Source: a virus (Duplodnaviria; Heunggongvirae; Uroviricota; Caudoviricetes). Taken from it: a stretch of 15,730 nucleotides of DNA. The number at the start of each line of letters is the position of its first letter. Within the stretch, counting starts at the first letter, position 1. The stretch lies in IMG/VR virus record IMGVR_UViG_2563366867_000010. One strand, given 5' to 3'. Shown here piece by piece: positions 1 through 15,730 of the stretch. The notes below the pieces were generated by a model, which was not told the origin of the DNA, did not search any database, and saw nothing but the letters and a program-made list of their open reading frames with translations. The translations under genes and the position numbers were made by a program.

Positions 1-135
1 CTACGAAGACAGCGACCTCCGTCTGGCCGGTTCGGATCCGTACCTCGCGAGGTCTTTCCTCGTTACCAGTGCCGTCACTATGACGGTTAAACAGATGACG
101 ATCAGGGCGATTAACATCGCCTTTTGCTGCTTCAT
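1..135 (-). CDS. hokD: Hok/Gef-family small membrane toxin homolog (HokD/RelF-like); C-terminal region frameshifted, possibly a pseudogene
   Basis: Translation from ATG at 135..133 gives MKQQKAMLIALIVICLTVIVTALVTRKDL, which matches the HokD N-terminus and transmembrane segment as I recall it. AAGGAG lies 9 nt upstream. After codon DL the frame diverges (..ARYGSEPARRRSLSS*), while the conserved Hok tail EVRIRTGQTEVAVF is encoded in the adjacent frame (about 47 down to 4), consistent with a 1-nt deletion at the conserved Cys codon. Stop sits at 3..1, the window edge. Confidence 0.7.
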   Translation of the reverse strand: MKQQKAMLIALIVICLTVIVTALVTRKDLARYGSEPARRRSLSS

Positions 136-310
136 AGCCTGCTTCTCCTTGCCTTTCGGCACGTAAGAGGCTAACCTGCATGTGTTCAGCATGAAATTGG
201 CCTCAGATTAATGTTAAGCGTCTTGCAGGACACGTAATGTTAACTGGGGCTTTTCTCCGTCTGCCTTACGGCAGCATGCCCGAGGCAGACCCCCTCAAGC
301 ACCCGCAGTC

Positions 311-338
311 ATTCTACAGTAAAACCCCGCGCTTTCAA
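311..338 (-). promoter_or_regulatory. Candidate sigma70 late promoter (PR'-like) directly downstream of Q
   Basis: On the minus strand: -35 TTGAAA (338..333, overlapping the Q stop codon), 16-nt spacer, -10 TAGAAT (316..311). Followed by a GNRA-type hairpin (rc of about 262..275, ctgccGTAAggcag). This position matches where lambdoid late promoters and qut sites lie. Confidence 0.4.
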
Positions 339-760
339 TTTCCCGTATGTCCGGAAAACTGACTGACCTGTGCCCCTGATCGTTCACGCTCAACGTATCT
401 GTCCATTTCCAGTTTTATTCCCTGCATAATCAACATCCCCTCAATAACACCTTCAGCTTTTTGCAGTACCCGCCCGGCCCAGCAATCAGAGCGCTCATGC
501 TTACGGCCCAGTCCCATAAGCGTCATCCCGAACACATAATAATCATACAGAAAATCATGCAAATCGCTGTTGTTGACGTTCAGTTGCGCCATGCAATTGC
601 TGATAATCAGCGCATCATCATCGGTACACTGAGGCCGTGATTTAACCTTTGATGGGATCACGCCCTTAAATCCGGCAGCGACGCCGGACCATGCCACACT
701 CTCATGATTATTTACCACCCATGCACCCCATCGGGACAGAACCTGTTGGATATCACGCAT
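335..760 (-). CDS. Phage antitermination protein Q (QuuD/QuuQ-like, lambdoid late-gene regulator)
   Basis: Translation [72 protein letters not shown] closely resembles the E. coli prophage Q antiterminator family from memory. Start chosen at the internal ATG 760 (GGAG 9 nt upstream); the ORF-track start at 784 has no Shine-Dalgarno. Confidence 0.85.
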
Positions 761-838
761 TATTCTGTACTCCGCTGTAACCATACTTTTTCTGATTTGA
801 ATGCTCAGGGGGAAAATGTCTACTGGATATCTCCGGCT

Positions 839-1702
839 TCATTGCTCACACTCCCCAACCAGATTGAGAATGACCGCTGAACCATTGTCTTCCATGTACT
901 CATCTTTTCCGCTTGCCAGAAACCAGCGACACACTTCAACCGCTTCATCACGCGTCACAGGCTTTATTTTTCCCAGCAAATTTTCGAGCCAGAACTGCCG
1001 ATCATATACTGACTCATGATGTTCACCTGTGAAACCGTATTTGTCCCCTGTTTCTCTCCCCGCTGTCTGGCGCATCTCATAAAGCCAGTCCCAGTAAATA
1101 AACTCACGAACAACGTCTGACAATGTATGAGGCTCTGGCAGTACATCACGATAGCCATCAACATATGCACGACGCTGATCATCAATTTCATTTGAGCGAA
1201 CACCGTCAATACTTCCGGCTTTTTTCTCTGCCGCAGTCCAGCCCCAGTAGTAATCGTCGATAAATTTCGGGGAGGTGCGAATTATCCGCTCAGCCTCCAC
1301 ATCGTCGAGTGCTGCCTCATAGCTGCCAAATGTGGCCCTGACTGATGCGGCTTTTTTGATATTCTCACGGGCATTCCTGATCGCCTGCGCGGGGTTATCC
1401 ATGCCAATGGTTGCGAAAGCAATCTGGAAAGGATCAATATTAATCTCCTGCAAATAACGTCCATACCGTTCACTCGCTTCTTCCGGCGTTATTTTGAGTT
1501 TCTCCAGTGCTGCTTCGGCTGCGTCCAGATGTACGGCCTCGTTCAGGTGAATAACCTCCAGAATCCAGAGATAAGCATCAGTCTGTTTATGTCCGGTGAT
1601 CCTCCTTTGTTCTGGCAGAGGTTTGATATTTGCCGGAACGGCGCTGTACGCTGCCGTCGGGATAGTGAATAAAGCTTTATGTACCTGATTGTCCGTACGC
1701 AT
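839..1702 (-). CDS. Hypothetical phage protein (nin-region position between primase and Q)
   Basis: Long uninterrupted ORF of 287 aa. Its ATG at 1702..1700 overlaps the primase stop TGA (1704..1702) in a TGATG arrangement, suggesting translational coupling. No motif recognised by eye. Confidence 0.6.
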   Translation of the reverse strand: MRTDNQVHKALFTIPTAAYSAVPANIKPLPEQRRITGHKQTDAYLWILEVIHLNEAVHLDAAEAALEKLKITPEEASERYGRYLQEINIDPFQIAFATIGMDNPAQAIRNARENIKKAASVRATFGSYEAALDDVEAERIIRTSPKFIDDYYWGWTAAEKKAGSIDGVRSNEIDDQRRAYVDGYRDVLPEPHTLSDVVREFIYWDWLYEMRQTAGRETGDKYGFTGEHHESVYDRQFWLENLLGKIKPVTRDEAVEVCRWFLASGKDEYMEDNGSAVILNLVGECEQ

Positions 1703-2670
1703 CACGCAACCGCCTTTTTTCTGTAAAAAACCAGTTCCCGAACCTGATCGCCGTTCATGAGCATATTGTTGAAATCATCATGATCAGGCCACCGGACACT
1801 TACCCGCTGAATGTCATTTCGGGCCTGGAGATTTGCATGTGCGCATTCACAGGCCGCAGCCATTCCGGTAGCACTGTATTCATCGCGATCGGCAAAAATA
1901 ATCAGATGGGTGACTCCCGCCGGTACGCGGAACTTTTTCATAAAACCACTGTTAATGGTTGCCCAGGTATTTACTTTGTATATCTGATGTGCGGACAACG
2001 CGGTTTCGATACCTTCAGCTATACCCAGTGTACTGGCTACCGGAAACATCCTGATAGCAACTGACCGGGCATGGTCCAGATAGTTATCGTCCTGTAAAGA
2101 TTTGAGCCTTCTGGCGCTGATACCAATGTCTGCTTTTTTAGCTCCATCAAGCAATGTCTGATGCAGGTAACACAGTTCTCCCTTGTCATCGGTCGCCAGG
2201 GCATAAAGAGACTGGAACATGCGCCCGTTATAATTTTGCTGGCTGTTGAAGCGAACTCCCTCAACCGGAAGACTGAATATGCCACGGGAACGAAGATATT
2301 CAGCACCAGATGTTCCCTGTAGCGACGTGAGCGCTGAAAATCGACGCTGAACGCGCGATCTCAGGCTTTCCGACGTACAGATCACAGGCGGTTTATCTCT
2401 CCGGTATTCATTCCCCGTGATGCGGTCTATTTCAGCGCAAATTTCATGAAACGCTCTTTTTTGTGTCAGAGCGATCAGTTTCATGCCGTCACCGCTACCA
2501 CAAACACAGATCCACGTTCCGGTGCCATCACGGTCATCAATACGGAACTTACCTCTGGCACCACAAACCGGACATTCCCCTTTGAAGTGCTTTTTACCCG
2601 TGACTGGCGGCAGTCCGTAATGTTTTAAAATTTCAGGCCAGTGGCCTTTCGCTGCTTCTGCTGTTTTCAT
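1702..2670 (-). CDS. DNA primase-like protein (N-terminal zinc ribbon + Toprim domain)
   Basis: N-terminal CPVCG..(16 aa)..CVCG zinc-binding motif typical of primase zinc ribbons. Toprim signatures: conserved Glu in IAEGIETALS and DxD in IIFADRDEYS. Start ATG 2670 lies 1 nt after the helicase stop. Confidence 0.75.
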   Translation of the reverse strand: MKTAEAAKGHWPEILKHYGLPPVTGKKHFKGECPVCGARGKFRIDDRDGTGTWICVCGSGDGMKLIALTQKRAFHEICAEIDRITGNEYRRDKPPVICTSESLRSRVQRRFSALTSLQGTSGAEYLRSRGIFSLPVEGVRFNSQQNYNGRMFQSLYALATDDKGELCYLHQTLLDGAKKADIGISARRLKSLQDDNYLDHARSVAIRMFPVASTLGIAEGIETALSAHQIYKVNTWATINSGFMKKFRVPAGVTHLIIFADRDEYSATGMAAACECAHANLQARNDIQRVSVRWPDHDDFNNMLMNGDQVRELVFYRKKAVA

Positions 2671-2671
2671 C

Positions 2672-4330
2672 TTACTGACTCAGACTGTTTCTGTTTTTCT
2701 GAAGTTGTTGCTTTGCCTGCATGATCTGCCACGACTCACTGCCTTCCGGCACCCCAGACCGGACACCATGAAGCAGGGACAGAGAAAGCGCTTCGGGGGA
2801 TTTTTCCGTCATCTTCTCTGCCCGGCTACGCCCTCTGGCAAACCGGATGAATTTGTGTCTGATGTAATTACTGACCTCCGGGGTGATTTCCATCGGAAAA
2901 CCGCTCAGCCCGTCAGGCCATTCGCCGAACTTCTCCCGGAAAGTGTGAGCGCACCATCCATCGCTGACCGGTCGCCCCAGAGAGGCACGCTGACGCTGAT
3001 AGAATTTGATCTGACTCCACCAGGCCTGTTTGTCGCTTTTGGTGTAAATTTTTTCGTCCTTGCTGAGTTTCCTGATATTGCGGCGGGTATCTGTGTTCAC
3101 ATCCTCACCAGCCAGCGGTTTAAATCCGCATTTCGGACAGACATAAACACCTGCCGGTTTCATGAAATGACACCCCGGACATTCTTTCGGCAGTTTTTCT
3201 TCCCGAATTTCGTTACCACGTGATGATGACACCTGCATCCCGTCGTTTTTGCCGGGCAGTTCGTCATACTCAATATTTTCAGGAAATCCCAGGCGATGAA
3301 CCGTACCGGAATGGTCGAAAATCAGGCATGACTCCTTGCCTGGCGCTGTACGCAATCCTCTCCCAATCGCCTGAAGCCAGCGAATCTCTGATTTTGTCGG
3401 GCGTGCGTAAATGATGCACCGGACATCACTGTCAAATCCCGCCACCAGAACGCCAACGCTGACAATGATTTTCGTCGCTCCCGTTTCAAAACGACTGATC
3501 ATTAACTGACGCTCATCATGTGGCGTTTCAGCAACCATCACCTCTGCGTTAATTCCGGCTTTGTTGAACTGCATGGTCACGAAGCTGGCATGCGTTTTAT
3601 TGACGCAGAACGCCACTGTCGGTAAATCCCTTCCGTTACACAGCCAGTTATCGACAATATCGCCAACCAGATCCGCGCCGCACATAATCTCTGCCAGTTG
3701 TGATTCGTCGTAATCCCTGCCGTACTCCATTGAGACTTTCGTTTTTACACCTTCCAGATCCGGTTTCGTGGGCGCATAAAATTCGTAATTGCTCAGTTCG
3801 CCACGCTGGATCAGTTCCCCTATAGTGGTCGGCTTGAGAAGACGCTGGTAATAACGCCCCAGGAACGATGAAAAGGGTGTACCGGACAACCCAATCACCT
3901 TCACATTTCCCTCTGCAACCAGTCGTTCGATTTCCGTGAGGATGCGGCGCTTACGGAGATGCGCTTCATCAATAATCAGCAGGTCGATATTCTGAGGAAA
4001 ATCACGGCGAATCAGCGTATCCGCACTGGAAATCTGAATCAGTCGTGACGGGTCGTTATTGGGATGAGCACGCCAGATAAAGCTGATTTCATCCCCGGAA
4101 AGCCCGTACTGAACAAAGCGCTGTGCTGTCTGGTTGATCAAAATGGTATAAGGAACGACAAACAGAACGCGCATGCCACGGCTTACCAGACCAGCAGTGA
4201 TGAACGCCGCCAGGCCGGTTTTACCACTCCCTGTAGGCATGTACATCATGAAGGACTGATATGTTTTCCAGTCATGACGCAACATATTCAGCGCACGTTC
4301 CTGAGCAAAATTCGGCTTGATATTCAGCAT
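2672..4330 (-). CDS. Superfamily-2 DEAD/DEAH-box helicase with C-terminal Cys4 zinc ribbon (probable replicative helicase of the prophage)
   Basis: Walker A MPTGSGKT, motif II IIDEAH, motif III SGT, motif VI QAIGRGLR, plus CPGCHF..(10 aa)..CPKCG. GGGAG lies 6 nt upstream of ATG 4330. Confidence 0.85.
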   Translation of the reverse strand: MLNIKPNFAQERALNMLRHDWKTYQSFMMYMPTGSGKTGLAAFITAGLVSRGMRVLFVVPYTILINQTAQRFVQYGLSGDEISFIWRAHPNNDPSRLIQISSADTLIRRDFPQNIDLLIIDEAHLRKRRILTEIERLVAEGNVKVIGLSGTPFSSFLGRYYQRLLKPTTIGELIQRGELSNYEFYAPTKPDLEGVKTKVSMEYGRDYDESQLAEIMCGADLVGDIVDNWLCNGRDLPTVAFCVNKTHASFVTMQFNKAGINAEVMVAETPHDERQLMISRFETGATKIIVSVGVLVAGFDSDVRCIIYARPTKSEIRWLQAIGRGLRTAPGKESCLIFDHSGTVHRLGFPENIEYDELPGKNDGMQVSSSRGNEIREEKLPKECPGCHFMKPAGVYVCPKCGFKPLAGEDVNTDTRRNIRKLSKDEKIYTKSDKQAWWSQIKFYQRQRASLGRPVSDGWCAHTFREKFGEWPDGLSGFPMEITPEVSNYIRHKFIRFARGRSRAEKMTEKSPEALSLSLLHGVRSGVPEGSESWQIMQAKQQLQKNRNSLSQ

Positions 4331-4363
4331 GGTATTCTCCCGATGACAAGGCTGATACAGTGA

Positions 4364-4732
4364 TTACTTAAACCGGGTCGCCCGGATGACATCCACACCA
4401 TCGGCGATATAACGCTGTGGATGTTTGCCATCACGGAGAAAAACAAATCCCGAAATGCCTTCAGGAAGCGCTCGAATTTTCATCAGTGAACGCTGACGGG
4501 GTGATCGGTTATCCACCTCAACTGCGCAACGCTGACCATCGGGAGAAATAACCAGAAGATCGATAAATCCCCTGCGATCACCTTTCAGCCTGACAGTGAA
4601 ACAGCGTTGCAACTCACAGCCCAGAGATTTGATTTTCTTTTGCAGAACGTAGTCGAATGTGACCTTGTCCATTCCATGTCCGAATTCCTCTTCCAGAAGG
4701 TTGATTAGTACCAGTTTCAGTTCAGCGCTCAT
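4364..4732 (-). CDS. Hypothetical protein, possible nuclease-like fold (tentative)
   Basis: 122-aa ORF immediately upstream of the helicase on the same strand. Contains IDLLVISPDGQRCAVEVDNR, loosely reminiscent of a PD-(D/E)xK core but not a clean match. Weak RBS, so the start is uncertain. Confidence 0.5.
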   Translation of the reverse strand: MSAELKLVLINLLEEEFGHGMDKVTFDYVLQKKIKSLGCELQRCFTVRLKGDRRGFIDLLVISPDGQRCAVEVDNRSPRQRSLMKIRALPEGISGFVFLRDGKHPQRYIADGVDVIRATRFK

Positions 4733-4868
4733 ATTTTAACCATGATGTACTAGTTTGCTGATACGTCCGTTTTTTCAGGGATGCCCCTTTAGATCGAGAT
4801 CTACCTAACCTCTGTACCCGTCTGTTGGAAGATCCCGTTCCAGTGCTTCGCACTAACACACGGGCACT

Positions 4869-4886
4869 CCCCCCCTTACCCCCCCC
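4869..4886. repeat. Two homopolymeric C tracts (C7 at 4869..4875 and C8 at 4879..4886) separated by TTA
   Basis: Read directly from the sequence, inside a 243-bp non-coding gap (4733..4975) of the minus-strand early operon. Tracts of this length are prone to slipped-strand variation. Confidence 0.9.
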
Positions 4887-4975
4887 TCTCAACTTATGCA
4901 CTAGCTTGGTAGTACACAGGTGCATCCTGAGAAGTGGGGTCTCAGCCCGTCGGTCACCTTTAAGACCAACACCAT

Positions 4976-5269
4976 TCAGGTACGCTGTTGCGTTCCTGCC
5001 AGGGGCGGCTGAGTCGTATACCCCTGTAATGCACGCCCGTGTGTTTCAACGAACCTGCGCAGCCGTACATTGGCTTCATGCCTCGCTCTGTTCTCCTTAC
5101 GGAATGAAACAGGCTCGGAATCAAAAGTAACTTCGTAAACCTCCGCGTATTTCAGGGCGACCTTCTGTCTCAGTGAGGAAGGCAGGCTCTGTAACTGCCG
5201 CTTAATCCACTCTGAATCTGCCTGGCTGTACCTGGCAGGCATCTCCATCTGAACGTAATCAGGGGACAT
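4976..5269 (-). CDS. Hypothetical early protein (cII-position)
   Basis: 97-aa ORF with GGAGG 4 nt upstream of ATG 5269. It starts 18 bp downstream of the stop of the Cro-position gene. No recognisable motif. Confidence 0.55.
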   Translation of the reverse strand: MSPDYVQMEMPARYSQADSEWIKRQLQSLPSSLRQKVALKYAEVYEVTFDSEPVSFRKENRARHEANVRLRRFVETHGRALQGYTTQPPLAGTQQRT

Positions 5270-5287
5270 ACAGCCTCCGGCAGAACA

Positions 5288-5497
5288 TCACGATTCATGA
5301 CTGGCATTCATGAGCGACGGATGCTGATAAGGAATTTTGGGATCCAGATGACAAAGGATCGCCACATCTTCCGGCACACCTCGGGTTTTCCACTTTCCAA
5401 CGCCCTGACTACCTCTAGGTTTTCCTCTCTTAGGGAAACGGCGACCAATTGCAGCATTGGTTTTAAACTCAGCTTTTAAAATTTCGTAAAGAGTCAT
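5288..5497 (-). CDS. Small basic protein at the Cro position (putative early regulator, divergent from the repressor)
   Basis: 69-aa ORF transcribed divergently from the CI-like repressor, with the operator cluster between them. It is Lys/Arg-rich, but I cannot recognise a classic HTH. The functional call is positional only. Confidence 0.45.
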   Translation of the reverse strand: MTLYEILKAEFKTNAAIGRRFPKRGKPRGSQGVGKWKTRGVPEDVAILCHLDPKIPYQHPSLMNASHES

Positions 5498-5513
5498 CTC
5501 TCACTCACTGATT

Positions 5514-5583
5514 GATACTTTAGCATCCATAAATATACAACAAATGAATCTAAAGTATCAAGAATATGTGCTACTTTAGTATC
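5514..5583. promoter_or_regulatory. Operator cluster (three 14-bp palindromic sites) with divergent promoters between the Cro-position gene and the repressor
   Basis: Sites GATACTTTAGCATC (5514..5527), GAATCTAAAGTATC (5546..5559) and GCTACTTTAGTATC (5570..5583), all variants of GATACTTTAGTATC. Candidate minus-strand promoter: -35 TTGATA (rc of 5556..5561), -10 TATATT (rc of 5532..5537), 18-nt spacer. Confidence 0.65.
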
Positions 5584-5607
5584 GACCGAAAAAACAGGAG
5601 AGATAAA

Positions 5608-6264
5608 ATGAGAACTTTGGGAGAGCGCCTTAGCAGCGCCAGGCAACGGGCAGGATTGACACAAGATGCATTAGCAAAAAAAGCCGGCATAACCCGCGTG
5701 GCTATAAGCAAAGCAGAGCAAGGACTTACTAAAAGCTTCAACGGAGATACTTTATTAAAGGTAGCCACAGCCCTAAACTGCTCTCCACAATGGCTACAAA
5801 ATGGAGAAGAACAATCTGTAAACTGGGAAAACAATGTTAAGAGTTGTCCTCAAAAAGACGCATTTCATTCCTATCCCGTTATTAACTGGGTCCAGGCCGG
5901 ACTATTCTCTACTGCTGGAGATGATTACAGCATGTATGACCATGATAACTGGAGACATTCTGTCAAATATGCAGGTGAAAGAGGTTTTTGGCTTGAAGTA
6001 CATGGTGATTCAATGACCTCGCCTGTTGGAATCACCTTTCCTGAGGGTATGTCTATTCTCGTAAACCCAGACAAAGCTGTACATTCAGGCTGTTACGTTA
6101 TCGCAAGAAAAAAATCAACCAACGAAGCAACATTCAAAAAATATGTGACTGAAATGGGAAGATCTTTCCTGAAACCACTCAATCCTCAGTATCCCATCAT
6201 TGAAATAGATGATGATTGTGAAATCGTCGGCGTGATCGTGGATGCCCGATGGGATATTTTCTAA
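5608..6264 (+). CDS. CI-like prophage repressor (N-terminal HTH_XRE + C-terminal S24 LexA-type peptidase domain)
   Basis: N-terminal HTH (LGERLSSARQRAGLTQDALAKKAGITRVAISKAEQG), Ala-Gly autocleavage context (VQAGLF), catalytic Ser in GDSM and Lys in FKKY. AGGAG lies 7 nt upstream of ATG 5608; the ORF-track start at 5566 is probably too far upstream. Confidence 0.85.
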   Translation: MRTLGERLSSARQRAGLTQDALAKKAGITRVAISKAEQGLTKSFNGDTLLKVATALNCSPQWLQNGEEQSVNWENNVKSCPQKDAFHSYPVINWVQAGLFSTAGDDYSMYDHDNWRHSVKYAGERGFWLEVHGDSMTSPVGITFPEGMSILVNPDKAVHSGCYVIARKKSTNEATFKKYVTEMGRSFLKPLNPQYPIIEIDDDCEIVGVIVDARWDIF

Positions 6265-6268
6265 GAAA

Positions 6269-6317
6269 GATACTTTAGTATCAAAAAACGCTTGCTCATG
6301 AATGATACTTTAGTTAC
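6269..6317. promoter_or_regulatory. Second operator pair (PL-like control region) downstream of the repressor gene
   Basis: Perfect palindrome GATACTTTAGTATC (6269..6282) and variant GATACTTTAGTTAC (6304..6317). Candidate plus-strand promoter: -35 TTGCTC (6292..6297), -10 TACCAT (6315..6320), overlapped by the second site. Confidence 0.6.
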
Positions 6318-6348
6318 CATGCTAAAAAGTAACTGAGGTATCATTAAT

Positions 6349-6759
6349 ATGTTCCAAAAAACTACGCTATCATGCATTGAAGATTTAAAAAATCTTGGCT
6401 CCCTCATTGCTCTTATCGCAAAAGCAGCGCCAGATACAACTCTTGCCAATGATATCGAGTCATGCGCCGGAATGGCGTGGGATATAATAAACAAAGTATC
6501 TCGCACATTATCTTTGTTAATTCATAAACAAAACATTTCTGATTGCCCCCATGAGATCCGCACCCAACGCGAAAGCTGCGGTCTATCCACCGCTGAACTC
6601 GCCACGCTGCTTGGAGTTGATGAAGAAACCATCATCCAGTGGGAGAACGGCAAGGCTGAACCTCTGGCAAGCCAGGTGATTCCTCTGGCAAATATACTTG
6701 ACTGCGATCCGATGTGGTTACTTACAAGTTTCCATTCTGACACGACAAAGGAATCGTAA
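6349..6759 (+). CDS. Hypothetical protein with C-terminal HTH_XRE domain (first gene of the leftward-type early operon)
   Basis: 136-aa ORF with GAGG 10 nt upstream. The C-terminal 55 aa (IRTQRESCGLSTAELATLLGVDEETIIQWENGKAEP..) is a clear XRE-type helix-turn-helix. The N-terminal 80 aa is unrecognised. Confidence 0.7.
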   Translation: MFQKTTLSCIEDLKNLGSLIALIAKAAPDTTLANDIESCAGMAWDIINKVSRTLSLLIHKQNISDCPHEIRTQRESCGLSTAELATLLGVDEETIIQWENGKAEPLASQVIPLANILDCDPMWLLTSFHSDTTKES

Positions 6760-6760
6760 G

Positions 6761-6952
6761 ATGAAAATGTTCAAAGGCCTCACCAACGAACCGGAAACAG
6801 CTTTTCATCACATTGCAGTACTGCTTGAAGCGGGGTTAATCATTTCGGCTTCCGGTGATGAAGAATGTGATGAACTTTCGGATGACATATTTTTACTGGC
6901 ACAACAATACGCCAGAAGCGCATGCGATGCATTTAAGGAACAAAGAACATGA
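6761..6952 (+). CDS. Small acidic protein, paralog family member 1
   Basis: 63 aa from ATG 6761, AAGGA 9 nt upstream, 1 nt after the preceding stop. Shares the SGD..D..FLL..S..C..F/Y motif with the next gene and with 7727..7921. Confidence 0.6.
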   Translation: MKMFKGLTNEPETAFHHIAVLLEAGLIISASGDEECDELSDDIFLLAQQYARSACDAFKEQRT

Positions 6953-7149
6953 AAACTCCCCTGATTATGCTTGAGGAAGTGGCAGCAGAAATAAAAGAAA
7001 ACACGTCAATGCTTGAGTTTATATTTAAAAACTCTGGTGATAACGGAGAGACAGATGATTTCTTACTTTGTATGATTCGTTCCATGAATAAAACCTGTGA
7101 AAAGGCTTACGAGTATGTTGATGCTCTGAGAACGAATAAAGGAAATTAA
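6949..7149 (+). CDS. Small acidic protein, paralog family member 2
   Basis: 66 aa. Its start overlaps the preceding stop (ATGA). Motif LEFIFKNSGDNGETDDFLLCMIRSMNKTCEKAYEY aligns with member 3 (LLQVIIDSGDIGSPDALNMMNCLFRSLSCTADKAEKH). Confidence 0.6.
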   Translation: MKTPLIMLEEVAAEIKENTSMLEFIFKNSGDNGETDDFLLCMIRSMNKTCEKAYEYVDALRTNKGN

Positions 7150-7221
7150 ACAGACAATCATACATAAAAACATGACGGTCTGCGGTCGGGAGTTCTCACT
7201 ATTTTAAAATGGGGATGACAC

Positions 7222-7320
7222 ATGAAAGACAAACATGCCTATAAAACCGCTTTATTAATGGCTGATGCCGGATACTGGTCAGTTGCAGTATTGTTTCTCA
7301 AAAAGGCATACGGGAAATAA
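7222..7320 (+). CDS. Possible 32-aa micro-protein (MKDKHAYKTALLMADAGYWSVAVLFLKKAYGK)
   Basis: Not in the ORF track (too short). GGGGA 6 nt upstream of ATG 7222. Moderately hydrophobic core. Ends 3 nt before the next gene start. Confidence 0.3.
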   Translation: MKDKHAYKTALLMADAGYWSVAVLFLKKAYGK

Positions 7321-7323
7321 CAA

Positions 7324-7686
7324 ATGAAAGATGAATACATTTCTGCATATCGTCGCCGCATAACGGTTGCAGCACTGCGGCGGATGAAACGAAAAACAGG
7401 AAGTAACCTCCTCACTGTAAAGCGTCATGATGGAGAGTTAACAACTATTGAAATAACAGAACAGTTCATAAGCCAGTTGCTATTACGATTTGAAGGCGTT
7501 ACCCGTGGTGAGTTTGGGCGGAAAGATGGTGAAACAGCAATACGCACTGCATACCAGGATGCTGTCGGTATCAACCAACATGGTGAGTATCTGACTGAAT
7601 CAGGAAAGTTAATCATTGATGAACTTTTGAATGAATGCATCGATTACATTAAAGAGGGGCATATTACCAGATGCGTTAATCATTAA
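7324..7686 (+). CDS. Hypothetical protein with arginine-rich N-terminus
   Basis: 120-aa ORF. The N-terminus YRRRITVAALRRMKRKTG is Arg/Lys-rich. No other motif recognised. Confidence 0.55.
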   Translation: MKDEYISAYRRRITVAALRRMKRKTGSNLLTVKRHDGELTTIEITEQFISQLLLRFEGVTRGEFGRKDGETAIRTAYQDAVGINQHGEYLTESGKLIIDELLNECIDYIKEGHITRCVNH

Positions 7687-7726
7687 CAGCATAGCTCCTC
7701 TCCCGGAATAACGGAGATAATGAAAA

Positions 7727-7921
7727 ATGAATAATTGCGTTGAAGTACTCGATAATGTCCACTGCGAGATAACAGAAAGCCTGTCTTTGTTACAGGTGAT
7801 TATTGACAGCGGTGATATTGGTTCACCAGATGCGCTAAACATGATGAATTGTCTTTTCCGCTCATTATCCTGTACAGCAGACAAAGCAGAAAAGCATCTG
7901 TGCCGGACTGAAAACGAATAA
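7727..7921 (+). CDS. Small acidic protein, paralog family member 3
   Basis: 64 aa with GGAG 10 nt upstream. Aligns by eye with 6761..6952 and 6949..7149. Confidence 0.6.
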   Translation: MNNCVEVLDNVHCEITESLSLLQVIIDSGDIGSPDALNMMNCLFRSLSCTADKAEKHLCRTENE

Positions 7922-8189
7922 CATTATTTAAGAACAGTAATTAATTTACAGCTTTATTGTCGGGGATTTTTACAACCTGAAAAGGCCAGGCTGTATCACA
8001 GATATATCGCAACAAACGAATTGCTGAGCCACATCTTCTGGCTGCGCTCAGAGTGAATAAAAGTAATTAACACCGGATGAACACGGAGTAACCATGAAAG
8101 AAGAACCTGAAATCATTGAAATTAATTCTGAAGAATTCACAGAAAACGAATGACTGACAGAAACCGATCCGCGCGTTCTGGCGCTGACA

Positions 8190-8654
8190 ATGGAAGGATA
8201 CATCGTATTTCCACCTTTCTTCAGTGATGCGGAATACAGTGCAATAAATAATGCCGGAATCGACCGTGCTTTTCATAAATACGAACTCGATTGCGGCCCT
8301 GTTTACAGAGTCTGCCGCCACGGACAAGTTAAGAAATGCTTCACGCGAAAAACGGCCATCATACATCTCGCTCATTTTATGACAACGAAGGTATTCGAAA
8401 GTTCAGGTTTTGAAAAACGTCTGCCTGACCAGCGCCTGATGCATCCGGAATATGGAGAAGTCTTTCATCCGGGAGAAATTACGCCCGAATACTACAGAGC
8501 TCACGGGCGTTGTTTTTATCGCCTGTTGCGCATCCTTGCACGCAGAAAACAGTTTGATGCCTGGATGGAAAAATACAACGCCTGGATTGATCAGTATTGC
8601 CGGCTTGTCGCGCAAAGACCATTTAAGAAGAGAGCAAACCATGACTGCAACTGA
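8190..8654 (+). CDS. Hypothetical Cys/His-containing protein; may be the remnant of a longer gene starting at 8094
   Basis: 154-aa ORF with CGPVYRVCRHGQVKKC and several His. No Shine-Dalgarno before ATG 8190, but a well-placed GGAG precedes an in-frame ATG at 8094, separated from this ORF only by TGA at 8151..8153. Confidence 0.5.
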   Translation: MEGYIVFPPFFSDAEYSAINNAGIDRAFHKYELDCGPVYRVCRHGQVKKCFTRKTAIIHLAHFMTTKVFESSGFEKRLPDQRLMHPEYGEVFHPGEITPEYYRAHGRCFYRLLRILARRKQFDAWMEKYNAWIDQYCRLVAQRPFKKRANHDCN

Positions 8655-9225
8655 ACAGTTATTTTTTCTTACCGCTGAAGGTATCCACACACCTTACGGA
8701 CTGCTTGATATCAACAAAGCACTGGAAATGCTCGATGAAGGCTGTTTTGACGAGCCGATCTGGCATGGTCTGGAAATAGTGTGTTGCATCAGTGAAGCAG
8801 AAGAAAAAGGCATGACAGGTGAGCTCGCGCCGGAAAAGACAATCATGTACTGGCGCTGGCTTTATACCGCCATGTTCTTCTCTGAACAGCTCACCAGAAA
8901 CGGCTGGACCGAAGTGCTTAACGAGAATGGCGGTACAGACAAGGGCACCATGTACAGAGGCCACAACGGTGGCATGACAATCTACCTGAAACCATTACGT
9001 CTCGCTATGCAGAACTATATGGAATGGGCACTCATAGAAACTTACGGAGCGGAATCAGGGCTGCTCAAAAGCATTCTTATGTACAAAGCATTCACCGGCG
9101 CTCTGGGCGACGGCGAAAAAACCGGCATCACAATGGAAGGTTACAGAGCGATGCACATGATTCTGGATGGGCTTATCAGTGAAGCCACTGACAACTCAGA
9201 ACCGGAAACCAGAGTGTTCCACTAA
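8641..9225 (+). CDS. Hypothetical protein
   Basis: 194 aa from ATG 8641, which overlaps the end of the preceding ORF by 14 bp. The ORF-track start at 8452 would overlap the upstream gene by about 200 bp and is judged an over-extension. Confidence 0.55.
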   Translation: MTATEQLFFLTAEGIHTPYGLLDINKALEMLDEGCFDEPIWHGLEIVCCISEAEEKGMTGELAPEKTIMYWRWLYTAMFFSEQLTRNGWTEVLNENGGTDKGTMYRGHNGGMTIYLKPLRLAMQNYMEWALIETYGAESGLLKSILMYKAFTGALGDGEKTGITMEGYRAMHMILDGLISEATDNSEPETRVFH

Positions 9226-9245
9226 TCAGCTTTTCGTGAGGTGTA

Positions 9246-10115
9246 ATGATGAAAAAATCAACTGAACTTGTGCCGGTGGCAGCCCGTGATTTGCAAATTA
9301 TCGAATATCGCGGTCAACGCGTTGTGACCACTGAACAACTGGCGGCAGGTTATGGAGCAACACCAATCCGTATTCGCCAGAATCATTCCCGAAACGAAGA
9401 ACGATTCGTTGTTGGAAAGCATTATTTTTTGCTGGAAGGCGATGAACTACGTGAACTTAAGCACAGAGTATCTCAAAGCTACTCTGTGAAAATTGCCAGC
9501 AATGTTCGATCCCTCATCCTCTGGACCGAACGCGGCGCAGCCAACCACGCAAAATTGCTGGAAACGGATCAGGCGTGGAACTATCACGAAGACCTTGTGG
9601 AGTTCTACTTCACTCAGCGGGAAAACATCGATGTTCAGCGCGTACTCACTCGCAAGGAACTCGCGTTGATGGTTATTGAGGCCGAAGAACGGGCTGAAGC
9701 TATGGCCCTGGAAAATAAAACGCTCTCTGCAACCGTAGACAGTCTGGAAAAACATTTCTCTAAAGGCATGACTGTTCCCCAGTTCTGCCGTGCGCTGAAC
9801 GGCGTAAATACCAGCCAGATAATGTGGTGGCTGTCTGGCCGAAAATGGGTATTCAACGAACAACGCGATCCGGAGAAAACACCCCGCTGGCGCACGGCCT
9901 CTTATGCCCGTGACAGATACCTGACCGAAGAAGCAGTACAGATCACTCCACACGGGAAAGCAACATTCACGAAATTCACCCCCGTATTGCTGGAAAAAGG
10001 ATGCCACCGTTTATACCAGTTTTACATGAACGGTGAACTCCCTATGAAGAAAAACTGGAACGGTGAATTTAAACACGACAAAGCTATTTACACACCGGAG
10101 GCAGAACATGAATAG
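9246..10115 (+). CDS. ORF6N/KilA-N-type DNA-binding domain protein, antirepressor-like
   Basis: N-terminal LQIIEYRGQRVVTTEQLAAGYGATPIRIRQNHSRNEERFVVGKHYFLLEGDELRELK looks like the ORF6N domain found at the N-terminus of phage antirepressors, recalled from memory. The central region looks coiled-coil (EAEERAEAMALENKTLSATVDSLEK). Confidence 0.6.
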   Translation: MMKKSTELVPVAARDLQIIEYRGQRVVTTEQLAAGYGATPIRIRQNHSRNEERFVVGKHYFLLEGDELRELKHRVSQSYSVKIASNVRSLILWTERGAANHAKLLETDQAWNYHEDLVEFYFTQRENIDVQRVLTRKELALMVIEAEERAEAMALENKTLSATVDSLEKHFSKGMTVPQFCRALNGVNTSQIMWWLSGRKWVFNEQRDPEKTPRWRTASYARDRYLTEEAVQITPHGKATFTKFTPVLLEKGCHRLYQFYMNGELPMKKNWNGEFKHDKAIYTPEAEHE

Positions 10116-10470
10116 CACTACTGCGGCAATCATGAACTACGACCCGAACATGACATTATGCGGCCGCATGGCAAGACAGACGGTTCGTCTGACACTCGGG
10201 CAATGGGAGTACCGCGAAACATTTGAAGTGGACGTTGTCGGCAATCTGACGGGGCTGGATGTAATAACCTGCGCAATTGAAAACCTTTATGAAGAGCTGC
10301 CGTATGAAGAAGCACAGGATGAATATACCGGTGAAACTAACATTATGGCCACAATACAGATCGGTGATCTTGCATGTACGGATGAGGACATGCTCGGCGA
10401 AGCATGGCTGGCAGGTATGCTTATTGCAGCAGAAATTATCAGCATTGAACCAGCAGGAACACTTTCATAA
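10108..10470 (+). CDS. Hypothetical acidic protein
   Basis: 120 aa from ATG 10108 with GGAGG 8 nt upstream. Overlaps the preceding stop by 8 bp. Confidence 0.55.
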   Translation: MNSTTAAIMNYDPNMTLCGRMARQTVRLTLGQWEYRETFEVDVVGNLTGLDVITCAIENLYEELPYEEAQDEYTGETNIMATIQIGDLACTDEDMLGEAWLAGMLIAAEIISIEPAGTLS

Positions 10471-10486
10471 CGGAGATCGCCATCAG

Positions 10487-10711
10487 ATGATTATTTCATT
10501 CACCGATTACGGCGAACAGGCAAAACTGATTATCACCAGTTCCCGCCTGACATTGCGAAAACATAATCGTGTCGTTGATGCGGTACTTCTGTGCACGCCG
10601 GACATCACAGAAAGCCGGAGCGGCTTTTTCCTGGTTAAGTCGTCATTATCAGGAAAAACACGCGACATCCTGCGCGCCTACAAAACAGCAACAAGGGAGT
10701 CTGAACGATGA
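10487..10711 (+). CDS. Hypothetical small protein
   Basis: 74 aa from ATG 10487 with GGAG 11 nt upstream. Its stop overlaps the next start (ATGA). Confidence 0.5.
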   Translation: MIISFTDYGEQAKLIITSSRLTLRKHNRVVDAVLLCTPDITESRSGFFLVKSSLSGKTRDILRAYKTATRESER

Positions 10712-11070
10712 AAGAAGCTGATCTGAAAGCACTGCGTGACGCCGCACAAAATACCGTATATGGAGACAAGGGATGTGATCTGGAAGCATTTCACTCCCTT
10801 GCCACTCCGCCAGTTATCCTTGCGCTAATCAGTCACATAGAAAATCTGGAGAAAAAACTGGATGAAATCGTAACGTCAGAGATTAGCCCGAAGGCCTGGC
10901 TGAATAACCTTACGGGGGAAGTTTGCAGTATTGATGCCATGCCTGACGCCCGTAATGACAGAGAAACATACACCCCGCTTTATCCTGCCTGGCAGCGCAT
11001 TGCCGCCGCAGATGATAACGGCAGAGTGGCATGGATGTATACGCACAAAAAAGCAGGTTACAGGGTCTAA
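10708..11070 (+). CDS. 5' fragment of an early-left phage gene interrupted by IS4 (possibly Ea22-like; truncated 120-aa product)
   Basis: AGGGAG 8 nt upstream of ATG 10708. The reading frame runs into the IS4 left end, whose first three bases (TAA, 11068..11070) supply the stop codon. The same frame resumes immediately after the right target duplication. Confidence 0.6.
   Translation: MKEADLKALRDAAQNTVYGDKGCDLEAFHSLATPPVILALISHIENLEKKLDEIVTSEISPKAWLNNLTGEVCSIDAMPDARNDRETYTPLYPAWQRIAAADDNGRVAWMYTHKKAGYRV
11056..11067. repeat. Target-site duplication, left copy (GGTTACAGGGTC)
   Basis: An identical 12-mer flanks the IS4 on the other side at 12494..12505. Confidence 0.85.
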
Positions 11071-12493
11071 TGCCAGTCAGTTAAGCAACTGACTGGCTCT
11101 TTTTCGGGGCTGTGGGGTATTTCCAGGGCCTCTCCTTTACCACTCTCGGGAAGGCCCTTTCCCTTCTTGTCGGTAATTTCACAAGTTGTCCCATACTTGC
11201 AAGATCGCGCATCAGCTCCGGTATACGTCCCGGTGAAGCGCCCTGCAATGTCATCAGCATTCTCATCACCATTCCGCATGATTCTGAGAAACTCAGTTGA
11301 TTCGGCCAGTAACCTTTCAGATGTTCCGCCATTTTAATCATCTGATATCTCACCAGATTATAAGCCAGTAAGACACCCCACAGCTCTTGCTCCACAAGCT
11401 CCGGCTTTTTACTTCTCAGCGTCAGCCTGCTCCGTTGCATCGTCTGTTTTATCTCCCTGTATCCCAGTTCGATTTCCCAGCGATGACTGTACAGATCCCC
11501 CATTTCTCCTCCGGGGAAGCGCATGGCGTCCGTCATCGACGTCAGCAGATGGCAGACTTTTCCTTTGCGCGTCACGGTCAGCAGGCGGGCAGTCACTTCA
11601 TTTCCCAGTCCCGGCCACTTTTTTCGTGCCTGCGGGCTGGTTTTCAGCTTCACCAGATGATCGCCTTTACCCAGTTTTCTGATCTCTTCATATTGCGCTC
11701 CCTTTCTGAGAGGTATCATCCAGTGGCGGTGTTCTCCCGCCAGGCTCCAGGCATTTAACAGTCCCAGTGAGTAATAACCTTTATCCATTAACGTCAGAGT
11801 GTTATCGCCGGTTTGTTCTATAAGTTGCTCAGCAAGCTCATTTTCGCTGTTCTTCATCGTGCCGAAGGCTGCAGCCGTCAGCAGATGGCTGGTCAGTTCC
11901 ATCTGGCAGACCATTTTGACCTGCGGGTAGAGCGCCGGGTTCCCGGCATGTGTCTGGCGGGGGAAGGCTGCATCGTTCTCTGGTGTATCCGGTGTGCGCC
12001 AGAACACACCATCGATGGCCAGCAGGGTCAGGCCGCACCAGTGCGGATGCGGCGTGGCGTTATGCCAGAGCTGCGCTGTTTTCGTGAACACGCGGCGGAC
12101 AGCCTCACTTCCCAGGCGCTGGCGGGCCTGAATAACGGCACTGGGGGCAACGAAGGGGCGATTGCCCGGCAGCATGATGTCCAGGCGATTCACAATCTGG
12201 TGAAGAGGTTCTTTACGCTCAAGCGCCATGCCAACAATACACCAGACCATCATTTCGAGGGGAAGACGGCGCTTGCGTAGCGTTACAGTACCTGATTCGG
12301 CAAGGCAACGAGAGATGAGTTCGGGGTCGAGGTAATCCCCCAGAGAAGTCAGTGGGTTACGCAGAGAATCGTAACGGGATACCAGATCAAGAGCCTGTCC
12401 AATGTGCATAAAAAAATCCGGAAACAAGTGAGCGTTTCCGGATTCTTACACAGCCACTGGATCGGTCAACTGATCCTTAACTGATCGGCATTA
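11068..12493. mobile_element. Insertion sequence IS4, complete copy (1426 bp)
   Basis: Terminal inverted repeats TAATGCCAGTCAGTTAAG (11068..11085) and rc TAATGCCGATCAGTTAAG (12476..12493). A single transposase ORF fills the element. Flanked by a 12-bp direct repeat. Confidence 0.9.
11081..12409 (-). CDS. insG: IS4 transposase (DDE, IS4 family)
   Basis: 442-aa translation beginning [40 protein letters not shown].. matches the IS4 transposase as I recall it. The ORF-track start at 12427 is a TTG; the true ATG is at 12409. Confidence 0.9.
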
Positions 12494-12505
12494 GGTTACA
12501 GGGTC
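12494..12505. repeat. Target-site duplication, right copy (GGTTACAGGGTC)
   Basis: Identical to 11056..11067 and directly abuts the IS4 right inverted repeat. Confidence 0.85.
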
Positions 12506-12511
12506 CCCACA

Positions 12512-13048
12512 ATGACATCGTGGGAAAGTCTTGCAGAAGAGCGGGGAGGCTCTCTGGATAAATATATCGTCAGTCCACTATTCACTGTTCCTCAGATACC
12601 GCCAGTGAGAACAGAACAGGATGCTTACCCTGATGTGCAGGTTTCATGGGATGCAACACGTCACTATGTCAACGGCTGGAACGCCTGCCGACAGGCAATG
12701 CTGACGACGGCAGAAAAAGTACTTGATGTGCGAATCCCTGAATATATCGGACGCTGGCTTTCCGCTGCACTTCATGATCAGAACTCATGCGAGGAAATGA
12801 AAAACGATATACGACGCTTCCTGGCTGAATACCACCATGTTCCATCGAAATATAACGGCTGGCGACTTGTACCGGACAAGTTAACCGAACAGATGAAGTA
12901 CCGGATTGTGCCACTACTGGCGACCATCAAGCCCCGCAGCGTCGATGAATATGACCGCTCAGGAGAAAACGCACAATTTCTTGAATGGGTATGGACGCAA
13001 CTGATGGAAGCCACGAAATTCGCGTATGAGGGCTCAGTGAATGGGTGA
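12512..13048 (+). CDS. 3' fragment of the IS4-interrupted early-left gene (178-aa ORF from an internal ATG)
   Basis: After conceptual removal of IS4 and one duplication copy, this ORF is in frame with 10708..11067 (..KKAGYRV-PT-MTSWESLAEE..). Whether the internal ATG 12512 is used is unknown. Confidence 0.55.
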   Translation: MTSWESLAEERGGSLDKYIVSPLFTVPQIPPVRTEQDAYPDVQVSWDATRHYVNGWNACRQAMLTTAEKVLDVRIPEYIGRWLSAALHDQNSCEEMKNDIRRFLAEYHHVPSKYNGWRLVPDKLTEQMKYRIVPLLATIKPRSVDEYDRSGENAQFLEWVWTQLMEATKFAYEGSVNG

Positions 13049-13283
13049 AATGGTTGATATTAACGATGAACTGGTCCGCACAGTAATTACCGTTGATGAC
13101 GGATGCGACCATACCCAGCGTTTTATCTGGATGATGAATACACGGCGTAATATCAGAAACAAAGTGTTCCGGCACGAACCAAAGCCAGTCAGGGTGACAA
13201 AGATACGCATTGAAGCCAGAAAACGCCGCAAATACAGGCCACGGAAGGCCTGGGCCCCAGCGCAACCGGATGAACTGGCATAA
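13041..13283 (+). CDS. Hypothetical protein with basic C-terminus
   Basis: 80 aa with GAGGG 8 nt upstream. Start overlaps the preceding stop. The C-terminus is Arg/Lys-rich (KIRIEARKRRKYRPRKAW). Confidence 0.5.
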   Translation: MGEMVDINDELVRTVITVDDGCDHTQRFIWMMNTRRNIRNKVFRHEPKPVRVTKIRIEARKRRKYRPRKAWAPAQPDELA

Positions 13284-13303
13284 AGACAGCAGGAGAATAA
13301 GTC

Positions 13304-13450
13304 GTGAATCGCGAGTTTGAAATATGGATACGACTCAGATACGGGTACCGATACGATTTAACCAGAGATGCTCACGGCTTCTACTGCCGTGAAGTTGTAA
13401 AGCGAATGTTTGACGTGTGGTGCCACTGCCGTGGCCTGAAGATAGTGTGA
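13304..13450 (+). CDS. Possible small protein (48 aa, GTG start)
   Basis: Not in the ORF track. AGGAGA 7 nt upstream of GTG 13304. Contains four Cys (C..C..CHC). Ends 7 nt before the excisionase start. Confidence 0.3.
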   Translation: MNREFEIWIRLRYGYRYDLTRDAHGFYCREVVKRMFDVWCHCRGLKIV

Positions 13451-13457
13451 GTCAGGA

Positions 13458-13712
13458 ATGGAAACAATCATCTATCAGATAACGCCCAGCAAATGGTGCA
13501 CAGAAAGAACCCTTATTGCTGCAACTGGACTGAAATCAGGAACCATTGCCAGAGCAAGAAAAAAATCCTGGTTACTGGGGAAAGAATACCGTCATTACGC
13601 AGCAGAAGGAGAGCCCGGGCCTTTCAGTGAATGTGTATACAACATTGAGGAAATTATGCGCTGGATCGAAAACCAGAAACAACCAGGTGCCAAAAATGCA
13701 AGTTCCGGTTAA
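13458..13712 (+). CDS. xis: Excisionase-like protein (lambda Xis-type winged helix)
   Basis: 84 aa immediately upstream of the integrase. The pattern ITPSKWCTERTLIAATGLKSGTIARARKK..GKEYRH parallels lambda Xis (LTLQEWNARQRRPRSLETVRRWVRE..GREYLF). Confidence 0.7.
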   Translation: METIIYQITPSKWCTERTLIAATGLKSGTIARARKKSWLLGKEYRHYAAEGEPGPFSECVYNIEEIMRWIENQKQPGAKNASSG

Positions 13713-13745
13713 CCTGTTAATGCTCCTGGACGTCTGGGAGGTTTA

Positions 13746-15035
13746 ATGAGTAACGCATCATACCCGACAGGCGTTGAAAACCATGGCGGATCACTCCGCA
13801 TATGGTTTCACTATAACGGCAAACGTGTCAGAGAAAACCTCGGTGTTCCTGACACCGCCAAAAACCGGAAGATCGCAGGTGAACTTCGCACTTCCGTTTG
13901 TTTTGCAATAAGAATGGGGAGCTTCGACTACGCCGCGCAGTTCCCTAATTCCCCTAACCTGAAACATTTTGGTCTGGGAAAAAAAGAGATAACCATTAAG
14001 GCACTTTCGGAAAAATGGCTTGAGCTTAAGAAAATGGAAATAACAACAAATGCCATGGTCAGATACAAATCAGCTATCCGAAATTGCCTTGACTGCCTTG
14101 GAGGGAACAAACTGGCATCATCAATTACACAGGAAGATGTTCTCATTTTTCGTAAAGAATTATTAACGGGATATCAGTTGCCAAGAAAAATTCAGAGGAA
14201 GCCTATTAAAGGTCGTAGTGTACCTACTGTAAATAGCTATATGACAATTATCTCCGGGATGTTCCGTTTTGCGGCAAACAATGGGTATATAGGCAAAAAC
14301 CCTTTCAGTGAGCTTCCATCACTGAAAAGAGCGAAAACACCTCCCGATCCACTAACAAAAGATGAGTTTGCCAGACTGATTGATGCGTGCCACCACCAGC
14401 AAACTAAAAATTTCTGGTCGCTGGCTGTATATACCGGGATGCGGCATGGCGAACTGTGTGGGCTGGCATGGGAGGATATCGATCTGGAAGCGGGTACCTT
14501 GACCGTCAAAAGGAATTACACTCAGACAAAGGAATTTACACTACCCAAAACAGATGCAGGAACAAACAGGGTAATACAACTCATACAGCCAGCAATTGAC
14601 GTATTAAAAAATCAGGCGACATTAACCAGGCTTGGTAAACAATATCAGATAGAAGTAAAGCTGCGAGAGTATGGCCGGACAAGCACTCACTCATGCAGCT
14701 TTGTTTTCAATCCTCAGATATTAGATCGCACAGGTAACTCAGGAGTTCATTATGCCGTAACATCCATCAACAGAACATGGGAATCTGCATTAAAACGAGC
14801 AAAAATTCGCCATAGAAAAGCGTATCAGTCTCGGCATACTTATGCTTGCTGGGCTTTAACTGCCGGAGCAAATCCAAACTTCATAGCCAACCAGATGGGA
14901 CATGCGAATGCCCAGATGGTTTACAATGTTTACGGTGCATGGATGAAAGACAATAACCAGTCCCAGGTAGAAGTACTAAACAGAAAGCTATGTACTTATG
15001 TCCCACAGGTGCCCCAACGACTAAACAAAGCATAG
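13746..15035 (+). CDS. int: Tyrosine recombinase / phage integrase (lambda Int family)
   Basis: 429 aa with GGAGG upstream. C-terminal catalytic-domain signatures: R in YTGMRHGELCGLAWEDID, H..R in SRHTYACWALTAGANP, GHANAQMVYNVYGAWM with the presumed catalytic Tyr. Lies next to xis at the prophage end. Confidence 0.9.
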   Translation: MSNASYPTGVENHGGSLRIWFHYNGKRVRENLGVPDTAKNRKIAGELRTSVCFAIRMGSFDYAAQFPNSPNLKHFGLGKKEITIKALSEKWLELKKMEITTNAMVRYKSAIRNCLDCLGGNKLASSITQEDVLIFRKELLTGYQLPRKIQRKPIKGRSVPTVNSYMTIISGMFRFAANNGYIGKNPFSELPSLKRAKTPPDPLTKDEFARLIDACHHQQTKNFWSLAVYTGMRHGELCGLAWEDIDLEAGTLTVKRNYTQTKEFTLPKTDAGTNRVIQLIQPAIDVLKNQATLTRLGKQYQIEVKLREYGRTSTHSCSFVFNPQILDRTGNSGVHYAVTSINRTWESALKRAKIRHRKAYQSRHTYACWALTAGANPNFIANQMGHANAQMVYNVYGAWMKDNNQSQVEVLNRKLCTYVPQVPQRLNKA

Positions 15036-15079
15036 AATATATTTTTAAAATCAAATAGTTAATACATAGGTACAAGTAC

Positions 15080-15730
15080 ATGAACAATATGAACGTAATT
15101 ATTGCCGATGACCATCCGATAGTCTTGTTCGGTATTCGCAAATCACTTGAGCAAATTGAGTGGGTGAATGTTGTCGGCGAATTTGAAGACTCTACAGCAC
15201 TGATCAACAACTTGCCGAAACTGGATGCACATGTGTTGATTACCGATCTCTCCATGCCTGGCGATAAGTACGGCGATGGCATTACCTTAATCAAGTACAT
15301 CAAGCGCCATTTCCCAAGCCTGTCGATCATTGTTCTGACCATGAACAACAACCCGGCGATTCTTAGTGCGGTATTGGATCTGGATATCGAAGGGATCGTG
15401 CTGAAACAAGGTGCACCGACCGATCTGCCGAAAGCTCTCGCCGCGCTGCAGAAAGGGAAGAAATTTACCCCGGAAAGCGTTTCTCGCCTGTTGGAAAAAA
15501 TCAGTGCTGGTGGTTATGGTGACAAGCGTCTCTCGCCAAAAGAGAGTGAAGTTCTGCGCCTGTTTGCGGAAGGCTTCCTGGTGACCGAGATCGCTAAAAA
15601 GCTGAACCGCAGTATTAAAACCATCAGTAGCCAGAAGAAATCTGCGATGATGAAGCTGGGTGTCGAGAACGATATTGCTCTGCTGAATTATCTCTCTTCT
15701 GTGACGTTAAGTCCGGCAGATAAAGACTAA
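15080..15730 (+). CDS. rcsB: Response regulator RcsB (Rcs phosphorelay, LuxR/FixJ-type HTH)
   Basis: 216-aa translation MNNMNVIIADDHPIVLFGIRKSLEQIEWVNVVGEFEDSTALINNLPKLDAHVLITDLSMPGDKYGDG..LSPADKD matches E. coli RcsB essentially end to end as I recall it. Receiver domain with phospho-acceptor Asp in LITDLSMPG; C-terminal LuxR-type HTH. Confidence 0.95.
   Translation: MNNMNVIIADDHPIVLFGIRKSLEQIEWVNVVGEFEDSTALINNLPKLDAHVLITDLSMPGDKYGDGITLIKYIKRHFPSLSIIVLTMNNNPAILSAVLDLDIEGIVLKQGAPTDLPKALAALQKGKKFTPESVSRLLEKISAGGYGDKRLSPKESEVLRLFAEGFLVTEIAKKLNRSIKTISSQKKSAMMKLGVENDIALLNYLSSVTLSPADKD

Follow-up and report, generated by a model that had tools for sequence, protein, structure and literature searches.

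[quoted passage not shown] The locus is an ordinary decayed copy of a known toxin-antitoxin system, and its product has already been deposited as hokD.

Identification of a frameshifted hok gene

The list of open reading frames (ORFs) and their translations placed a Hok toxin ORF on the minus strand of this region, adjoining the gene for the Q antiterminator. The features of the toxin gene are as follows.

1–135 (-): hok ORF as it stands, with ATG at 135–133, 44 codons and TAG at 3–1
42–53 (-): site of a 1-nt deletion, the T of the Cys31 codon TGC, lost between positions 49 and 48 (alignment with intact relatives)
2–46 (-): what is left of the Hok periplasmic domain, readable in the adjacent frame as EVRIRTGQTEVAVFV (translation)

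The translated ORF reads MKQQKAMLIALIVICLTVIVTALVTRKDL, then departs from the family consensus and continues as ARYGSEPARRRSLSS; residues 1–29 are the Hok N-terminus and transmembrane helix, residues 30–44 are out-of-frame, and the Shine-Dalgarno sequence AAGGAG at 150–145 (-) is intact. The first-pass annotation had described just this state of the 5' part of the gene, and it was also right that a single base is missing at the conserved Cys codon and that the tail can still be read in the next frame. When the site was aligned with intact relatives (E. coli KY174 (L002), phage PhiR12_3, hokW of phage 933W (L003) and several chromosomal copies), the window read GACCTC-GCGAGG and the relatives GACCTCTGCGAGG; a T-bearing allele would be expected to read CTCTGCGAG at window 48/49. 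The last six hok codons and the 3' untranslated region with the fbi element lie beyond the window start and are visible in two assemblies identical to the window (L007 and L008). The Pfam profile HOK_GEF (PF01848) matched the window ORF at profile positions 1–24 of 42 only (E = 4.7e-8, 32.9 bits), whereas an intact relative was matched at all 42 positions (E = 4e-23, 81 bits). [quoted passage not shown] E-V/L-A-A/V). Lacking the full domain, the window ORF is a pseudogene of this family.

To place the gene within the family, a repaired toxin was composed by restoring the T and taking the C-terminal continuation from L008. In direct protein alignment its identity was 100% with 933W HokW, 98% with the KY174 copy, 92% with K-12 HokD (47 of 51 residues), 80% with HokC and ~35% with HokA, HokB and HokE. 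NCBIfam could not separate HokD from HokW, because no equivalog was reached at cut-off by any HokD/HokW-type protein, the intact ones included, but the direct alignment did separate them. Judged by that alignment, hokW is the accurate name and "HokD-like", as the gene had been called in the first-pass annotation together with a call for such an alignment, was a fair first guess: the HokD/HokW type was recognised correctly, while the closest relative is HokW. The complete identity of the repaired protein with HokW fits a recent inactivation, as had been proposed. A tRNA scan of the window found no tRNA, and an exact-product search found no record of the 44-aa hok product.

Evidence that the deletion is real and inherited

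The frameshift had initially been left open as either a recent inactivation or a sequencing error, and the second reading, in which the gene is truly an intact hokW misread in sequencing or assembly, has next to no probability left. The exact 63-aa mok-hok product was seen on 57 contigs and has index entries in 102 blocks of the assembly collection; the contigs came from NCBI, ENA, JGI and UniRef sources and several projects, and the carriers included a 5.24-Mb complete chromosome (OZ040522.1), a gut metagenome scaffold and KTE182/UMEA isolates. This product is the one already deposited, as "protein hokD" of E. coli UMEA 3215-1 and KTE182. In addition, L008 was 100% identical to the window over 6192 nt, base for base, and L007 was 100% identical over 5798 nt; furthermore, the context of the deletion site is not a homopolymer. 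What speaks for an error is the narrow distribution of the allele: of 5,426 complete RefSeq E. coli genomes, the 60 that matched best all lacked it (best match, 97.4% over 310 nt), and all of their full-length matches were one or two bases longer than the query, and a 23-mer spanning the deletion had no match in the GTDB representative genomes. Because the product recurs on 57 contigs and L007 and L008 are identical to the window, a one-off sequencing error is excluded for practical purposes, and the deletion is real and inherited.

Read from the sequence, the deletion makes a perfect palindrome, ACCTCGCGAGGT (window 53–42), out of the quasi-palindrome ACCTCTGCGAGGT, and this signature suggests that it may have arisen by quasi-palindrome correction, that is, by a template switch. 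Programmed frameshifting or slippage was also weighed and set aside, since the site is neither slippery nor homopolymeric.

A second, independent knock-out of the same gene was found in a sister lineage, in which a +T frameshift at codon 9/10 is annotated as "frameshifted" (complete genomes L001, L017 and L018 were examined); three further genomes gave the same one-base-longer match as this +T lineage.

Elements of the hok mRNA and its antisense RNA

Intact cassettes of this family produce a stable hok mRNA constitutively from a promoter of their own; pairing of its 5' tac with its 3' fbi element keeps this mRNA closed, and Hok can be translated only if the overlapping mok frame is translated too. 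Sok, a short and unstable antisense RNA, base-pairs with the region around the mok start, which is thereby blocked, and RNase III cleavage follows; once Sok is gone, for example upon prophage induction, the 51-aa membrane toxin is made. No sok or mok had been identified at first, and both can now be placed in the window.

1–192 (-): mok reading frame, 63 aa, with ATG at 192–190, in frame with hok and hence also frameshifted
130–304 (-): 5' leader of the hok mRNA, with tac, the Sok target region and the mok and hok translation initiation regions
184–254 (+): putative gene for the antitoxin, Sok antisense RNA, with coordinates taken over from 933W sokW (annotated, 71 nt)
149–177 (+): candidate Sok promoter, TTGCCT (149–154), 17-nt spacer, TAACCT (172–177)

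The Rfam model RF01794 ("sok") matched positions 130–304 over its whole length (1–157) with 103.3 bits (gathering threshold 59) and E = 6e-23. The match is on the same strand as hok and reaches as far as its ATG, and the model therefore describes the leader that contains the Sok gene. The mok ATG lies 57 nt upstream of hok and adds 19 codons with the same stop, the geometry of the annotated mokW of 933W and mokC of K-12; the 19-codon extension had thus been suspected with good reason of being mok-like. Because the alignment of the window lineage with 933W is gap-free here, mok can be assigned to the ORF from 192 and sokW (L003 1634–1564) maps to window 184–254 on the plus strand. In 933W, sokW begins 49 nt upstream of the hokW ATG, and K-12 sokC likewise begins 49 nt upstream of its hok ATG. 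In the predicted fold of the Sok RNA, an unpaired 5' tail is followed by a long hairpin, and the end is rich in U (-24.9 kcal/mol, z = -4.05, with no shuffled sequence folding as well).

An antisense Sok-like promoter had been suggested for the interval 136–330, and the TTGCCT-17-TAACCT site falls within it, 7 nt before the mapped Sok 5' end and identical in 933W hokW/sokW. It is a weak site, the -10 having only 3 of 6 consensus bases, and it fell below the threshold of the consensus scan; we infer it from its position, its conservation and the 933W annotation.

The tac element, GGGTGCTTGAGG, is at window 304–293 (-), and fbi, CCTCAACGCACCC, lies outside the window at position 6264 of L008. 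When the 392-nt full-length hok mRNA taken from that assembly was folded, its 5' GGGUGCUUGAGG paired with its 3' CCUCAACGCACCC in the minimum free energy (MFE) structure (MFE -165 kcal/mol, z = -5.8), and such tac-fbi closure is typical of hok mRNAs. All of the RNA-level parts can thus be recognised by prediction and homology, namely the -10, tac, the mok start, the Sok gene with its promoter and the hok Shine-Dalgarno sequence, and Sok RNA is probably still made. A hairpin followed by a T-run is found ~70 nt after fbi and may end the transcript before the restriction-modification (RM) genes.

The hok promoter and its junction with Q

The gene upstream of hok and the promoter between the two are as follows.

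335–784 (-): Q antiterminator gene, Q933W/Q21 family (PF06530, full profile)
311–338 (-): promoter of the hok mRNA, with -35 TTGAAA (338–333), 16-nt spacer, -10 TAGAAT (316–311) and predicted start near 304

That hok directly adjoins Q, as first annotated, was borne out by the match of the 335–784 ORF to PF06530 (profile 1–118 of 118, E = 2.5e-45) and to the Q21 structures PDB 6P18 and 6JNX (E = 5.5e-8). The window Q has 64–67% amino acid identity to Q of Stx phages such as 933W, and its homologue in relatives is annotated "antiterminator Q family protein".

The sigma70 promoter proposed between the two genes is real to the extent that TTGAAA-16-TAGAAT matches the consensus at 10 of 12 positions and is one of only two scan sites in the first 900 bases, but the hok cassette is the source of its -10 and start site, which does not agree with its designation as a candidate late promoter. 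The sequence from GTAGAAT through the leader and ORF to fbi is common to hok cassettes in four unrelated contexts, 933W (L003) and the chromosomal copies L014, L015 and L016, which diverge after fbi. Upstream of this shared sequence, three of the four keep a conserved segment of their own whose -35 is poor (TTTGCG or TTGCGG), while the Q-linked copies carry Q-side DNA with TTGAAA in place of that native segment, so that the sequence upstream of GTAGAAT is specific to the Q-hok junction; TTGAAA has 5 of 6 consensus bases versus 3 of 6 for the native TTGCGG. The hok promoter is, as these alignments have it, a hybrid in which the hok cassette supplies the -10 and start site and the Q-side flank a better -35. 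Genomes with the Q tail and -35 segment but no hok, which might show a pre-insertion state or another type of PR', were sought and not found; the segment occurred only in 28 complete genomes, all with the Q-hok junction.

The Q stop codon TGA (337–335) falls within the hok promoter's -35 hexamer. This overlap parallels that of 933W PR' with the end of Q.

From this arrangement, hok should be expressed from its own promoter in the lysogen. Early read-through from PR through Q into hok possibly adds to this, given that no terminator was predicted between Q and hok, whereas Q-modified late transcription should not be the source of hok expression.

Position of the cassette relative to PR'

The annotated pR' of 933W (TTTACG-16-TATCAT) shares sequence with the end of the Q gene, and beyond it come qut and a terminator. 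The distance from this promoter down to tR' is ~258 nt in Sp5, and the spacing of PR' determined by dRNA-seq and Term-seq matches this value (PMC7547250). The window Q resembles 933W Q up to the YVERE codons and then diverges. A homologue of the 933W pR'-qut-terminator module, ~90% identical, was located by homology outside the window, in assemblies identical to it and in phage PhiR12_3, in each case after hok and the RM genes.

L008 10190–10242: 933W pR'-qut-terminator homologue
L007 9737–9789: 933W pR'-qut-terminator homologue
PhiR12_3 (L004) 11759–11811: 933W pR'-qut-terminator homologue

In the window lineage this distal PR' module reads TTTACA-16-TATCAT and lies ~3.9–4.3 kb downstream of Q, beyond hok and an hsdM/hsdS-like pair (N6-methyltransferase and specificity subunit). 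In L008 it is followed by a match to STnc100 RNA, and in L006–L008 a nanS-p-like esterase gene comes next; in 933W such a gene follows stx. By alignment with 933W, the ~43 nt between the YVERE codons and pR' are replaced by ~4 kb of cargo, and Q appears with a new C-terminal tail. Since the PR' homologue lies downstream of hok and the RM pair, the cassette is placed between Q and PR'. Being upstream of PR', the apparent insertion site is not the slot occupied by Stx and other morons, to which hok had first been assigned: genes of a Q-dependent late operon lie downstream of PR', qut and tR', and hok does not. The statement that hok sits between Q and the lysis genes is true only in a loose sense. 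The opposite-strand coding sequence annotated after hok in relatives was not retained as a real gene, as it coincides with an array of heptamer repeats and is probably an artefact.

Consequences of the deletion and alternative explanations

As translated, the deletion swaps the 22-residue periplasmic domain for 15 unrelated, arginine-rich residues, and because this replaces the whole domain, the toxin is most likely dead or strongly attenuated. There is a rather small chance that the 44-aa product still works as a small membrane protein, be it as an attenuated toxin or with a new activity. The N-terminus, transmembrane helix, Shine-Dalgarno sequence and coupling to mok are all intact and the ORF ends at a proper stop, so that some residual membrane activity may persist by analogy with other Hok proteins: HokC toxicity is described as dependent also on transmembrane residues (PMC8509063), and Hok of R1 with the single substitution C31A or E32A was still toxic on overexpression, although a truncated construct was non-toxic (bioRxiv 10.1101/2025.08.07.668861). 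Those are single substitutions, however, and here the entire domain is exchanged; PMC8509063 also cites work in which the periplasmic domain of Gef/HokC was proposed as the toxic domain and its replacement with PhoA gave a non-toxic protein. The four arginines in a tail that has to cross the membrane would also disfavour the correct topology. Moreover, the sister +T frameshift at codon 9/10 destroys the transmembrane helix too, which indicates that loss of function is tolerated, and the deletion allele occurs only in near-identical prophage copies, which give no evidence of selection on the new tail. We therefore regard the gene as a decayed toxin gene.

As to transcription, it is very improbable that TTGAAA-16-TAGAAT is, or doubles as, a Q-dependent late promoter and that hok is a late-operon moron like stx. 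The position of the promoter across the Q stop, much like that of 933W pR' at the end of Q, and the lack of a predicted terminator between Q and hok would suit such a role, as would the appearance of HokW protein after induction of the Sp5 prophage (PMC8621323). The same study found, however, that Sp5 hokW mRNA is not induced by mitomycin C and that loss of Sok triggers HokW production. Moreover, the -10, start site and whole transcribed region are those of the hok cassette, unchanged in copies far from any Q; the site does not resemble 933W pR'/qut in sequence; within the first 35 bases of the transcript no TA dinucleotide occurs and hence no -10-like sigma-dependent pause element; and the ~90% identical pR'-qut-terminator module stands 3.9–4.3 kb downstream in the same lineage and in PhiR12_3. 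Transcription of hok from its own promoter is thus the preferred reading, and under it the locus might still be kept for its intact parts, either as an orphan Sok acting against HokW/HokD-type mRNAs of other prophages or plasmids or as a strong hybrid promoter driving downstream genes. We consider this unlikely. In its favour, Sok retains an intact gene, promoter and fold, related hok loci of 80–99% nucleotide identity number up to 9 per E. coli genome (median 2), the fused -35 is closer to consensus than the native one, and two independent toxin knock-outs have left the leader untouched; but the inactivation looks recent and the intact flanks have perhaps simply not yet decayed, the 5' recognition tail of Sok differs from that of 933W sokW at 3 positions, which makes cross-reaction uncertain, and the hairpin and T-run after fbi may stop the transcript before it reaches the RM genes. 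A more specific scenario, distinctly improbable in our estimation, is that fusion to the near-consensus -35 of Q upset the toxin/antitoxin balance and selected for loss of hok (delta-T here, +T in the sister lineage), with the surviving Sok left as an orphan antitoxin. If this were true, the orphan Sok could blunt the HokW/HokD-type toxins of co-resident or incoming Stx-like prophages, as a form of anti-addiction or anti-lysis immunity.

Significance

The locus should be annotated as a hok/mok/sok cassette of the hokW type whose toxin gene is a frameshifted pseudogene, and not as a late-promoter moron; it matters little otherwise. Beyond the textbook system it offers two minor points. Accessory cargo, here hok/sok together with a restriction-modification pair, can lodge between Q and PR' and split an overlap that is tight in 933W, leaving a hybrid hok promoter at the junction. 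Furthermore, hok has been knocked out twice independently in one prophage family, in agreement with the decay of chromosomal hok loci, which is reportedly a known pattern (Pedersen and Gerdes are said to have described it in 1999).

Comparison with known systems

The closest known system is hokW-mokW-sokW of 933W/Sp5, a validated toxin-antitoxin pair in which HokW is made post-induction once SokW disappears and roughly doubles the release of Sp5 phage (PMC8621323). Both cassettes are prophage-borne and share ~92.5% nucleotide identity, with the same -10, tac, mok start, Sok position and length, and fbi. The 933W/Sp5 cassette, however, lies near the right end of the prophage, is intact and has its own TTTGCG-type -35, whereas the window cassette abuts Q, has the foreign -35 TTGAAA and carries the 1-nt deletion in Cys31; the Sok 5' tail and its target also differ at 3 positions between the two.

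K-12 hokD (relF) of the Qin prophage is likewise prophage-borne and shares the 3' fbi region, but it is homologous only from ~15 nt ahead of the ATG, has no mok/sok leader and comes after relBE; the window copy, in contrast, has the full leader and a broken ORF. The C-terminal residues are VDYESEK in the repaired window toxin and TAYEPEE in HokD. With K-12 hokC (gef)-mokC-sokC and R1 hok/sok the window cassette shares the placement of mok 57 nt upstream in frame and of the Sok 5' end 49 nt upstream, although the leaders have diverged further and the genomic surroundings are not the same; K-12 hokC owes its disruption to a nearby IS186, the window copy to a frameshift. Stx-type morons and the present cargo are alike in being accessory genes of a 933W-like prophage that occupy the interval from Q to the nanS-p/lysis genes. 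The difference is that stx lies downstream of PR' and tR' and depends on Q antitermination, whereas in the window lineage the PR' homologue comes only after hok and the RM genes.

Truncation and variation of the hok cassette

Base 1 of the window coincides exactly with the stop-codon end of the frameshifted hok ORF, and because the window starts at this codon, it lacks VDYESEK, the genuine C-terminal residues of Hok, together with the 3' hairpin and fbi (the 3' mRNA element that pairs with tac). In L008, one of the two assemblies identical to the window that continue past base 1, the hok 3' hairpin holds a run of nine G residues, whereas relatives have GGGGGAG. An independent frameshift, a +T at codon 9/10 (GTTAATCGCC to GTTAATTCGCC), was found in hok of the sister prophage lineage (L001, L017 and L018), the sequence of which also differs in the Sok target region directly after the mok ATG. 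The approximately 12 bases following the mok start codon were the most variable stretch of an otherwise conserved leader (variants CTGAACACATGC, TCACACAACCGT, ACTTACAAACTT and CTTTGCACATGT), and their positions overlap both the start site of Sok and its 5' end; this variability may reflect diversifying Sok/hok pairing specificity.

Hok features
L001 3666-3822: sister-lineage hok with +T frameshift
L017 and L018 966-1122: sister-lineage hok with +T frameshift
Window 175-189 (-): variable bases after the mok ATG; equivalent position in L001, phage PhiR12_3 (L004) and chromosomal cassettes L014-L016

Heptamer array downstream of hok

Outside the window, shortly past base 1, a perfect heptanucleotide array, (CCAGCGA)n, is flanked by the hok 3' end on one side and an hsdM-like methyltransferase gene on the other. 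Copy number ranged from 10 to 120 and differed between otherwise near-identical prophages; in L007, the second identical assembly, an ATG lies upstream of the array and its frame runs through the repeats into the methyltransferase. The array may be a phase- or length-variable switch for the restriction-modification genes. Opposite-strand CDSs annotated after hok ('hypothetical protein', 'YXWGXW repeat-containing protein', 'Drug resistance transporter EmrB/QacA') overlie the array and are probably annotation artefacts from the open frame of its 21-nt periodicity.

(CCAGCGA)n arrays
L008 6398-6492 and 6858-6952
L007 6400-6518
L006 (relative) 6400-6469
L002 (E. coli KY174) 4007-4573
L001 4008-4847
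L004 7967-8540

Opposite-strand CDSs after hok
L001 3995-4858 (-)
L002 3896-4588 (-)
L004 7938-8555 (-)
L018 1295-1402 (-)

Window extent and the displaced late promoter

Window 11081-12427 (-): IS4-family transposase (Nterm_IS4 + DDE_Tnp_1)
Window 13746-15035 (+): tyrosine integrase
Window 15080-15730 (+): response-regulator/LuxR-type gene

The transposase marks an insertion in the early or accessory region of the prophage. The response-regulator/LuxR-type gene that follows the integrase is probably host flank, so that the window would extend across the prophage, with the attachment-site end on one side and Q-hok on the other; a search within the window found no tRNA gene. The closest complete genomes covered only 84-91% of the window, possibly owing to the IS4-family insertion.

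A PR'-qut-terminator module of the 933W type lies ~4 kb downstream of Q and does not overlap it, and in L008 the module is followed by an STnc100 match (10369-10585; Rfam, 150 bits). Inserted cargo now separates Q from its promoter.

933W-type PR'-qut-terminator modules
L008 10190-10242
L007 9737-9812
L004 11759-11834

Follow-up and report, generated by a model that had tools for sequence, protein, structure and literature searches.

A conserved non-coding element with paired G tracts at the head of an Eru1-like phage replication module, a candidate origin or control site

Genes and the non-coding gap at the locus

The window, by which we mean the whole stretch of 15,730 nucleotides analyzed here, carries its early operon on the minus strand, and the coordinates of genes and parts of the element given below refer to that strand. 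A promoter-like site (5561-5532) precedes the gene for ORF97 (4976..5269), and a gap of 243 bp extends from the stop codon of this gene to the start codon of ORF122 (4364..4732), which is followed by an SF2 DEAD/DEAH helicase (2672-4330) and a Zn-ribbon/toprim primase (1702-2670), both recognized by Pfam and PHROG matches. The whole gap (4733..4975) is a real, strongly conserved and previously unannotated non-coding element, shared across genera. In agreement with the initial annotation, which had described the gap as non-coding, no CDS is annotated there in the RefSeq and GenBank records of close and distant relatives, the sole call covering the region being an over-extended one in Klebsiella phage KPP5665-2, and no conserved protein-coding gene across the gap was found on either strand.

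Screening for known RNAs and signals returned little within the gap. With Rfam 15 at the gathering score, sok at 130-304 was the sole match in the whole window, and a search at E <= 10 over 4600-5100 gave one noise match, outside the gap, while ARAGORN found no tRNA or tmRNA. Literature searches on the conserved box, on G-quadruplex or R-loop phage origins and on small RNAs of Shiga-toxin (Stx) phages turned up no account of the element. No sigma-70-like promoter was predicted in the gap on either strand, and promoter scans of the window and four relatives placed none inside the element. The terminator that had been among the functions first proposed is not predicted on either strand of the gap, and only some relatives carry an intrinsic terminator upstream of the long hairpin P0 described below (e.g., 1783-1799 in locus L014). 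Besides, none of the usual marks of an iteron-type origin was detected in the element, which lacks an iteron array and DnaA boxes and, apart from an A run of 6 nt (4770-4775), any AT-rich region for unwinding; its only direct repeats are the one to three TTAAAGG hairpins and two palindromes, and the GC content of the 200-nt windows overlapping the gap is 0.43-0.56.

The ORF97 gene, which the initial annotation had placed in the position of cII, travels with the replication module and not with the immunity region, since in 101 of 104 loci the element directly follows a homologue of this gene, irrespective of the immunity genes. It encodes a small basic protein with the invariant motif EPVSxRxENRARHEANxRLRxF and an invariant arginine-rich helix, and its end abuts the first hairpin of the element. 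Homologues occur in Stx2a phages (47% identity) and in a Vibrio phage (hhalign probability 98.9%). The AlphaFold2 model consists of three helices (pLDDT 63), and neither a profile search of solved structures nor Foldseek on the model gave anything usable, so that no fold match is available. The small gene ORF122, which separates the element from the helicase, is optional, being present in 37 of the 104 loci and replaced in locus L007 by a NUMOD4-HNH endonuclease; it shares 37% identity with its Stx-phage counterpart and has faint nuclease-like Pfam matches. A relationship between ORF122 and a RepL-like protein of the Vibrio phage was also considered, and the two proved unrelated on comparison. 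The helicase is 67% identical to that of Stx2a phages of the Eru1 type (defined in PMC8044961), and its nearest solved relatives are RadD and, weakly, T4 UvsW (E = 7e-5, generic SF2 core only). No O/RepA-like initiator is recognizable in the module.

Distribution and linkage to the replication genes

In every locus examined the element is present as a single copy in a single orientation between the ORF97 gene and the helicase/primase pair, the hosts being Escherichia, Salmonella (Fels-1), Klebsiella, Yersinia, Serratia and Citrobacter, and nhmmer likewise reported a single match in each locus, the 15.7-kb window included. Some 140 copies were assembled in all, besides the Stx-phage forms. The 98 records with a shorter form are mostly Stx phages of the Eru1 replication type. 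Among the helicase loci of IMG/VR, 78 of 80 carry one same-orientation copy just upstream, that is, all of those with enough flank. A genome search by DNA pattern only, which carries no bias toward the helicase, recovered the helicase in 18 of 18 true matches, and among the metagenome matches the helicase was found in 31/31 and ORF97 in 33/33. The element is retained in front of ORF122, in front of an HNH endonuclease gene and directly before the helicase and, therefore, it is not the translational operator of one particular gene. The plasmid search showed the element to be absent, apart from a single doubtful 439-kb record, and thus gave no sign of autonomous replication driven by the module. 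We interpret the element as the cis-acting head of a replication module of the Eru1-like kind, in the order ORF97, element, SF2 helicase and primase.

A long non-coding gap is also kept between the ORF97 homologue and the helicase (54% identical) of Vibrio phage 1.115.B, where four iteron-like TACCG..AGTATT repeats stand in place of the G tracts. A scan of viral contigs with the Vibrio helicase found no relatives.

Hairpins, G tracts and invariant boxes

Read 5' to 3', the element consists of a hairpin with a conserved UUAAAGGU loop, a long hairpin with a GTAC palindrome at its tip, the paired G tracts, the invariant boxes UUCCAACAG and GGUUAGGUAG with retained GATC sites after GGUUAGGUAG, an A run, and a second GTAC palindrome. 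Structure prediction on both strands gave folds more stable than those of shuffled sequences, mostly on the sense strand (z = -2.9, against -1.6 for the antisense strand), and 20 of 24 representatives had a lower z on the sense than on the antisense strand. Covariation and a preference for the sense strand were seen in the 5' hairpins, whereas the core is kept as sequence and not as helices.

The first hairpin (HL; GUUGGUC-UUAAAGGU-GACCGAC, 4949..4970) combines a conserved 8-nt loop with a stem that is free to vary. We collected 45 distinct instances, one to three per locus at a spacing of 26 nt, with stems of 5-8 bp, and their first five stem pairs comprise 190 Watson-Crick pairs and 18 sense-strand G.U pairs, with only three A.C combinations. 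All 122 hairpinned UUAAAGGU instances (122/122) are on the sense strand and precede the core by 40-140 nt, with none elsewhere in the loci, and none was found outside the element in the 15.7-kb window, the leftward operon included. Stx phages keep the core and lack the HL hairpins.

The long hairpin P0 (4887..4934), whose 3' arm enters the G tracts, is predicted in nearly all sequence types despite their differing arm sequences, with about 4.3 G.U pairs per structure and a mean energy of -24.3 kcal/mol on the sense strand and -16.8 kcal/mol on the antisense strand. Its tip is palindrome 1 (GTACTA-N6-TAGTGC, 4898-4915). The initial annotation had singled out two inverted repeats in this part of the gap. 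The repeat CTGAGA..7 nt..TCTCAG lies at 4927-4945 as described; of the other, ATGCAC was correctly placed at 4896-4901, but GTGCAT lies at 4920-4925, with a spacer of 18 and not 17 nt. As hairpins these two repeats turned out to be the least conserved part of the element, and what is common to other phages is the inner GTACTA..TAGTGC core. The hairpin CUGAGA-CCCCACU-UCUCAG (4927..4945) is lineage-specific, being confined to window-type copies, and other types have T-rich or terminator-like sequence at its position. It excludes P0 and is excluded by it, because its 3' arm is the 5' arm of P0, and the minimum-free-energy fold picks P0.

Since the early operon is on the minus strand, the C7 (4869-4875) and C8 (4879-4886) runs, whose coordinates were confirmed by reading the sequence, are G tracts on the RNA-like strand. 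These paired tracts (G8-TAA-G7, 4869..4886, non-template strand) are the most conserved hallmark of the element, and they are the only two runs of at least six G in the 15.7-kb window; none of 200 shuffles produced two such runs at most 6 nt apart. Every complete copy has paired tracts of 4-8 G, always on the non-template strand, most commonly as G6-TAA-G6 (45/104), and the string GGGGGTAAGGGGG is unchanged across four divergent types, among them a Stx2a phage. The phi467/Fels-1 type has broken tracts (GGAGGGGAGGGGGAGG) with no long runs. A canonical intramolecular G-quadruplex motif ((G>=3 N1-7), four runs) is matched by the window and by 24 of 48 representatives, and is missing from the phi467/Fels-1/Klebsiella, Yersinia and type-F copies. 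Tract length ranges from 6 to 8 G among near-identical copies (>=94% identity), and slippage is therefore real. The initial annotation had suggested that the homopolymers could make the element phase-variable, but all lengths from 4 to 8 are found in intact modules, and thus an on/off phase switch is not indicated.

Downstream of the tracts, a type-specific three-way region (4814..4867) holds the invariant box UUCCAACAG (4822-4830) and the helices P1 (GUGCCCGU/ACGGGUAC), P2 (GUGC-GAA-GCAC, 4843-4853) and P3 (GGAA/UUCC). Compensatory changes were noticed by eye in P1 (CCCG/CGGG to CCUG/CAGG in Klebsiella phages), in P2 (GCGC/GCGC in locus L007) and possibly in P3, which may be GGCC/GGCC in the Stx phage. 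The covariation score of the hand-drawn seven-helix structure was not above the shuffle control, and no conserved fold is therefore claimed for the core. RNAalifold on the 48 representatives and the P0 region recovered only palindrome 1 and GGAA/UUCC, with -4.7 kcal/mol for the core, the MAFFT alignment not holding the variable arms in register, and an all-against-all covariation scan of the columns gave scattered pairs only, as expected from shared ancestry. The next block (4790..4813), formed by the invariant box AGAGGUUAGGUAG and the P4 hairpin UAGAU-CUCG-AUCUA, has the highest conservation both in the 48 representatives and in the Stx phage, and substitutions in P4 yield G.U pairs only. 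It contains two GATC sites (4792-4795 and 4798-4801), and each of the 48 representatives has GATC at one or both of these fixed offsets (both in 16, one in 32, neither in 0). A stretch of 11 nt in which the core is complementary to the coding sequence of ORF97 was dropped from consideration, as the match is not kept in phi467-type phages.

Palindrome 2 (GTATCAG-CAAA-CTAGTAC, 4747-4764) closes the element. In the window, the two palindromes are the only matches to the pattern GTAYYA-N6-TAGTRC (chance expectation 0.23), and their spacing is 147-158 nt in all types that have both. Because C.A mismatches are frequent, palindrome 2 is a poor hairpin, and its GTAC ends are kept while the hairpin pairing decays. 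Both flanks of the L007/L070 type are unlike the GTAC palindromes and carry ..GGATGT/..AGATGT 8-mers instead, and the Serratia-type and Stx-phage copies lack the palindromes with the G tracts and boxes present. A role of the GTAC palindromes as CI/Cro operators was ruled out, the operators being TGATACTTTAGCATC-like.

Possible functions and comparison with known systems

A replication origin, one of the functions first suggested for the gap, remains the leading idea. Most likely, the element marks the place where replication of the module is started or licensed, with transcription as part of the mechanism, and we tentatively favor an origin or control site that is activated by transcription and makes use of an R-loop at the G tracts. 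RNA polymerase starting at the early promoter (about 5532-5561) would pass through ORF97 into the element, and the nascent RNA would fold into the UUAAAGGU-loop hairpin(s) and P0 before the polymerase traversed a stretch whose RNA-like strand has 42% G and 12% C and includes the two long G tracts. There, the G-rich RNA could remain paired with the C-rich template as an R-loop, which a DNA:RNA hybrid G-quadruplex drawn from both tracts may lock, and the exposed strand with the invariant boxes (UUCCAACAG, GGUUAGGUAG and GATC) would offer a loading place for helicase and primase. In this scheme, R-loop formation, helicase loading and origin activity itself are inferred. The exclusive linkage of one copy in the same orientation upstream of the helicase argues for such an origin, as do the non-coding gap kept at the same position in the Vibrio phage, the lack of a recognizable O/RepA-like initiator, and G tracts that are universal, non-template and unique in the window. 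Moreover, several signals are kept at the level of DNA (GATC in 48/48, the ends of palindrome 2 and the core sequence), the 5' hairpins favor the sense strand as in structured pre-primer RNAs, and the RNA-based prophage origins of mycobacteriophages provide a precedent (PMC7157519). On the other hand, an AT-rich unwinding region, a DnaA box and an iteron array are all absent, only 24/48 copies have the canonical G-quadruplex motif and the phi467/Fels-1 type has GGAGGGGAGGGGGAGG in place of long tracts, the element is absent from plasmids, its fixed orientation could be mere inheritance, and sense-strand hairpins within a 5' leader are equally expected of a regulatory leader RNA.

Such a leader RNA is the main rival explanation and almost as likely: an untranslated stretch of about 240 nt of the early mRNA in which HL and P0 would control the survival or translation of the helicase-primase message and time its expression, possibly through binding of ORF97 to the UUAAAGGU loops, cleavage of P0 by RNase III, shielding against Rho by the G-rich, C-poor sequence, or alternative pairings. 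The element lies within the transcribed operon and has no promoter of its own, the HL stems covary under a fixed loop with 18 sense-strand G.U against 3 A.C, P0 is formed in nearly all types from differing arms and is better by 7.5 kcal/mol on the sense strand, the z-scores favor that strand in 20/24 representatives, and the TCTCAG arm of the window has two mutually exclusive partners; besides, the gene whose product carries the invariant arginine-rich helix, ORF97, ends at the first hairpin. However, the most conserved parts, the G tracts and boxes, have no conserved helices (-4.7 kcal/mol in RNAalifold, covariation at or below shuffles), and the changing identity of the next gene (ORF122, HNH or helicase) leaves no fixed ribosome-binding site that could be controlled. 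The retention of GATC and the decay of the palindrome 2 hairpin point to a reading at the DNA level, and Stx phages keep the core without HL. Alternatively, the element could be a conventional protein-bound double-stranded DNA origin, in which ORF97, ORF288 or the helicase C-terminus would bind the GTAC-N10-GTAC palindromes and the boxes and melt the DNA between them, leaving the G tracts and RNA hairpins secondary. Two 18-bp palindromes with conserved GTAC ends do bracket the core at a distance of 147-158 bp, the L007/L070 type carries its ..GGATGT/..AGATGT 8-mers on the same flanks, the boxes are invariant and GATC is retained, and iterons occupy this position in the Vibrio relative. Nevertheless, this is an unlikely solution, as the Serratia-type and Stx-phage copies keep tracts and boxes without GTAC palindromes, no AT-rich unwinding element is present, palindrome 1 behaves like a hairpin tip on the sense strand, and no DNA-binding fold was recognized in ORF97.

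Processive antitermination of the nut/put type, also among the initial proposals, would mean that the hairpins act on RNA polymerase, either directly or through a factor that they load onto it, so that terminators are read through into the replication and Q genes. Conserved-loop RNA hairpins are indeed present, with an intrinsic terminator just downstream of them in some relatives (L014 1783-1799) and another after the ORF97 homologue of the Vibrio phage, ORF97 with its arginine-rich helix is next door, and no N-like gene was recognized in the window. We nonetheless regard this function as very unlikely: there is one site per phage, with no second hairpin or core copy in the 15.7-kb window and none in the leftward operon, the 8-nt UUAAAGGU loop differs from the GNRA-like pentaloop of boxB, and no boxA (CGCUCUUA-like) is conserved, a CGCUCCUGA-like string being the end of ORF97 in some types and the window having GCGUACCUGA. 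Most types, the window included, have no terminator to overcome, and the invariant G tracts and boxes would be left unexplained. A small RNA was suggested as well; a free-standing one could be a sense RNA or an OOP-like antisense RNA to the ORF97 message, and perhaps phase-variable. In lambda, the antisense OOP RNA is encoded at the corresponding place on the map, between cII and the replication genes, the fold of the region here is more stable than that of shuffled sequences, and the G tracts vary from 6 to 8 among copies at least 94% identical; but neither gap strand has a predicted sigma-70-like promoter or intrinsic terminator of its own, nothing in the gap matches Rfam even at E = 10, the antisense strand folds worse than the sense strand, tract lengths of 4-8 all occur in intact modules, and the element is never found apart from the module, which makes such an RNA highly improbable. 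The probability that a protein-coding gene was missed is negligible. In the window, an ORF of 67 codons with an ATG start (4722-4925) runs across the core, a CDS in one Klebsiella phage record is extended over the element, and the pyrimidine-rich antisense strand has few stop codons, yet many relatives have stop codons within 25-28 codons in all three sense frames, neither antisense frame is open in all relatives or has a common start codon, and the indels between types are not multiples of three and break the frame amid invariant nucleotide sequence.

The non-lambdoid Eru modules have been defined by their proteins only, and no origin or control site is named in PMC8044961 or PMC8951638; the element is the best candidate for the site at which DNA replication of Eru1-like phages is started or controlled. 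In outbreak strains, stx2a is carried by Eru1 phages, whose lysogens are reported to be less stable, and after induction the toxin genes are multiplied by phage replication; the element thus offers a precise, mutable target of 100-240 nt for studying how these phages start or gate replication. A bolder and rather doubtful extension of the R-loop origin is that temperate enterobacterial Eru1-like phages, among them the Stx2a phages from the outbreak strains O104:H4 and O103:H25, initiate replication with no classical initiator protein: early transcription across G tracts paired as in CSB II would form an R-loop stabilized by a hybrid G-quadruplex, the SF2 helicase and primase would assemble on it, and ORF97 and the hairpins would tune the process. 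If so, G-tract length would be a heritable rheostat of replication and hence of toxin gene dosage after induction, and action of the G tracts through an R-loop or hybrid G-quadruplex would make the element a bacterial-virus counterpart of mitochondrial CSB II that works with the multisubunit RNA polymerase of the host. Even as a leader RNA, it would be a widespread, well-delimited and unannotated element with conserved-loop hairpins and a probable partner in ORF97, and it would merit an RNA family entry and the correction of spurious CDS calls.

Comparison with known systems shows partial likenesses. In mitochondria, the G tracts of CSB II form an R-loop and a DNA:RNA hybrid G-quadruplex that prime replication, and their polymorphic length tunes polymerase behavior (PMC3488243, PMC4176368, PMC5027508). 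As in the sequence arrangement described for CSB II (PMC4176368), the element has two long G tracts 1-3 nt apart on the non-template, RNA-like strand downstream of a promoter-like site that serves gene expression, and their length differs between near-identical copies. This is a likeness of sequence features and not homology: the polymerase is bacterial and multisubunit instead of T7-like, a U-rich stretch after the tracts is missing, a primase is encoded by the phage itself, and the tracts of the phi467/Fels-1 type are broken (GGAGGGGAGGGGGAGG). In ColE1, the structured 5' part of RNA II is followed by a G-rich segment that pairs with the C-rich template in a persistent origin hybrid, with no plasmid-encoded initiator. 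The element shares the succession of sense-strand stem-loops (HL and P0) and a G-rich segment with this type of priming, which is summarized in PMC7157519. Unlike ColE1, it lies inside an mRNA leader and not in a dedicated transcript, has no predicted promoter for an antisense RNA I-like molecule, and shows neither sequence similarity nor an Rfam match. At T4 oriF and oriG, the transcript of an upstream promoter forms an R-loop whose displaced strand loads the phage helicase, and the SF2 helicase UvsW acts on such origin R-loops; the module helicase matches UvsW weakly and in the generic SF2 core only (E = 7e-5), and T4 relies on an AT-rich unwinding element, absent here, and not on G tracts.

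With lambda nutR and HK022 put, the element has in common conserved-loop hairpins in the early rightward transcript near the gene for a small arginine-rich protein, and in some relatives upstream of a terminator, but it is a single site with an 8-nt UUAAAGGU loop, no conserved boxA and no leftward counterpart, and those sites have neither its G tracts nor its invariant boxes. Sites of both kinds come in pairs, with nutL or putL in one early operon and nutR or putR in the other, and HK022 put is formed by two specific stem-loops of about 70 nt with a direct action on RNA polymerase. Iteron origins such as lambda ori in O and P4 ori/crr are likewise cis sites linked to replication genes; the enterobacterial element differs from them in having no iteron array, DnaA box or AT-rich region, whereas the homologous gap of Vibrio phage 1.115.B, with four iteron-like repeats, does show the repeat feature. 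Finally, replication of the cluster A mycobacteriophages with RNA-based prophage origins needs a region that expresses a non-coding RNA (PMC7157519). Those phages have extrachromosomal parABS prophages in Actinobacteria, unrelated sequences and no linked helicase-primase module, and they resemble the phages described here in being temperate and in replicating without a RepA-type initiator.

A conserved element in the early operon of a lambdoid prophage

The window belongs to a lambdoid prophage of E. coli that RefSeq chromosomes also carry in near-identical form, and the early rightward operon lies on its minus strand. From a CI-like repressor gene (5566-6264, plus strand) and a predicted promoter-like site (5561-5532, minus strand), the map continues on the minus strand through a cro-position ORF (5288-5497), ORF97 (4976-5269), the gap under study (4733-4975), ORF122 (4364-4732), an SF2 DEAD/DEAH helicase (2672-4330) and a Zn-ribbon/toprim primase (1702-2670) to ORF288, Q and hok/sok. 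The immunity-region operators (5512-5583) consist of TGATACTTTAGCATC-like repeats, with 5512-5523 and 5550-5561 forming a perfect 12-nt inverted pair around the divergent promoters; the GTAC palindromes of the gap bear no relation to them. Downstream of Q, a full-length sok antitoxin RNA (130-304, minus strand; Rfam RF01794, 103 bits) adjoins a hok-family gene whose CDS is annotated as frameshifted in a RefSeq relative.

The gap is one conserved element, real and widespread. Of 5426 complete E. coli genomes, 57 matched in a BLAST search with the gap alone, as did phage phi467, Salmonella Fels-1 and two Klebsiella phages; between the G tracts and the following start codon these relatives are 80-88% identical, and in the 5' third they diverge. 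Of 80 IMG/VR loci collected via the helicase protein and searched with an nhmmer profile of the core of the element, 78, which are all those with enough upstream DNA, have a single copy that lies close upstream of the helicase and always points the same way. Two further searches used the DNA pattern alone and were thus free of helicase bias. The scan of GTDB genomes gave 18 true matches, all with the helicase downstream, in Yersinia, Serratia, Citrobacter, Enterobacter, Pseudescherichia, Pseudocitrobacter, Trabulsiella and Superficieibacter, while 36 of 120 metagenome matches were true; where the flank on that side was long enough, the helicase lay downstream in 31/31 and an ORF97 homologue upstream in 33/33. 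A plasmid search did not find the element.

The initial annotation regarded the gap as non-coding, and no gene is annotated there in any record, save one over-extended CDS of a Klebsiella phage. A missed protein-coding gene was considered and rejected. In the window a 67-codon sense ORF crosses the core, the part with the invariant boxes and a GATC hairpin, but all three sense frames are closed within 25-28 codons in many relatives. Long antisense frames exist only because that strand is pyrimidine-rich, and in relatives they share no common start codon and are interrupted inconsistently. The types also differ by indels whose lengths are no multiple of three and which lie among invariant nucleotides. 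With these tests against it, the chance of a missed gene is negligible. Several deposited phage genomes carry a 'hypothetical protein' or an extended neighbouring CDS across the element (H145, H153, H154, H157-H159, H161, H162, H164 and others; locus L006, 3530-4027), and these calls are probably spurious.

Anatomy and modes of conservation

Read 5' to 3' on the minus strand, the element begins directly 3' of the ORF97 stop with one to three hairpins of loop UUAAAGGU at 26-nt spacing (4949-4970 in the window), followed by a variable spacer that includes an intrinsic terminator in some types. The long hairpin P0 (4887-4934) then carries at its tip an 18-nt GTAC...GTAC palindrome (4898-4915), and its purine-rich 3' arm adjoins the paired G tracts (4869-4886). 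Next comes the core, in which the boxes UUCCAACAG and AUNGGUUAGGUAG are invariant and a small hairpin carries GATC, then an A run and finally another GTAC palindrome at a distance of 147-158 nt from the first. The C7 (4869-4875) and C8 (4879-4886) runs were correctly placed by the initial annotation and read G8-TAA-G7 on the transcribed strand; the window has no other G6+ run, and two adjacent ones arose in 0/200 shuffles. The tracts persist among relatives, ranging from 4 to 8 in length and most commonly G6-TAA-G6. The two inverted repeats of that annotation fall in the least conserved part. ATGCAC/GTGCAT exists, with the GTGCAT arm one base away from where it had been put, at 4920-4925; only its inner palindrome is common to relatives. 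CTGAGA/TCTCAG, accurately located at 4927-4945, is confined to the lineage of the window.

Within 4887-4945 (minus strand), UCUCAG pairs either with the upstream CUGAGA, in a hairpin with CCCC in its loop, or with UUGAGA beside the G tracts as part of P0; these pairings are mutually exclusive in this lineage and could form a switch. In type-F loci (L014, 1777-1799, and related ones), a clear intrinsic terminator, GGTAAC-TCC-GGTTACC then T6, sits between the UUAAAGGU hairpins and P0, and its U run doubles as the P0 5' arm. An 11-nt perfect complementarity links GCCCGUGUGUU of the core (4855-4865) with AACACACGGGC in ORF97 (5035-5045), where the conserved ETHGRA motif is encoded; it is probably lineage-specific or due to chance, because phi467-type phages keep the core sequence without the partner.

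The UUAAAGGU hairpins are the clearest RNA-level signal. In 45 distinct instances the loop is fixed and the stems vary freely, with 190 Watson-Crick, 18 sense-strand G.U and 3 A.C combinations in the first five stem pairs, the last being what pairing on the antisense strand would require. The 122 hairpinned instances are all found 40-140 nt upstream of a core, and the loci, about 750 kb in total, contain no others. Almost all types are predicted to form P0 despite quite different arm sequences, at a mean of -24.3 kcal/mol on the sense strand versus -16.8 on the antisense, and a fold includes about 4.3 G.U pairs. Folding of whole elements on both strands, which had been suggested initially, gave lower sense-strand z-scores in 20/24 representatives. 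On the core, RNAalifold returned almost nothing (-4.7 kcal/mol), a hand-drawn seven-helix model showed no excess over shuffles, and folds differ between types; therefore the 5' part looks like conserved structure and the core like conserved sequence. There are also hints of DNA-level signals. The small hairpin has two fixed offsets for GATC, and all 48 representatives keep the site at one or both (both in 16, one in 32, neither in 0); the inner pairs of this hairpin never showed compensatory Watson-Crick changes. Palindrome 2 keeps its GTAC ends with frequent C.A mismatches, and in the L007/L070 type both flanks are unlike GTAC palindromes, having ..GGATGT/..AGATGT 8-mers in place.

Module partners and distant relatives

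ORF97 is not an immunity gene: a homologue precedes the element in 101/104 loci, whereas the cro-type gene of the window occurs in only 18. A low-confidence model makes it a three-helix protein with an invariant basic helix (EPVSxRxENRARHEANxRLRxF), and no fold relatives were recognisable. ORF122 (phrog_1347; weakly nuclease-like, with faint PD-(D/E)xK/NERD-like matches) is optional, occurring in 37/104 loci; most have nothing between element and helicase, and in one E. coli lineage a NUMOD4-HNH endonuclease (L007, 3659-4261) replaces it. Small selfish nuclease genes seem to use the slot as a landing site. The helicase is nearest RadD and weakly resembles T4 UvsW, and the module has no recognisable initiator.

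Among non-lambdoid Shiga-toxin phages, the counterpart of this module is the replication unit named Eru1 (PMC8044961). In an Stx2a phage, with a helicase 67% and an ORF97 homologue 47% identical, a shorter element, GGAGGGGGTAAGGGGG ... CCAGAAGGCAGGTACATAGGTTAGGTAGATC, occupies the same place, and 98 phage records have this form, TL-2011c, P13374, Ss-VASD and PA2 among them. Neither of the two Eru papers (one being PMC8044961) names an origin or a non-coding element. In Vibrio phage 1.115.B (helicase 54% identical), the ORF97 homologue is followed by a 350-nt non-coding gap (L115, 1710-2062) whose content differs. It has a strong intrinsic terminator (1731-1747) and a pair of 18-nt repeats with the 26-nt spacing of the UUAAAGGU hairpins; a purine-rich segment, four iteron-like repeats (TACCG..AGTATT) and then a RepL-annotated small ORF follow. 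This homologous gap looks like an iteron origin.

Possible roles in replication

The element is found only with this module, once per locus, at a constant position and whatever gene comes next, all of which argues for a cis-acting site of the replication module; its function we infer. A regulatory leader RNA is the main rival and a real, if doubtful, possibility: it accounts equally well for the hairpins of the sense strand and for the basic protein encoded next to them, but less well for the sequence-only conservation of the core, the retention of GATC and the variable downstream gene. A conventional protein-bound origin is unlikely, nut- or put-like antitermination, as initially suggested, is more improbable still in view of specific tests that contradict it, and a free small RNA, likewise contradicted, is very improbable.

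The reading that we tentatively favour is a transcription-activated origin or licensing site, at which an R-loop would form on the G tracts and the helicase may be loaded. It draws on the linkage, the lack of a recognisable initiator, the iteron-like Vibrio gap and parallels with known systems. No Rfam family, annotation or paper found describes this medically adjacent element, which makes the start of Eru1-type replication a directly testable question. At CSB II, paired non-template G tracts are reported to give rise to a stable R-loop and DNA:RNA hybrid G-quadruplexes, the R-loop serving to prime replication of mitochondrial DNA (PMC4176368, PMC3488243), and tract-length variation there acts as a rheostat (PMC5027508); the element shares this G-tract configuration. 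ColE1 has the same design, a structured RNA and then a G-rich hybrid-forming segment, and RNA-based prophage origins are known (PMC7157519). Overall, the kinds of mechanism proposed are already known; what would be new is that temperate enterobacterial phages equipped with an SF2 helicase and a primase of their own use them.

What the first reader, a model, noticed from the sequence alone, without database searches (positions are those of the whole stretch)
5514..6317. Five copies of a 14-bp palindromic operator (GATACTTTAGTATC) in two clusters flanking the repressor gene
Three sites lie between the divergent Cro-position gene and the repressor, with centre spacings of 32 and 24 bp. Two more, one a perfect palindrome, lie just downstream of the repressor in front of the next operon, with 35-bp spacing. 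This mirrors lambda OR/OL organisation and defines the immunity specificity of this prophage. The second cluster overlaps the candidate promoter of the operon that starts with the C-terminal-HTH gene.
Basis: seen in the sequence. Interest (0 to 1): 0.45.

Follow-up and report, generated by a model that had tools for sequence, protein, structure and literature searches.

The report
Prophage repressor operators, OR and OL
The five repeats are real and are very probably the DNA sites where this E. coli prophage's lambda-type repressor, and probably its Cro protein, switch off the two early promoters; this is a well-preserved but ordinary example of a textbook genetic switch.

Summary
Five 14-bp GATACT-TT-AGTATC-like sites lie at 5514, 5546, 5570, 6269 and 6304, spaced 32, 24 and 35 bp. 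None of 200 shuffles gave as many matches. They are the five best PWM hits in 62 kb covering the whole prophage.

The window is an E. coli lambdoid prophage. A CI-type repressor (HTH plus S24 autoprotease, 5608-6264) sits between the two clusters. The divergent 69-aa gene is predicted to have a Cro fold.

Comparative data support the operator reading. Prophages of seven enterobacterial genera whose repressors carry the recognition helix TRVAISKAE keep the same sites at the same spacing, while the DNA between them diverges (29/42 invariant columns in sites, 4/48 outside). Repressors with other helices have other half-sites.

- Site 2 overlaps the PR -35.
- Site 1 covers the PR start.
- Site 3 overlaps a conserved TGnTACTTT candidate for PRM.
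- Site 5 overlaps the PL -10.

- The "perfect palindrome" has an asymmetric TT centre.
- A weak sixth site probably exists at 6329-6342.
- The specificity is shared by a family and is not unique to this prophage.

Repressor binding itself is untested. I class this as a new member of a known kind, of low to moderate interest.

The parts
5514..5527 (.). Operator site 1 (OR1-like), GATACTTTAGCATC. It lies 16 nt from the cro-like start codon, over the predicted PR start.
   Evidence: A site at the same position is conserved in relatives.
5546..5559 (.). Operator site 2 (OR2-like), GAATCTAAAGTATC on the plus strand. Its right half plus the flanking AA forms the PR -35 hexamer TTGATA on the minus strand.
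   Evidence: In 7 diverse loci, 12 of its 14 columns are invariant.
5570..5583 (.). Operator site 3 (OR3-like), GCTACTTTAGTATC. It overlaps the candidate PRM -10.
6269..6282 (.). Operator site 4 (distal OL site), GATACTTTAGTATC. It is the best match of all, starts 5 nt after the last base of the repressor stop codon, and lies about 10 bp upstream of the PL -35.
6304..6317 (.). Operator site 5 (OL site over the PL spacer and -10), GATACTTTAGTTAC. The conserved variant half GTTAC supplies the TAC of the -10 hexamer TACCAT.
6329..6342 (.). Candidate sixth operator, weak: GTAACTGAGGTATC, an inverted copy of site 5 lying 25 bp downstream of it. It contains the Shine-Dalgarno GAGG (6335-6338) of the next gene.
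   Evidence: PWM score is only 8.5 bits, rank 14 of 62,004 positions. The site is conserved in the E. coli relatives. Photorhabdus has a good site, GAAACCAAAGTATC, at the equivalent position, 24 bp after its second OL site and away from any start codon.
5608..6264 (+). CI-type repressor, 218 aa: an N-terminal HTH (434 Cro / P22 c2-like) and a C-terminal S24 autoprotease domain.
   Evidence: RefSeq annotates the near-identical locus as a LexA family protein.
5288..5497 (-). Cro-like protein, 69 aa, with a predicted all-helical Cro fold. It is the first gene of the PR operon.
   Evidence: (phrog_4749, function unknown).
5532..5561 (-). Predicted PR: -35 TTGATA (5561-5556), an 18-nt spacer, -10 TATATT (5537-5532).
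   Evidence: 10 of 12 matches. The -35 is invariant and the -10 position is conserved in relatives.
5569..5577 (+). Candidate PRM: an extended -10, TGnTACTTT, inside site 3. This is inferred.
   Evidence: T5569 and G5570 are invariant in 25 distinct relatives and in 7 diverse loci, although position -1 of the other sites varies. No good -35 was found, and the consensus scan did not call this promoter.
6292..6320 (+). Predicted PL: -35 TTGCTC (6292-6297), a 17-nt spacer, -10 TACCAT (6315-6320).
   Evidence: Read from the sequence. The same layout in relatives has better -35 hexamers: TTGCCA, TTGACA, TTGACC. The consensus scan did not call it because the -35 here matches only 3 of 6.
6349..6759 (+). 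First gene of the PL operon: 136 aa, with a C-terminal HTH_3 domain and an N-terminal domain of unknown function.
   Evidence: phrog_4739.
6301..6345 (+). Inverted repeat formed by sites 5 and 6. As RNA it is a 17-bp hairpin that includes the Shine-Dalgarno sequence. It could only form in transcripts that start upstream of PL.
   Evidence: -19.1 kcal/mol, z = -6.7.

Best explanation
The sites are the operators of a lambdoid immunity region.

**Proposed mechanism.**
- Dimers of the 218-aa CI-type repressor bind each 14-bp dyad. The half-site is G-A-T-A-C-T-W, with G1, C5 and T6 invariant in all ten half-sites and an A/T-rich centre. This geometry resembles the 14-bp operators of phage 434.
- At OR, occupation of site 1 (over the PR start) and site 2 (over the PR -35) shuts off the cro-replication-Q operon.
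- Site 3 overlaps the likely -10 of the repressor's own promoter. This gives negative autoregulation and a target for Cro.
- At OL, site 5 (over the PL spacer and -10), helped by site 4 (about -51) and perhaps a weak site 6 (about +3 to +16), shuts off the early-left operon that runs to xis and int.
- SOS-induced RecA would trigger self-cleavage of the repressor at its conserved Ala-Gly site and release both promoters.
- The Cro-fold protein then presumably binds the same sites to lock in lytic growth.

**What is shown and what is inferred.**
- Shown here: the sites, their enrichment, their conservation and register, the co-variation with the repressor helix, the protein domains, and the promoter-like hexamers.
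- Inferred: actual binding, the order of site occupancy, cooperativity, transcription start points, and the identity of PRM.
For: - Enrichment and exclusivity.
- The repressor has HTH and S24 domains and lambda-CI-like cleavage and catalytic residues.
- The divergent gene has a Cro fold.
- The PR match overlaps site 2.
- Identical site offsets occur in about 65 IMG/VR relatives with the same helix 2-3.
- The same three OR sites (32 and 24 bp apart) and the OL pair (34-35 bp apart) occur in Photorhabdus, Pantoea, Yersinia, Phytobacter, Raoultella and Xenorhabdus, among otherwise diverged DNA.
- Invariant columns number 29/42 inside sites and 4/48 outside, Fisher p=2e-9. All four outside columns fall in promoter elements.
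- A different recognition helix goes with a different half-site. SRMAISKIE goes with TAAAC, SRVTISKIE with GAAAC-type sites, and the P22-like SNAAISQWE with P22-type sites.
- The operators persist in loci that lack the 136-aa HTH gene, which argues against that protein being the binder.
Against: - No binding data exist. I found none in the searchable literature for this sequence.
- The PL -35 in this window is poor (TTGCTC, 3 of 6), and the consensus scan did not call PL or PRM.
- If PRM is the TGnTACTTT element, site 2 is centred near -32. That does not fit the lambda-style activation geometry of about -42, so positive autoregulation may not apply.
- The footprint analysis was anchored on site 1, so site 1 columns are partly circular. 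Sites 2 and 3 are not.
- Co-variation cannot separate CI from Cro as the binder.
Confidence: 0.85

Rival explanations
1. The sites are bound mainly by a regulator other than CI. Candidates are the Cro-like protein alone, or the 136-aa HTH protein encoded just downstream of the second cluster, in which case the sites would be auto-regulatory rather than CI operators.
For: - Cro is expected to share operators with CI, and co-variation cannot separate the two.
- The 136-aa protein has an HTH_3 domain, and its gene starts 7 nt after site 6.
Against: - Photorhabdus and Pantoea loci keep the full operator set but have no HTH gene downstream of OL.
- The half-site changes together with the CI recognition helix, whereas the putative Cro helix (SQGVGKWK) is almost invariant across operator types.
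Confidence: 0.07
2. The repeats are promoter elements or duplication remnants, not protein-binding dyads. TTGATAC resembles a -35 hexamer, so the motif might simply mark several promoters.
For: Three of the four consensus promoter hits use TTGATA or neighbouring bases of a site.
Against: - Both arms of the dyad, at a fixed 4-bp separation, are conserved. This includes arms that belong to no promoter hexamer, such as the left half of site 1 and the right half of site 3.
- The orientation of the central TTTA/TAAA flips between sites and between relatives, as expected for a symmetric dimer.
- The minus-strand hit at 6284-6256 is not conserved in spacing in relatives.
Confidence: 0.03
3. The palindromes act at the RNA level, as hairpins for termination, processing or control of translation, rather than as DNA operators.
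For: - Sites 5 and 6 fold into a 17-bp hairpin (-19.1 kcal/mol, z = -6.7) that includes the Shine-Dalgarno sequence of the next gene.
- No terminator separates the repressor gene from OL in the E. coli clade.
Against: - Single sites fold weakly (-3.9 kcal/mol), and no U-run follows them.
- The hairpin between adjacent sites is an automatic by-product of near-palindromic repeats.
- Stem changes in relatives are three wobble-compatible substitutions and one break, with no compensatory pair.
- Photorhabdus pairs only 11 of 14 positions.
- This could be an added layer on top of operator function, not a replacement for it.
Confidence: 0.05

Closest known systems
Phage lambda immunity region (cI, cro, OR1-3, OL1-3, PR/PRM/PL)
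   Same: - The gene order is cro <- OR -> cI ... OL -> early-left operon, ending in xis-int.
- The repressor's C-terminal domain is homologous to lambda CI (E=1.6e-34), with the cleavage site and Ser/Lys dyad aligned.
- OR is tripartite and overlaps divergent promoters.
- A Q antiterminator lies downstream.
   Different: - The sites are 14 bp rather than 17 bp, and the operator sequence is unrelated.
- The N-terminal domain is of the HTH_3 (434/P22) type.
- Site spacings are 32/24 and 35/25 bp, rather than 24/23.
- No rexAB genes and no terminator lie between cI and OL.
- The gene at the N position is an HTH protein.
- The geometry of site 2 relative to the candidate PRM does not match lambda's activation geometry.
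Phage 434 repressor/Cro and their 14-bp operators (ACAA-N6-TTGT)
   Same: - The operator length is the same (14 bp), with conserved outer bases and an A/T-rich centre of variable orientation.
- The N-terminal domain matches 434 Cro (E=3e-9) and 434 repressor (E=1.5e-5).
   Different: - The outer bases are GATAC, not ACAA.
- The recognition helix is TRVAISKAEQG, against TQQSIEQLENG as I recall it for 434.
- The spacing between sites differs.
Stx phage 933W immunity region
   Same: - It has five natural operator sites, three in OR and two in OL, with no OL3 (PMC3317979, PMC5977221).
- The prophage here is of the Stx-phage type, with an N4-gp56-type capsid gene and a SASA-family esterase downstream of Q.
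   Different: - 933W sites are 15 bp around a central base pair.
- The repressor here is only about 36% identical to the cI repressors of some Stx2-converting phages.
- A weak third OL site may exist here.
CI repressors of Stx1a-converting phages (e.g. LC567825) and related E. coli prophages
   Same: - Protein identity is 86-88%, with an identical helix 2-3.
- The operators sit at identical offsets.
   Different: - About 25% of the DNA differs.
- The weak half-sites differ. For example, the distal OL site is GAAACCAAAGTATC in those phages and the perfect GATACTTTAGTATC here.
- Whether the phages are homo-immune is untested.

Membership tests
Lambdoid CI/Cro immunity region | Repressor with an N-terminal HTH and a C-terminal S24 (LexA-like) self-cleaving domain | tested here: met
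   Peptidase_S24 at 8.7e-23 and HTH_3 at 3.9e-14. Lambda CI at 1.6e-34, with the QAG cleavage site, the Ser in GDSM and the Lys in FKK aligned.
Lambdoid CI/Cro immunity region | A small Cro protein encoded divergently from the repressor | tested here: met
Lambdoid CI/Cro immunity region | Three dyad operators between cI and cro that overlap PR and PRM | tested here: inconclusive
   The three sites and a 10/12 PR match overlapping site 2 are present. PRM is only a conserved TGnTACTTT candidate, with no mapped start.
Lambdoid CI/Cro immunity region | A second operator cluster (OL) over the early-left promoter | tested here: met
   Sites 4 and 5 flank and overlap a -35/17/-10 arrangement that is conserved across genera. 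The -35 is weak in this window.
Lambdoid CI/Cro immunity region | The repressor physically binds the operators and confers immunity | not testable with these tools
   This needs EMSA or footprinting and superinfection tests.
Phage 434-type operator/repressor | A 14-bp dyad with conserved outer bases and a centre that is not contacted | tested here: met
   G1, C5 and T6 are invariant in 10 of 10 half-sites. The centre TTTA/TAAA flips orientation.
Phage 434-type operator/repressor | Outer sequence ACAA...TTGT (434 immunity specificity) | tested here: not met
   The outer sequence is GATAC...GTATC.
933W-type immunity | A 15-bp operator symmetric about a central base pair, with a 933W-like repressor | tested here: not met
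   The sites are 14 bp. Identity to the cI repressors of some Stx2-converting phages is about 36%. 933W site properties are taken from PMC3317979.
Host LexA SOS box | CTGT-N8-ACAG consensus | tested here: not met
   The motif is GATAC-N4-GTATC. The RefSeq label 'LexA family protein' reflects only the S24 domain.

The most novel reading that the evidence does not exclude
In the E. coli clade of this family, the terminator that follows the repressor gene in other genera is missing. Repressor transcripts should therefore run through OL into the early-left operon in a lysogen. The operator pair formed by sites 5 and 6 would then do double duty. As DNA, it binds repressor. As RNA in read-through transcripts, it folds into a 17-bp hairpin that buries the Shine-Dalgarno sequence of the first early-left gene. 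Transcripts that start at PL, inside the loop, lack the 5' arm and can be translated. This would be a transcript-origin-dependent translational gate built out of operator DNA. Separately, the family offers a natural series of helix-3 and half-site changes (GATAC, GAAAC, TAAAC) from which recognition rules could be read.
Probability: 0.2. Interest if true: 0.5.

Novelty: new member of a known kind. Interest (0 to 1): 0.25.

Why it matters
- It gives a concrete, testable operator map (sites, promoters, likely occupancy logic) for an immunity type that occurs in Stx1a-converting phages and in about 190 of 5426 complete E. coli genomes. I could find no published operator for it.
- It allows the 69-aa 'hypothetical protein' family (phrog_4749, no Pfam) to be annotated as Cro-like.
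- It predicts which prophages may be homo-immune. That bears on superinfection and on the induction behaviour of toxin-converting phages.
- It does not change how lambdoid switches are understood.

Tried and rejected
- **Exact 14-mer scan of IMG/VR.** It returned 120+ isolated single hits in unrelated contigs, which is chance background. It was uninformative and I did not use it.
- **Sequence search of the Cro-like protein against the PDB and Pfam.** Neither gave a real match. The PDB hits to topoisomerase I, at E about 1, are noise.
- **Consensus promoter hits at 5582-5609 (+), 6344-6373 (+) and 6284-6256 (-).** I rejected all three. The first would start transcription downstream of the repressor ATG, and none is conserved in relatives.
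- **A plus-strand TTGATA at 5512-5517 as a PRM -35.** I rejected it because relatives have CCGGATAC or CAGATAC at that place.
- **Full-text searches for the operator strings.** They returned only unrelated eukaryotic and viral primers.
- **The 'two places' in strain DETEC-S792.** I considered using them to test hetero-immunity, but could not locate the second place with the tools available.
- **Covariation support for the site 5/6 hairpin.** There is too little variation, so the result is inconclusive.

Full report
**What the window is.** Region 4900-7200 is 99.9% identical to a chromosomal segment of E. coli DETEC-S792. The annotation there and of the neighbouring 50 kb shows a roughly 42-kb lambdoid prophage inserted between rcsD and rcsB. 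In window orientation the order is:
- Q antiterminator (335-784, minus strand)
- primase, and a DEAD-box helicase (2672-4330, minus strand)
- small ORFs
- a 69-aa gene (5288-5497, minus strand)
- a 218-aa LexA-family repressor (5608-6264, plus strand)
- a 136-aa HTH protein (6349-6759, plus strand)
- a string of small early-left genes, then xis, int and rcsB

This is the lambda map read right to left. Both repeat clusters sit where lambda has OR and OL.

**The observation.** The five sites, their sequences and their spacings of 32, 24 and 35 bp are as reported.
- At up to 3 mismatches the motif is about ten times over-represented: 9 strand-matches against 0.92 expected, and 0 of 200 shuffles reached 9.
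- I built a half-site weight matrix from the ten half-sites and scanned 62 kb covering the whole near-identical prophage and 18 kb of flanking chromosome. The five sites rank first to fifth at 15.6-22.9 bits. The sixth hit scores 11.0 bits, below what shuffled sequence produces.
- No other operator-grade copy exists in the prophage, so the motif is not a generic repeat.
- G1, C5 and T6 of the half-site GATACTW are invariant in all ten half-sites.
- The "perfect palindrome" at 6269 has perfect 6-bp arms around a non-self-complementary TT.

**The proteins.**
- The repressor has HTH_3 and Peptidase_S24 domains.
- Its C-terminal domain aligns with lambda CI at E=1.6e-34. The Ala-Gly cleavage site and the catalytic Ser and Lys are in register. 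RecA-stimulated self-cleavage is therefore expected, by inference from the LexA/CI family.
- Its N-terminal domain is closest to 434 Cro, P22 c2 and 434 repressor.
- The 69-aa divergent gene has no Pfam or PDB sequence match and belongs to a PHROG of unknown function.
- Its family is 64-89% identical across Enterobacterales.
- Calling it a Cro-position gene is therefore justified.

**Comparative evidence, the core of the argument.**
- A scan of IMG/VR with the repressor gave 80 loci. About 65 encode repressors 86-88% identical to this one, with an identical helix 2-3 (LTQDALAKKAG[IV]TRVAISKAEQG).
- All of those carry GATAC/GTATC-type 14-mers 94, 62 and 38 nt before the ATG, within 1 nt of the offsets here, and an OL pair 35 bp apart, although the DNA is only about 75% identical.
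- I then used Cro homologues as an independent route to distant loci, and a genome scan with the invariant site 2-site 3 core. In that scan 6 of 8 hits are real and 2 are chance hits in Firmicute MAGs.
- Both routes found the same architecture in Photorhabdus, Pantoea, Yersinia, Phytobacter and Raoultella: the recognition helix TRVAISKAE, OR sites spaced 32 and 24 bp, and OL sites spaced 34-35 bp. In Xenorhabdus the three OR sites are in register, but the contig held ends before the repressor gene and OL.
- In an ungapped comparison of seven diverse OR regions anchored only on site 1, 29 of 42 site columns are invariant against 4 of 48 non-site columns (Fisher p=2e-9).
- Relatives with other recognition helices have other half-sites at equivalent places:

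| Recognition helix | Half-site type |
|---|---|
| SRMAISKIE | TAAAC-N4-GTTTA |
| SRVTISKIE (Providencia) | GAAAC/GTTTC |
| P22 c2-like SNAAISQWE | P22-type |

- The operators persist in Photorhabdus and Pantoea loci that have no HTH gene after OL. The 136-aa protein is therefore not the required binder.

**Promoters.**
- *PR.* The best consensus match in the region is on the minus strand: TTGATA (5561-5556), an 18-nt spacer, then TATATT (5537-5532), 10 of 12. Its -35 is made from the right half of site 2 plus the flanking AA, which is invariant in relatives. The T6 position of the -10 is also invariant. With a start near 5525, site 1 covers about -2 to +12 and site 2 about -34 to -21 (inference).
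- *PRM.* The fourth invariant non-site column is T5569. Together with G5570 and TACTTT (5572-5577) it reads TGnTACTTT, an extended -10. I propose this as the repressor's own promoter, PRM. Site 3 would then cover its -10. This rests on conservation alone, and it places site 2 near -32, which does not fit lambda-type activation.
- *PL.* The arrangement is TTGCTC (6292-6297), a 17-nt spacer, then TACCAT (6315-6320). It is weak here but has the same layout in relatives: TTGCCA in E. coli relatives, TTGACA-17-TACATT in Photorhabdus and TTGACC in Pantoea.
- The conserved "wrong" half of site 5 (GTTAC) supplies the TAC of the -10, which explains why it never matches the consensus.
- With these assumed starts, each promoter has one site centred near -51, one over the core promoter and one at the start.

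**A sixth site.**
- GTAACTGAGGTATC (6329-6342) is the inverted copy of site 5, 25 bp downstream of it. Read on the minus strand it matches site 5 at 12 of 14 positions.
- On score alone it is within noise (8.5 bits, rank 14 of 62,004), and it contains the Shine-Dalgarno sequence of the next gene. Its conservation in E. coli relatives is therefore ambiguous.
- Photorhabdus, however, has a good site (GAAACCAAAGTATC) at the same relative position, 24 bp after its second OL site and far from any start codon.
- L070, Pantoea, Yersinia, Phytobacter and Raoultella lack it.
- I rate it a probable weak operator. OL would then be tripartite in some members and bipartite in others, as in 933W, which has three OR sites, two OL sites and no OL3 (PMC3317979, PMC5977221).

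**RNA-level reading.**
- Single sites fold weakly (-3.9 kcal/mol).
- Sites 5 and 6 together make a 17-bp hairpin (-19.1 kcal/mol, z = -6.7) that includes the Shine-Dalgarno sequence.
- The E. coli clade has no terminator between the repressor gene and OL. Seven of the other loci examined have a clear hairpin plus T-run there: L070, L072, and the Photorhabdus, Pantoea, Yersinia, Phytobacter and Raoultella loci. The Providencia locus has a shorter, imperfect stem before its T-run.
- Read-through repressor transcripts could therefore carry a masked ribosome-binding site, while PL transcripts that start in the loop would not.
- Variation among relatives gives three wobble-compatible changes, one break and no compensatory pair. 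This remains a speculative extra layer.

**Comparison with known systems and novelty.**
- In function and layout this is a lambda-type switch. In operator geometry and N-terminal domain it is 434/P22-like. In site count it resembles 933W.
- It fails the sequence-specific tests for each: it has neither ACAA nor a 15-bp site, and it is not an SOS box.
- The nearest deposited phages are Stx1a-converting phages (87.6% identical CI). The next nearest are P22-like phages at about 45%.
- I found no paper containing these operator strings. The library is incomplete, so absence there is not proof.
- The exact immunity region is rare: at least 99% identity in 3 of 5426 complete E. coli genomes. The roughly 75%-identical class occurs in about 190. 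Because helix and operator core are shared, the specificity is a family property. Whether the members are cross-immune is untested.

**Verdict.** This is a new member of a known kind, of low to moderate interest.

Noticed in passing
window 11068-12492 (transposase ORF 11081-12427, minus strand): There is an IS4-family insertion. The 448-aa protein has Nterm_IS4 and DDE_Tnp_1 domains. The element has 19-nt terminal inverted repeats (11067-11085 and 12476-12494) and a 13-bp target duplication, AGGTTACAGGGTC (11055-11067 and 12493-12505). It is absent from the otherwise 99.9% identical prophage of strain DETEC-S792, where it would interrupt a 300-aa hypothetical gene of the early-left operon between PL and xis/int. 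It may therefore be polar on excision functions.
   Followed up: partly
window 6264-6349; L070, L072, L205, L208, L209, L212-L217: No intrinsic terminator separates the repressor gene from OL/PL in the E. coli clade. Seven of the relatives examined from other genera or clades have a clear hairpin plus T-run at that place; the Providencia locus (L208) has only a shorter, imperfect stem before its T-run.
   Followed up: partly
window 6301-6345: Sites 5 and 6 form a 17-bp inverted repeat. As RNA it folds at -19.1 kcal/mol (z = -6.7) and includes the Shine-Dalgarno GAGG of the 136-aa gene. The predicted PL start lies in its loop.
   Followed up: partly
window 6349-6759: The gene at the position of lambda N encodes a 136-aa protein with a C-terminal HTH_3 domain and an uncharacterised N-terminal half (phrog_4739). 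Its C-terminal part resembles a 'CII-like regulator' PHROG. I recognised no N-like antiterminator, although a Q antiterminator is present at 335-784.
   Followed up: no
window 5288-5497 and proteins P0001-P0042: The Cro-like protein family is unusually well conserved, at 64-89% identity from Escherichia to Photorhabdus and Providencia. It has 25 invariant positions, including a VGKW motif and a Cys-His pair (C49, H50), and no Pfam model.
   Followed up: partly
L001 (DETEC-S792) equivalent of window 6304-6317; L004 equivalent of window 5514-5540: Near-identical prophages carry point differences inside operators and promoter elements. In DETEC-S792, site 5 reads GATGC. In L004, site 1 reads ...GCGTC, the PR -10 region differs, and the PL -35 is TTGCCC. 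These are possible natural tuning or operator variants.
   Followed up: no
window 5118-5131 and 5746-5759: Two further weak motif-like matches lie within 0.5 kb of the operator clusters: GAATCAAAAGTAAC (10.2 bits) and GATACTTTATTAAA (9.5 bits). Both are inside coding sequence, score within the noise range and have only one good half-site.
   Followed up: no
L084/L001 (DETEC-S792 chromosome 1,651,666-1,693,458); window 13746-15730: The prophage lies between rcsD and rcsB, with int adjacent to rcsB. Between Q and the lysis genes, where Stx phages carry stx, it has a frameshifted hok/gef gene, an HsdM-family methyltransferase and a restriction S subunit. A SASA-family esterase and an N4-gp56-type capsid gene follow. 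An S6-family autotransporter peptidase and a YadA-like adhesin lie at the far end.
   Followed up: no

What the first reader, a model, noticed from the sequence alone, without database searches (positions are those of the whole stretch)
8094..8654. In-frame TGA separating a well-initiated 19-codon ORF from a 154-aa ORF
ATG 8094 has a good Shine-Dalgarno (GGAG) and encodes MKEEPEIIEINSEEFTENE, then TGA (8151..8153). The same frame continues without interruption into the 154-aa ORF, whose own ATG (8190) has no recognisable RBS. This fits a nonsense mutation in a gene that originally started at 8094, or less likely programmed stop-codon readthrough or reinitiation. The downstream product carries a Cys/His cluster (CGPVYRVCRHGQVKKC).
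Basis: seen in the sequence. Interest (0 to 1): 0.45.

Follow-up and report, generated by a model that had tools for sequence, protein, structure and literature searches.

The report
Premature stop in prophage accessory gene
The in-frame TGA is an ordinary, lineage-specific nonsense mutation (Trp20 TGG to TGA) in a 186-codon prophage gene of unknown function that is intact in nearly all related E. coli prophages.

Summary
ATG 8094 has a GGAG Shine-Dalgarno. It is followed by 19 codons, TGA at 8151-8153, and the same frame running on to the stop at 8652-8654. The internal ATG 8190 has no ribosome-binding site.

Every intact ortholog examined has one uninterrupted 186-codon gene with TGG (Trp) at codon 20. 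That covers all 13 complete E. coli genomes carrying this prophage segment and 9 of 10 further contigs. The window therefore carries a single G-to-A change at 8153. The change is real: identical sequence occurs in independent assemblies.

The gene belongs to PHROG 1886, which has no known function. It lies in the early-left operon of a lambdoid prophage integrated next to rcsB. Distant homologs are shorter (129-157 aa) and align only from about residue 46. The first 33 codons evolve without constraint (dN/dS about 1.9, against 0.15-0.21 for the core). The 154-aa remainder therefore contains the whole conserved domain.

Any residual expression would need leaky UGA-C readthrough by tRNA-Trp, which would restore the native protein, or inefficient restart 36 nt downstream.

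The same prophage also carries an IS4 insertion in another gene, which fits gene decay. Programmed readthrough is not supported. The Cys/His cluster is not conserved. Interest is low.

The parts
8085..8088 (+). Shine-Dalgarno GGAG serving the ancestral start codon
   Evidence: Sequence. Anti-SD duplex -6.1 kcal/mol, top 7% of window positions. Identical in all orthologs.
8094..8654 (+). Ancestral 186-codon gene (PHROG 1886, function unknown), here interrupted at codon 20
   Evidence: Annotated as one 561-nt CDS in the seven complete E. coli genomes whose annotation was fetched, e.g. WP_000657001.1. None of the 13 complete genomes with this segment carries the window's TGA haplotype. Intact in 9 of 10 further contigs. 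PHROG 1886 E=1.5e-42.
8094..8150 (+). 19-codon N-terminal remnant (MKEEPEIIEINSEEFTENE), part of a poorly conserved acidic N-terminal extension
   Evidence: Translation. The first 33 codons have dN/dS about 1.9 against the 177-aa alleles, versus 0.15-0.21 for the core. The extension is absent from distant homologs.
8151..8153 (+). Premature stop TGA. The derived base is A at 8153, and the ancestral codon is TGG (Trp20). The next base is C (UGA-C).
   Evidence: Alignments with orthologs. Per-locus codon table. SNP list against the closest intact relative.
8190..8654 (+). Residual 154-aa ORF from internal Met33. It contains the entire conserved domain but has no RBS of its own.
   Evidence: Anti-SD -1.5 kcal/mol, about the median position. 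Met33 is Ser in the 177-aa alleles. AF2 model of this ORF has pLDDT 83.7 with an ordered core from about residue 21.
8241..8630 (+). Conserved core of the family (residues 50-179 of the 186-aa protein), matching PHROG 1886 positions 4-133 of 135
   Evidence: tblastn hits in phages cover residues about 46-180 only. HMMER hits of 129-157 aa start at query residues 16-23 of the 154-aa ORF.
8641..9225 (+). Downstream 194-aa gene (PHROG 1515). It overlaps the end of the interrupted gene by 14 nt and could be affected by polarity or lost translational coupling.
   Evidence: Annotation in orthologs. PHROG 1515 E=5e-73. Its own SD is moderate, -4.2 kcal/mol.

Best explanation
This is a recent, lineage-specific nonsense mutation. 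A single G-to-A transition at window position 8153 changed Trp20 (TGG) to TGA in a 186-codon accessory gene. The gene belongs to PHROG 1886 and has no known function. It sits in the early-left (pL-like) operon of a lambdoid prophage integrated next to rcsB.

Shown: the ancestral state, the single-base nature of the change, its presence in independent assemblies, and the gene's membership in a small phage family whose conserved domain lies wholly downstream of the stop.

Inferred mechanism: ribosomes that load at the SD-served AUG 8094 are released by RF2 after 19 codons, so most expression of the protein is lost. Two minor escape routes remain. First, UGA followed by C is the least efficient E. 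coli terminator, and UGA is misread by tRNA-Trp. Rare readthrough would therefore rebuild the exact wild-type protein at a low level. Second, restart could occur at AUG 8190, 36 nt downstream and without an SD. That would yield a 154-aa protein that still holds the whole conserved domain, but restart at that spacing is expected to be inefficient.

The mutation fits ongoing decay of a resident prophage. The same element carries an IS4-family insertion in another early-left gene.
For: Codon 20 is TGG and the start is ATG in L001-L003, L010, L012, L013 and L014-L022. None of the 13 complete genomes carrying the segment matches the window exactly over 8080-8205; each differs by 1-3 bases there. 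Each of the seven that were fetched annotates a 561-nt CDS.

The window differs from the commonest intact allele by this one base only. That allele is P0001, seen on 960 contigs.

The TGA allele is not an error. The window is 100% identical over 6465 nt to GCA_036953005.1. The gene is identical in GCA_000351085.1. About 11 of the 24 contigs read that carry the 154-aa product are of this type.

Against the closest intact relative, the 14 kb prophage segment has about 20 SNPs. Only two lesions disrupt a gene: W20* and an IS4-family insertion.

The core is under purifying selection (dN/dS 0.15-0.21), while the N-terminal 33 codons are not (about 1.9).

The SD is present at 8094 and absent at 8190.

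Literature: termination at UGA with +4 C is inefficient, and tRNA-Trp misreads UGA in E. coli (PMC5289835). In E. coli, a 38-nt spacing reduces termination-reinitiation by 80-100% (PMC10666635).
Against: Nothing contradicts the nonsense-mutation origin.

The functional consequence is not measured. The 154-aa ORF retains the whole conserved domain and has accumulated no further lesions, so complete loss of function is not shown.

A second, independent allele (start ATG to ATA) that also removes the N-terminus exists in other lineages. This could hint at selection rather than neutral decay. However, that allele was found by searching for the same 154-aa product, so the ascertainment is biased.
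Confidence: 0.93

Rival explanations
1. Adaptive N-terminal truncation or down-tuning. Under this reading the stop is a nonsense mutation by origin but is retained by selection. Lysogens would benefit from silencing the full-length early protein, or from making only a small amount of a 154-aa N-terminally truncated form by restart at AUG 8190.
For: Two independent single-base alleles on closely related haplotypes both remove the N-terminus and leave the 154-aa ORF intact. They are W20* in the window, L004 and L023, and ATG-to-ATA in L005 and L006. The 154-aa ORF contains the entire conserved domain. The N-terminal 33 codons are unconstrained and appear to be a swappable module.
Against: Both alleles were discovered by looking up the exact 154-aa product. 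Only N-terminal lesions could be found that way, so there is no unbiased enrichment test. ATG 8190 has no SD and lies 36 nt after the stop, where E. coli reinitiation is nearly abolished (PMC10666635). Met33 is not conserved. Intact alleles outnumber the truncated product by more than 10 to 1 in contig counts. The same prophage and its relatives show other decay lesions: an IS4 insertion, and a split 194-aa gene in L005.
Confidence: 0.08
2. Programmed UGA readthrough or recoding. The stop would be a designed regulatory feature giving a fixed ratio of a 19-aa peptide to a full-length protein, or a selenocysteine codon.
For: UGA-C is an intrinsically leaky context, and readthrough by tRNA-Trp would give a sensible product (PMC5289835). 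The downstream frame is open and coding.
Against: The stop is absent from every ortholog outside this lineage. All have TGG, not TGA, and not TGC as expected for Sec/Cys families. No Rfam family, SECIS included, matches here at gathering threshold. Position 20 is His in the 177-aa alleles and lies in a non-conserved segment.
Confidence: 0.02
3. Sequencing or assembly error in the window. The true sequence would be TGG.
For: It is a single-base difference from the common allele.
Against: The same base is present in independent assemblies: GCA_036953005.1, GCA_000351085.1 and about 10 further contigs. The 154-aa product is recorded on 113 contigs from NCBI, ENA, MGnify and Logan, although part of those are the ATA allele.
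Confidence: 0.01

Closest known systems
Early nonsense mutations with translational restarts (lacI amber mutants restarting at internal codons; phage T4 rIIB restarts). From my own knowledge of the classical genetics; not re-read here.
   Same: There is a premature stop a few codons after a well-initiated start. It is followed in frame by an internal AUG that could give an N-terminally truncated protein that may still fold.
   Different: Restart is only a possibility here and has not been shown. The internal AUG has no SD and lies 36 nt downstream, a spacing at which native E. coli gene pairs lose 80-100% of reinitiation (PMC10666635).
Leaky UGA termination in E. coli (UGA-C weakest signal; tRNA-Trp near-cognate decoding; the phage Qbeta A1 readthrough protein as the programmed example)
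   Same: The stop is UGA with C at +4, and the natural suppressor tRNA would insert Trp, which is exactly the ancestral residue (PMC5289835).
   Different: In programmed cases the stop is conserved and both products are functional. Here the stop is confined to one lineage and the 19-aa product comes from a non-conserved segment.
Mutational decay of resident lambdoid prophages in E. coli (point mutations and IS insertions in accessory genes). General knowledge.
   Same: A non-essential early-left operon gene is hit by a point mutation, and a neighbouring gene in the same element is hit by an IS4-family insertion. Relatives carry IS1, IS66 and IS3 insertions and a frameshifted neighbour gene.
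   Different: None of substance. This is a typical instance.
PHROG 1886 proteins, e.g. Salmonella phage Fels-1 STM0898.1n (131 aa), Klebsiella phage KPP5665-2 gp31 (143 aa), Escherichia phage LMessi CDS0027 (137 aa)
   Same: They are homologous over residues about 46-180 (39-48% identity). They occupy the same position between the repressor and xis/int in the early-left operon.
   Different: They lack the roughly 45-residue acidic N-terminal extension in which the window's stop codon lies. None has a known function.

Membership tests
Lineage-specific nonsense mutation (pseudogene or hypomorph) of an otherwise intact gene | Orthologs carry a sense codon at the position of the stop | tested here: met
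   TGG in L001-L003, L010, L012, L013 and L014-L022. None of the 13 complete genomes carries the window's exact sequence across the site.
Lineage-specific nonsense mutation (pseudogene or hypomorph) of an otherwise intact gene | Orthologs encode a single ORF spanning both parts, using the upstream start and RBS | tested here: met
   A 561-nt CDS is annotated in 7 complete genomes examined. The SD and ATG are identical.
Lineage-specific nonsense mutation (pseudogene or hypomorph) of an otherwise intact gene | The variant is real, meaning it is seen in independent sequences | tested here: met
   The TGA allele occurs in GCA_036953005.1 and GCA_000351085.1 and in about 10 similar contigs.
Lineage-specific nonsense mutation (pseudogene or hypomorph) of an otherwise intact gene | Loss or reduction of the protein product | not testable with these tools
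   This needs a western blot, mass spectrometry or Ribo-seq after prophage induction.
Programmed stop-codon readthrough | The stop codon is conserved across orthologs | tested here: not met
   The stop is found only in the window's lineage. All other alleles have TGG, or His in the 177-aa alleles.
Programmed stop-codon readthrough | Leaky stop context | tested here: inconclusive
   UGA-C is present and is the weak context in E. coli (PMC5289835). However, the C at +4 is simply the first base of the ancestral Leu21 codon CTG.
Selenocysteine recoding | A SECIS element lies 3' of the UGA, and orthologs have Cys or Sec at the site | tested here: not met
   There is no Rfam hit in the region at gathering threshold. 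Orthologs have Trp or His.
Leader peptide or upstream ORF translationally coupled to a downstream gene | Two conserved cistrons, with stop-start overlap or an RBS for the second | tested here: not met
   The gap is 36 nt and ATG 8190 has no SD. Orthologs are one cistron. Met33 is not conserved.
PHROG 1886 (phage protein family of unknown function) | Significant full-length match to the family profile | tested here: met
   E=1.5e-42, covering profile positions 4-133 of 135 and residues 50-179.
Zinc-binding Cys/His motif protein | Metal-ligand Cys/His residues conserved across homologs | tested here: not met
   C67 becomes F and C74 becomes T in the 177-aa alleles. Across 19 homologs only R75, H76, A88, F101 and G127 are (nearly) invariant (positions 43, 44, 56, 69 and 95 of the 154-aa ORF). 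There is no Pfam or NCBIfam zinc-finger hit.

The most novel reading that the evidence does not exclude
At least two lineages independently removed the N-terminus of this early prophage protein: W20* here and ATG-to-ATA elsewhere. Both kept the ORF for the complete conserved domain. This could reflect selection in lysogens to silence or shorten a costly early gene, with a low level of native protein maintained through UGA-C readthrough by tRNA-Trp or through restart at Met33.
Probability: 0.08. Interest if true: 0.35.

Novelty: already known. Interest (0 to 1): 0.1.

Why it matters
It matters mostly for annotation. The locus should be annotated as one gene with an internal stop (a pseudogene or hypomorphic allele of WP_000657001.1-type proteins). 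It should not be annotated as a 154-aa gene, which is how public gene calls record it. The case is a clean illustration of single-base decay in a resident prophage. It adds nothing new about recoding. The only mildly useful by-product is a delineation of PHROG 1886: a small orphan family with a core of about 130 aa, a conserved RHG motif, a variable acidic N-terminal extension and no detectable structural relatives.

Tried and rejected
Function assignment failed.
- Pfam, NCBIfam and PADLOC gave no hit for the protein.
- A PDB sequence-profile search gave only E>0.3 noise.
- The weak dsRBD-like alpha-beta-beta-beta-alpha resemblance is not significant, so I do not claim it.

Other checks that led nowhere.
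- The megablast search of the phage collection found no close DNA match.
- The word-indexed protein search returned only 4 clusters.
- No promoter or terminator candidates of note lie around the site.
- There is no Rfam element near it.

I considered testing whether N-terminal lesions are enriched. I rejected the test because the alleles were found by the exact 154-aa product look-up, which can only find N-terminal lesions.

A 136-aa call in L017 looked like a third allele. It was only a different start call on an intact ORF.

Full report
**1. Observation**

The sequence at 8085-8654 is exactly as described.
- GGAG lies at 8085-8088, and ATG at 8094.
- Nineteen codons follow (MKEEPEIIEINSEEFTENE), then TGA at 8151-8153.
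- The same frame stays open to TGA at 8652-8654.
- ATG 8190 is the first canonical start after the stop and gives a 154-aa ORF.

A duplex calculation with the 16S 3' end gives -6.1 kcal/mol upstream of ATG 8094, which is in the top 7% of all positions in the window. It gives -1.5 kcal/mol upstream of ATG 8190, about the median position.

**2. What the orthologs show**

Megablast of 7900-8900 against 5,426 complete E. coli genomes finds the segment in 13 genomes at 99.2-99.9% identity. In the seven that I fetched, RefSeq annotates one 561-nt CDS that coincides with window 8094-8654.

Alignment shows a single difference at the critical site: TGG (Trp) in the orthologs and TGA in the window. A short query across the site matches none of the 13 genomes perfectly.

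Extraction of the ORF from all fetched loci gives ATG...TGG in L001-L003, L010, L012 and L013. The same holds in nine of ten further contigs found through the neighbouring gene.

The window differs from the commonest intact allele by exactly this one base. That allele is P0001, recorded on 960 contigs.

**3. Is the variant real?**

The exact 154-aa product is on record on 113 contigs from several sources. Among the contigs read, L004 (GCA_036953005.1) is 100% identical to the window over 6,465 nt and carries TGA. L023 (GCA_000351085.1) carries the identical gene with TGA. A sequencing error is therefore excluded.

Roughly half of the contigs that yield the same 154-aa call do so for a different reason. 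In L005 and L006 codon 20 is TGG, but the start codon is ATA instead of ATG. These prophages differ from the window at 15-19 other positions in about 5 kb. The ATA allele is therefore an independent lesion.

**4. Context**

The + strand from about 5566 onward is the early-left (pL-like) operon of a lambdoid prophage. In order it contains:
- a LexA-family (cI-type) repressor;
- an HTH protein;
- several small ORFs;
- the target gene;
- a 194-aa gene that overlaps the target's end by 14 nt;
- an ORF6N protein;
- a DUF5406 protein;
- a 300-aa gene;
- xis and int;
- and finally the chromosomal gene rcsB.

The replication genes (helicase, toprim) and Q lie on the other strand.

Against the closest intact relative (DETEC-S792), the prophage part of the window has about 20 point differences. 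Only two lesions disrupt a gene. One is W20*. The other is a 1.4-kb IS4-family element at about 11068-12492, inserted in the 300-aa gene, with a 13-bp overlap of the flanks that fits a target duplication.

Relatives carry other IS insertions (IS1, IS66, IS3) and, in L005, a split 194-aa gene. This is the usual picture of accessory-gene decay in resident prophages.

**5. The protein**

There is no Pfam, NCBIfam or PADLOC match. PHROG 1886 (unknown function) matches residues 50-179 at E=1.5e-42.

tblastn against phage genomes finds 20 records, including Fels-1, Klebsiella prophages and Escherichia phage LMessi. All align only from residue about 46-56 onward. In the three whose annotation I fetched (Fels-1, LMessi, KPP5665-2) the gene is 131-143 aa and sits in the same operon position.

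An exhaustive HMMER search of 1.84 billion representatives finds just 37 relatives. They are typically 129-157 aa and start about 16-23 residues after Met33. The entire conserved domain therefore lies inside the residual 154-aa ORF.

The closest divergent alleles are P0017 and P0019 (177 aa, 64% and 56% identity). They share only MK..II..N with the window's N-terminus, and they have His at position 20 and Ser at position 33. Nei-Gojobori estimates give dN/dS about 1.9 for codons 1-33 and 0.15-0.21 for the core.

C67 and C74 are replaced in homologs, and only R75-H76 and a few hydrophobic or Gly positions are nearly invariant across the family; G77 is invariant only among the four close alleles.

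**6. Mechanism and consequences (inferred)**

Ribosomes initiating at AUG 8094 meet UGA after 19 codons and are released by RF2. Two leaks are conceivable.

(a) Readthrough. UGA followed by C is documented as the least efficient termination signal in E. coli, and UGA is misread by tRNA-Trp (PMC5289835, citing Poole 1995 and Engelberg-Kulka 1981). Because the lost residue was Trp, readthrough would regenerate the wild-type protein, presumably at a low level.

(b) Restart at AUG 8190. The 36-nt gap and the missing SD make this inefficient. In native E. coli gene pairs a 38-nt gap cut reinitiation by 80-100% (PMC10666635).

The downstream gene keeps a moderate SD of its own (-4.2 kcal/mol). It loses whatever coupling the 14-nt overlap provided. 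About 490 nt of now mostly untranslated mRNA might add polarity, although base composition there is unremarkable.

None of these consequences was measured.

**7. Rivals**

- Programmed readthrough and selenocysteine are rejected because the stop is not conserved. Orthologs have Trp or His, not Cys or Sec, and there is no Rfam element.
- A two-cistron leader arrangement is rejected for the same reason.
- An adaptive reading cannot be excluded, but it rests on two alleles found by a biased look-up. That reading is selection to silence or shorten the protein, suggested by the independent ATA allele.

**8. Verdict**

This is a real but ordinary feature: a single-base nonsense allele of a prophage accessory gene. 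Public gene calls record it as a 154-aa protein. It would be better annotated as an internally interrupted 186-codon gene.

Noticed in passing
L005:2905-2907 and L006:2905-2907 (equivalent to window 8094-8096): Other prophage lineages (GCA_052539895.1, GCA_002520575.1) carry an independent lesion of the same gene. The start codon is ATG to ATA, with TGG intact at codon 20. Gene callers give the same 154-aa product for these.
   Followed up: partly
window 11068-12492 (- strand ORF 11081-12427): An IS4-family transposase element (NCBIfam NF033592, E=2.7e-89) is inserted in the 300-aa early-left gene. This leaves a 120-aa stump at 10708-11070. The flanks overlap by 13 bp in the uninterrupted relative, which fits a target-site duplication.
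   Followed up: partly
window 130-304 (- strand): Rfam sok antitoxin RNA (RF01794, 103 bits) lies beside a Hok/Gef-type ORF next to the Q antiterminator gene. The hok gene is annotated as frameshifted in the relative DETEC-S792.
   Followed up: no
L024:4001-4099 versus L026:4001-4099: The two 177-aa alleles (P0017, P0019) are identical at the DNA level over codons 1-33, although their cores differ by dS about 0.48. The N-terminal module seems to have been exchanged by recombination with a breakpoint near codon 33, the same boundary where similarity to the window's protein begins.
   Followed up: partly
L005:3452-4029 (equivalent to window 8641-9225): In the ATA-allele lineage the downstream 194-aa gene is called as two pieces (129 aa and 68 aa). 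This suggests a frameshift, a further sign of decay in this operon.
   Followed up: no
window 9246-10115 (+): The ORF6N-domain protein two genes downstream gives weak to moderate matches (best E=6e-11) to PADLOC candidate defence models PDC-S05.
   Followed up: no
window 15080-15730 (rcsB) and 13746-15035 (int): The prophage integrase gene ends 44 nt before rcsB. All 8 differences from strain DETEC-S792 in rcsB are synonymous, a denser SNP load than in the prophage itself.
   Followed up: no
protein collection cluster holding P0001 and P0002: The 90%-identity cluster mixes the 186-aa protein with the unrelated neighbouring 194-aa protein and its 222-aa and 165-aa start variants. The cluster size (321 members) therefore does not count alleles of one gene.
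   Followed up: no

What the first reader, a model, noticed from the sequence alone, without database searches (positions are those of the whole stretch)
9246..10711. ORF6N/KilA-N-type protein plus two downstream ORFans as a candidate accessory module
The 289-aa protein has an ORF6N-type N-terminal DNA-binding domain, as in antirepressors and some KilA-N-domain abortive-infection proteins, followed by a coiled coil. It is translationally linked to two small unknown genes (10108..10470 acidic, 10487..10711). Modules of this shape in the early-left arm can be antirepressors that respond to a second signal or defence/anti-defence cargo. Function cannot be assigned from sequence.
Basis: partly seen in the sequence, partly recalled or inferred. 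Interest (0 to 1): 0.45.

Follow-up and report, generated by a model that had tools for sequence, protein, structure and literature searches.

The report
Ordinary prophage ORF6N-KilAC early gene cluster
This is a routine member of a large, domain-swapping family of phage "antirepressor-like" DNA-binding proteins. It sits in the repressor-controlled early operon of an E. coli lambda-like prophage, next to two small, separately inherited phage genes of unknown function, and the three do not form a special module.

Summary
The three genes exist at the stated coordinates. The 289-aa protein has a clear ORF6N domain (Pfam E 1e-22).

That makes the protein a standard two-domain member of the "Bro network" of phage regulators. 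The coiled coil is only a low-confidence long helix.

The two small genes are not ORFans:
- One is DUF5406 (PF17400), very acidic at pI 4.05.
- The other is PHROG 1001, with a basic product.

All three lie about 2.9 kb downstream of the CI-controlled pL/OL, in the lambda exo-xis-equivalent region. I found no promoter or LexA box of their own.

Comparative genomics shows a conserved positional slot rather than a three-gene module. The order is: Bro-network protein (ORF6N or Bro-N), then a variable gene, then the 74-aa gene, then xis/int. Each gene also occurs without the others.

The most likely role is a post-derepression early regulator or host modulator, like AriS, Phi11 Gp07 and P1 KilA. 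It is unlikely to be a signal-responsive induction trigger. Support for a defence role is limited to N-domain similarity to PDC-S05.

Verdict: ordinary, a new member of a known kind, low interest.

The parts
5566..6264 (+). CI-type immunity repressor (HTH_3 + complete Peptidase_S24 domain)
   Evidence: Pfam HTH_3 E 4e-14 and Peptidase_S24 E 1e-22, profile positions 1-116 of 116. It is 33% identical to lambda CI over 229 aa, E 4e-38.
6268..6348 (+). OL operators (three copies of the GATACTTTAGTATC-type palindrome) and the inferred pL promoter driving the + strand operon that contains the finding
   Evidence: Repeat families D1/D2 and I3/I10/I11 link these sites to the three OR copies at 5513-5583. 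The promoter position is inferred, not shown.
9246..10115 (+). ORF1, 289 aa (probably 288 aa from ATG 9249): a Bro-network protein made of an ORF6N domain, a long helix and a divergent KilAC/ANT domain
   Evidence: RefSeq WP_000749823.1 'ORF6N domain-containing protein' in a 99.8% identical prophage.
9294..9554 (+). ORF6N domain (residues 17-103)
   Evidence: Pfam PF10543, E 1.2e-22, 80.5 bits against GA 27.8. AF2 pLDDT is 66-86 across this region.
9651..9758 (+).
   Evidence: AF2 secondary structure H136-171, but pLDDT is about 36-41. Heptad check is weak.
9765..10022 (+). Divergent KilAC/ANT-like domain (residues ~174-259)
   Evidence: Pfam ANT E 0.013, 16.2 bits, below GA 25.3. 43 of 82 close homologues hit ANT. 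P0021 (76% id) scores 26.8 bits, above GA. 39 of 150 remote relatives of this region hit ANT at E<=1e-3.
10108..10470 (+). ORF2, 120 aa, DUF5406 family, very acidic (pI 4.05)
10487..10711 (+). ORF3, 74 aa, phrog_1001 family, basic (pI 9.9), function unknown
   Evidence: phrog_1001 E 1e-30. No Pfam, NCBIfam, PADLOC or PDB-profile hit. Conserved at ~74 aa in 75 loci.
10708..11070 (+). N-terminal part of an Ea22-like 300-aa gene (phrog_24401), cut by IS4
   Evidence: phrog_24401 positions 1-120 of 300. The N-terminus matches lambda Ea22, E 1e-7. The gene is intact in L001.
11068..12492 (-). IS4 insertion (transposase 11081-12427) with a ~12-13 bp target duplication, GGTTACAGGGTC
   Evidence: Colinearity break against L001. 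Pfam Nterm_IS4 and DDE_Tnp_1.
12512..13048 (+). C-terminal part of the same Ea22-like gene
   Evidence: phrog_24401 positions 123-300 of 300.
13458..15035 (+). xis (13458-13712) and int (13746-15035), the end of the early-left arm, next to rcsB
   Evidence: Pfam DUF1233 excisionase E 2e-27. RefSeq annotation of the 99.8% identical prophage.

Best explanation
ORF1 is a two-domain 'Bro-network' phage early protein. It has an N-terminal ORF6N DNA-binding domain, a helical linker and a C-terminal divergent KilAC/ANT domain.

It is transcribed with its neighbours from the CI-repressed pL promoter, so it is made only after CI has been inactivated or during infection.

By analogy with characterised KilAC proteins, the N-domain probably binds phage DNA and tunes early or late gene expression. 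The KilAC domain probably acts on a protein partner. Candidates are the host SOS machinery/RecA, the division apparatus, or a CI-type repressor. The effect would be to reinforce or pace the lytic switch rather than to trigger it.

DUF5406 (acidic) and the 74-aa basic protein are separate, co-transcribed early genes of unknown function. They occupy the lambda exo-xis-equivalent 'non-essential' region and are not obligate partners of ORF1.

Shown: domain content, operon position, operators, synteny and independent assortment. Inferred: DNA binding, the protein target, and timing of expression.
For: Domain content:
- ORF6N at E 1e-22. Full-length match to PHROG 63 'anti-repressor Ant'.
- The C-domain is a KilAC subfamily: 43 of 82 homologues hit ANT and P0021 is above GA.
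- The 150 best of 191 remote relatives carry this domain behind pRha (52), Bro-N (23), KilA-N (9), ORF6N (6), AntA (5) or P22_AR_N (1). 39 of them hit ANT. This is the domain swapping described for the Bro network (PMC10111431).

Operon position:
- Three OL sites lie at 6268-6348, directly after cI, and all genes run co-directionally and tightly packed to xis/int.
- There is no LexA box above chance, no + strand promoter-like site before 9246 and no Rfam element.
- CI has a complete S24 domain, so SOS induction needs no antirepressor.

Published function of KilAC domains:
- Listeria AriS: KilAC damps SOS, probably via RecA, and the N-domain regulates phage genes after induction (PMC9043618).
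- Phi11 Gp07: the KilAC part causes growth arrest and filamentation in E. coli (PMC5944126).
- CreP, a KilAC-only protein: blocks division, with a weak FtsZ co-IP (bioRxiv 10.1101/2024.01.05.574328).
- Phi24B Ant speeds late-gene expression after induction (PMC3064807).

Independence of the neighbours.
Against: - No experiment exists on this subfamily.
- The window copy's ANT score is below Pfam's threshold.
- hhalign against Phi11 Gp07 found nothing.
- The AF2 model of ORF1 is poor (pLDDT 54), so the C-domain fold is unverified. The fold search was uninformative.
- The characterised KilAC proteins are from distant hosts or have other N-domains, so transfer of function is weak.
- pL is inferred from the operators. 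Internal promoters cannot be excluded by a consensus scan.
- The recurrent order Bro-network gene, small gene, 74-aa gene (64 of 79 loci) could still reflect a functional link.
Confidence: 0.55

Rival explanations
1. ORF1 is a classical antirepressor. It binds CI-type repressors, either its own or those of heteroimmune co-resident prophages, and so triggers or spreads induction.
For: - The family-level annotation is 'anti-repressor' (PHROGs 63, 1760, 2379 and others).
- Orthologues are annotated as antirepressor in Cronobacter phage ENT39118 and Escherichia phages Fostie and SaltyDalty.
- KilAC and AntA domains occur in P1 Ant, as cited in PMC9043618.
- Phi24B Ant assists derepression after induction (PMC3064807).
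- The same ORF1 allele (99-100%) sits next to two different immunity types, cI 99% versus 46%. That fits a broad-range, trans-acting factor.
Against: - ORF1 lies inside the CI-repressed operon without its own promoter or LexA box, so it cannot start induction of its own prophage.
- CI is self-cleavable.
- The label is transferred annotation. No tested antirepressor shares detectable sequence similarity with ORF1 in the PDB.
- Phi24B Ant is a different gene in the pR operon, with a P22_AR_C-type C-terminus (PMC3064807).
Confidence: 0.25
2. The three genes form a functional cassette. Either a toxic KilAC protein has small modulators, or a regulator sits beside interchangeable anti-defence effectors, with DUF5406 as an acidic DNA-mimic-type inhibitor.
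For: - The recurrent order Bro-network gene (33 ORF6N, 31 Bro-N), then variable gene (C12, C15, C21, DUF5406 or none), then the 74-aa gene is seen in 64 of 79 non-identical loci.
- In L128, DUF5406 directly follows a pRha-type Bro-network gene, and the stop and start share one base.
- The ORF1/ORF2 overlap is 8 nt.
- DUF5406 has a net charge of -17.5. It occurs in early regions of lambdoid, Mu-like and jumbo phages and on Yersinia plasmids.
- KilAC proteins are toxic when overexpressed (PMC5944126; bioRxiv 2024.01.05.574328).
Against: - All of these loci are related lambdoid prophages sharing int/xis, so the order can be inherited synteny.
- In Stx2a phage LC727869 the ORF6N gene and the 74-aa homologue are four genes apart.
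- 15 of 79 loci have the 74-aa gene without a Bro-network gene nearby.
- phiP27-type prophages have DUF5406 after an unrelated 275-aa gene.
- There are no PADLOC hits for ORF2 or ORF3.
- The DUF5406 fold has no characterised match.
Confidence: 0.1
3. ORF1 is a prophage-encoded defence or abortive-infection protein of the PDC-S05 / KilA-N-Abi type.
For: - PADLOC PDC-S05 models hit ORF1 residues 8-169 at E 6e-11 to 2e-5.
- One PDC-S05 representative reduced plating of T7, T5 and T4 (bioRxiv 10.1101/2024.09.26.614923).
Against: - The similarity is confined to the shared N-terminal region.
- The Virulence_RhuM domain reported for the tested PDC-S05 representative is absent, as is KilA-N.
- The gene is repressed in the lysogen (pL/OL), the wrong expression state for a prophage defence gene.
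Confidence: 0.05

Closest known systems
AriS of Listeria phage phi10403S and AriS-like proteins (PMC9043618)
   Same: [quoted passage not shown]
- Encoded by a temperate phage, annotated 'antirepressor', and about 260-290 aa long.
   Different: - The N-domain here is ORF6N, not AntA/AntB, Bro-N or pRha.
- The KilAC domain is divergent, below the Pfam cut-off in this copy.
- The host is Gram-negative.
- SOS inhibition is untested.
Staphylococcus phage Phi11 Gp07 (Bro-N + KilAC) and phage P1 KilA (KilA-N + KilAC)
   Same: - Same domain logic: a Bro-network N-domain plus KilAC.
- An early gene next to the immunity region. Phi11 gp07 is followed directly by a 74-aa hypothetical gene, phi11_08.
   Different: - Gp07 matches ANT at E 1e-32, whereas ORF1 matches at E 0.013.
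- No direct similarity by hhalign.
- The filamentation and killing phenotypes are untested here.
[quoted passage not shown] 2002 as cited in PMC9043618 and in bioRxiv 2024.01.05.574328)
   Same: - ORF1 carries two of the listed domains.
- Relatives of its C-domain carry five of the other listed N-domains.
- The same genomic slot holds ORF6N- or Bro-N-type proteins in sister prophages.
   Different: - Nothing categorical. This is a specific, uncharacterised ORF6N + divergent-KilAC subfamily found across several genera of Enterobacteriaceae.
Phi24B / phage 2851 Ant (PMC3064807) and P22 Ant
   Same: - Lambdoid-phage 'antirepressor'-annotated proteins made only after derepression.
- Proposed to accelerate the lytic switch.
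   Different: - A different gene position: the pR operon before qut.
- A different C-terminal domain (P22_AR_C type).
- No shown homology to the ORF1 C-domain.
Lambda exo-xis region (orf60a, orf63, orf61, ea22, ea8.5; PMC3824215)
   Same: - Same position in the pL operon, just upstream of an Ea22-like gene and xis/int.
- Small, conserved, non-essential genes of unknown function.
   Different: - Only the Ea22-like N-terminus is detectably homologous.
- ORF1, DUF5406 and the 74-aa gene have no lambda counterpart.

Membership tests
ORF6N domain family (Pfam PF10543) | Match to the family HMM above the curated gathering score | tested here: met
   80.5 bits against 27.8, E 1.2e-22, residues 17-103. 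All 82 homologues also match.
KilA-N domain family (Pfam PF04383) | Match to the KilA-N HMM | tested here: not met
   No KilA-N hit for ORF1 at E<=0.1. KilA-N appears only as an alternative N-domain in 9 of 150 relatives of the C-domain.
ANT / KilAC domain family (Pfam PF03374) | Match to the family HMM above the gathering score (25.3 bits) | tested here: inconclusive
   The window copy scores 16.2 bits, E 0.013. The 76% identical homologue P0021 scores 26.8 bits over profile positions 11-105 of 108, and three others score 24.8-25.1. 43 of 82 homologues hit at E<=0.05. 39 of 150 remote relatives hit at E<=1e-3, best 1.3e-9. hhalign against Phi11 Gp07 was negative, and the AF2 model was too poor to test the fold.
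Bro network (domain-swapping phage DNA-interactive proteins) | The same domain is found fused to alternative partner domains of the network | tested here: met
   Relatives of ORF1 residues 126-289 carry pRha (52), Bro-N (23), KilA-N (9), ORF6N (6), AntA (5) or P22_AR_N (1). In sister prophages the slot holds ORF6N- or Bro-N-type proteins that share another C-terminal domain.
Functional antirepressor (P22 Ant, P1 Ant, N15 AntC, Gifsy type) | Binds and inactivates the immunity repressor | not testable with these tools
   Needs binding or induction assays. There is no sequence relative among solved antirepressor structures.
Functional antirepressor acting as an induction trigger | Own regulated promoter (LexA box or secondary immunity control) independent of the main repressor. 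This criterion comes from my own knowledge of N15 AntC, Gifsy and P22 immI. | tested here: not met
   CTGT-N8-ACAG has no exact match, and one-mismatch matches are at chance level (6 observed, 5.2 expected). No + strand promoter-like site lies between 7076 and 9246. The gap before ORF1 is 20 bp. OL/pL lies 2.9 kb upstream.
AriS-like dual-function regulators | N-terminal phage regulatory domain plus C-terminal KilAC domain that inhibits SOS | tested here: inconclusive
   The architecture is met, with the KilAC caveats above. The SOS-inhibition activity is not testable here (PMC9043618).
PDC-S05 defence candidate (PADLOC) | Virulence_RhuM domain (reported for the one tested representative) and a full-length match to the models | tested here: not met
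   The hits cover only ORF1 residues 8-169, the N-terminal region. There is no RhuM hit in Pfam. The domain description comes from bioRxiv 10.1101/2024.09.26.614923.
DUF5406 (Pfam PF17400), for ORF2 | Match above the gathering score | tested here: met
   72.6 bits against 25, E 4e-20, profile positions 1-116 of 116. RefSeq names the orthologue 'DUF5406 family protein'.
ORFan status of ORF2 and ORF3 | No detectable homologues outside close relatives | tested here: not met
   ORF2 has relatives in Halomonas, Pseudomonas jumbo, Mu-like and Yersinia-plasmid contexts. ORF3 matches phrog_1001, with 141 IMG/VR loci, 101 phage records and 31 plasmids.
Conserved three-gene module | The three genes co-occur and stay adjacent across unrelated backgrounds | tested here: not met
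   The triple occurs only in near-identical prophages. Each gene occurs without the others.

The most novel reading that the evidence does not exclude
The slot Bro-network protein, hypervariable small gene, 74-aa basic protein, conserved just upstream of Ea22/xis/int in many enterobacterial lambdoid prophages, could be a diversification hotspot for host-takeover or anti-defence effectors. The middle gene would be an interchangeable effector. Here it is the highly acidic DUF5406; elsewhere it is a weakly beta-clamp-like 188-aa protein, among others. DUF5406 might act as a DNA-mimic-type inhibitor. The Bro-network protein and the 74-aa protein would be the constant regulatory partners.
Probability: 0.1. 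Interest if true: 0.5.

Novelty: new member of a known kind. Interest (0 to 1): 0.2.

Why it matters
It matters little beyond annotation.

The protein is already in RefSeq as 'ORF6N domain-containing protein', and its kind, the Bro-network 'antirepressor-like' proteins, is well described though poorly understood.

The useful outcomes are corrections:
- The protein also carries a divergent KilAC domain.
- It is under CI/pL control, so it cannot be an induction trigger.
- The neighbours belong to recognised families and are not a module.

If someone wants to study KilAC function in E. coli (SOS damping, division block or antirepression), this subfamily is a convenient lambdoid example. DUF5406 is a reasonable candidate to include in anti-defence screens.

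Tried and rejected
1. Sequence and profile searches of ORF1, DUF5406 and the 74-aa protein against PDB sequences found nothing meaningful.
2. The AF2 model of ORF1, built on 82 homologues of at least 71% identity, was poor (pLDDT 54). Foldseek against the PDB gave no hit at E<=0.001. The only suggestive match was the winged-helix-like Dachshund domain (E 1.4), which I did not use.
4. hhalign of the ORF1 family against Phi11 Gp07 was negative. The alignment was shallow, Neff 1.5.
5. The genome-contig scan with ORF1 returned only one partial Actinobacillus hit.
6. There were no LexA-box, promoter/terminator or Rfam signals specific to the region.
7. Antisense ORFs within 9246-10711 and the 144-aa TTG ORF have no support of their own. 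The latter only contains the 74-aa gene.
8. NCBIfam gave no names for any of the three proteins. PADLOC gave none for ORF2 or ORF3.
9. Homology of the small genes to the lambda exo-xis genes was tested and not found, apart from the Ea22-like gene.
10. A full-text search found no paper mentioning DUF5406.
Full report
**Context**

The window is the immunity and early region of an E. coli lambdoid prophage integrated beside rcsB. The finding's 1466 bases are 99.4-99.8% identical to seven complete E. coli chromosomes. Only 31 of 5426 genomes have any match.

In NZ_CP116067 the gene order is identical. RefSeq calls the three genes 'ORF6N domain-containing protein', 'DUF5406 family protein' and 'hypothetical protein'. 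They are followed by a 300-aa hypothetical gene, small genes, xis, int and rcsB.

The + strand of the window corresponds to lambda's leftward arm.
- cI (5566-6264) has HTH_3 and a complete Peptidase_S24 domain. It is 33% identical to lambda CI.
- A 14-bp palindrome, GATACTTTAGTATC, occurs three times between cI and the divergent cro-like gene (OR, 5513-5583). It occurs three more times immediately after the cI stop codon (OL, 6268-6348).
- pL is therefore inferred at about 6290-6345. It would drive a tightly packed + strand operon running from 6349 to int.

**Checking the observation**

ORF1:
- It matches Pfam ORF6N at E 1.2e-22. It does not match KilA-N.
- Its likelier start is the second ATG at 9249. 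That start has 7-nt spacing from GAGG and gives 288 aa, as in RefSeq and the database clusters.
- The 'coiled coil' is a single long helix (residues 136-171) in a low-confidence AF2 model. Its heptad pattern is unconvincing.
Residues ~174-259 match Pfam ANT (KilAC) weakly, E 0.013 and 16.2 bits against a cut-off of 25.3.
- That weak match is real at family level. 43 of 82 close homologues hit ANT. One 76% identical homologue passes the curated threshold over nearly the whole profile.

An exhaustive HMMER search with residues 126-289 found 191 cluster representatives. Of the best 150, 39 hit ANT at E<=1e-3. Their N-terminal domains are:

| N-terminal domain | Number of relatives |
|---|---|
| pRha | 52 |
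| Bro-N | 23 |
| KilA-N | 9 |
| ORF6N | 6 |
| AntA | 5 |
| P22_AR_N | 1 |

ORF1 is thus a textbook member of the domain-swapping 'Bro network' (PMC10111431). PHROGs agrees: phrog_63 'anti-repressor Ant' matches over the full length.

ORF2:
- It is DUF5406, Pfam E 4e-20 and phrog_3409.
- It is very acidic: pI 4.05, net charge -17.5.
- Its AF2 model is good (pLDDT 83), an alpha/beta fold.

ORF3:
- It is phrog_1001 and basic, pI 9.9.
- It is conserved at 74 aa in dozens of loci.
- It has no Pfam, NCBIfam, PADLOC or PDB-profile hit.

Neither small gene is an ORFan.

The junctions:
- The 8-nt overlap between ORF1 and ORF2 and the ATGA overlap between ORF3 and the next gene are real.
- The same packing holds along the whole operon.
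- Antisense ORFs have no family support, and no Rfam family matches.

**Is it a module?**

I collected loci around relatives of each gene from IMG/VR, phage, plasmid and metagenome records. I then mapped the window's early-left proteins onto them.

In 79 non-identical loci that carry the 74-aa gene, the order is conserved:
1. p120a-like gene.
2. Small genes.
3. p154-like gene.
4. p257-like gene.
5. A Bro-network protein.
6. A variable gene.
7. The 74-aa gene.
8. Small genes.
9. xis and int.

The Bro-network slot:
- It is filled by an ORF6N-type protein in 33 loci and a Bro-N-type protein in 31. In 15 loci there is none.
- Most of these proteins do not carry KilAC. They carry a different, Pfam-unannotated C-terminal domain with a 'RWxHPxxGxF' tail.
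- That domain is shared by ORF6N-, Bro-N- and pRha-type proteins.

The middle gene:
- In the 64 loci with a Bro-network gene it is C12 (188 aa, 27 loci), C15 (14 loci), C21 (9 loci) or C63 (1 locus).
- In 13 loci no middle gene was called. At least four of these, the window-type loci L001, L007, L009 and L011, actually carry DUF5406. My ORF caller hid it under an overlapping TTG ORF.

DUF5406 also occurs without any ORF6N gene:
- In phiP27-type prophages, after an unrelated 275-aa gene.
- In a Mu-like element and a high-GC prophage.
- In Halomonas phage phiHAP-1 and Pseudomonas jumbo phages.
- On Yersinia plasmids.
- In one lineage it directly follows a pRha-type Bro-network gene.

Other evidence against a fixed module:
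- In Stx2a phage LC727869 the ORF6N gene and a 74-aa-domain gene are four genes apart.
- ORF1 orthologues in Cronobacter phage ENT39118 and in L055-L058 are followed by other genes.
- The three genes co-occur only in near-identical prophages.

What is conserved is a positional slot in one phage lineage, as is usual for lambdoid mosaics.

The gene after ORF3 is Ea22-like. Its N-terminus matches lambda Ea22 at E 1e-7. This places the cluster in the equivalent of lambda's exo-xis region (PMC3824215).

**Mechanism**

ORF1-3 lie 2.9 kb inside the CI-repressed pL operon.
- There is no promoter-like site in front of them.
- There is no LexA box.
- The upstream gap is only 20 bp.
- CI itself is SOS-cleavable.

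ORF1 therefore cannot be the trigger of its own prophage's induction, and nothing suggests a 'second signal'.

The experimentally studied KilAC proteins point to host- or process-directed roles after derepression:
- AriS: the KilAC domain damps SOS, probably via RecA, and the N-domain tunes phage transcription (PMC9043618).
- Phi11 Gp07: the KilAC half arrests growth and filaments E. coli (PMC5944126).
- CreP, a KilAC-only protein: blocks division, with a weak FtsZ co-IP (bioRxiv 10.1101/2024.01.05.574328).
- Phi24B Ant, a different Bro-network protein: accelerates late expression after induction (PMC3064807).

I therefore favour the following for ORF1, at confidence about 0.55. It is an early, pL-expressed two-domain regulator or host modulator. 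Its ORF6N domain binds DNA, and its KilAC domain engages a protein partner to pace or reinforce the lytic switch.

A true repressor-binding antirepressor remains possible, at about 0.25. It would act as feed-forward or in trans on co-resident prophages. The same ORF1 allele beside heteroimmune cI genes (46% identical) is compatible with that.

A defence role is unlikely, at about 0.05.
- The PADLOC PDC-S05 hits cover only the N-terminal region.
- The Virulence_RhuM domain reported for the one tested PDC-S05 representative is absent.
- The gene is repressed in the lysogen.

A functional cassette with DUF5406 and the 74-aa protein is not excluded, at about 0.1, but it has no positive evidence beyond synteny.

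**Verdict**

The feature is an ordinary, already-annotated member of a known family. It sits in its usual kind of place, flanked by two uncharacterised but recognised phage gene families. Interest is low.

Noticed in passing
window 11068-12492 (transposase 11081-12427, - strand): An IS4 element (Nterm_IS4 + DDE_Tnp_1) is inserted in the Ea22-like 300-aa gene, with a ~12-13 bp target duplication (GGTTACAGGGTC). It lies between the pL-proximal genes and xis, so it may be polar on pL-driven xis expression and impair excision.
   Followed up: partly
window 5513-5583 and 6268-6348: The operator sets OR and OL each have three copies of a 14-bp palindrome, GATACTTTAGTATC. OL starts 4 bp after the cI stop codon, so there is no rex-like gene between cI and pL.
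   Followed up: partly
window 6949-7149 and 7727-7921: Two small early-left genes (66 and 64 aa) are paralogues, 36% identical with pairwise E 1e-8. They have no family annotation.
   Followed up: partly
L007-L010 vs L011 (IMG/VR), cI at ~506-1186: The same ORF1/DUF5406/74-aa alleles (99-100% identical) occur next to two different immunity repressors (cI 99% or 46% identical). This shows recombination between the immunity region and the rest of the early-left arm.
   Followed up: no
L091:3835-4590, L052:3608-4441, L128:3159-4001: A second C-terminal domain without Pfam annotation (tail motif RWxHPxxGxF) is shared by ORF6N-, Bro-N- and pRha-type proteins in the same genomic slot (pairwise E 1e-7 and 1e-51). 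It is probably an undescribed Bro-network domain.
   Followed up: partly
L066:4438-5004 (cluster C12, 27 loci): The commonest gene between the Bro-network gene and the 74-aa gene is a 188-aa protein with a weak hit to the DNA polymerase III beta (sliding clamp) central domain (E 0.002, below threshold).
   Followed up: no
L066:2384-2605 (cluster C5, 42 loci): A 73-aa ParE-like toxin-domain protein (Pfam E 2e-20) is a regular member of the early-left operon in related prophages. It is absent from this window.
   Followed up: no
L140 (Stx2a phage LC727869) 1991-4734: The Stx2a phage carries an ORF6N protein (225 aa, different C-terminus). Four genes downstream there is a 126-aa protein whose C-terminal half is the 74-aa domain. 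A probable DNA methyltransferase (DPPW motif) lies between them.
   Followed up: no
L139 (Yersinia pseudotuberculosis p_153kb) 3501-3854: A DUF5406 homologue (38% identical) sits on a large plasmid with MPF_I typing, among hypothetical genes, a DUF2786 gene and an HNH endonuclease. DUF5406 is therefore not restricted to phages.
   Followed up: no
L001 6965-10888 (NZ_CP116067 prophage, outside the window): The near-identical complete prophage carries a type I restriction-modification pair (HsdM, HsdS) and a frameshifted hok/gef gene between Q and the lysis genes.
   Followed up: no
L136 (phage Phi11) 4427-5476: Phi11 gp07 (Bro-N + KilAC) is followed immediately by a 74-aa hypothetical gene, phi11_08. 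This echoes the arrangement 'Bro-network gene then small gene'. I did not test it for homology to ORF3.
   Followed up: no

Follow-up and report, generated by a model that had tools for sequence, protein, structure and literature searches.

Polar insertions of IS elements are classically known from the 1970s, namely those of IS1, IS2 and IS4 in gal and of IS elements in the lambda early genes. Members of the IS4 subgroup are described as elements of 1400–1650 bp with an -AATR signature at the ends, a target-site duplication of 10–13 bp and a specificity for target arms (PMC2266710). For Ea22 proteins a pro-lysogenic role has been reported, and a K/R-G-E tripeptide at the C-terminus is common to those compared (PMC7093339). 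The locus described here lies in a 15,730-nt stretch of viral DNA (hereafter the window, to which all coordinates refer). In it an IS4 insertion disrupted an accessory gene, 300 codons long, that is carried by a lambdoid E. coli prophage; we put the probability of this reading at about 93%.

The IS4 element occupies 11068..12493 with its transposase gene on the (-) strand, and is identical to the annotated IS4 of K-12 MG1655 (NC_000913.3 4502090..4503515; 0 mismatches over 1426 bp). Its length falls inside the subgroup range. The terminal inverted repeats are TAATGCCAGTCAGTTAAG at the transposase-distal end (11068..11085) and TAATGCCGATCAGTTAAG, read as the reverse complement, at the transposase-proximal end (12476..12493); 16 of their 18 positions match according to a script. 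Both ends begin with TAATGCC, which fits the -AATR signature. A complete IS4 at these coordinates with imperfect 18-bp repeats had been claimed by the sequence-only reading, and the K-12 identity together with the paired ends confirms it. The minus-strand transposase ORF (11081..12409) is intact and codes from its ATG for a 442-aa InsG protein identical to that of K-12 (442/442). The ORF reaches upstream to a TTG at 12427, which gives the 448 aa of the RefSeq annotation. The protein is a DDE transposase encoded by one ORF and has the N-terminal domain of IS4, as recognised by Pfam (Nterm_IS4, 3e-33; DDE_Tnp_1, 3e-31) and by NCBIfam (transpos_IS4_1, 299.6 bits with a cut-off of 115). A candidate sigma-70 promoter-like site (TTGACC-16-TG-AAGAAT, 12442..12469, (-) strand), proposed from its consensus match only, lies 5' of the transposase gene and is directed into the element. 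The transposase gene opposes the plus-strand genes of the early operon, as had been read from the sequence before.

The element is flanked by GGTTACAGGGTC on the left (11056..11067) and on the right (12494..12505); exactly these two copies were found in the window by script, and empty-site alleles harbor a single one. The chance of an exact 12-bp repeat abutting both ends is about 4^-12. Since an A precedes the left repeat and an A ends IS4, a 13-bp duplication could also be read. The 12-bp reading is preferred: it leaves the IS ends symmetric (TAATGCC) and agrees with the 1426-bp K-12 annotation. A length of 12 bp is inside the 10–13 bp of the subgroup. The precise 12-bp duplication noticed earlier is thus upheld by the located copies and by empty-site alleles at 100% identity. 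It arose when IS4 transposed into the 300-codon gene and the staggered 12-bp cut was filled in. A duplication of 12 bp is present at each of six IS4 sites (that of the window and five other copies). The target arms of these six sites, from which alone the consensus is derived, give AAAAAAGG-[N12]-CCTTTTTT. The left arm of the window, AAAAAAGCA, fits this consensus, whereas the right arm, CCCACAATG, shares CC alone and is devoid of the T-run seen in the right arms of the other five sites. The window arms may be consistent with the described arm specificity (PMC2266710), with the right arm mismatched to a six-site consensus.

The 5' fragment of the split gene (10708..11067, (+) strand) comprises codons 1–119 and terminates with ..AGYRV. 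Its TAA stop (11068..11070) is formed by the first three bases of IS4, so the IS end does supply the stop codon, as was supposed. The 3' fragment (12506..13048, (+) strand) comprises codons 120–300; the residual ORF 12512..13048 begins at Met122, which is internal in the intact protein, and codes for 178 aa. Removal of 11068..12505 by script fuses 10708..11067 with 12506..13048 into a 903-nt stop-free ORF of 300 aa. The restored 1463-bp sequence is an exact substring of the complete E. coli genomes NZ_CP027340.1 and NZ_CP116067.1, and complete E. coli genomes annotate the restored gene as one 300-aa CDS (WP_000656486.1). Eleven complete genomes align over the site and lack exactly 1438 bp. All 12 empty-site loci with the gene in full length, among them four IMG/VR contigs, showed a single 300-aa ORF; a fifth IMG/VR empty-site locus (L023), where the ORF stops at the contig end after 276 aa, is outside the 12. 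The restored protein also covers the profile of phrog_24401, a family of unknown function, from end to end (1–300/300, E 1.9e-217). The proposal of one split gene of approximately 300 aa in one frame therefore stands, and the comparison with prophages lacking IS4 that had been suggested for it gave an uninterrupted 300-aa gene in each whole-gene locus. As to the consequences for the product, the protein would be cut after residue 119 by the IS-borne TAA, and the remaining 181 codons would possess neither a promoter of their own nor a strong ribosome-binding site; a pattern scan of the + strand between IS4 and ORF 12512 revealed no promoter-like site. From this we infer that the split gene is a null allele.

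The exact intact protein is found on at least 1000 contigs, the 5' fragment on ~105 and the 178-aa 3' fragment on ~104 E. coli contigs, the fragment contigs being drawn from NCBI, ENA and Logan. The same junction is present in the independent assemblies CP048857.1 and JAQOAV010000004.1. The exact left junction is absent from GTDB representative genomes and from the IMG/VR search, the RefSeq complete E. coli genomes gave 0 carriers in a junction search, and the empty-site pattern is absent from GTDB representatives too. In addition, a nonsense codon (W20*, 8151..8153) interrupts ORF 8094..8654; it accompanies the IS4 junction in 3/3 loci spanning both sites and occurs in 0 empty-site loci.

These data bear on three other explanations of the locus. 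One of them is that IS4 lies between two naturally separate ORFs and the frame continuity is coincidental. The ATG of the 3' fragment (12512) is indeed only two codons past the junction, and the protein is modular, with N-terminal, middle and C-terminal parts that match different proteins separately. However, the cut at 119/120 is located inside the middle module (residues 107–187 in the match to phrog_5117, 105–192 in other matches) and not at a module boundary. Moreover, the 300-position PHROG profile is covered as a whole, every whole-gene empty-site locus bears one uninterrupted ORF, and separate genes ending with ..AGYRV and starting with MTSWES.. were seen only beside the IS4 junction. 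Empty-site alleles thus refute the separation into two genes, the probability of which is practically nil. No more credit can be given to an assembly artefact, i.e. a repeat misplaced in one assembly. IS elements are a common source of misassembly and both RefSeq complete E. coli genomes and GTDB representatives are free of the junction, but it recurs base for base in the CP048857.1 chromosome, in the JAQOAV01 draft contig and on ~105 contigs from three collections, and a perfect 12-bp target duplication is what true transposition leaves behind. The direction of the change might also be inverted, the IS4 form being ancestral and the empty alleles being products of precise excision. An IS can indeed be excised precisely between its target duplications, and such events, which take place at low frequency, could in principle have generated them. 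The intact allele is at least 10 times more frequent and spans different immunity regions (repressors of 218/219 aa, HTH proteins of 136/125 aa), whereas the IS4 allele is seen only on one haplotype, the one with W20*. The 100% identity of the element with its K-12 counterpart likewise speaks for a young insertion, and an ancestral IS4 form is very improbable. Judging from the sequences compared, the IS4 allele is derived, recent and lineage-restricted, a minority allele in E. coli, and may serve as a handy clonal marker of one E. coli lineage.

The disrupted protein itself has module-wise relatives only, as demonstrated by an exhaustive HMMER search; some of these modules are fused to DUF551 or Ead_Ea22 domains. 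Searches of Pfam and NCBIfam gave no match above threshold, and a PDB sequence search gave no relative of solved structure above threshold. A weak hint concerns the Ead/Ea22-like Pfam family PF13935, which scores 14.5 bits (E 0.053) over residues 16–52 only and misses the gathering threshold of 27 bits. Within the cluster, a member sharing more than 90% identity scores 23.6 bits, and one member of this identity bears the NCBI name “ead/Ea22-like family protein”. The gene resembles that of Ea22 in its position within the early-left operon, few genes 5' of xis, and the protein in being assembled from modules, with the N-terminal part conserved and the C-terminus exchangeable, in addition to the weak N-terminal Pfam match. 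It differs in the score of 14.5 bits against 27, in the missing NCBIfam match and in the C-terminus (..AYEGSVNG), where the K/R-G-E tripeptide is absent. Membership in the Ea22 family is thus not demonstrable given the sub-threshold score and the lacking tripeptide; the N-terminus may be regarded as weakly Ead/Ea22-like.

The target gene is situated four genes 5' of int and is followed by an 80-aa gene, a 48-aa gene, xis and int. Start/stop codon overlaps flank it on both sides. The ATG of the 80-aa gene (13041..13283, (+) strand, weak match to phrog_4183) overlaps the split-gene stop (ATGGGTGA), so that translation of the two genes is probably coupled. The excisionase gene xis (13458..13712, (+) strand; phrog_539, 1e-34; xisR in the annotation of relatives) is co-oriented and lies 3' of the insertion. 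The tyrosine integrase gene int (13746..15035, (+) strand; phrog_1, 7e-83; Pfam Arm-DNA-bind_2 and Phage_integrase) is the last gene of the prophage. Upstream, an S24-peptidase cI-like repressor (5566..6264, (+) strand, phrog_4) is divergent from a small gene in the cro position, while the primase, helicase and Q genes occupy the minus strand of the other arm. The annotation of relatives agrees with this lambdoid layout (repressor, replication and Q arm, distal xis-int), and the early-left placement given by the sequence-only reading is consequently retained. A search for pL and an N-like function in 7100..8100 reached no assignment; the 120-aa ORF 7324..7686 has an arginine-rich N-terminus and matches only phrog_1737 (unknown function). 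Comparison of the upstream flank with the phage collection gave only two distant partial matches.

The end of int is separated from rcsB by 44 nt, and rcsB is parted from rcsD and from the sequence natively upstream of it. A consensus match at 15022..15051 is a candidate for a phage-borne promoter of rcsB. The attachment core of the prophage overlaps the rcsB start codon. Literature searches on prophages integrated at rcsB or rcsD, and on the accession numbers, found nothing relevant.

On the operon strand the IS end carries an intrinsic-terminator-like element (11072..11104, (+) strand): GCCAGTCAGTT-AAGC-AACTGACTGGC with an 11-bp stem, followed by TCTTTTT. According to the pattern scan it starts 1 nt past the TAA and 4 nt past the IS boundary. 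Its 60-nt RNA context has a folding energy of -25.1 kcal/mol (z = -3.8), and 0 of 200 shuffled sequences fold as well. Transcription of the operon would run into this hairpin and U-run just past the IS boundary; any transcript that went on would be untranslated over the next 1.4 kb and antisense to the transposase gene. A polar effect of the insertion would then reach the 80-aa gene, the 48-aa gene, xis and int, unless phage antitermination overrides it. Because of the terminator-like hairpin in the IS end, reduced transcription of xis and int is plausible, and so is the earlier suggestion that IS4 could affect transcription reaching these genes. For a polar effect on the downstream genes, xis and int as such, the odds seem to us about even. 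Lambdoid early-left transcripts are classically antiterminated, and lambda N reportedly suppresses the polar effects of inserted IS elements (Adhya, Gottesman and de Crombrugghe 1974). Such antitermination could carry transcription past the IS4 hairpin, and int might also be served by a separate promoter. A literature search on IS4 polarity found nothing relevant.

The prophage had also been considered partly decayed. This is mildly supported by W20*, and the sister genome OZ040522.1 adds an IS21-family element in the repressor gene, but the replication, Q, lysis, xis and int ORFs examined are intact. An apparent loss of Rz in CP048857.1, of whose prophage 30 kb were covered, was rejected: its ORF is present and intact, merely uncalled. 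Other IS elements (ISEc8, IS3) are found in the same operon of related prophages. It might be proposed that the insertion was selected, with blocked early-left transcription or loss of an Ea22-like gene locking the prophage in (domestication) and perhaps with changed read-through into rcsB. Such selection would agree with the persistence of the allele (sampled on ~105 contigs), with the terminator-like hairpin facing the operon, with further inactivating hits to this operon in the same lineage (W20* and the repressor insertion of OZ040522.1) and with the ISEc8 and IS3 insertions. The reported pro-lysogenic role of Ea22 proteins (PMC7093339) and the detachment of rcsB from rcsD and its native upstream region point the same way. 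However, the frequency is explained just as well by clonal hitch-hiking, membership of the target protein in the Ea22 family cannot be demonstrated, and effects on rcsB would be confined to induction because the early-left operon is repressed in the lysogen. We consider selection unlikely. Also unlikely is a reading in which the terminator built into the IS4 end would keep xis and int locked, immobilising a cargo-rich prophage, and the insertion could alter the amount of phage-derived transcription reaching the global regulator rcsB during induction. The latter is conceivable because rcsB begins 44 nt past int and has only phage DNA upstream.

Disruption of the 300-codon gene by IS4 remains our reading of the locus. 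In annotation, the 1426-bp element should be labelled IS4, and ORFs 10708..11070 and 12512..13048 should be joined as the two pieces of a single pseudogene. With this allele, a knock-out of an uncharacterised phage gene of the early-left operon is available in nature. The insertion is an ordinary and well-understood gene disruption within known IS biology, with little significance beyond annotation. Compared with the K-12 IS4 (insG; IS4 family type element), the sequence, the 442-aa transposase, the 16/18 terminal repeats and the 12-bp length of the target duplication are all alike; location is the only difference, the K-12 copy being placed between yjgZ and nanX and the window copy within a prophage gene. 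In contrast to the classical polar insertions in gal and lambda, the polarity here is predicted from sequence, and for a phage early operon that is possibly antiterminated; if real, it would add one more case of IS-driven prophage immobilisation. Otherwise the situation is the same as in the classical cases: a gene in a polycistronic unit is interrupted, the element brings a stop codon together with putative termination signals, and lower expression of the distal genes would be expected here too.

The 12-bp sequence GGTTACAGGGTC occurs exactly twice in the window, at 11056..11067 and 12494..12505, and its copies abut an element of 1426 bp at 11068..12493 (coordinates checked by script). The ends of the element, TAATGCCAGTCAGTTAAG at the start and the reverse complement of TAATGCCGATCAGTTAAG at the finish, agree at 16 of 18 positions; the sole ambiguity is one shared A, which permits a 13-bp reading of the duplication. 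The minus-strand ORF of the element contains the Pfam domains Nterm_IS4 and DDE_Tnp_1 and scores 299.6 bits with the NCBIfam IS4 transposase model (cut-off 115 bits). There are no mismatches over 1426 bp to the annotated IS4 of E. coli K-12 MG1655, and InsG (442 aa) is identical to that of the same strain. The sequence-only reading, which proposed a complete IS4 with a precise 12-bp target duplication, is thus confirmed in both respects.

Deletion of 11068..12505 by script fuses 10708..11067 with 12506..13048 into a stop-free ORF of 903 nt (300 aa). The 5' fragment ends in ..AGYRV, and its TAA stop (11068..11070) is formed by the opening triplet of the element, so that the IS end does supply the stop codon. 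Megablast of 10400..13300 (2901 bp) against 5,426 complete E. coli genomes revealed 11 that match both flanks over a span of 1463 bp, i.e. the query minus exactly the 1438 bp of IS4 and one repeat copy. NZ_CP027340.1 and NZ_CP116067.1 each contain the restored 1463-bp sequence without a mismatch, and their annotation shows the gene as one CDS of 300 aa (WP_000656486.1). The ORF is 300 aa long and 299–300/300 identical in all 12 retrieved loci that carry the whole gene without IS4 (empty-site loci), four of them IMG/VR contigs; a fifth IMG/VR locus ends at 276 aa of the ORF. The restored protein matches the phrog_24401 profile over positions 1–300 of its 300 (E 1.9e-217). The alternative, that the ORFs ending in ..AGYRV and starting with MTSWES.. 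are separate genes, predicts relatives with such an arrangement; none was found, and both fragment proteins occur solely beside the IS4 junction. Because the empty-site relatives carry one ORF and the phrog_24401 match is complete, a single gene was split by IS4, and the finding is real and was rightly interpreted.

The window comprises the regulatory, replication and early-left arms of a lambdoid prophage. Q, a 287-aa gene, primase, helicase and small genes lie on the minus strand; the plus strand carries an S24-peptidase cI-like repressor, a string of small genes and then, in this order, an ORF6N anti-repressor-like gene, a DUF5406 gene, a 74-aa gene and the split gene, followed by an 80-aa gene, a 48-aa gene, xis, int and chromosomal rcsB. 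The adjoining genes overlap the split gene by start/stop sequences (ATGA at 10708 and ATGGGTGA at 13041), so its translation is probably coupled to that of its neighbours. The closest empty-site relative has a prophage of 41.8 kb between rcsD and rcsB with 933W-like short-tailed architecture, cargo genes and no annotated stx. The Hok/Gef-family ORF (1..192, minus strand, 63 aa), intact in the window, is annotated as frameshifted in this relative, which has two extra A's. Cargo in two related loci (L014, 12453..18152; L019, 20233..26584 and 41464..47142) occupies the positions of stx or other morons in Stx phages and includes HsdM/HsdS-like methylase and specificity subunits (with the restriction subunit not in view), a NanS-like SASA esterase, an S6-family (SPATE) autotransporter peptidase and a YadA-like adhesin.

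The 11-bp attachment core TACATGAACAA overlaps the rcsB start codon (window 15075..15087, ATG at 15080; L019 ~19640..19660). Since homology to K-12 stops 3 nt upstream of this ATG, rcsB lies 44 nt after int and is separated by the ~42 kb prophage from rcsD and the native upstream region. In place of the native one, the phage arm contributes an SD-like AGGTA that precedes the ATG by 7 nt (spacing in K-12, 9 nt), and a candidate promoter-like consensus match precedes rcsB at 15022..15051. No description of this integration site was found in the literature searched.

Judged by its sequence, the split gene is a null allele. A pattern scan of the operon strand shows an 11-bp hairpin starting 4 nt inside the IS boundary and followed by UCUUUUU; the 60 nt around it have a folding energy of -25.1 kcal/mol, which none of 200 shuffles equalled. 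A scan for an outward plus-strand promoter at the other IS4 end found none, and translation ends at the IS boundary, leaving 1.4 kb of untranslated RNA beyond. A polar effect on the genes downstream and on xis and int would therefore be expected, which a phage antitermination system, if present, could override.

No base differs between the window and CP048857.1 in the 8.4 and 11.7 kb compared, or between the window and a JAQOAV01 draft contig. The exact split fragments are on record in ~105 and 104 contigs, every one of them named E. coli, and the exact intact protein in at least 1000; the junction occurs neither among RefSeq complete genomes nor among GTDB representatives. The split allele is already in public assemblies, where its fragments are annotated as hypothetical proteins. 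The operon of the split gene holds another pseudogene, a 186-aa gene (8094..8654, plus strand) with W20* (G to A at 8153, stop 8151..8153). This lesion accompanies the junction in every locus spanning both sites and is found in none of the empty-site loci. In the sister chromosome OZ040522.1, which has W20* and apparently the split fragments, an IS21-family element (IstA/IstB, L016 3023..6095) splits the cI-like repressor gene; a lysogen lacking its repressor suggests a prophage no longer inducible or viable. Other insertion sequences lie in the early-left operon of related prophages that occupy the same chromosomal site: ISEc8 within the DUF5406 gene (L001, 6259..9071) and, in another strain, an IS3-family element. 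Insertion sequences seem to land in this operon repeatedly. These lesions lend modest support to the proposal of a partly decayed prophage, but the replication, Q, lysis, xis and int ORFs are intact where examined.

All six IS4 copies compared (the window, K-12 and four from complete genomes) have 12-bp duplications, and the arms around them resemble AAAAAAGG-[N12]-CCTTTTTT, a near-palindromic A-run/T-run pair. Of these arms, the left one (AAAAAAGCA) is present at the window site, the right one only in its CC. Owing to this likeness, megablast alignments ran up to ~30 nt past the IS into unrelated loci. The IS4 subgroup is described as having 1400–1650 bp, -AATR ends, 10–13-bp repeats and striking specificity for target arms (De Palmenaer et al., PMC2266710). 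Mutation-accumulation lines of K-12 show IS4 to be an active but infrequent inserter, with 8 of 758 new insertions (PMC5009759). The present case is a textbook example of an IS inserted into an accessory gene of a prophage.

The disrupted protein has no relative above threshold in Pfam, NCBIfam or PDB. By exhaustive HMMER search it is modular, residues 1–76, ~105–205 and ~232–290 each matching different small phage proteins; relatives of the middle module, within which and at no module boundary IS4 cuts (residue 119/120), often carry a DUF551 fusion. In its final 76 residues the disrupted protein shares 95% identity with the C-terminal end of a 241-aa protein that bears the name ead/Ea22-like. 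The N-terminus reaches a sub-threshold 14.5 bits with Pfam Ead_Ea22 (cut-off 27 bits), and the protein does not end in the K/R-G-E that Ea22 is described as having (PMC7093339). The protein is therefore filed under phrog_24401 and called Ea22-like in position and build only.

Follow-up and report, generated by a model that had tools for sequence, protein, structure and literature searches.

In the lambda paradigm, a heterobivalent integrase (Int) uses arm-type and core-type sites, with an IHF site lying between them next to int, and xis is adjacent. The prophage end described here lies in a 15,730-nucleotide stretch of viral DNA (IMG/VR record IMGVR_UViG_2563366867_000010; the whole stretch is referred to below as the window), and it resembles lambda in having putative arm-type and core-type sites, an IHF consensus between them on the int side, a neighbouring xis and an int gene directed towards att. 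Similarity between the two integrases themselves is marginal (E about 2e-4 over ~95 residues). Unlike in lambda, the putative arm sites of the window are inside the coding end of int, and integration is at the start codon of a protein-coding gene, rcsB, where lambda uses an intergenic site. A further difference is that no structure resembling the lambda sib terminator or hairpin was found across the core, where a search for plus-strand terminators gave no hit and the fold was no better than that of shuffled sequences (z = -0.38).

More extensive similarity is found with the IntR and yecE-type integrases. IntR of the Rac prophage in Escherichia coli K-12 is 43% identical to the window integrase over its full length, and an excisionase lies upstream in both cases. 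A 51-nt gap separates intR from ttcA, which lies downstream of it in the same orientation, and the Rac prophage boundary is 50 nt inside ttcA, with phage DNA forming the 5' region of that gene; tandem TTGCCCCA repeats are found beside the 3' end of int, and TTGCCCCAATTTGCCCCA is found just after intR. Rac swaps the first ~16 ttcA codons for phage-encoded ones, whereas not a single RcsB residue is changed in the window. Rac is a defective remnant, and both its target gene and its core sequence differ from those of the window prophage.

The yecE-type integrases of Stx1, Stx2 and related lambdoid prophages (among them the OkiPb01692 prophage, Stx2_12E129_yecE and YYZ-2008) share 72% protein identity with the window integrase. 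The first ~80 residues, corresponding to the arm-binding domain, are identical, while identity drops to ~65% in the part that binds the core and carries the catalytic residues. At the DNA level, xis and the first ~300 nt of int of yecE-type phages are 89-97% identical to the window and the similarity ends there, indicating a mosaic in which a shared arm-binding module is joined to a different core-recognising part. A paired TGTCCCA-N4-TGCCCCA motif in the 3' end of int is shared as well, and the yecE-type int immediately precedes the 5' end of its target in the same orientation, as in the window. The two differ in that the yecE-type int overlaps the start of yecE by 17 nt, while a 44-nt gap follows the window int and the core is placed on the rcsB ATG itself. 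Judged by these likenesses, the window prophage is of the IntR/yecE-type design, with int upstream of and co-oriented with the target, and has a new target gene.

The att core and the rcsD/rcsB location of the window prophage are the same as those of the Stx2b prophage in the ST141 O2:H6 STEC/UPEC hybrids, represented by strain 04-00955. Reportedly, Gati et al. described in 2019 that ST141 STEC/UPEC hybrids had acquired an stx prophage whose insertion site, between rcsB and rcsD, was new, and the best match found here, 04-00955, belongs to the O2:H6 group of these hybrids. In the library of full texts that was searched, no account of prophage attachment at rcsB or rcsD came up. The finding is already known in kind, and this very insertion site has very probably been reported before.

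The int-rcsB locus and its attachment core

The window corresponds to the left (early/int) end of a lambdoid prophage, from a family that includes an Stx2b-converting phage of E. coli O2:H6. A Q antiterminator gene is encoded at 335..784 on the minus strand; the window opens just downstream of Q, and the stx position lies beyond it. An IS4 insertion, absent from 04-00955, is present upstream of xis-int. The excisionase, integrase and rcsB genes are co-oriented on the plus strand (Table 1), and 44 nt (15036..15079) separate int from rcsB. The sequence-only reading had described a phage int-xis module abutting rcsB, and had found no rcsD-like coding sequence upstream of it in the window; both observations hold, with blastn and tblastn searches for rcsD yielding only 12-16-nt chance matches and zero protein matches.

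The integrase matches the Pfam profiles PF12167 (Arm-DNA-bind_2; 84.3 bits, 5.7e-24) and, at residues 203-396, PF00589 (Phage_integrase; 73.7 bits against a cutoff of 27.1, 2e-20), and it also matches solved tyrosine recombinase structures. At block level, the conserved TGMRHGEL, PKT, SRHT, GHAN and YNVY align with the Tn1549 Int sequence. The protein is classified as a lambda-Int-type tyrosine integrase with an arm-binding domain, and by its sequence identities it belongs to the IntR/yecE-type group. RcsB matches the NF008098 model over its entire span (467.7 bits against a cutoff of 235; 1-216/216) and contains a receiver domain (PF00072) and a LuxR-type HTH domain (PF00196). It is 100% identical to RcsB of non-lysogens, and the accession WP_001061917.1 is common to lysogens and non-lysogens.

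Table 1. Features at the int-rcsB end of the prophage (window coordinates).
Feature	Coordinates	Strand	Basis
Excisionase, XisR-like, 84 aa	13458..13712	+	Pfam PF06806 (DUF1233), 2e-27; xisR label in related RefSeq genomes
Tyrosine integrase, 429 aa, with N-terminal arm-binding and C-terminal catalytic domains	13746..15035	+	PF12167, PF00589
Putative arm-type motif, paired TGTCCCA-N4-TGCCCCA, inside the int 3' coding end	14999..15016	+	Recurrence near both att ends
Sigma-70 promoter-like match TAAACA-18-TAAAAT directed at rcsB (hypothetical)	15022..15051	+	9/12 consensus match
IHF-binding consensus WATCAANNNNTTR (AATCAAATAGTTA), including the TAA discussed in the text	15049..15061	+	Regular-expression match in rebuilt attP, 28 nt from core
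Shine-Dalgarno-like AGGT, phage-supplied (inferred function)	15068..15071	+	Position -12..-9 from the rcsB ATG
Core-type site half ACAAGTAC (inverted partner GTACTTGT across the core at the other prophage end)	15072..15079	+	Rebuilt attP
att core (identity block) TACATGAACAA, overlapping the rcsB start codon	15077..15087	+	Common to attB, attL and attR
rcsB, complete, wild type, 216 aa	15080..15730	+	NCBIfam NF008098 equivalog

To map the core, an alignment was made of the empty site of the non-lysogen FDAARGOS_536, the window, and the two prophage ends from each of 04-00955 and DETEC-S792. In the empty site, the rcsD stop codon TAG is followed by a 16-nt spacer, CAAGGTAGCCTATTAC, and then by the rcsB ATG. 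The 11-bp sequence TACATGAACAA is the sole block common to attB, attL and attR in the two independent lysogens and the window, and takes in the last three bases of the spacer and the first eight of rcsB (the ATG, codon 2 and 2 nt of codon 3). The attL predicted for the window prophage is rcsD-TAG-CAAGGTAGCCTAT-TACATGAACAA-CGTACTTG, in which the stretch to the right of the core is also written CGTACTTGTTGC. Placing the core between the host flanks of attL and attR gives back the empty site at 131 of 131 nt. As the 11 bp brought in by the phage are identical, rcsB regains its coding sequence without any change. These alignments show that the prophage entered, as reconstructed from its att sites, by site-specific recombination at an 11-bp core spanning the rcsB start codon. 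A search for a duplicated core by alignment to an rcsD-rcsB reference had been proposed, and TACATGAACAA was indeed found at both prophage ends in two lysogens. The core had been expected in or near 15036..15079 or in the 3' end of int; it does begin at the very end of that range, but extends across the ATG into codon 3.

In complete genomes sharing this junction, the prophage (62 kb in 04-00955 and 42 kb in DETEC-S792) lies between an intact rcsD and rcsB, in agreement with the proposal that integration at the rcsD-rcsB junction parts the two genes. The intact rcsD that was to be looked for at the other prophage junction is present there at full length (890 aa, with one substitution), its native stop codon and spacer kept, and the former rcsB ATG at that end now opens an 8-codon relic, MNNVLVAF followed by a stop. 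These far-end sequences come from the related genomes, the far end of the window prophage lying beyond the window.

The rebuilt attP and the integrase clade

The attP was rebuilt by joining the phage-side arms from both prophage ends, and reads ACAAGTAC-ATGAACAAC-GTACTTGT, a perfect 8-bp inverted repeat around the 9-bp centre ATGAACAAC. In a 42-kb related prophage, the paired motif TG[TC]CCCA-N4-TGCCCCA is found in exactly two copies with the same orientation, one located about 130 bp from one prophage end and the other about 78 bp from the opposite end, the latter corresponding to the window copy. The motif is also kept at the corresponding position in a yecE-type phage. As the pair contains ~13.5 specified bases and its two copies are confined to the att arms, it is not attributable to chance, and the copies are likely to be arm-type sites.

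A search of IMG/VR with an exact pattern across the rebuilt attP gave 0 matches. A looser pattern returned no free-phage attP either; besides the prophage junctions, it picked up one family of viral contigs from metagenomes that are unrelated, and two isolated chance matches sharing 20 nt. In the phage record collection, none of the records had the full integrase, similarity being confined to xis and the opening ~300 nt of int, at 89%. Given that neither a free-phage attP nor a phage record with the full integrase was found, we infer recombination activity from the structure of the site.

Integrases 78-81% identical to that of the window are located 44 nt upstream of rcsB in Trabulsiella guamensis ATCC 49490 and on metagenome contigs. 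RcsB on the metagenome contigs with a related integrase is 97-99% identical to the window RcsB (97% on contig L110). Two further sequences with an integrase in this identity range are incomplete on the host side: metagenome contig L108 ends ~45 nt into rcsB, and IMG/VR contig L016 stops at the core. The phage-side 44 nt has diverged among these phages, yet all five versions keep the arm motif at its corresponding position, the IHF consensus, and an invariant AGGT[AG]CAA[AG]TAC that adjoins the ATG. The rcsB gene itself is intact and wild type in every lysogen seen, whatever the genus. Integrases that are at most 72% identical are located elsewhere, for example at yecE. The placement of the 78-81% relatives at rcsB and of the more distant relatives at other sites indicates that targeting of the rcsB start is a stable property of this clade.

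Predicted transcription and translation of rcsB in lysogens

In Salmonella, rcsB is served by two promoters, PrcsDB upstream of rcsD and PrcsB inside rcsD, and PrcsDB is repressed by RcsB (PMC3572086; PMC5651002). The promoter assignment used here rests on this Salmonella mapping, and the strain of the window is E. coli. If the assignment applies, rcsB in a lysogen would be parted from both PrcsDB and PrcsB, which would now lie 42-62 kb away, beyond the prophage, and with both described promoters displaced the gene would be transcribed from phage DNA. The mRNA could arise by read-through from xis-int, from a weak local promoter-like element at 15022..15051, or from both, and phage-derived transcription is the most likely source. 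In the window copy, the IS4 insertion may block read-through from early phage promoters. On the plus strand, terminator-like sites were not found downstream of 13799, and thus none lies over most of int or in the int-rcsB gap. The amount of RcsB and its autoregulation would be uncoupled from rcsD.

The local element is the only promoter-like match in 13000..15730. An rcsB-directed match is present at the homologous spot in three of the five diverged versions (10/12 in L108 and 9/12 in L016), and is absent in Trabulsiella and L110. Since the match occurs in three of five versions and overlaps the A/T tract of the IHF site, its partial conservation may reflect recombination rather than transcription. 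A conserved phage promoter for rcsB was considered and set aside on these grounds, and the element is treated as hypothetical.

A putative translation signal is also supplied by the phage. The native 5' region of rcsB is swapped for 41 nt of phage DNA containing a core-type site, the IHF-site consensus and an AGGT at the Shine-Dalgarno position; in the native spacer, AAGGT is found at -15..-11. RcsB is most likely still made. Considered jointly, the observations are very probably explained by site-specific integration at a core on the rcsB start, with rcsB rebuilt, rcsD left intact at the far end, and rcsB transcribed from phage DNA.

The insertion could instead act as a regulatory knock-down, in which rcsB would be silent or strongly under-expressed, lysogens would be hypomorphs (with reduced colanic acid and increased motility and curli), and excision alone would bring back the rcsDB operon. 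Such a state would fit the position of both described rcsB promoters upstream of the insertion, and the phage-side promoter-like element is weak and missing from some versions. It is, moreover, established lambda biology that the early-left operon and int normally see little transcription while a lambdoid prophage is repressed. Loss-of-function alleles of rcsB are also said to be widespread in STEC (PMC10562709). Against a knock-down, the invariant AGGT lies at Shine-Dalgarno distance and the rcsB reading frame is exactly rebuilt in every version, and no terminator intervenes between int and rcsB, both of which fall short of proof of expression; in addition, the gene has stayed wild type in lysogens of different genera. 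On balance, a knock-down appears unlikely, though it retains an appreciable chance.

A more far-reaching proposal is that of a prophage-driven rewiring of the Rcs phosphorelay: rcsB would join the xis-int unit and escape the RcsB-repressed PrcsDB, such that RcsB dosage would follow the state of the prophage, being low in stable lysogens and rising in a burst on induction. If this were true, the phage would control traits such as capsule, motility, biofilm or superinfection, the native operon would return on excision, and the invariant AGGT and exact rebuilding of the reading frame across genera would reflect selection for a translatable rcsB. We consider this proposal speculative and clearly less probable than a knock-down.

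Recurrence of the junction and its significance

The order given in the sequence-only reading, with rcsD directly before rcsB, is the usual one in E. coli, as rcsD-rcsB is uninterrupted in 5359 of 5426 complete genomes. The int-rcsB junction is present in 13 of the 5426, as well as in five IMG/VR contigs and three human-gut or other metagenome contigs, and the rcsB start is a rarely occupied prophage site in this species.

Two readings of the junction itself fare worst. That a short rcsD 3' tail was kept upstream of rcsB had been suggested from a TAA at 15060..15062, which exists as described, shares the frame of int and precedes the ATG by 17 nt, near the native 16-nt spacing; it is not an rcsD tail, however, since the native stop codon is TAG, the native spacer differs from the TACATAGGTACAAGTAC of the window, and likeness to the empty site begins only at 15077. 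All of 15036..15076 is phage DNA, conserved with phages of the same integrase clade in other hosts, and the TAA overlaps the conserved IHF-site consensus, so that a junction upstream of the TAA is ruled out by the attB/attL/attR alignment and has practically no probability left. An assembly or prophage-prediction artefact, or a chimeric contig, might be suspected because the last base of the window is the end of the rcsB stop codon, as in several IMG/VR prophage predictions, which marks the window boundary as software-defined, but misassembly is excluded by the identical junction in the 13 genomes, which come from several countries and were each finished independently, and in metagenomes assembled separately, and with a matching attL at the other prophage end an artefact is hardly conceivable.

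Among the lysogens, 04-00955 (CP035498) carries a 62-kb Stx2b prophage whose int-rcsB junction is 99.8% identical to the window, and the strain is an O2:H6 STEC/UPEC hybrid (PMC3958309). DETEC-S792, deer strain 48 and the food isolate CFIAFB20190167 contain stx-negative relatives of the prophage, and stx2b was found in one of the four related lysogens examined, 04-00955 only. Across its length, the window is closest to the stx-negative relatives in DETEC-S792 and deer strain 48. The four lysogens differ in their RcsC allele, in whether the ato operon follows rcsC, and in prophage content (42 versus 62 kb, with stx2b or none). Judged by these sequence differences, they are not one clone, and the variation in prophage content, RcsC allele and downstream genes suggests that the site has been used repeatedly.

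Details that may be new are the precise placing of the core on the start codon, the layout resembling an attP, and the presence of the same integrase clade at the rcsB start in other genera, and they are unsurprising for the IntR/yecE-type integrase family. Genomically, this is an ordinary phage integration at a rarely occupied site, and the main interest lies in the mode and level of rcsB expression in lysogens. The envelope-stress phosphorelay whose output regulator is RcsB controls capsule, motility, biofilm and virulence genes in enterobacteria. An intact rcsB without its native promoters or its linkage to rcsD could shift RcsB dosage in carriers, including Shiga-toxin-producing/uropathogenic hybrid E. 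coli.

Integrase gene composition

Judged by its similarity to phages whose integrases target yecE, the integrase gene is a mosaic. Its initial ~300 nt, the part encoding the arm-binding domain, and xis are 89-97% identical to these yecE-targeting relatives (window 13400..14042 compared with the OkiPb01692 prophage, L004, and phage records H26-H45). Past this point, across the core-binding and catalytic domains, similarity to the same phages falls to ~65% at the protein level. This arrangement looks like a module swap altering target specificity.

Features of the window and of related lysogens at the rcsB site
Feature	Location	Strand	Details
IS4 element	window 11068..12492		target duplication, copies at 11055..11067 and 12493..12505
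IS4 transposase ORF	window 11081..12427	minus	Pfam Nterm_IS4 + DDE_Tnp_1
attL, related lysogens	L005:1181..1207 and L003:40500..40530
Cargo region adjoining the rcsD-side end, related prophages	L005:1733..8084; L003:20546..39973

IS4 insertion and prediction boundary

An IS4 element bordered on both sides by the 13-bp duplication AGGTTACAGGGTC interrupts an early-left hypothetical gene of ~300 aa in the window (pieces 10708..11070 and 12512..13048), whereas this gene is unbroken in all related prophages. Because the element separates the early-left genes from xis-int, it could have a polar effect on the latter. At the other side of int, the rcsB stop codon is the exact end of both the window (15730) and several IMG/VR prophage predictions (L012, L013, L014, L017); thus, the inclusion of rcsB, a host gene, in the "viral" contig is a gene-boundary artefact of prophage prediction.

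Separately, the 20-mer AGGTACAAGTACATGAACAA is common to an unrelated family of viral contigs from metagenomes (L092, L093, L095, L099-L102, L105), where it falls within an apparently conserved coding region. The match was taken as chance, because its flanks are unrelated to the rcsB-site phage.

Related lysogens and their rcsD-side end

In related prophages, the rcsD-side cargo comprises an S6-family (SPATE-like) autotransporter peptidase of ~1330 aa along with YadA-like adhesins, with an additional 8.4-kb LPD38-domain gene in the 62-kb version. Downstream of Q lies a type I restriction-modification pair, HsdM/HsdS; stx2b occupies a position downstream of Q only in 04-00955, one of the four lysogens examined. 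In 04-00955, rcsC is followed by the ato operon (L002:25547..32797), which deer strain 48 and CFIAFB20190167 lack, having yfaP immediately after rcsC (L114, L115:25655), so the chromosomal backgrounds of the lysogens examined differ.

At attL of the related lysogens, where the prophage adjoins rcsD, an 8-codon relic ORF (ATG AAC AAC GTA CTT GTT GCA TTT TAA, MNNVLVAF*) now starts from the native rcsB ATG, preceded by that gene's original ribosome-binding region. Transcription initiated at the native rcsD/rcsB promoters would enter the phage right end.
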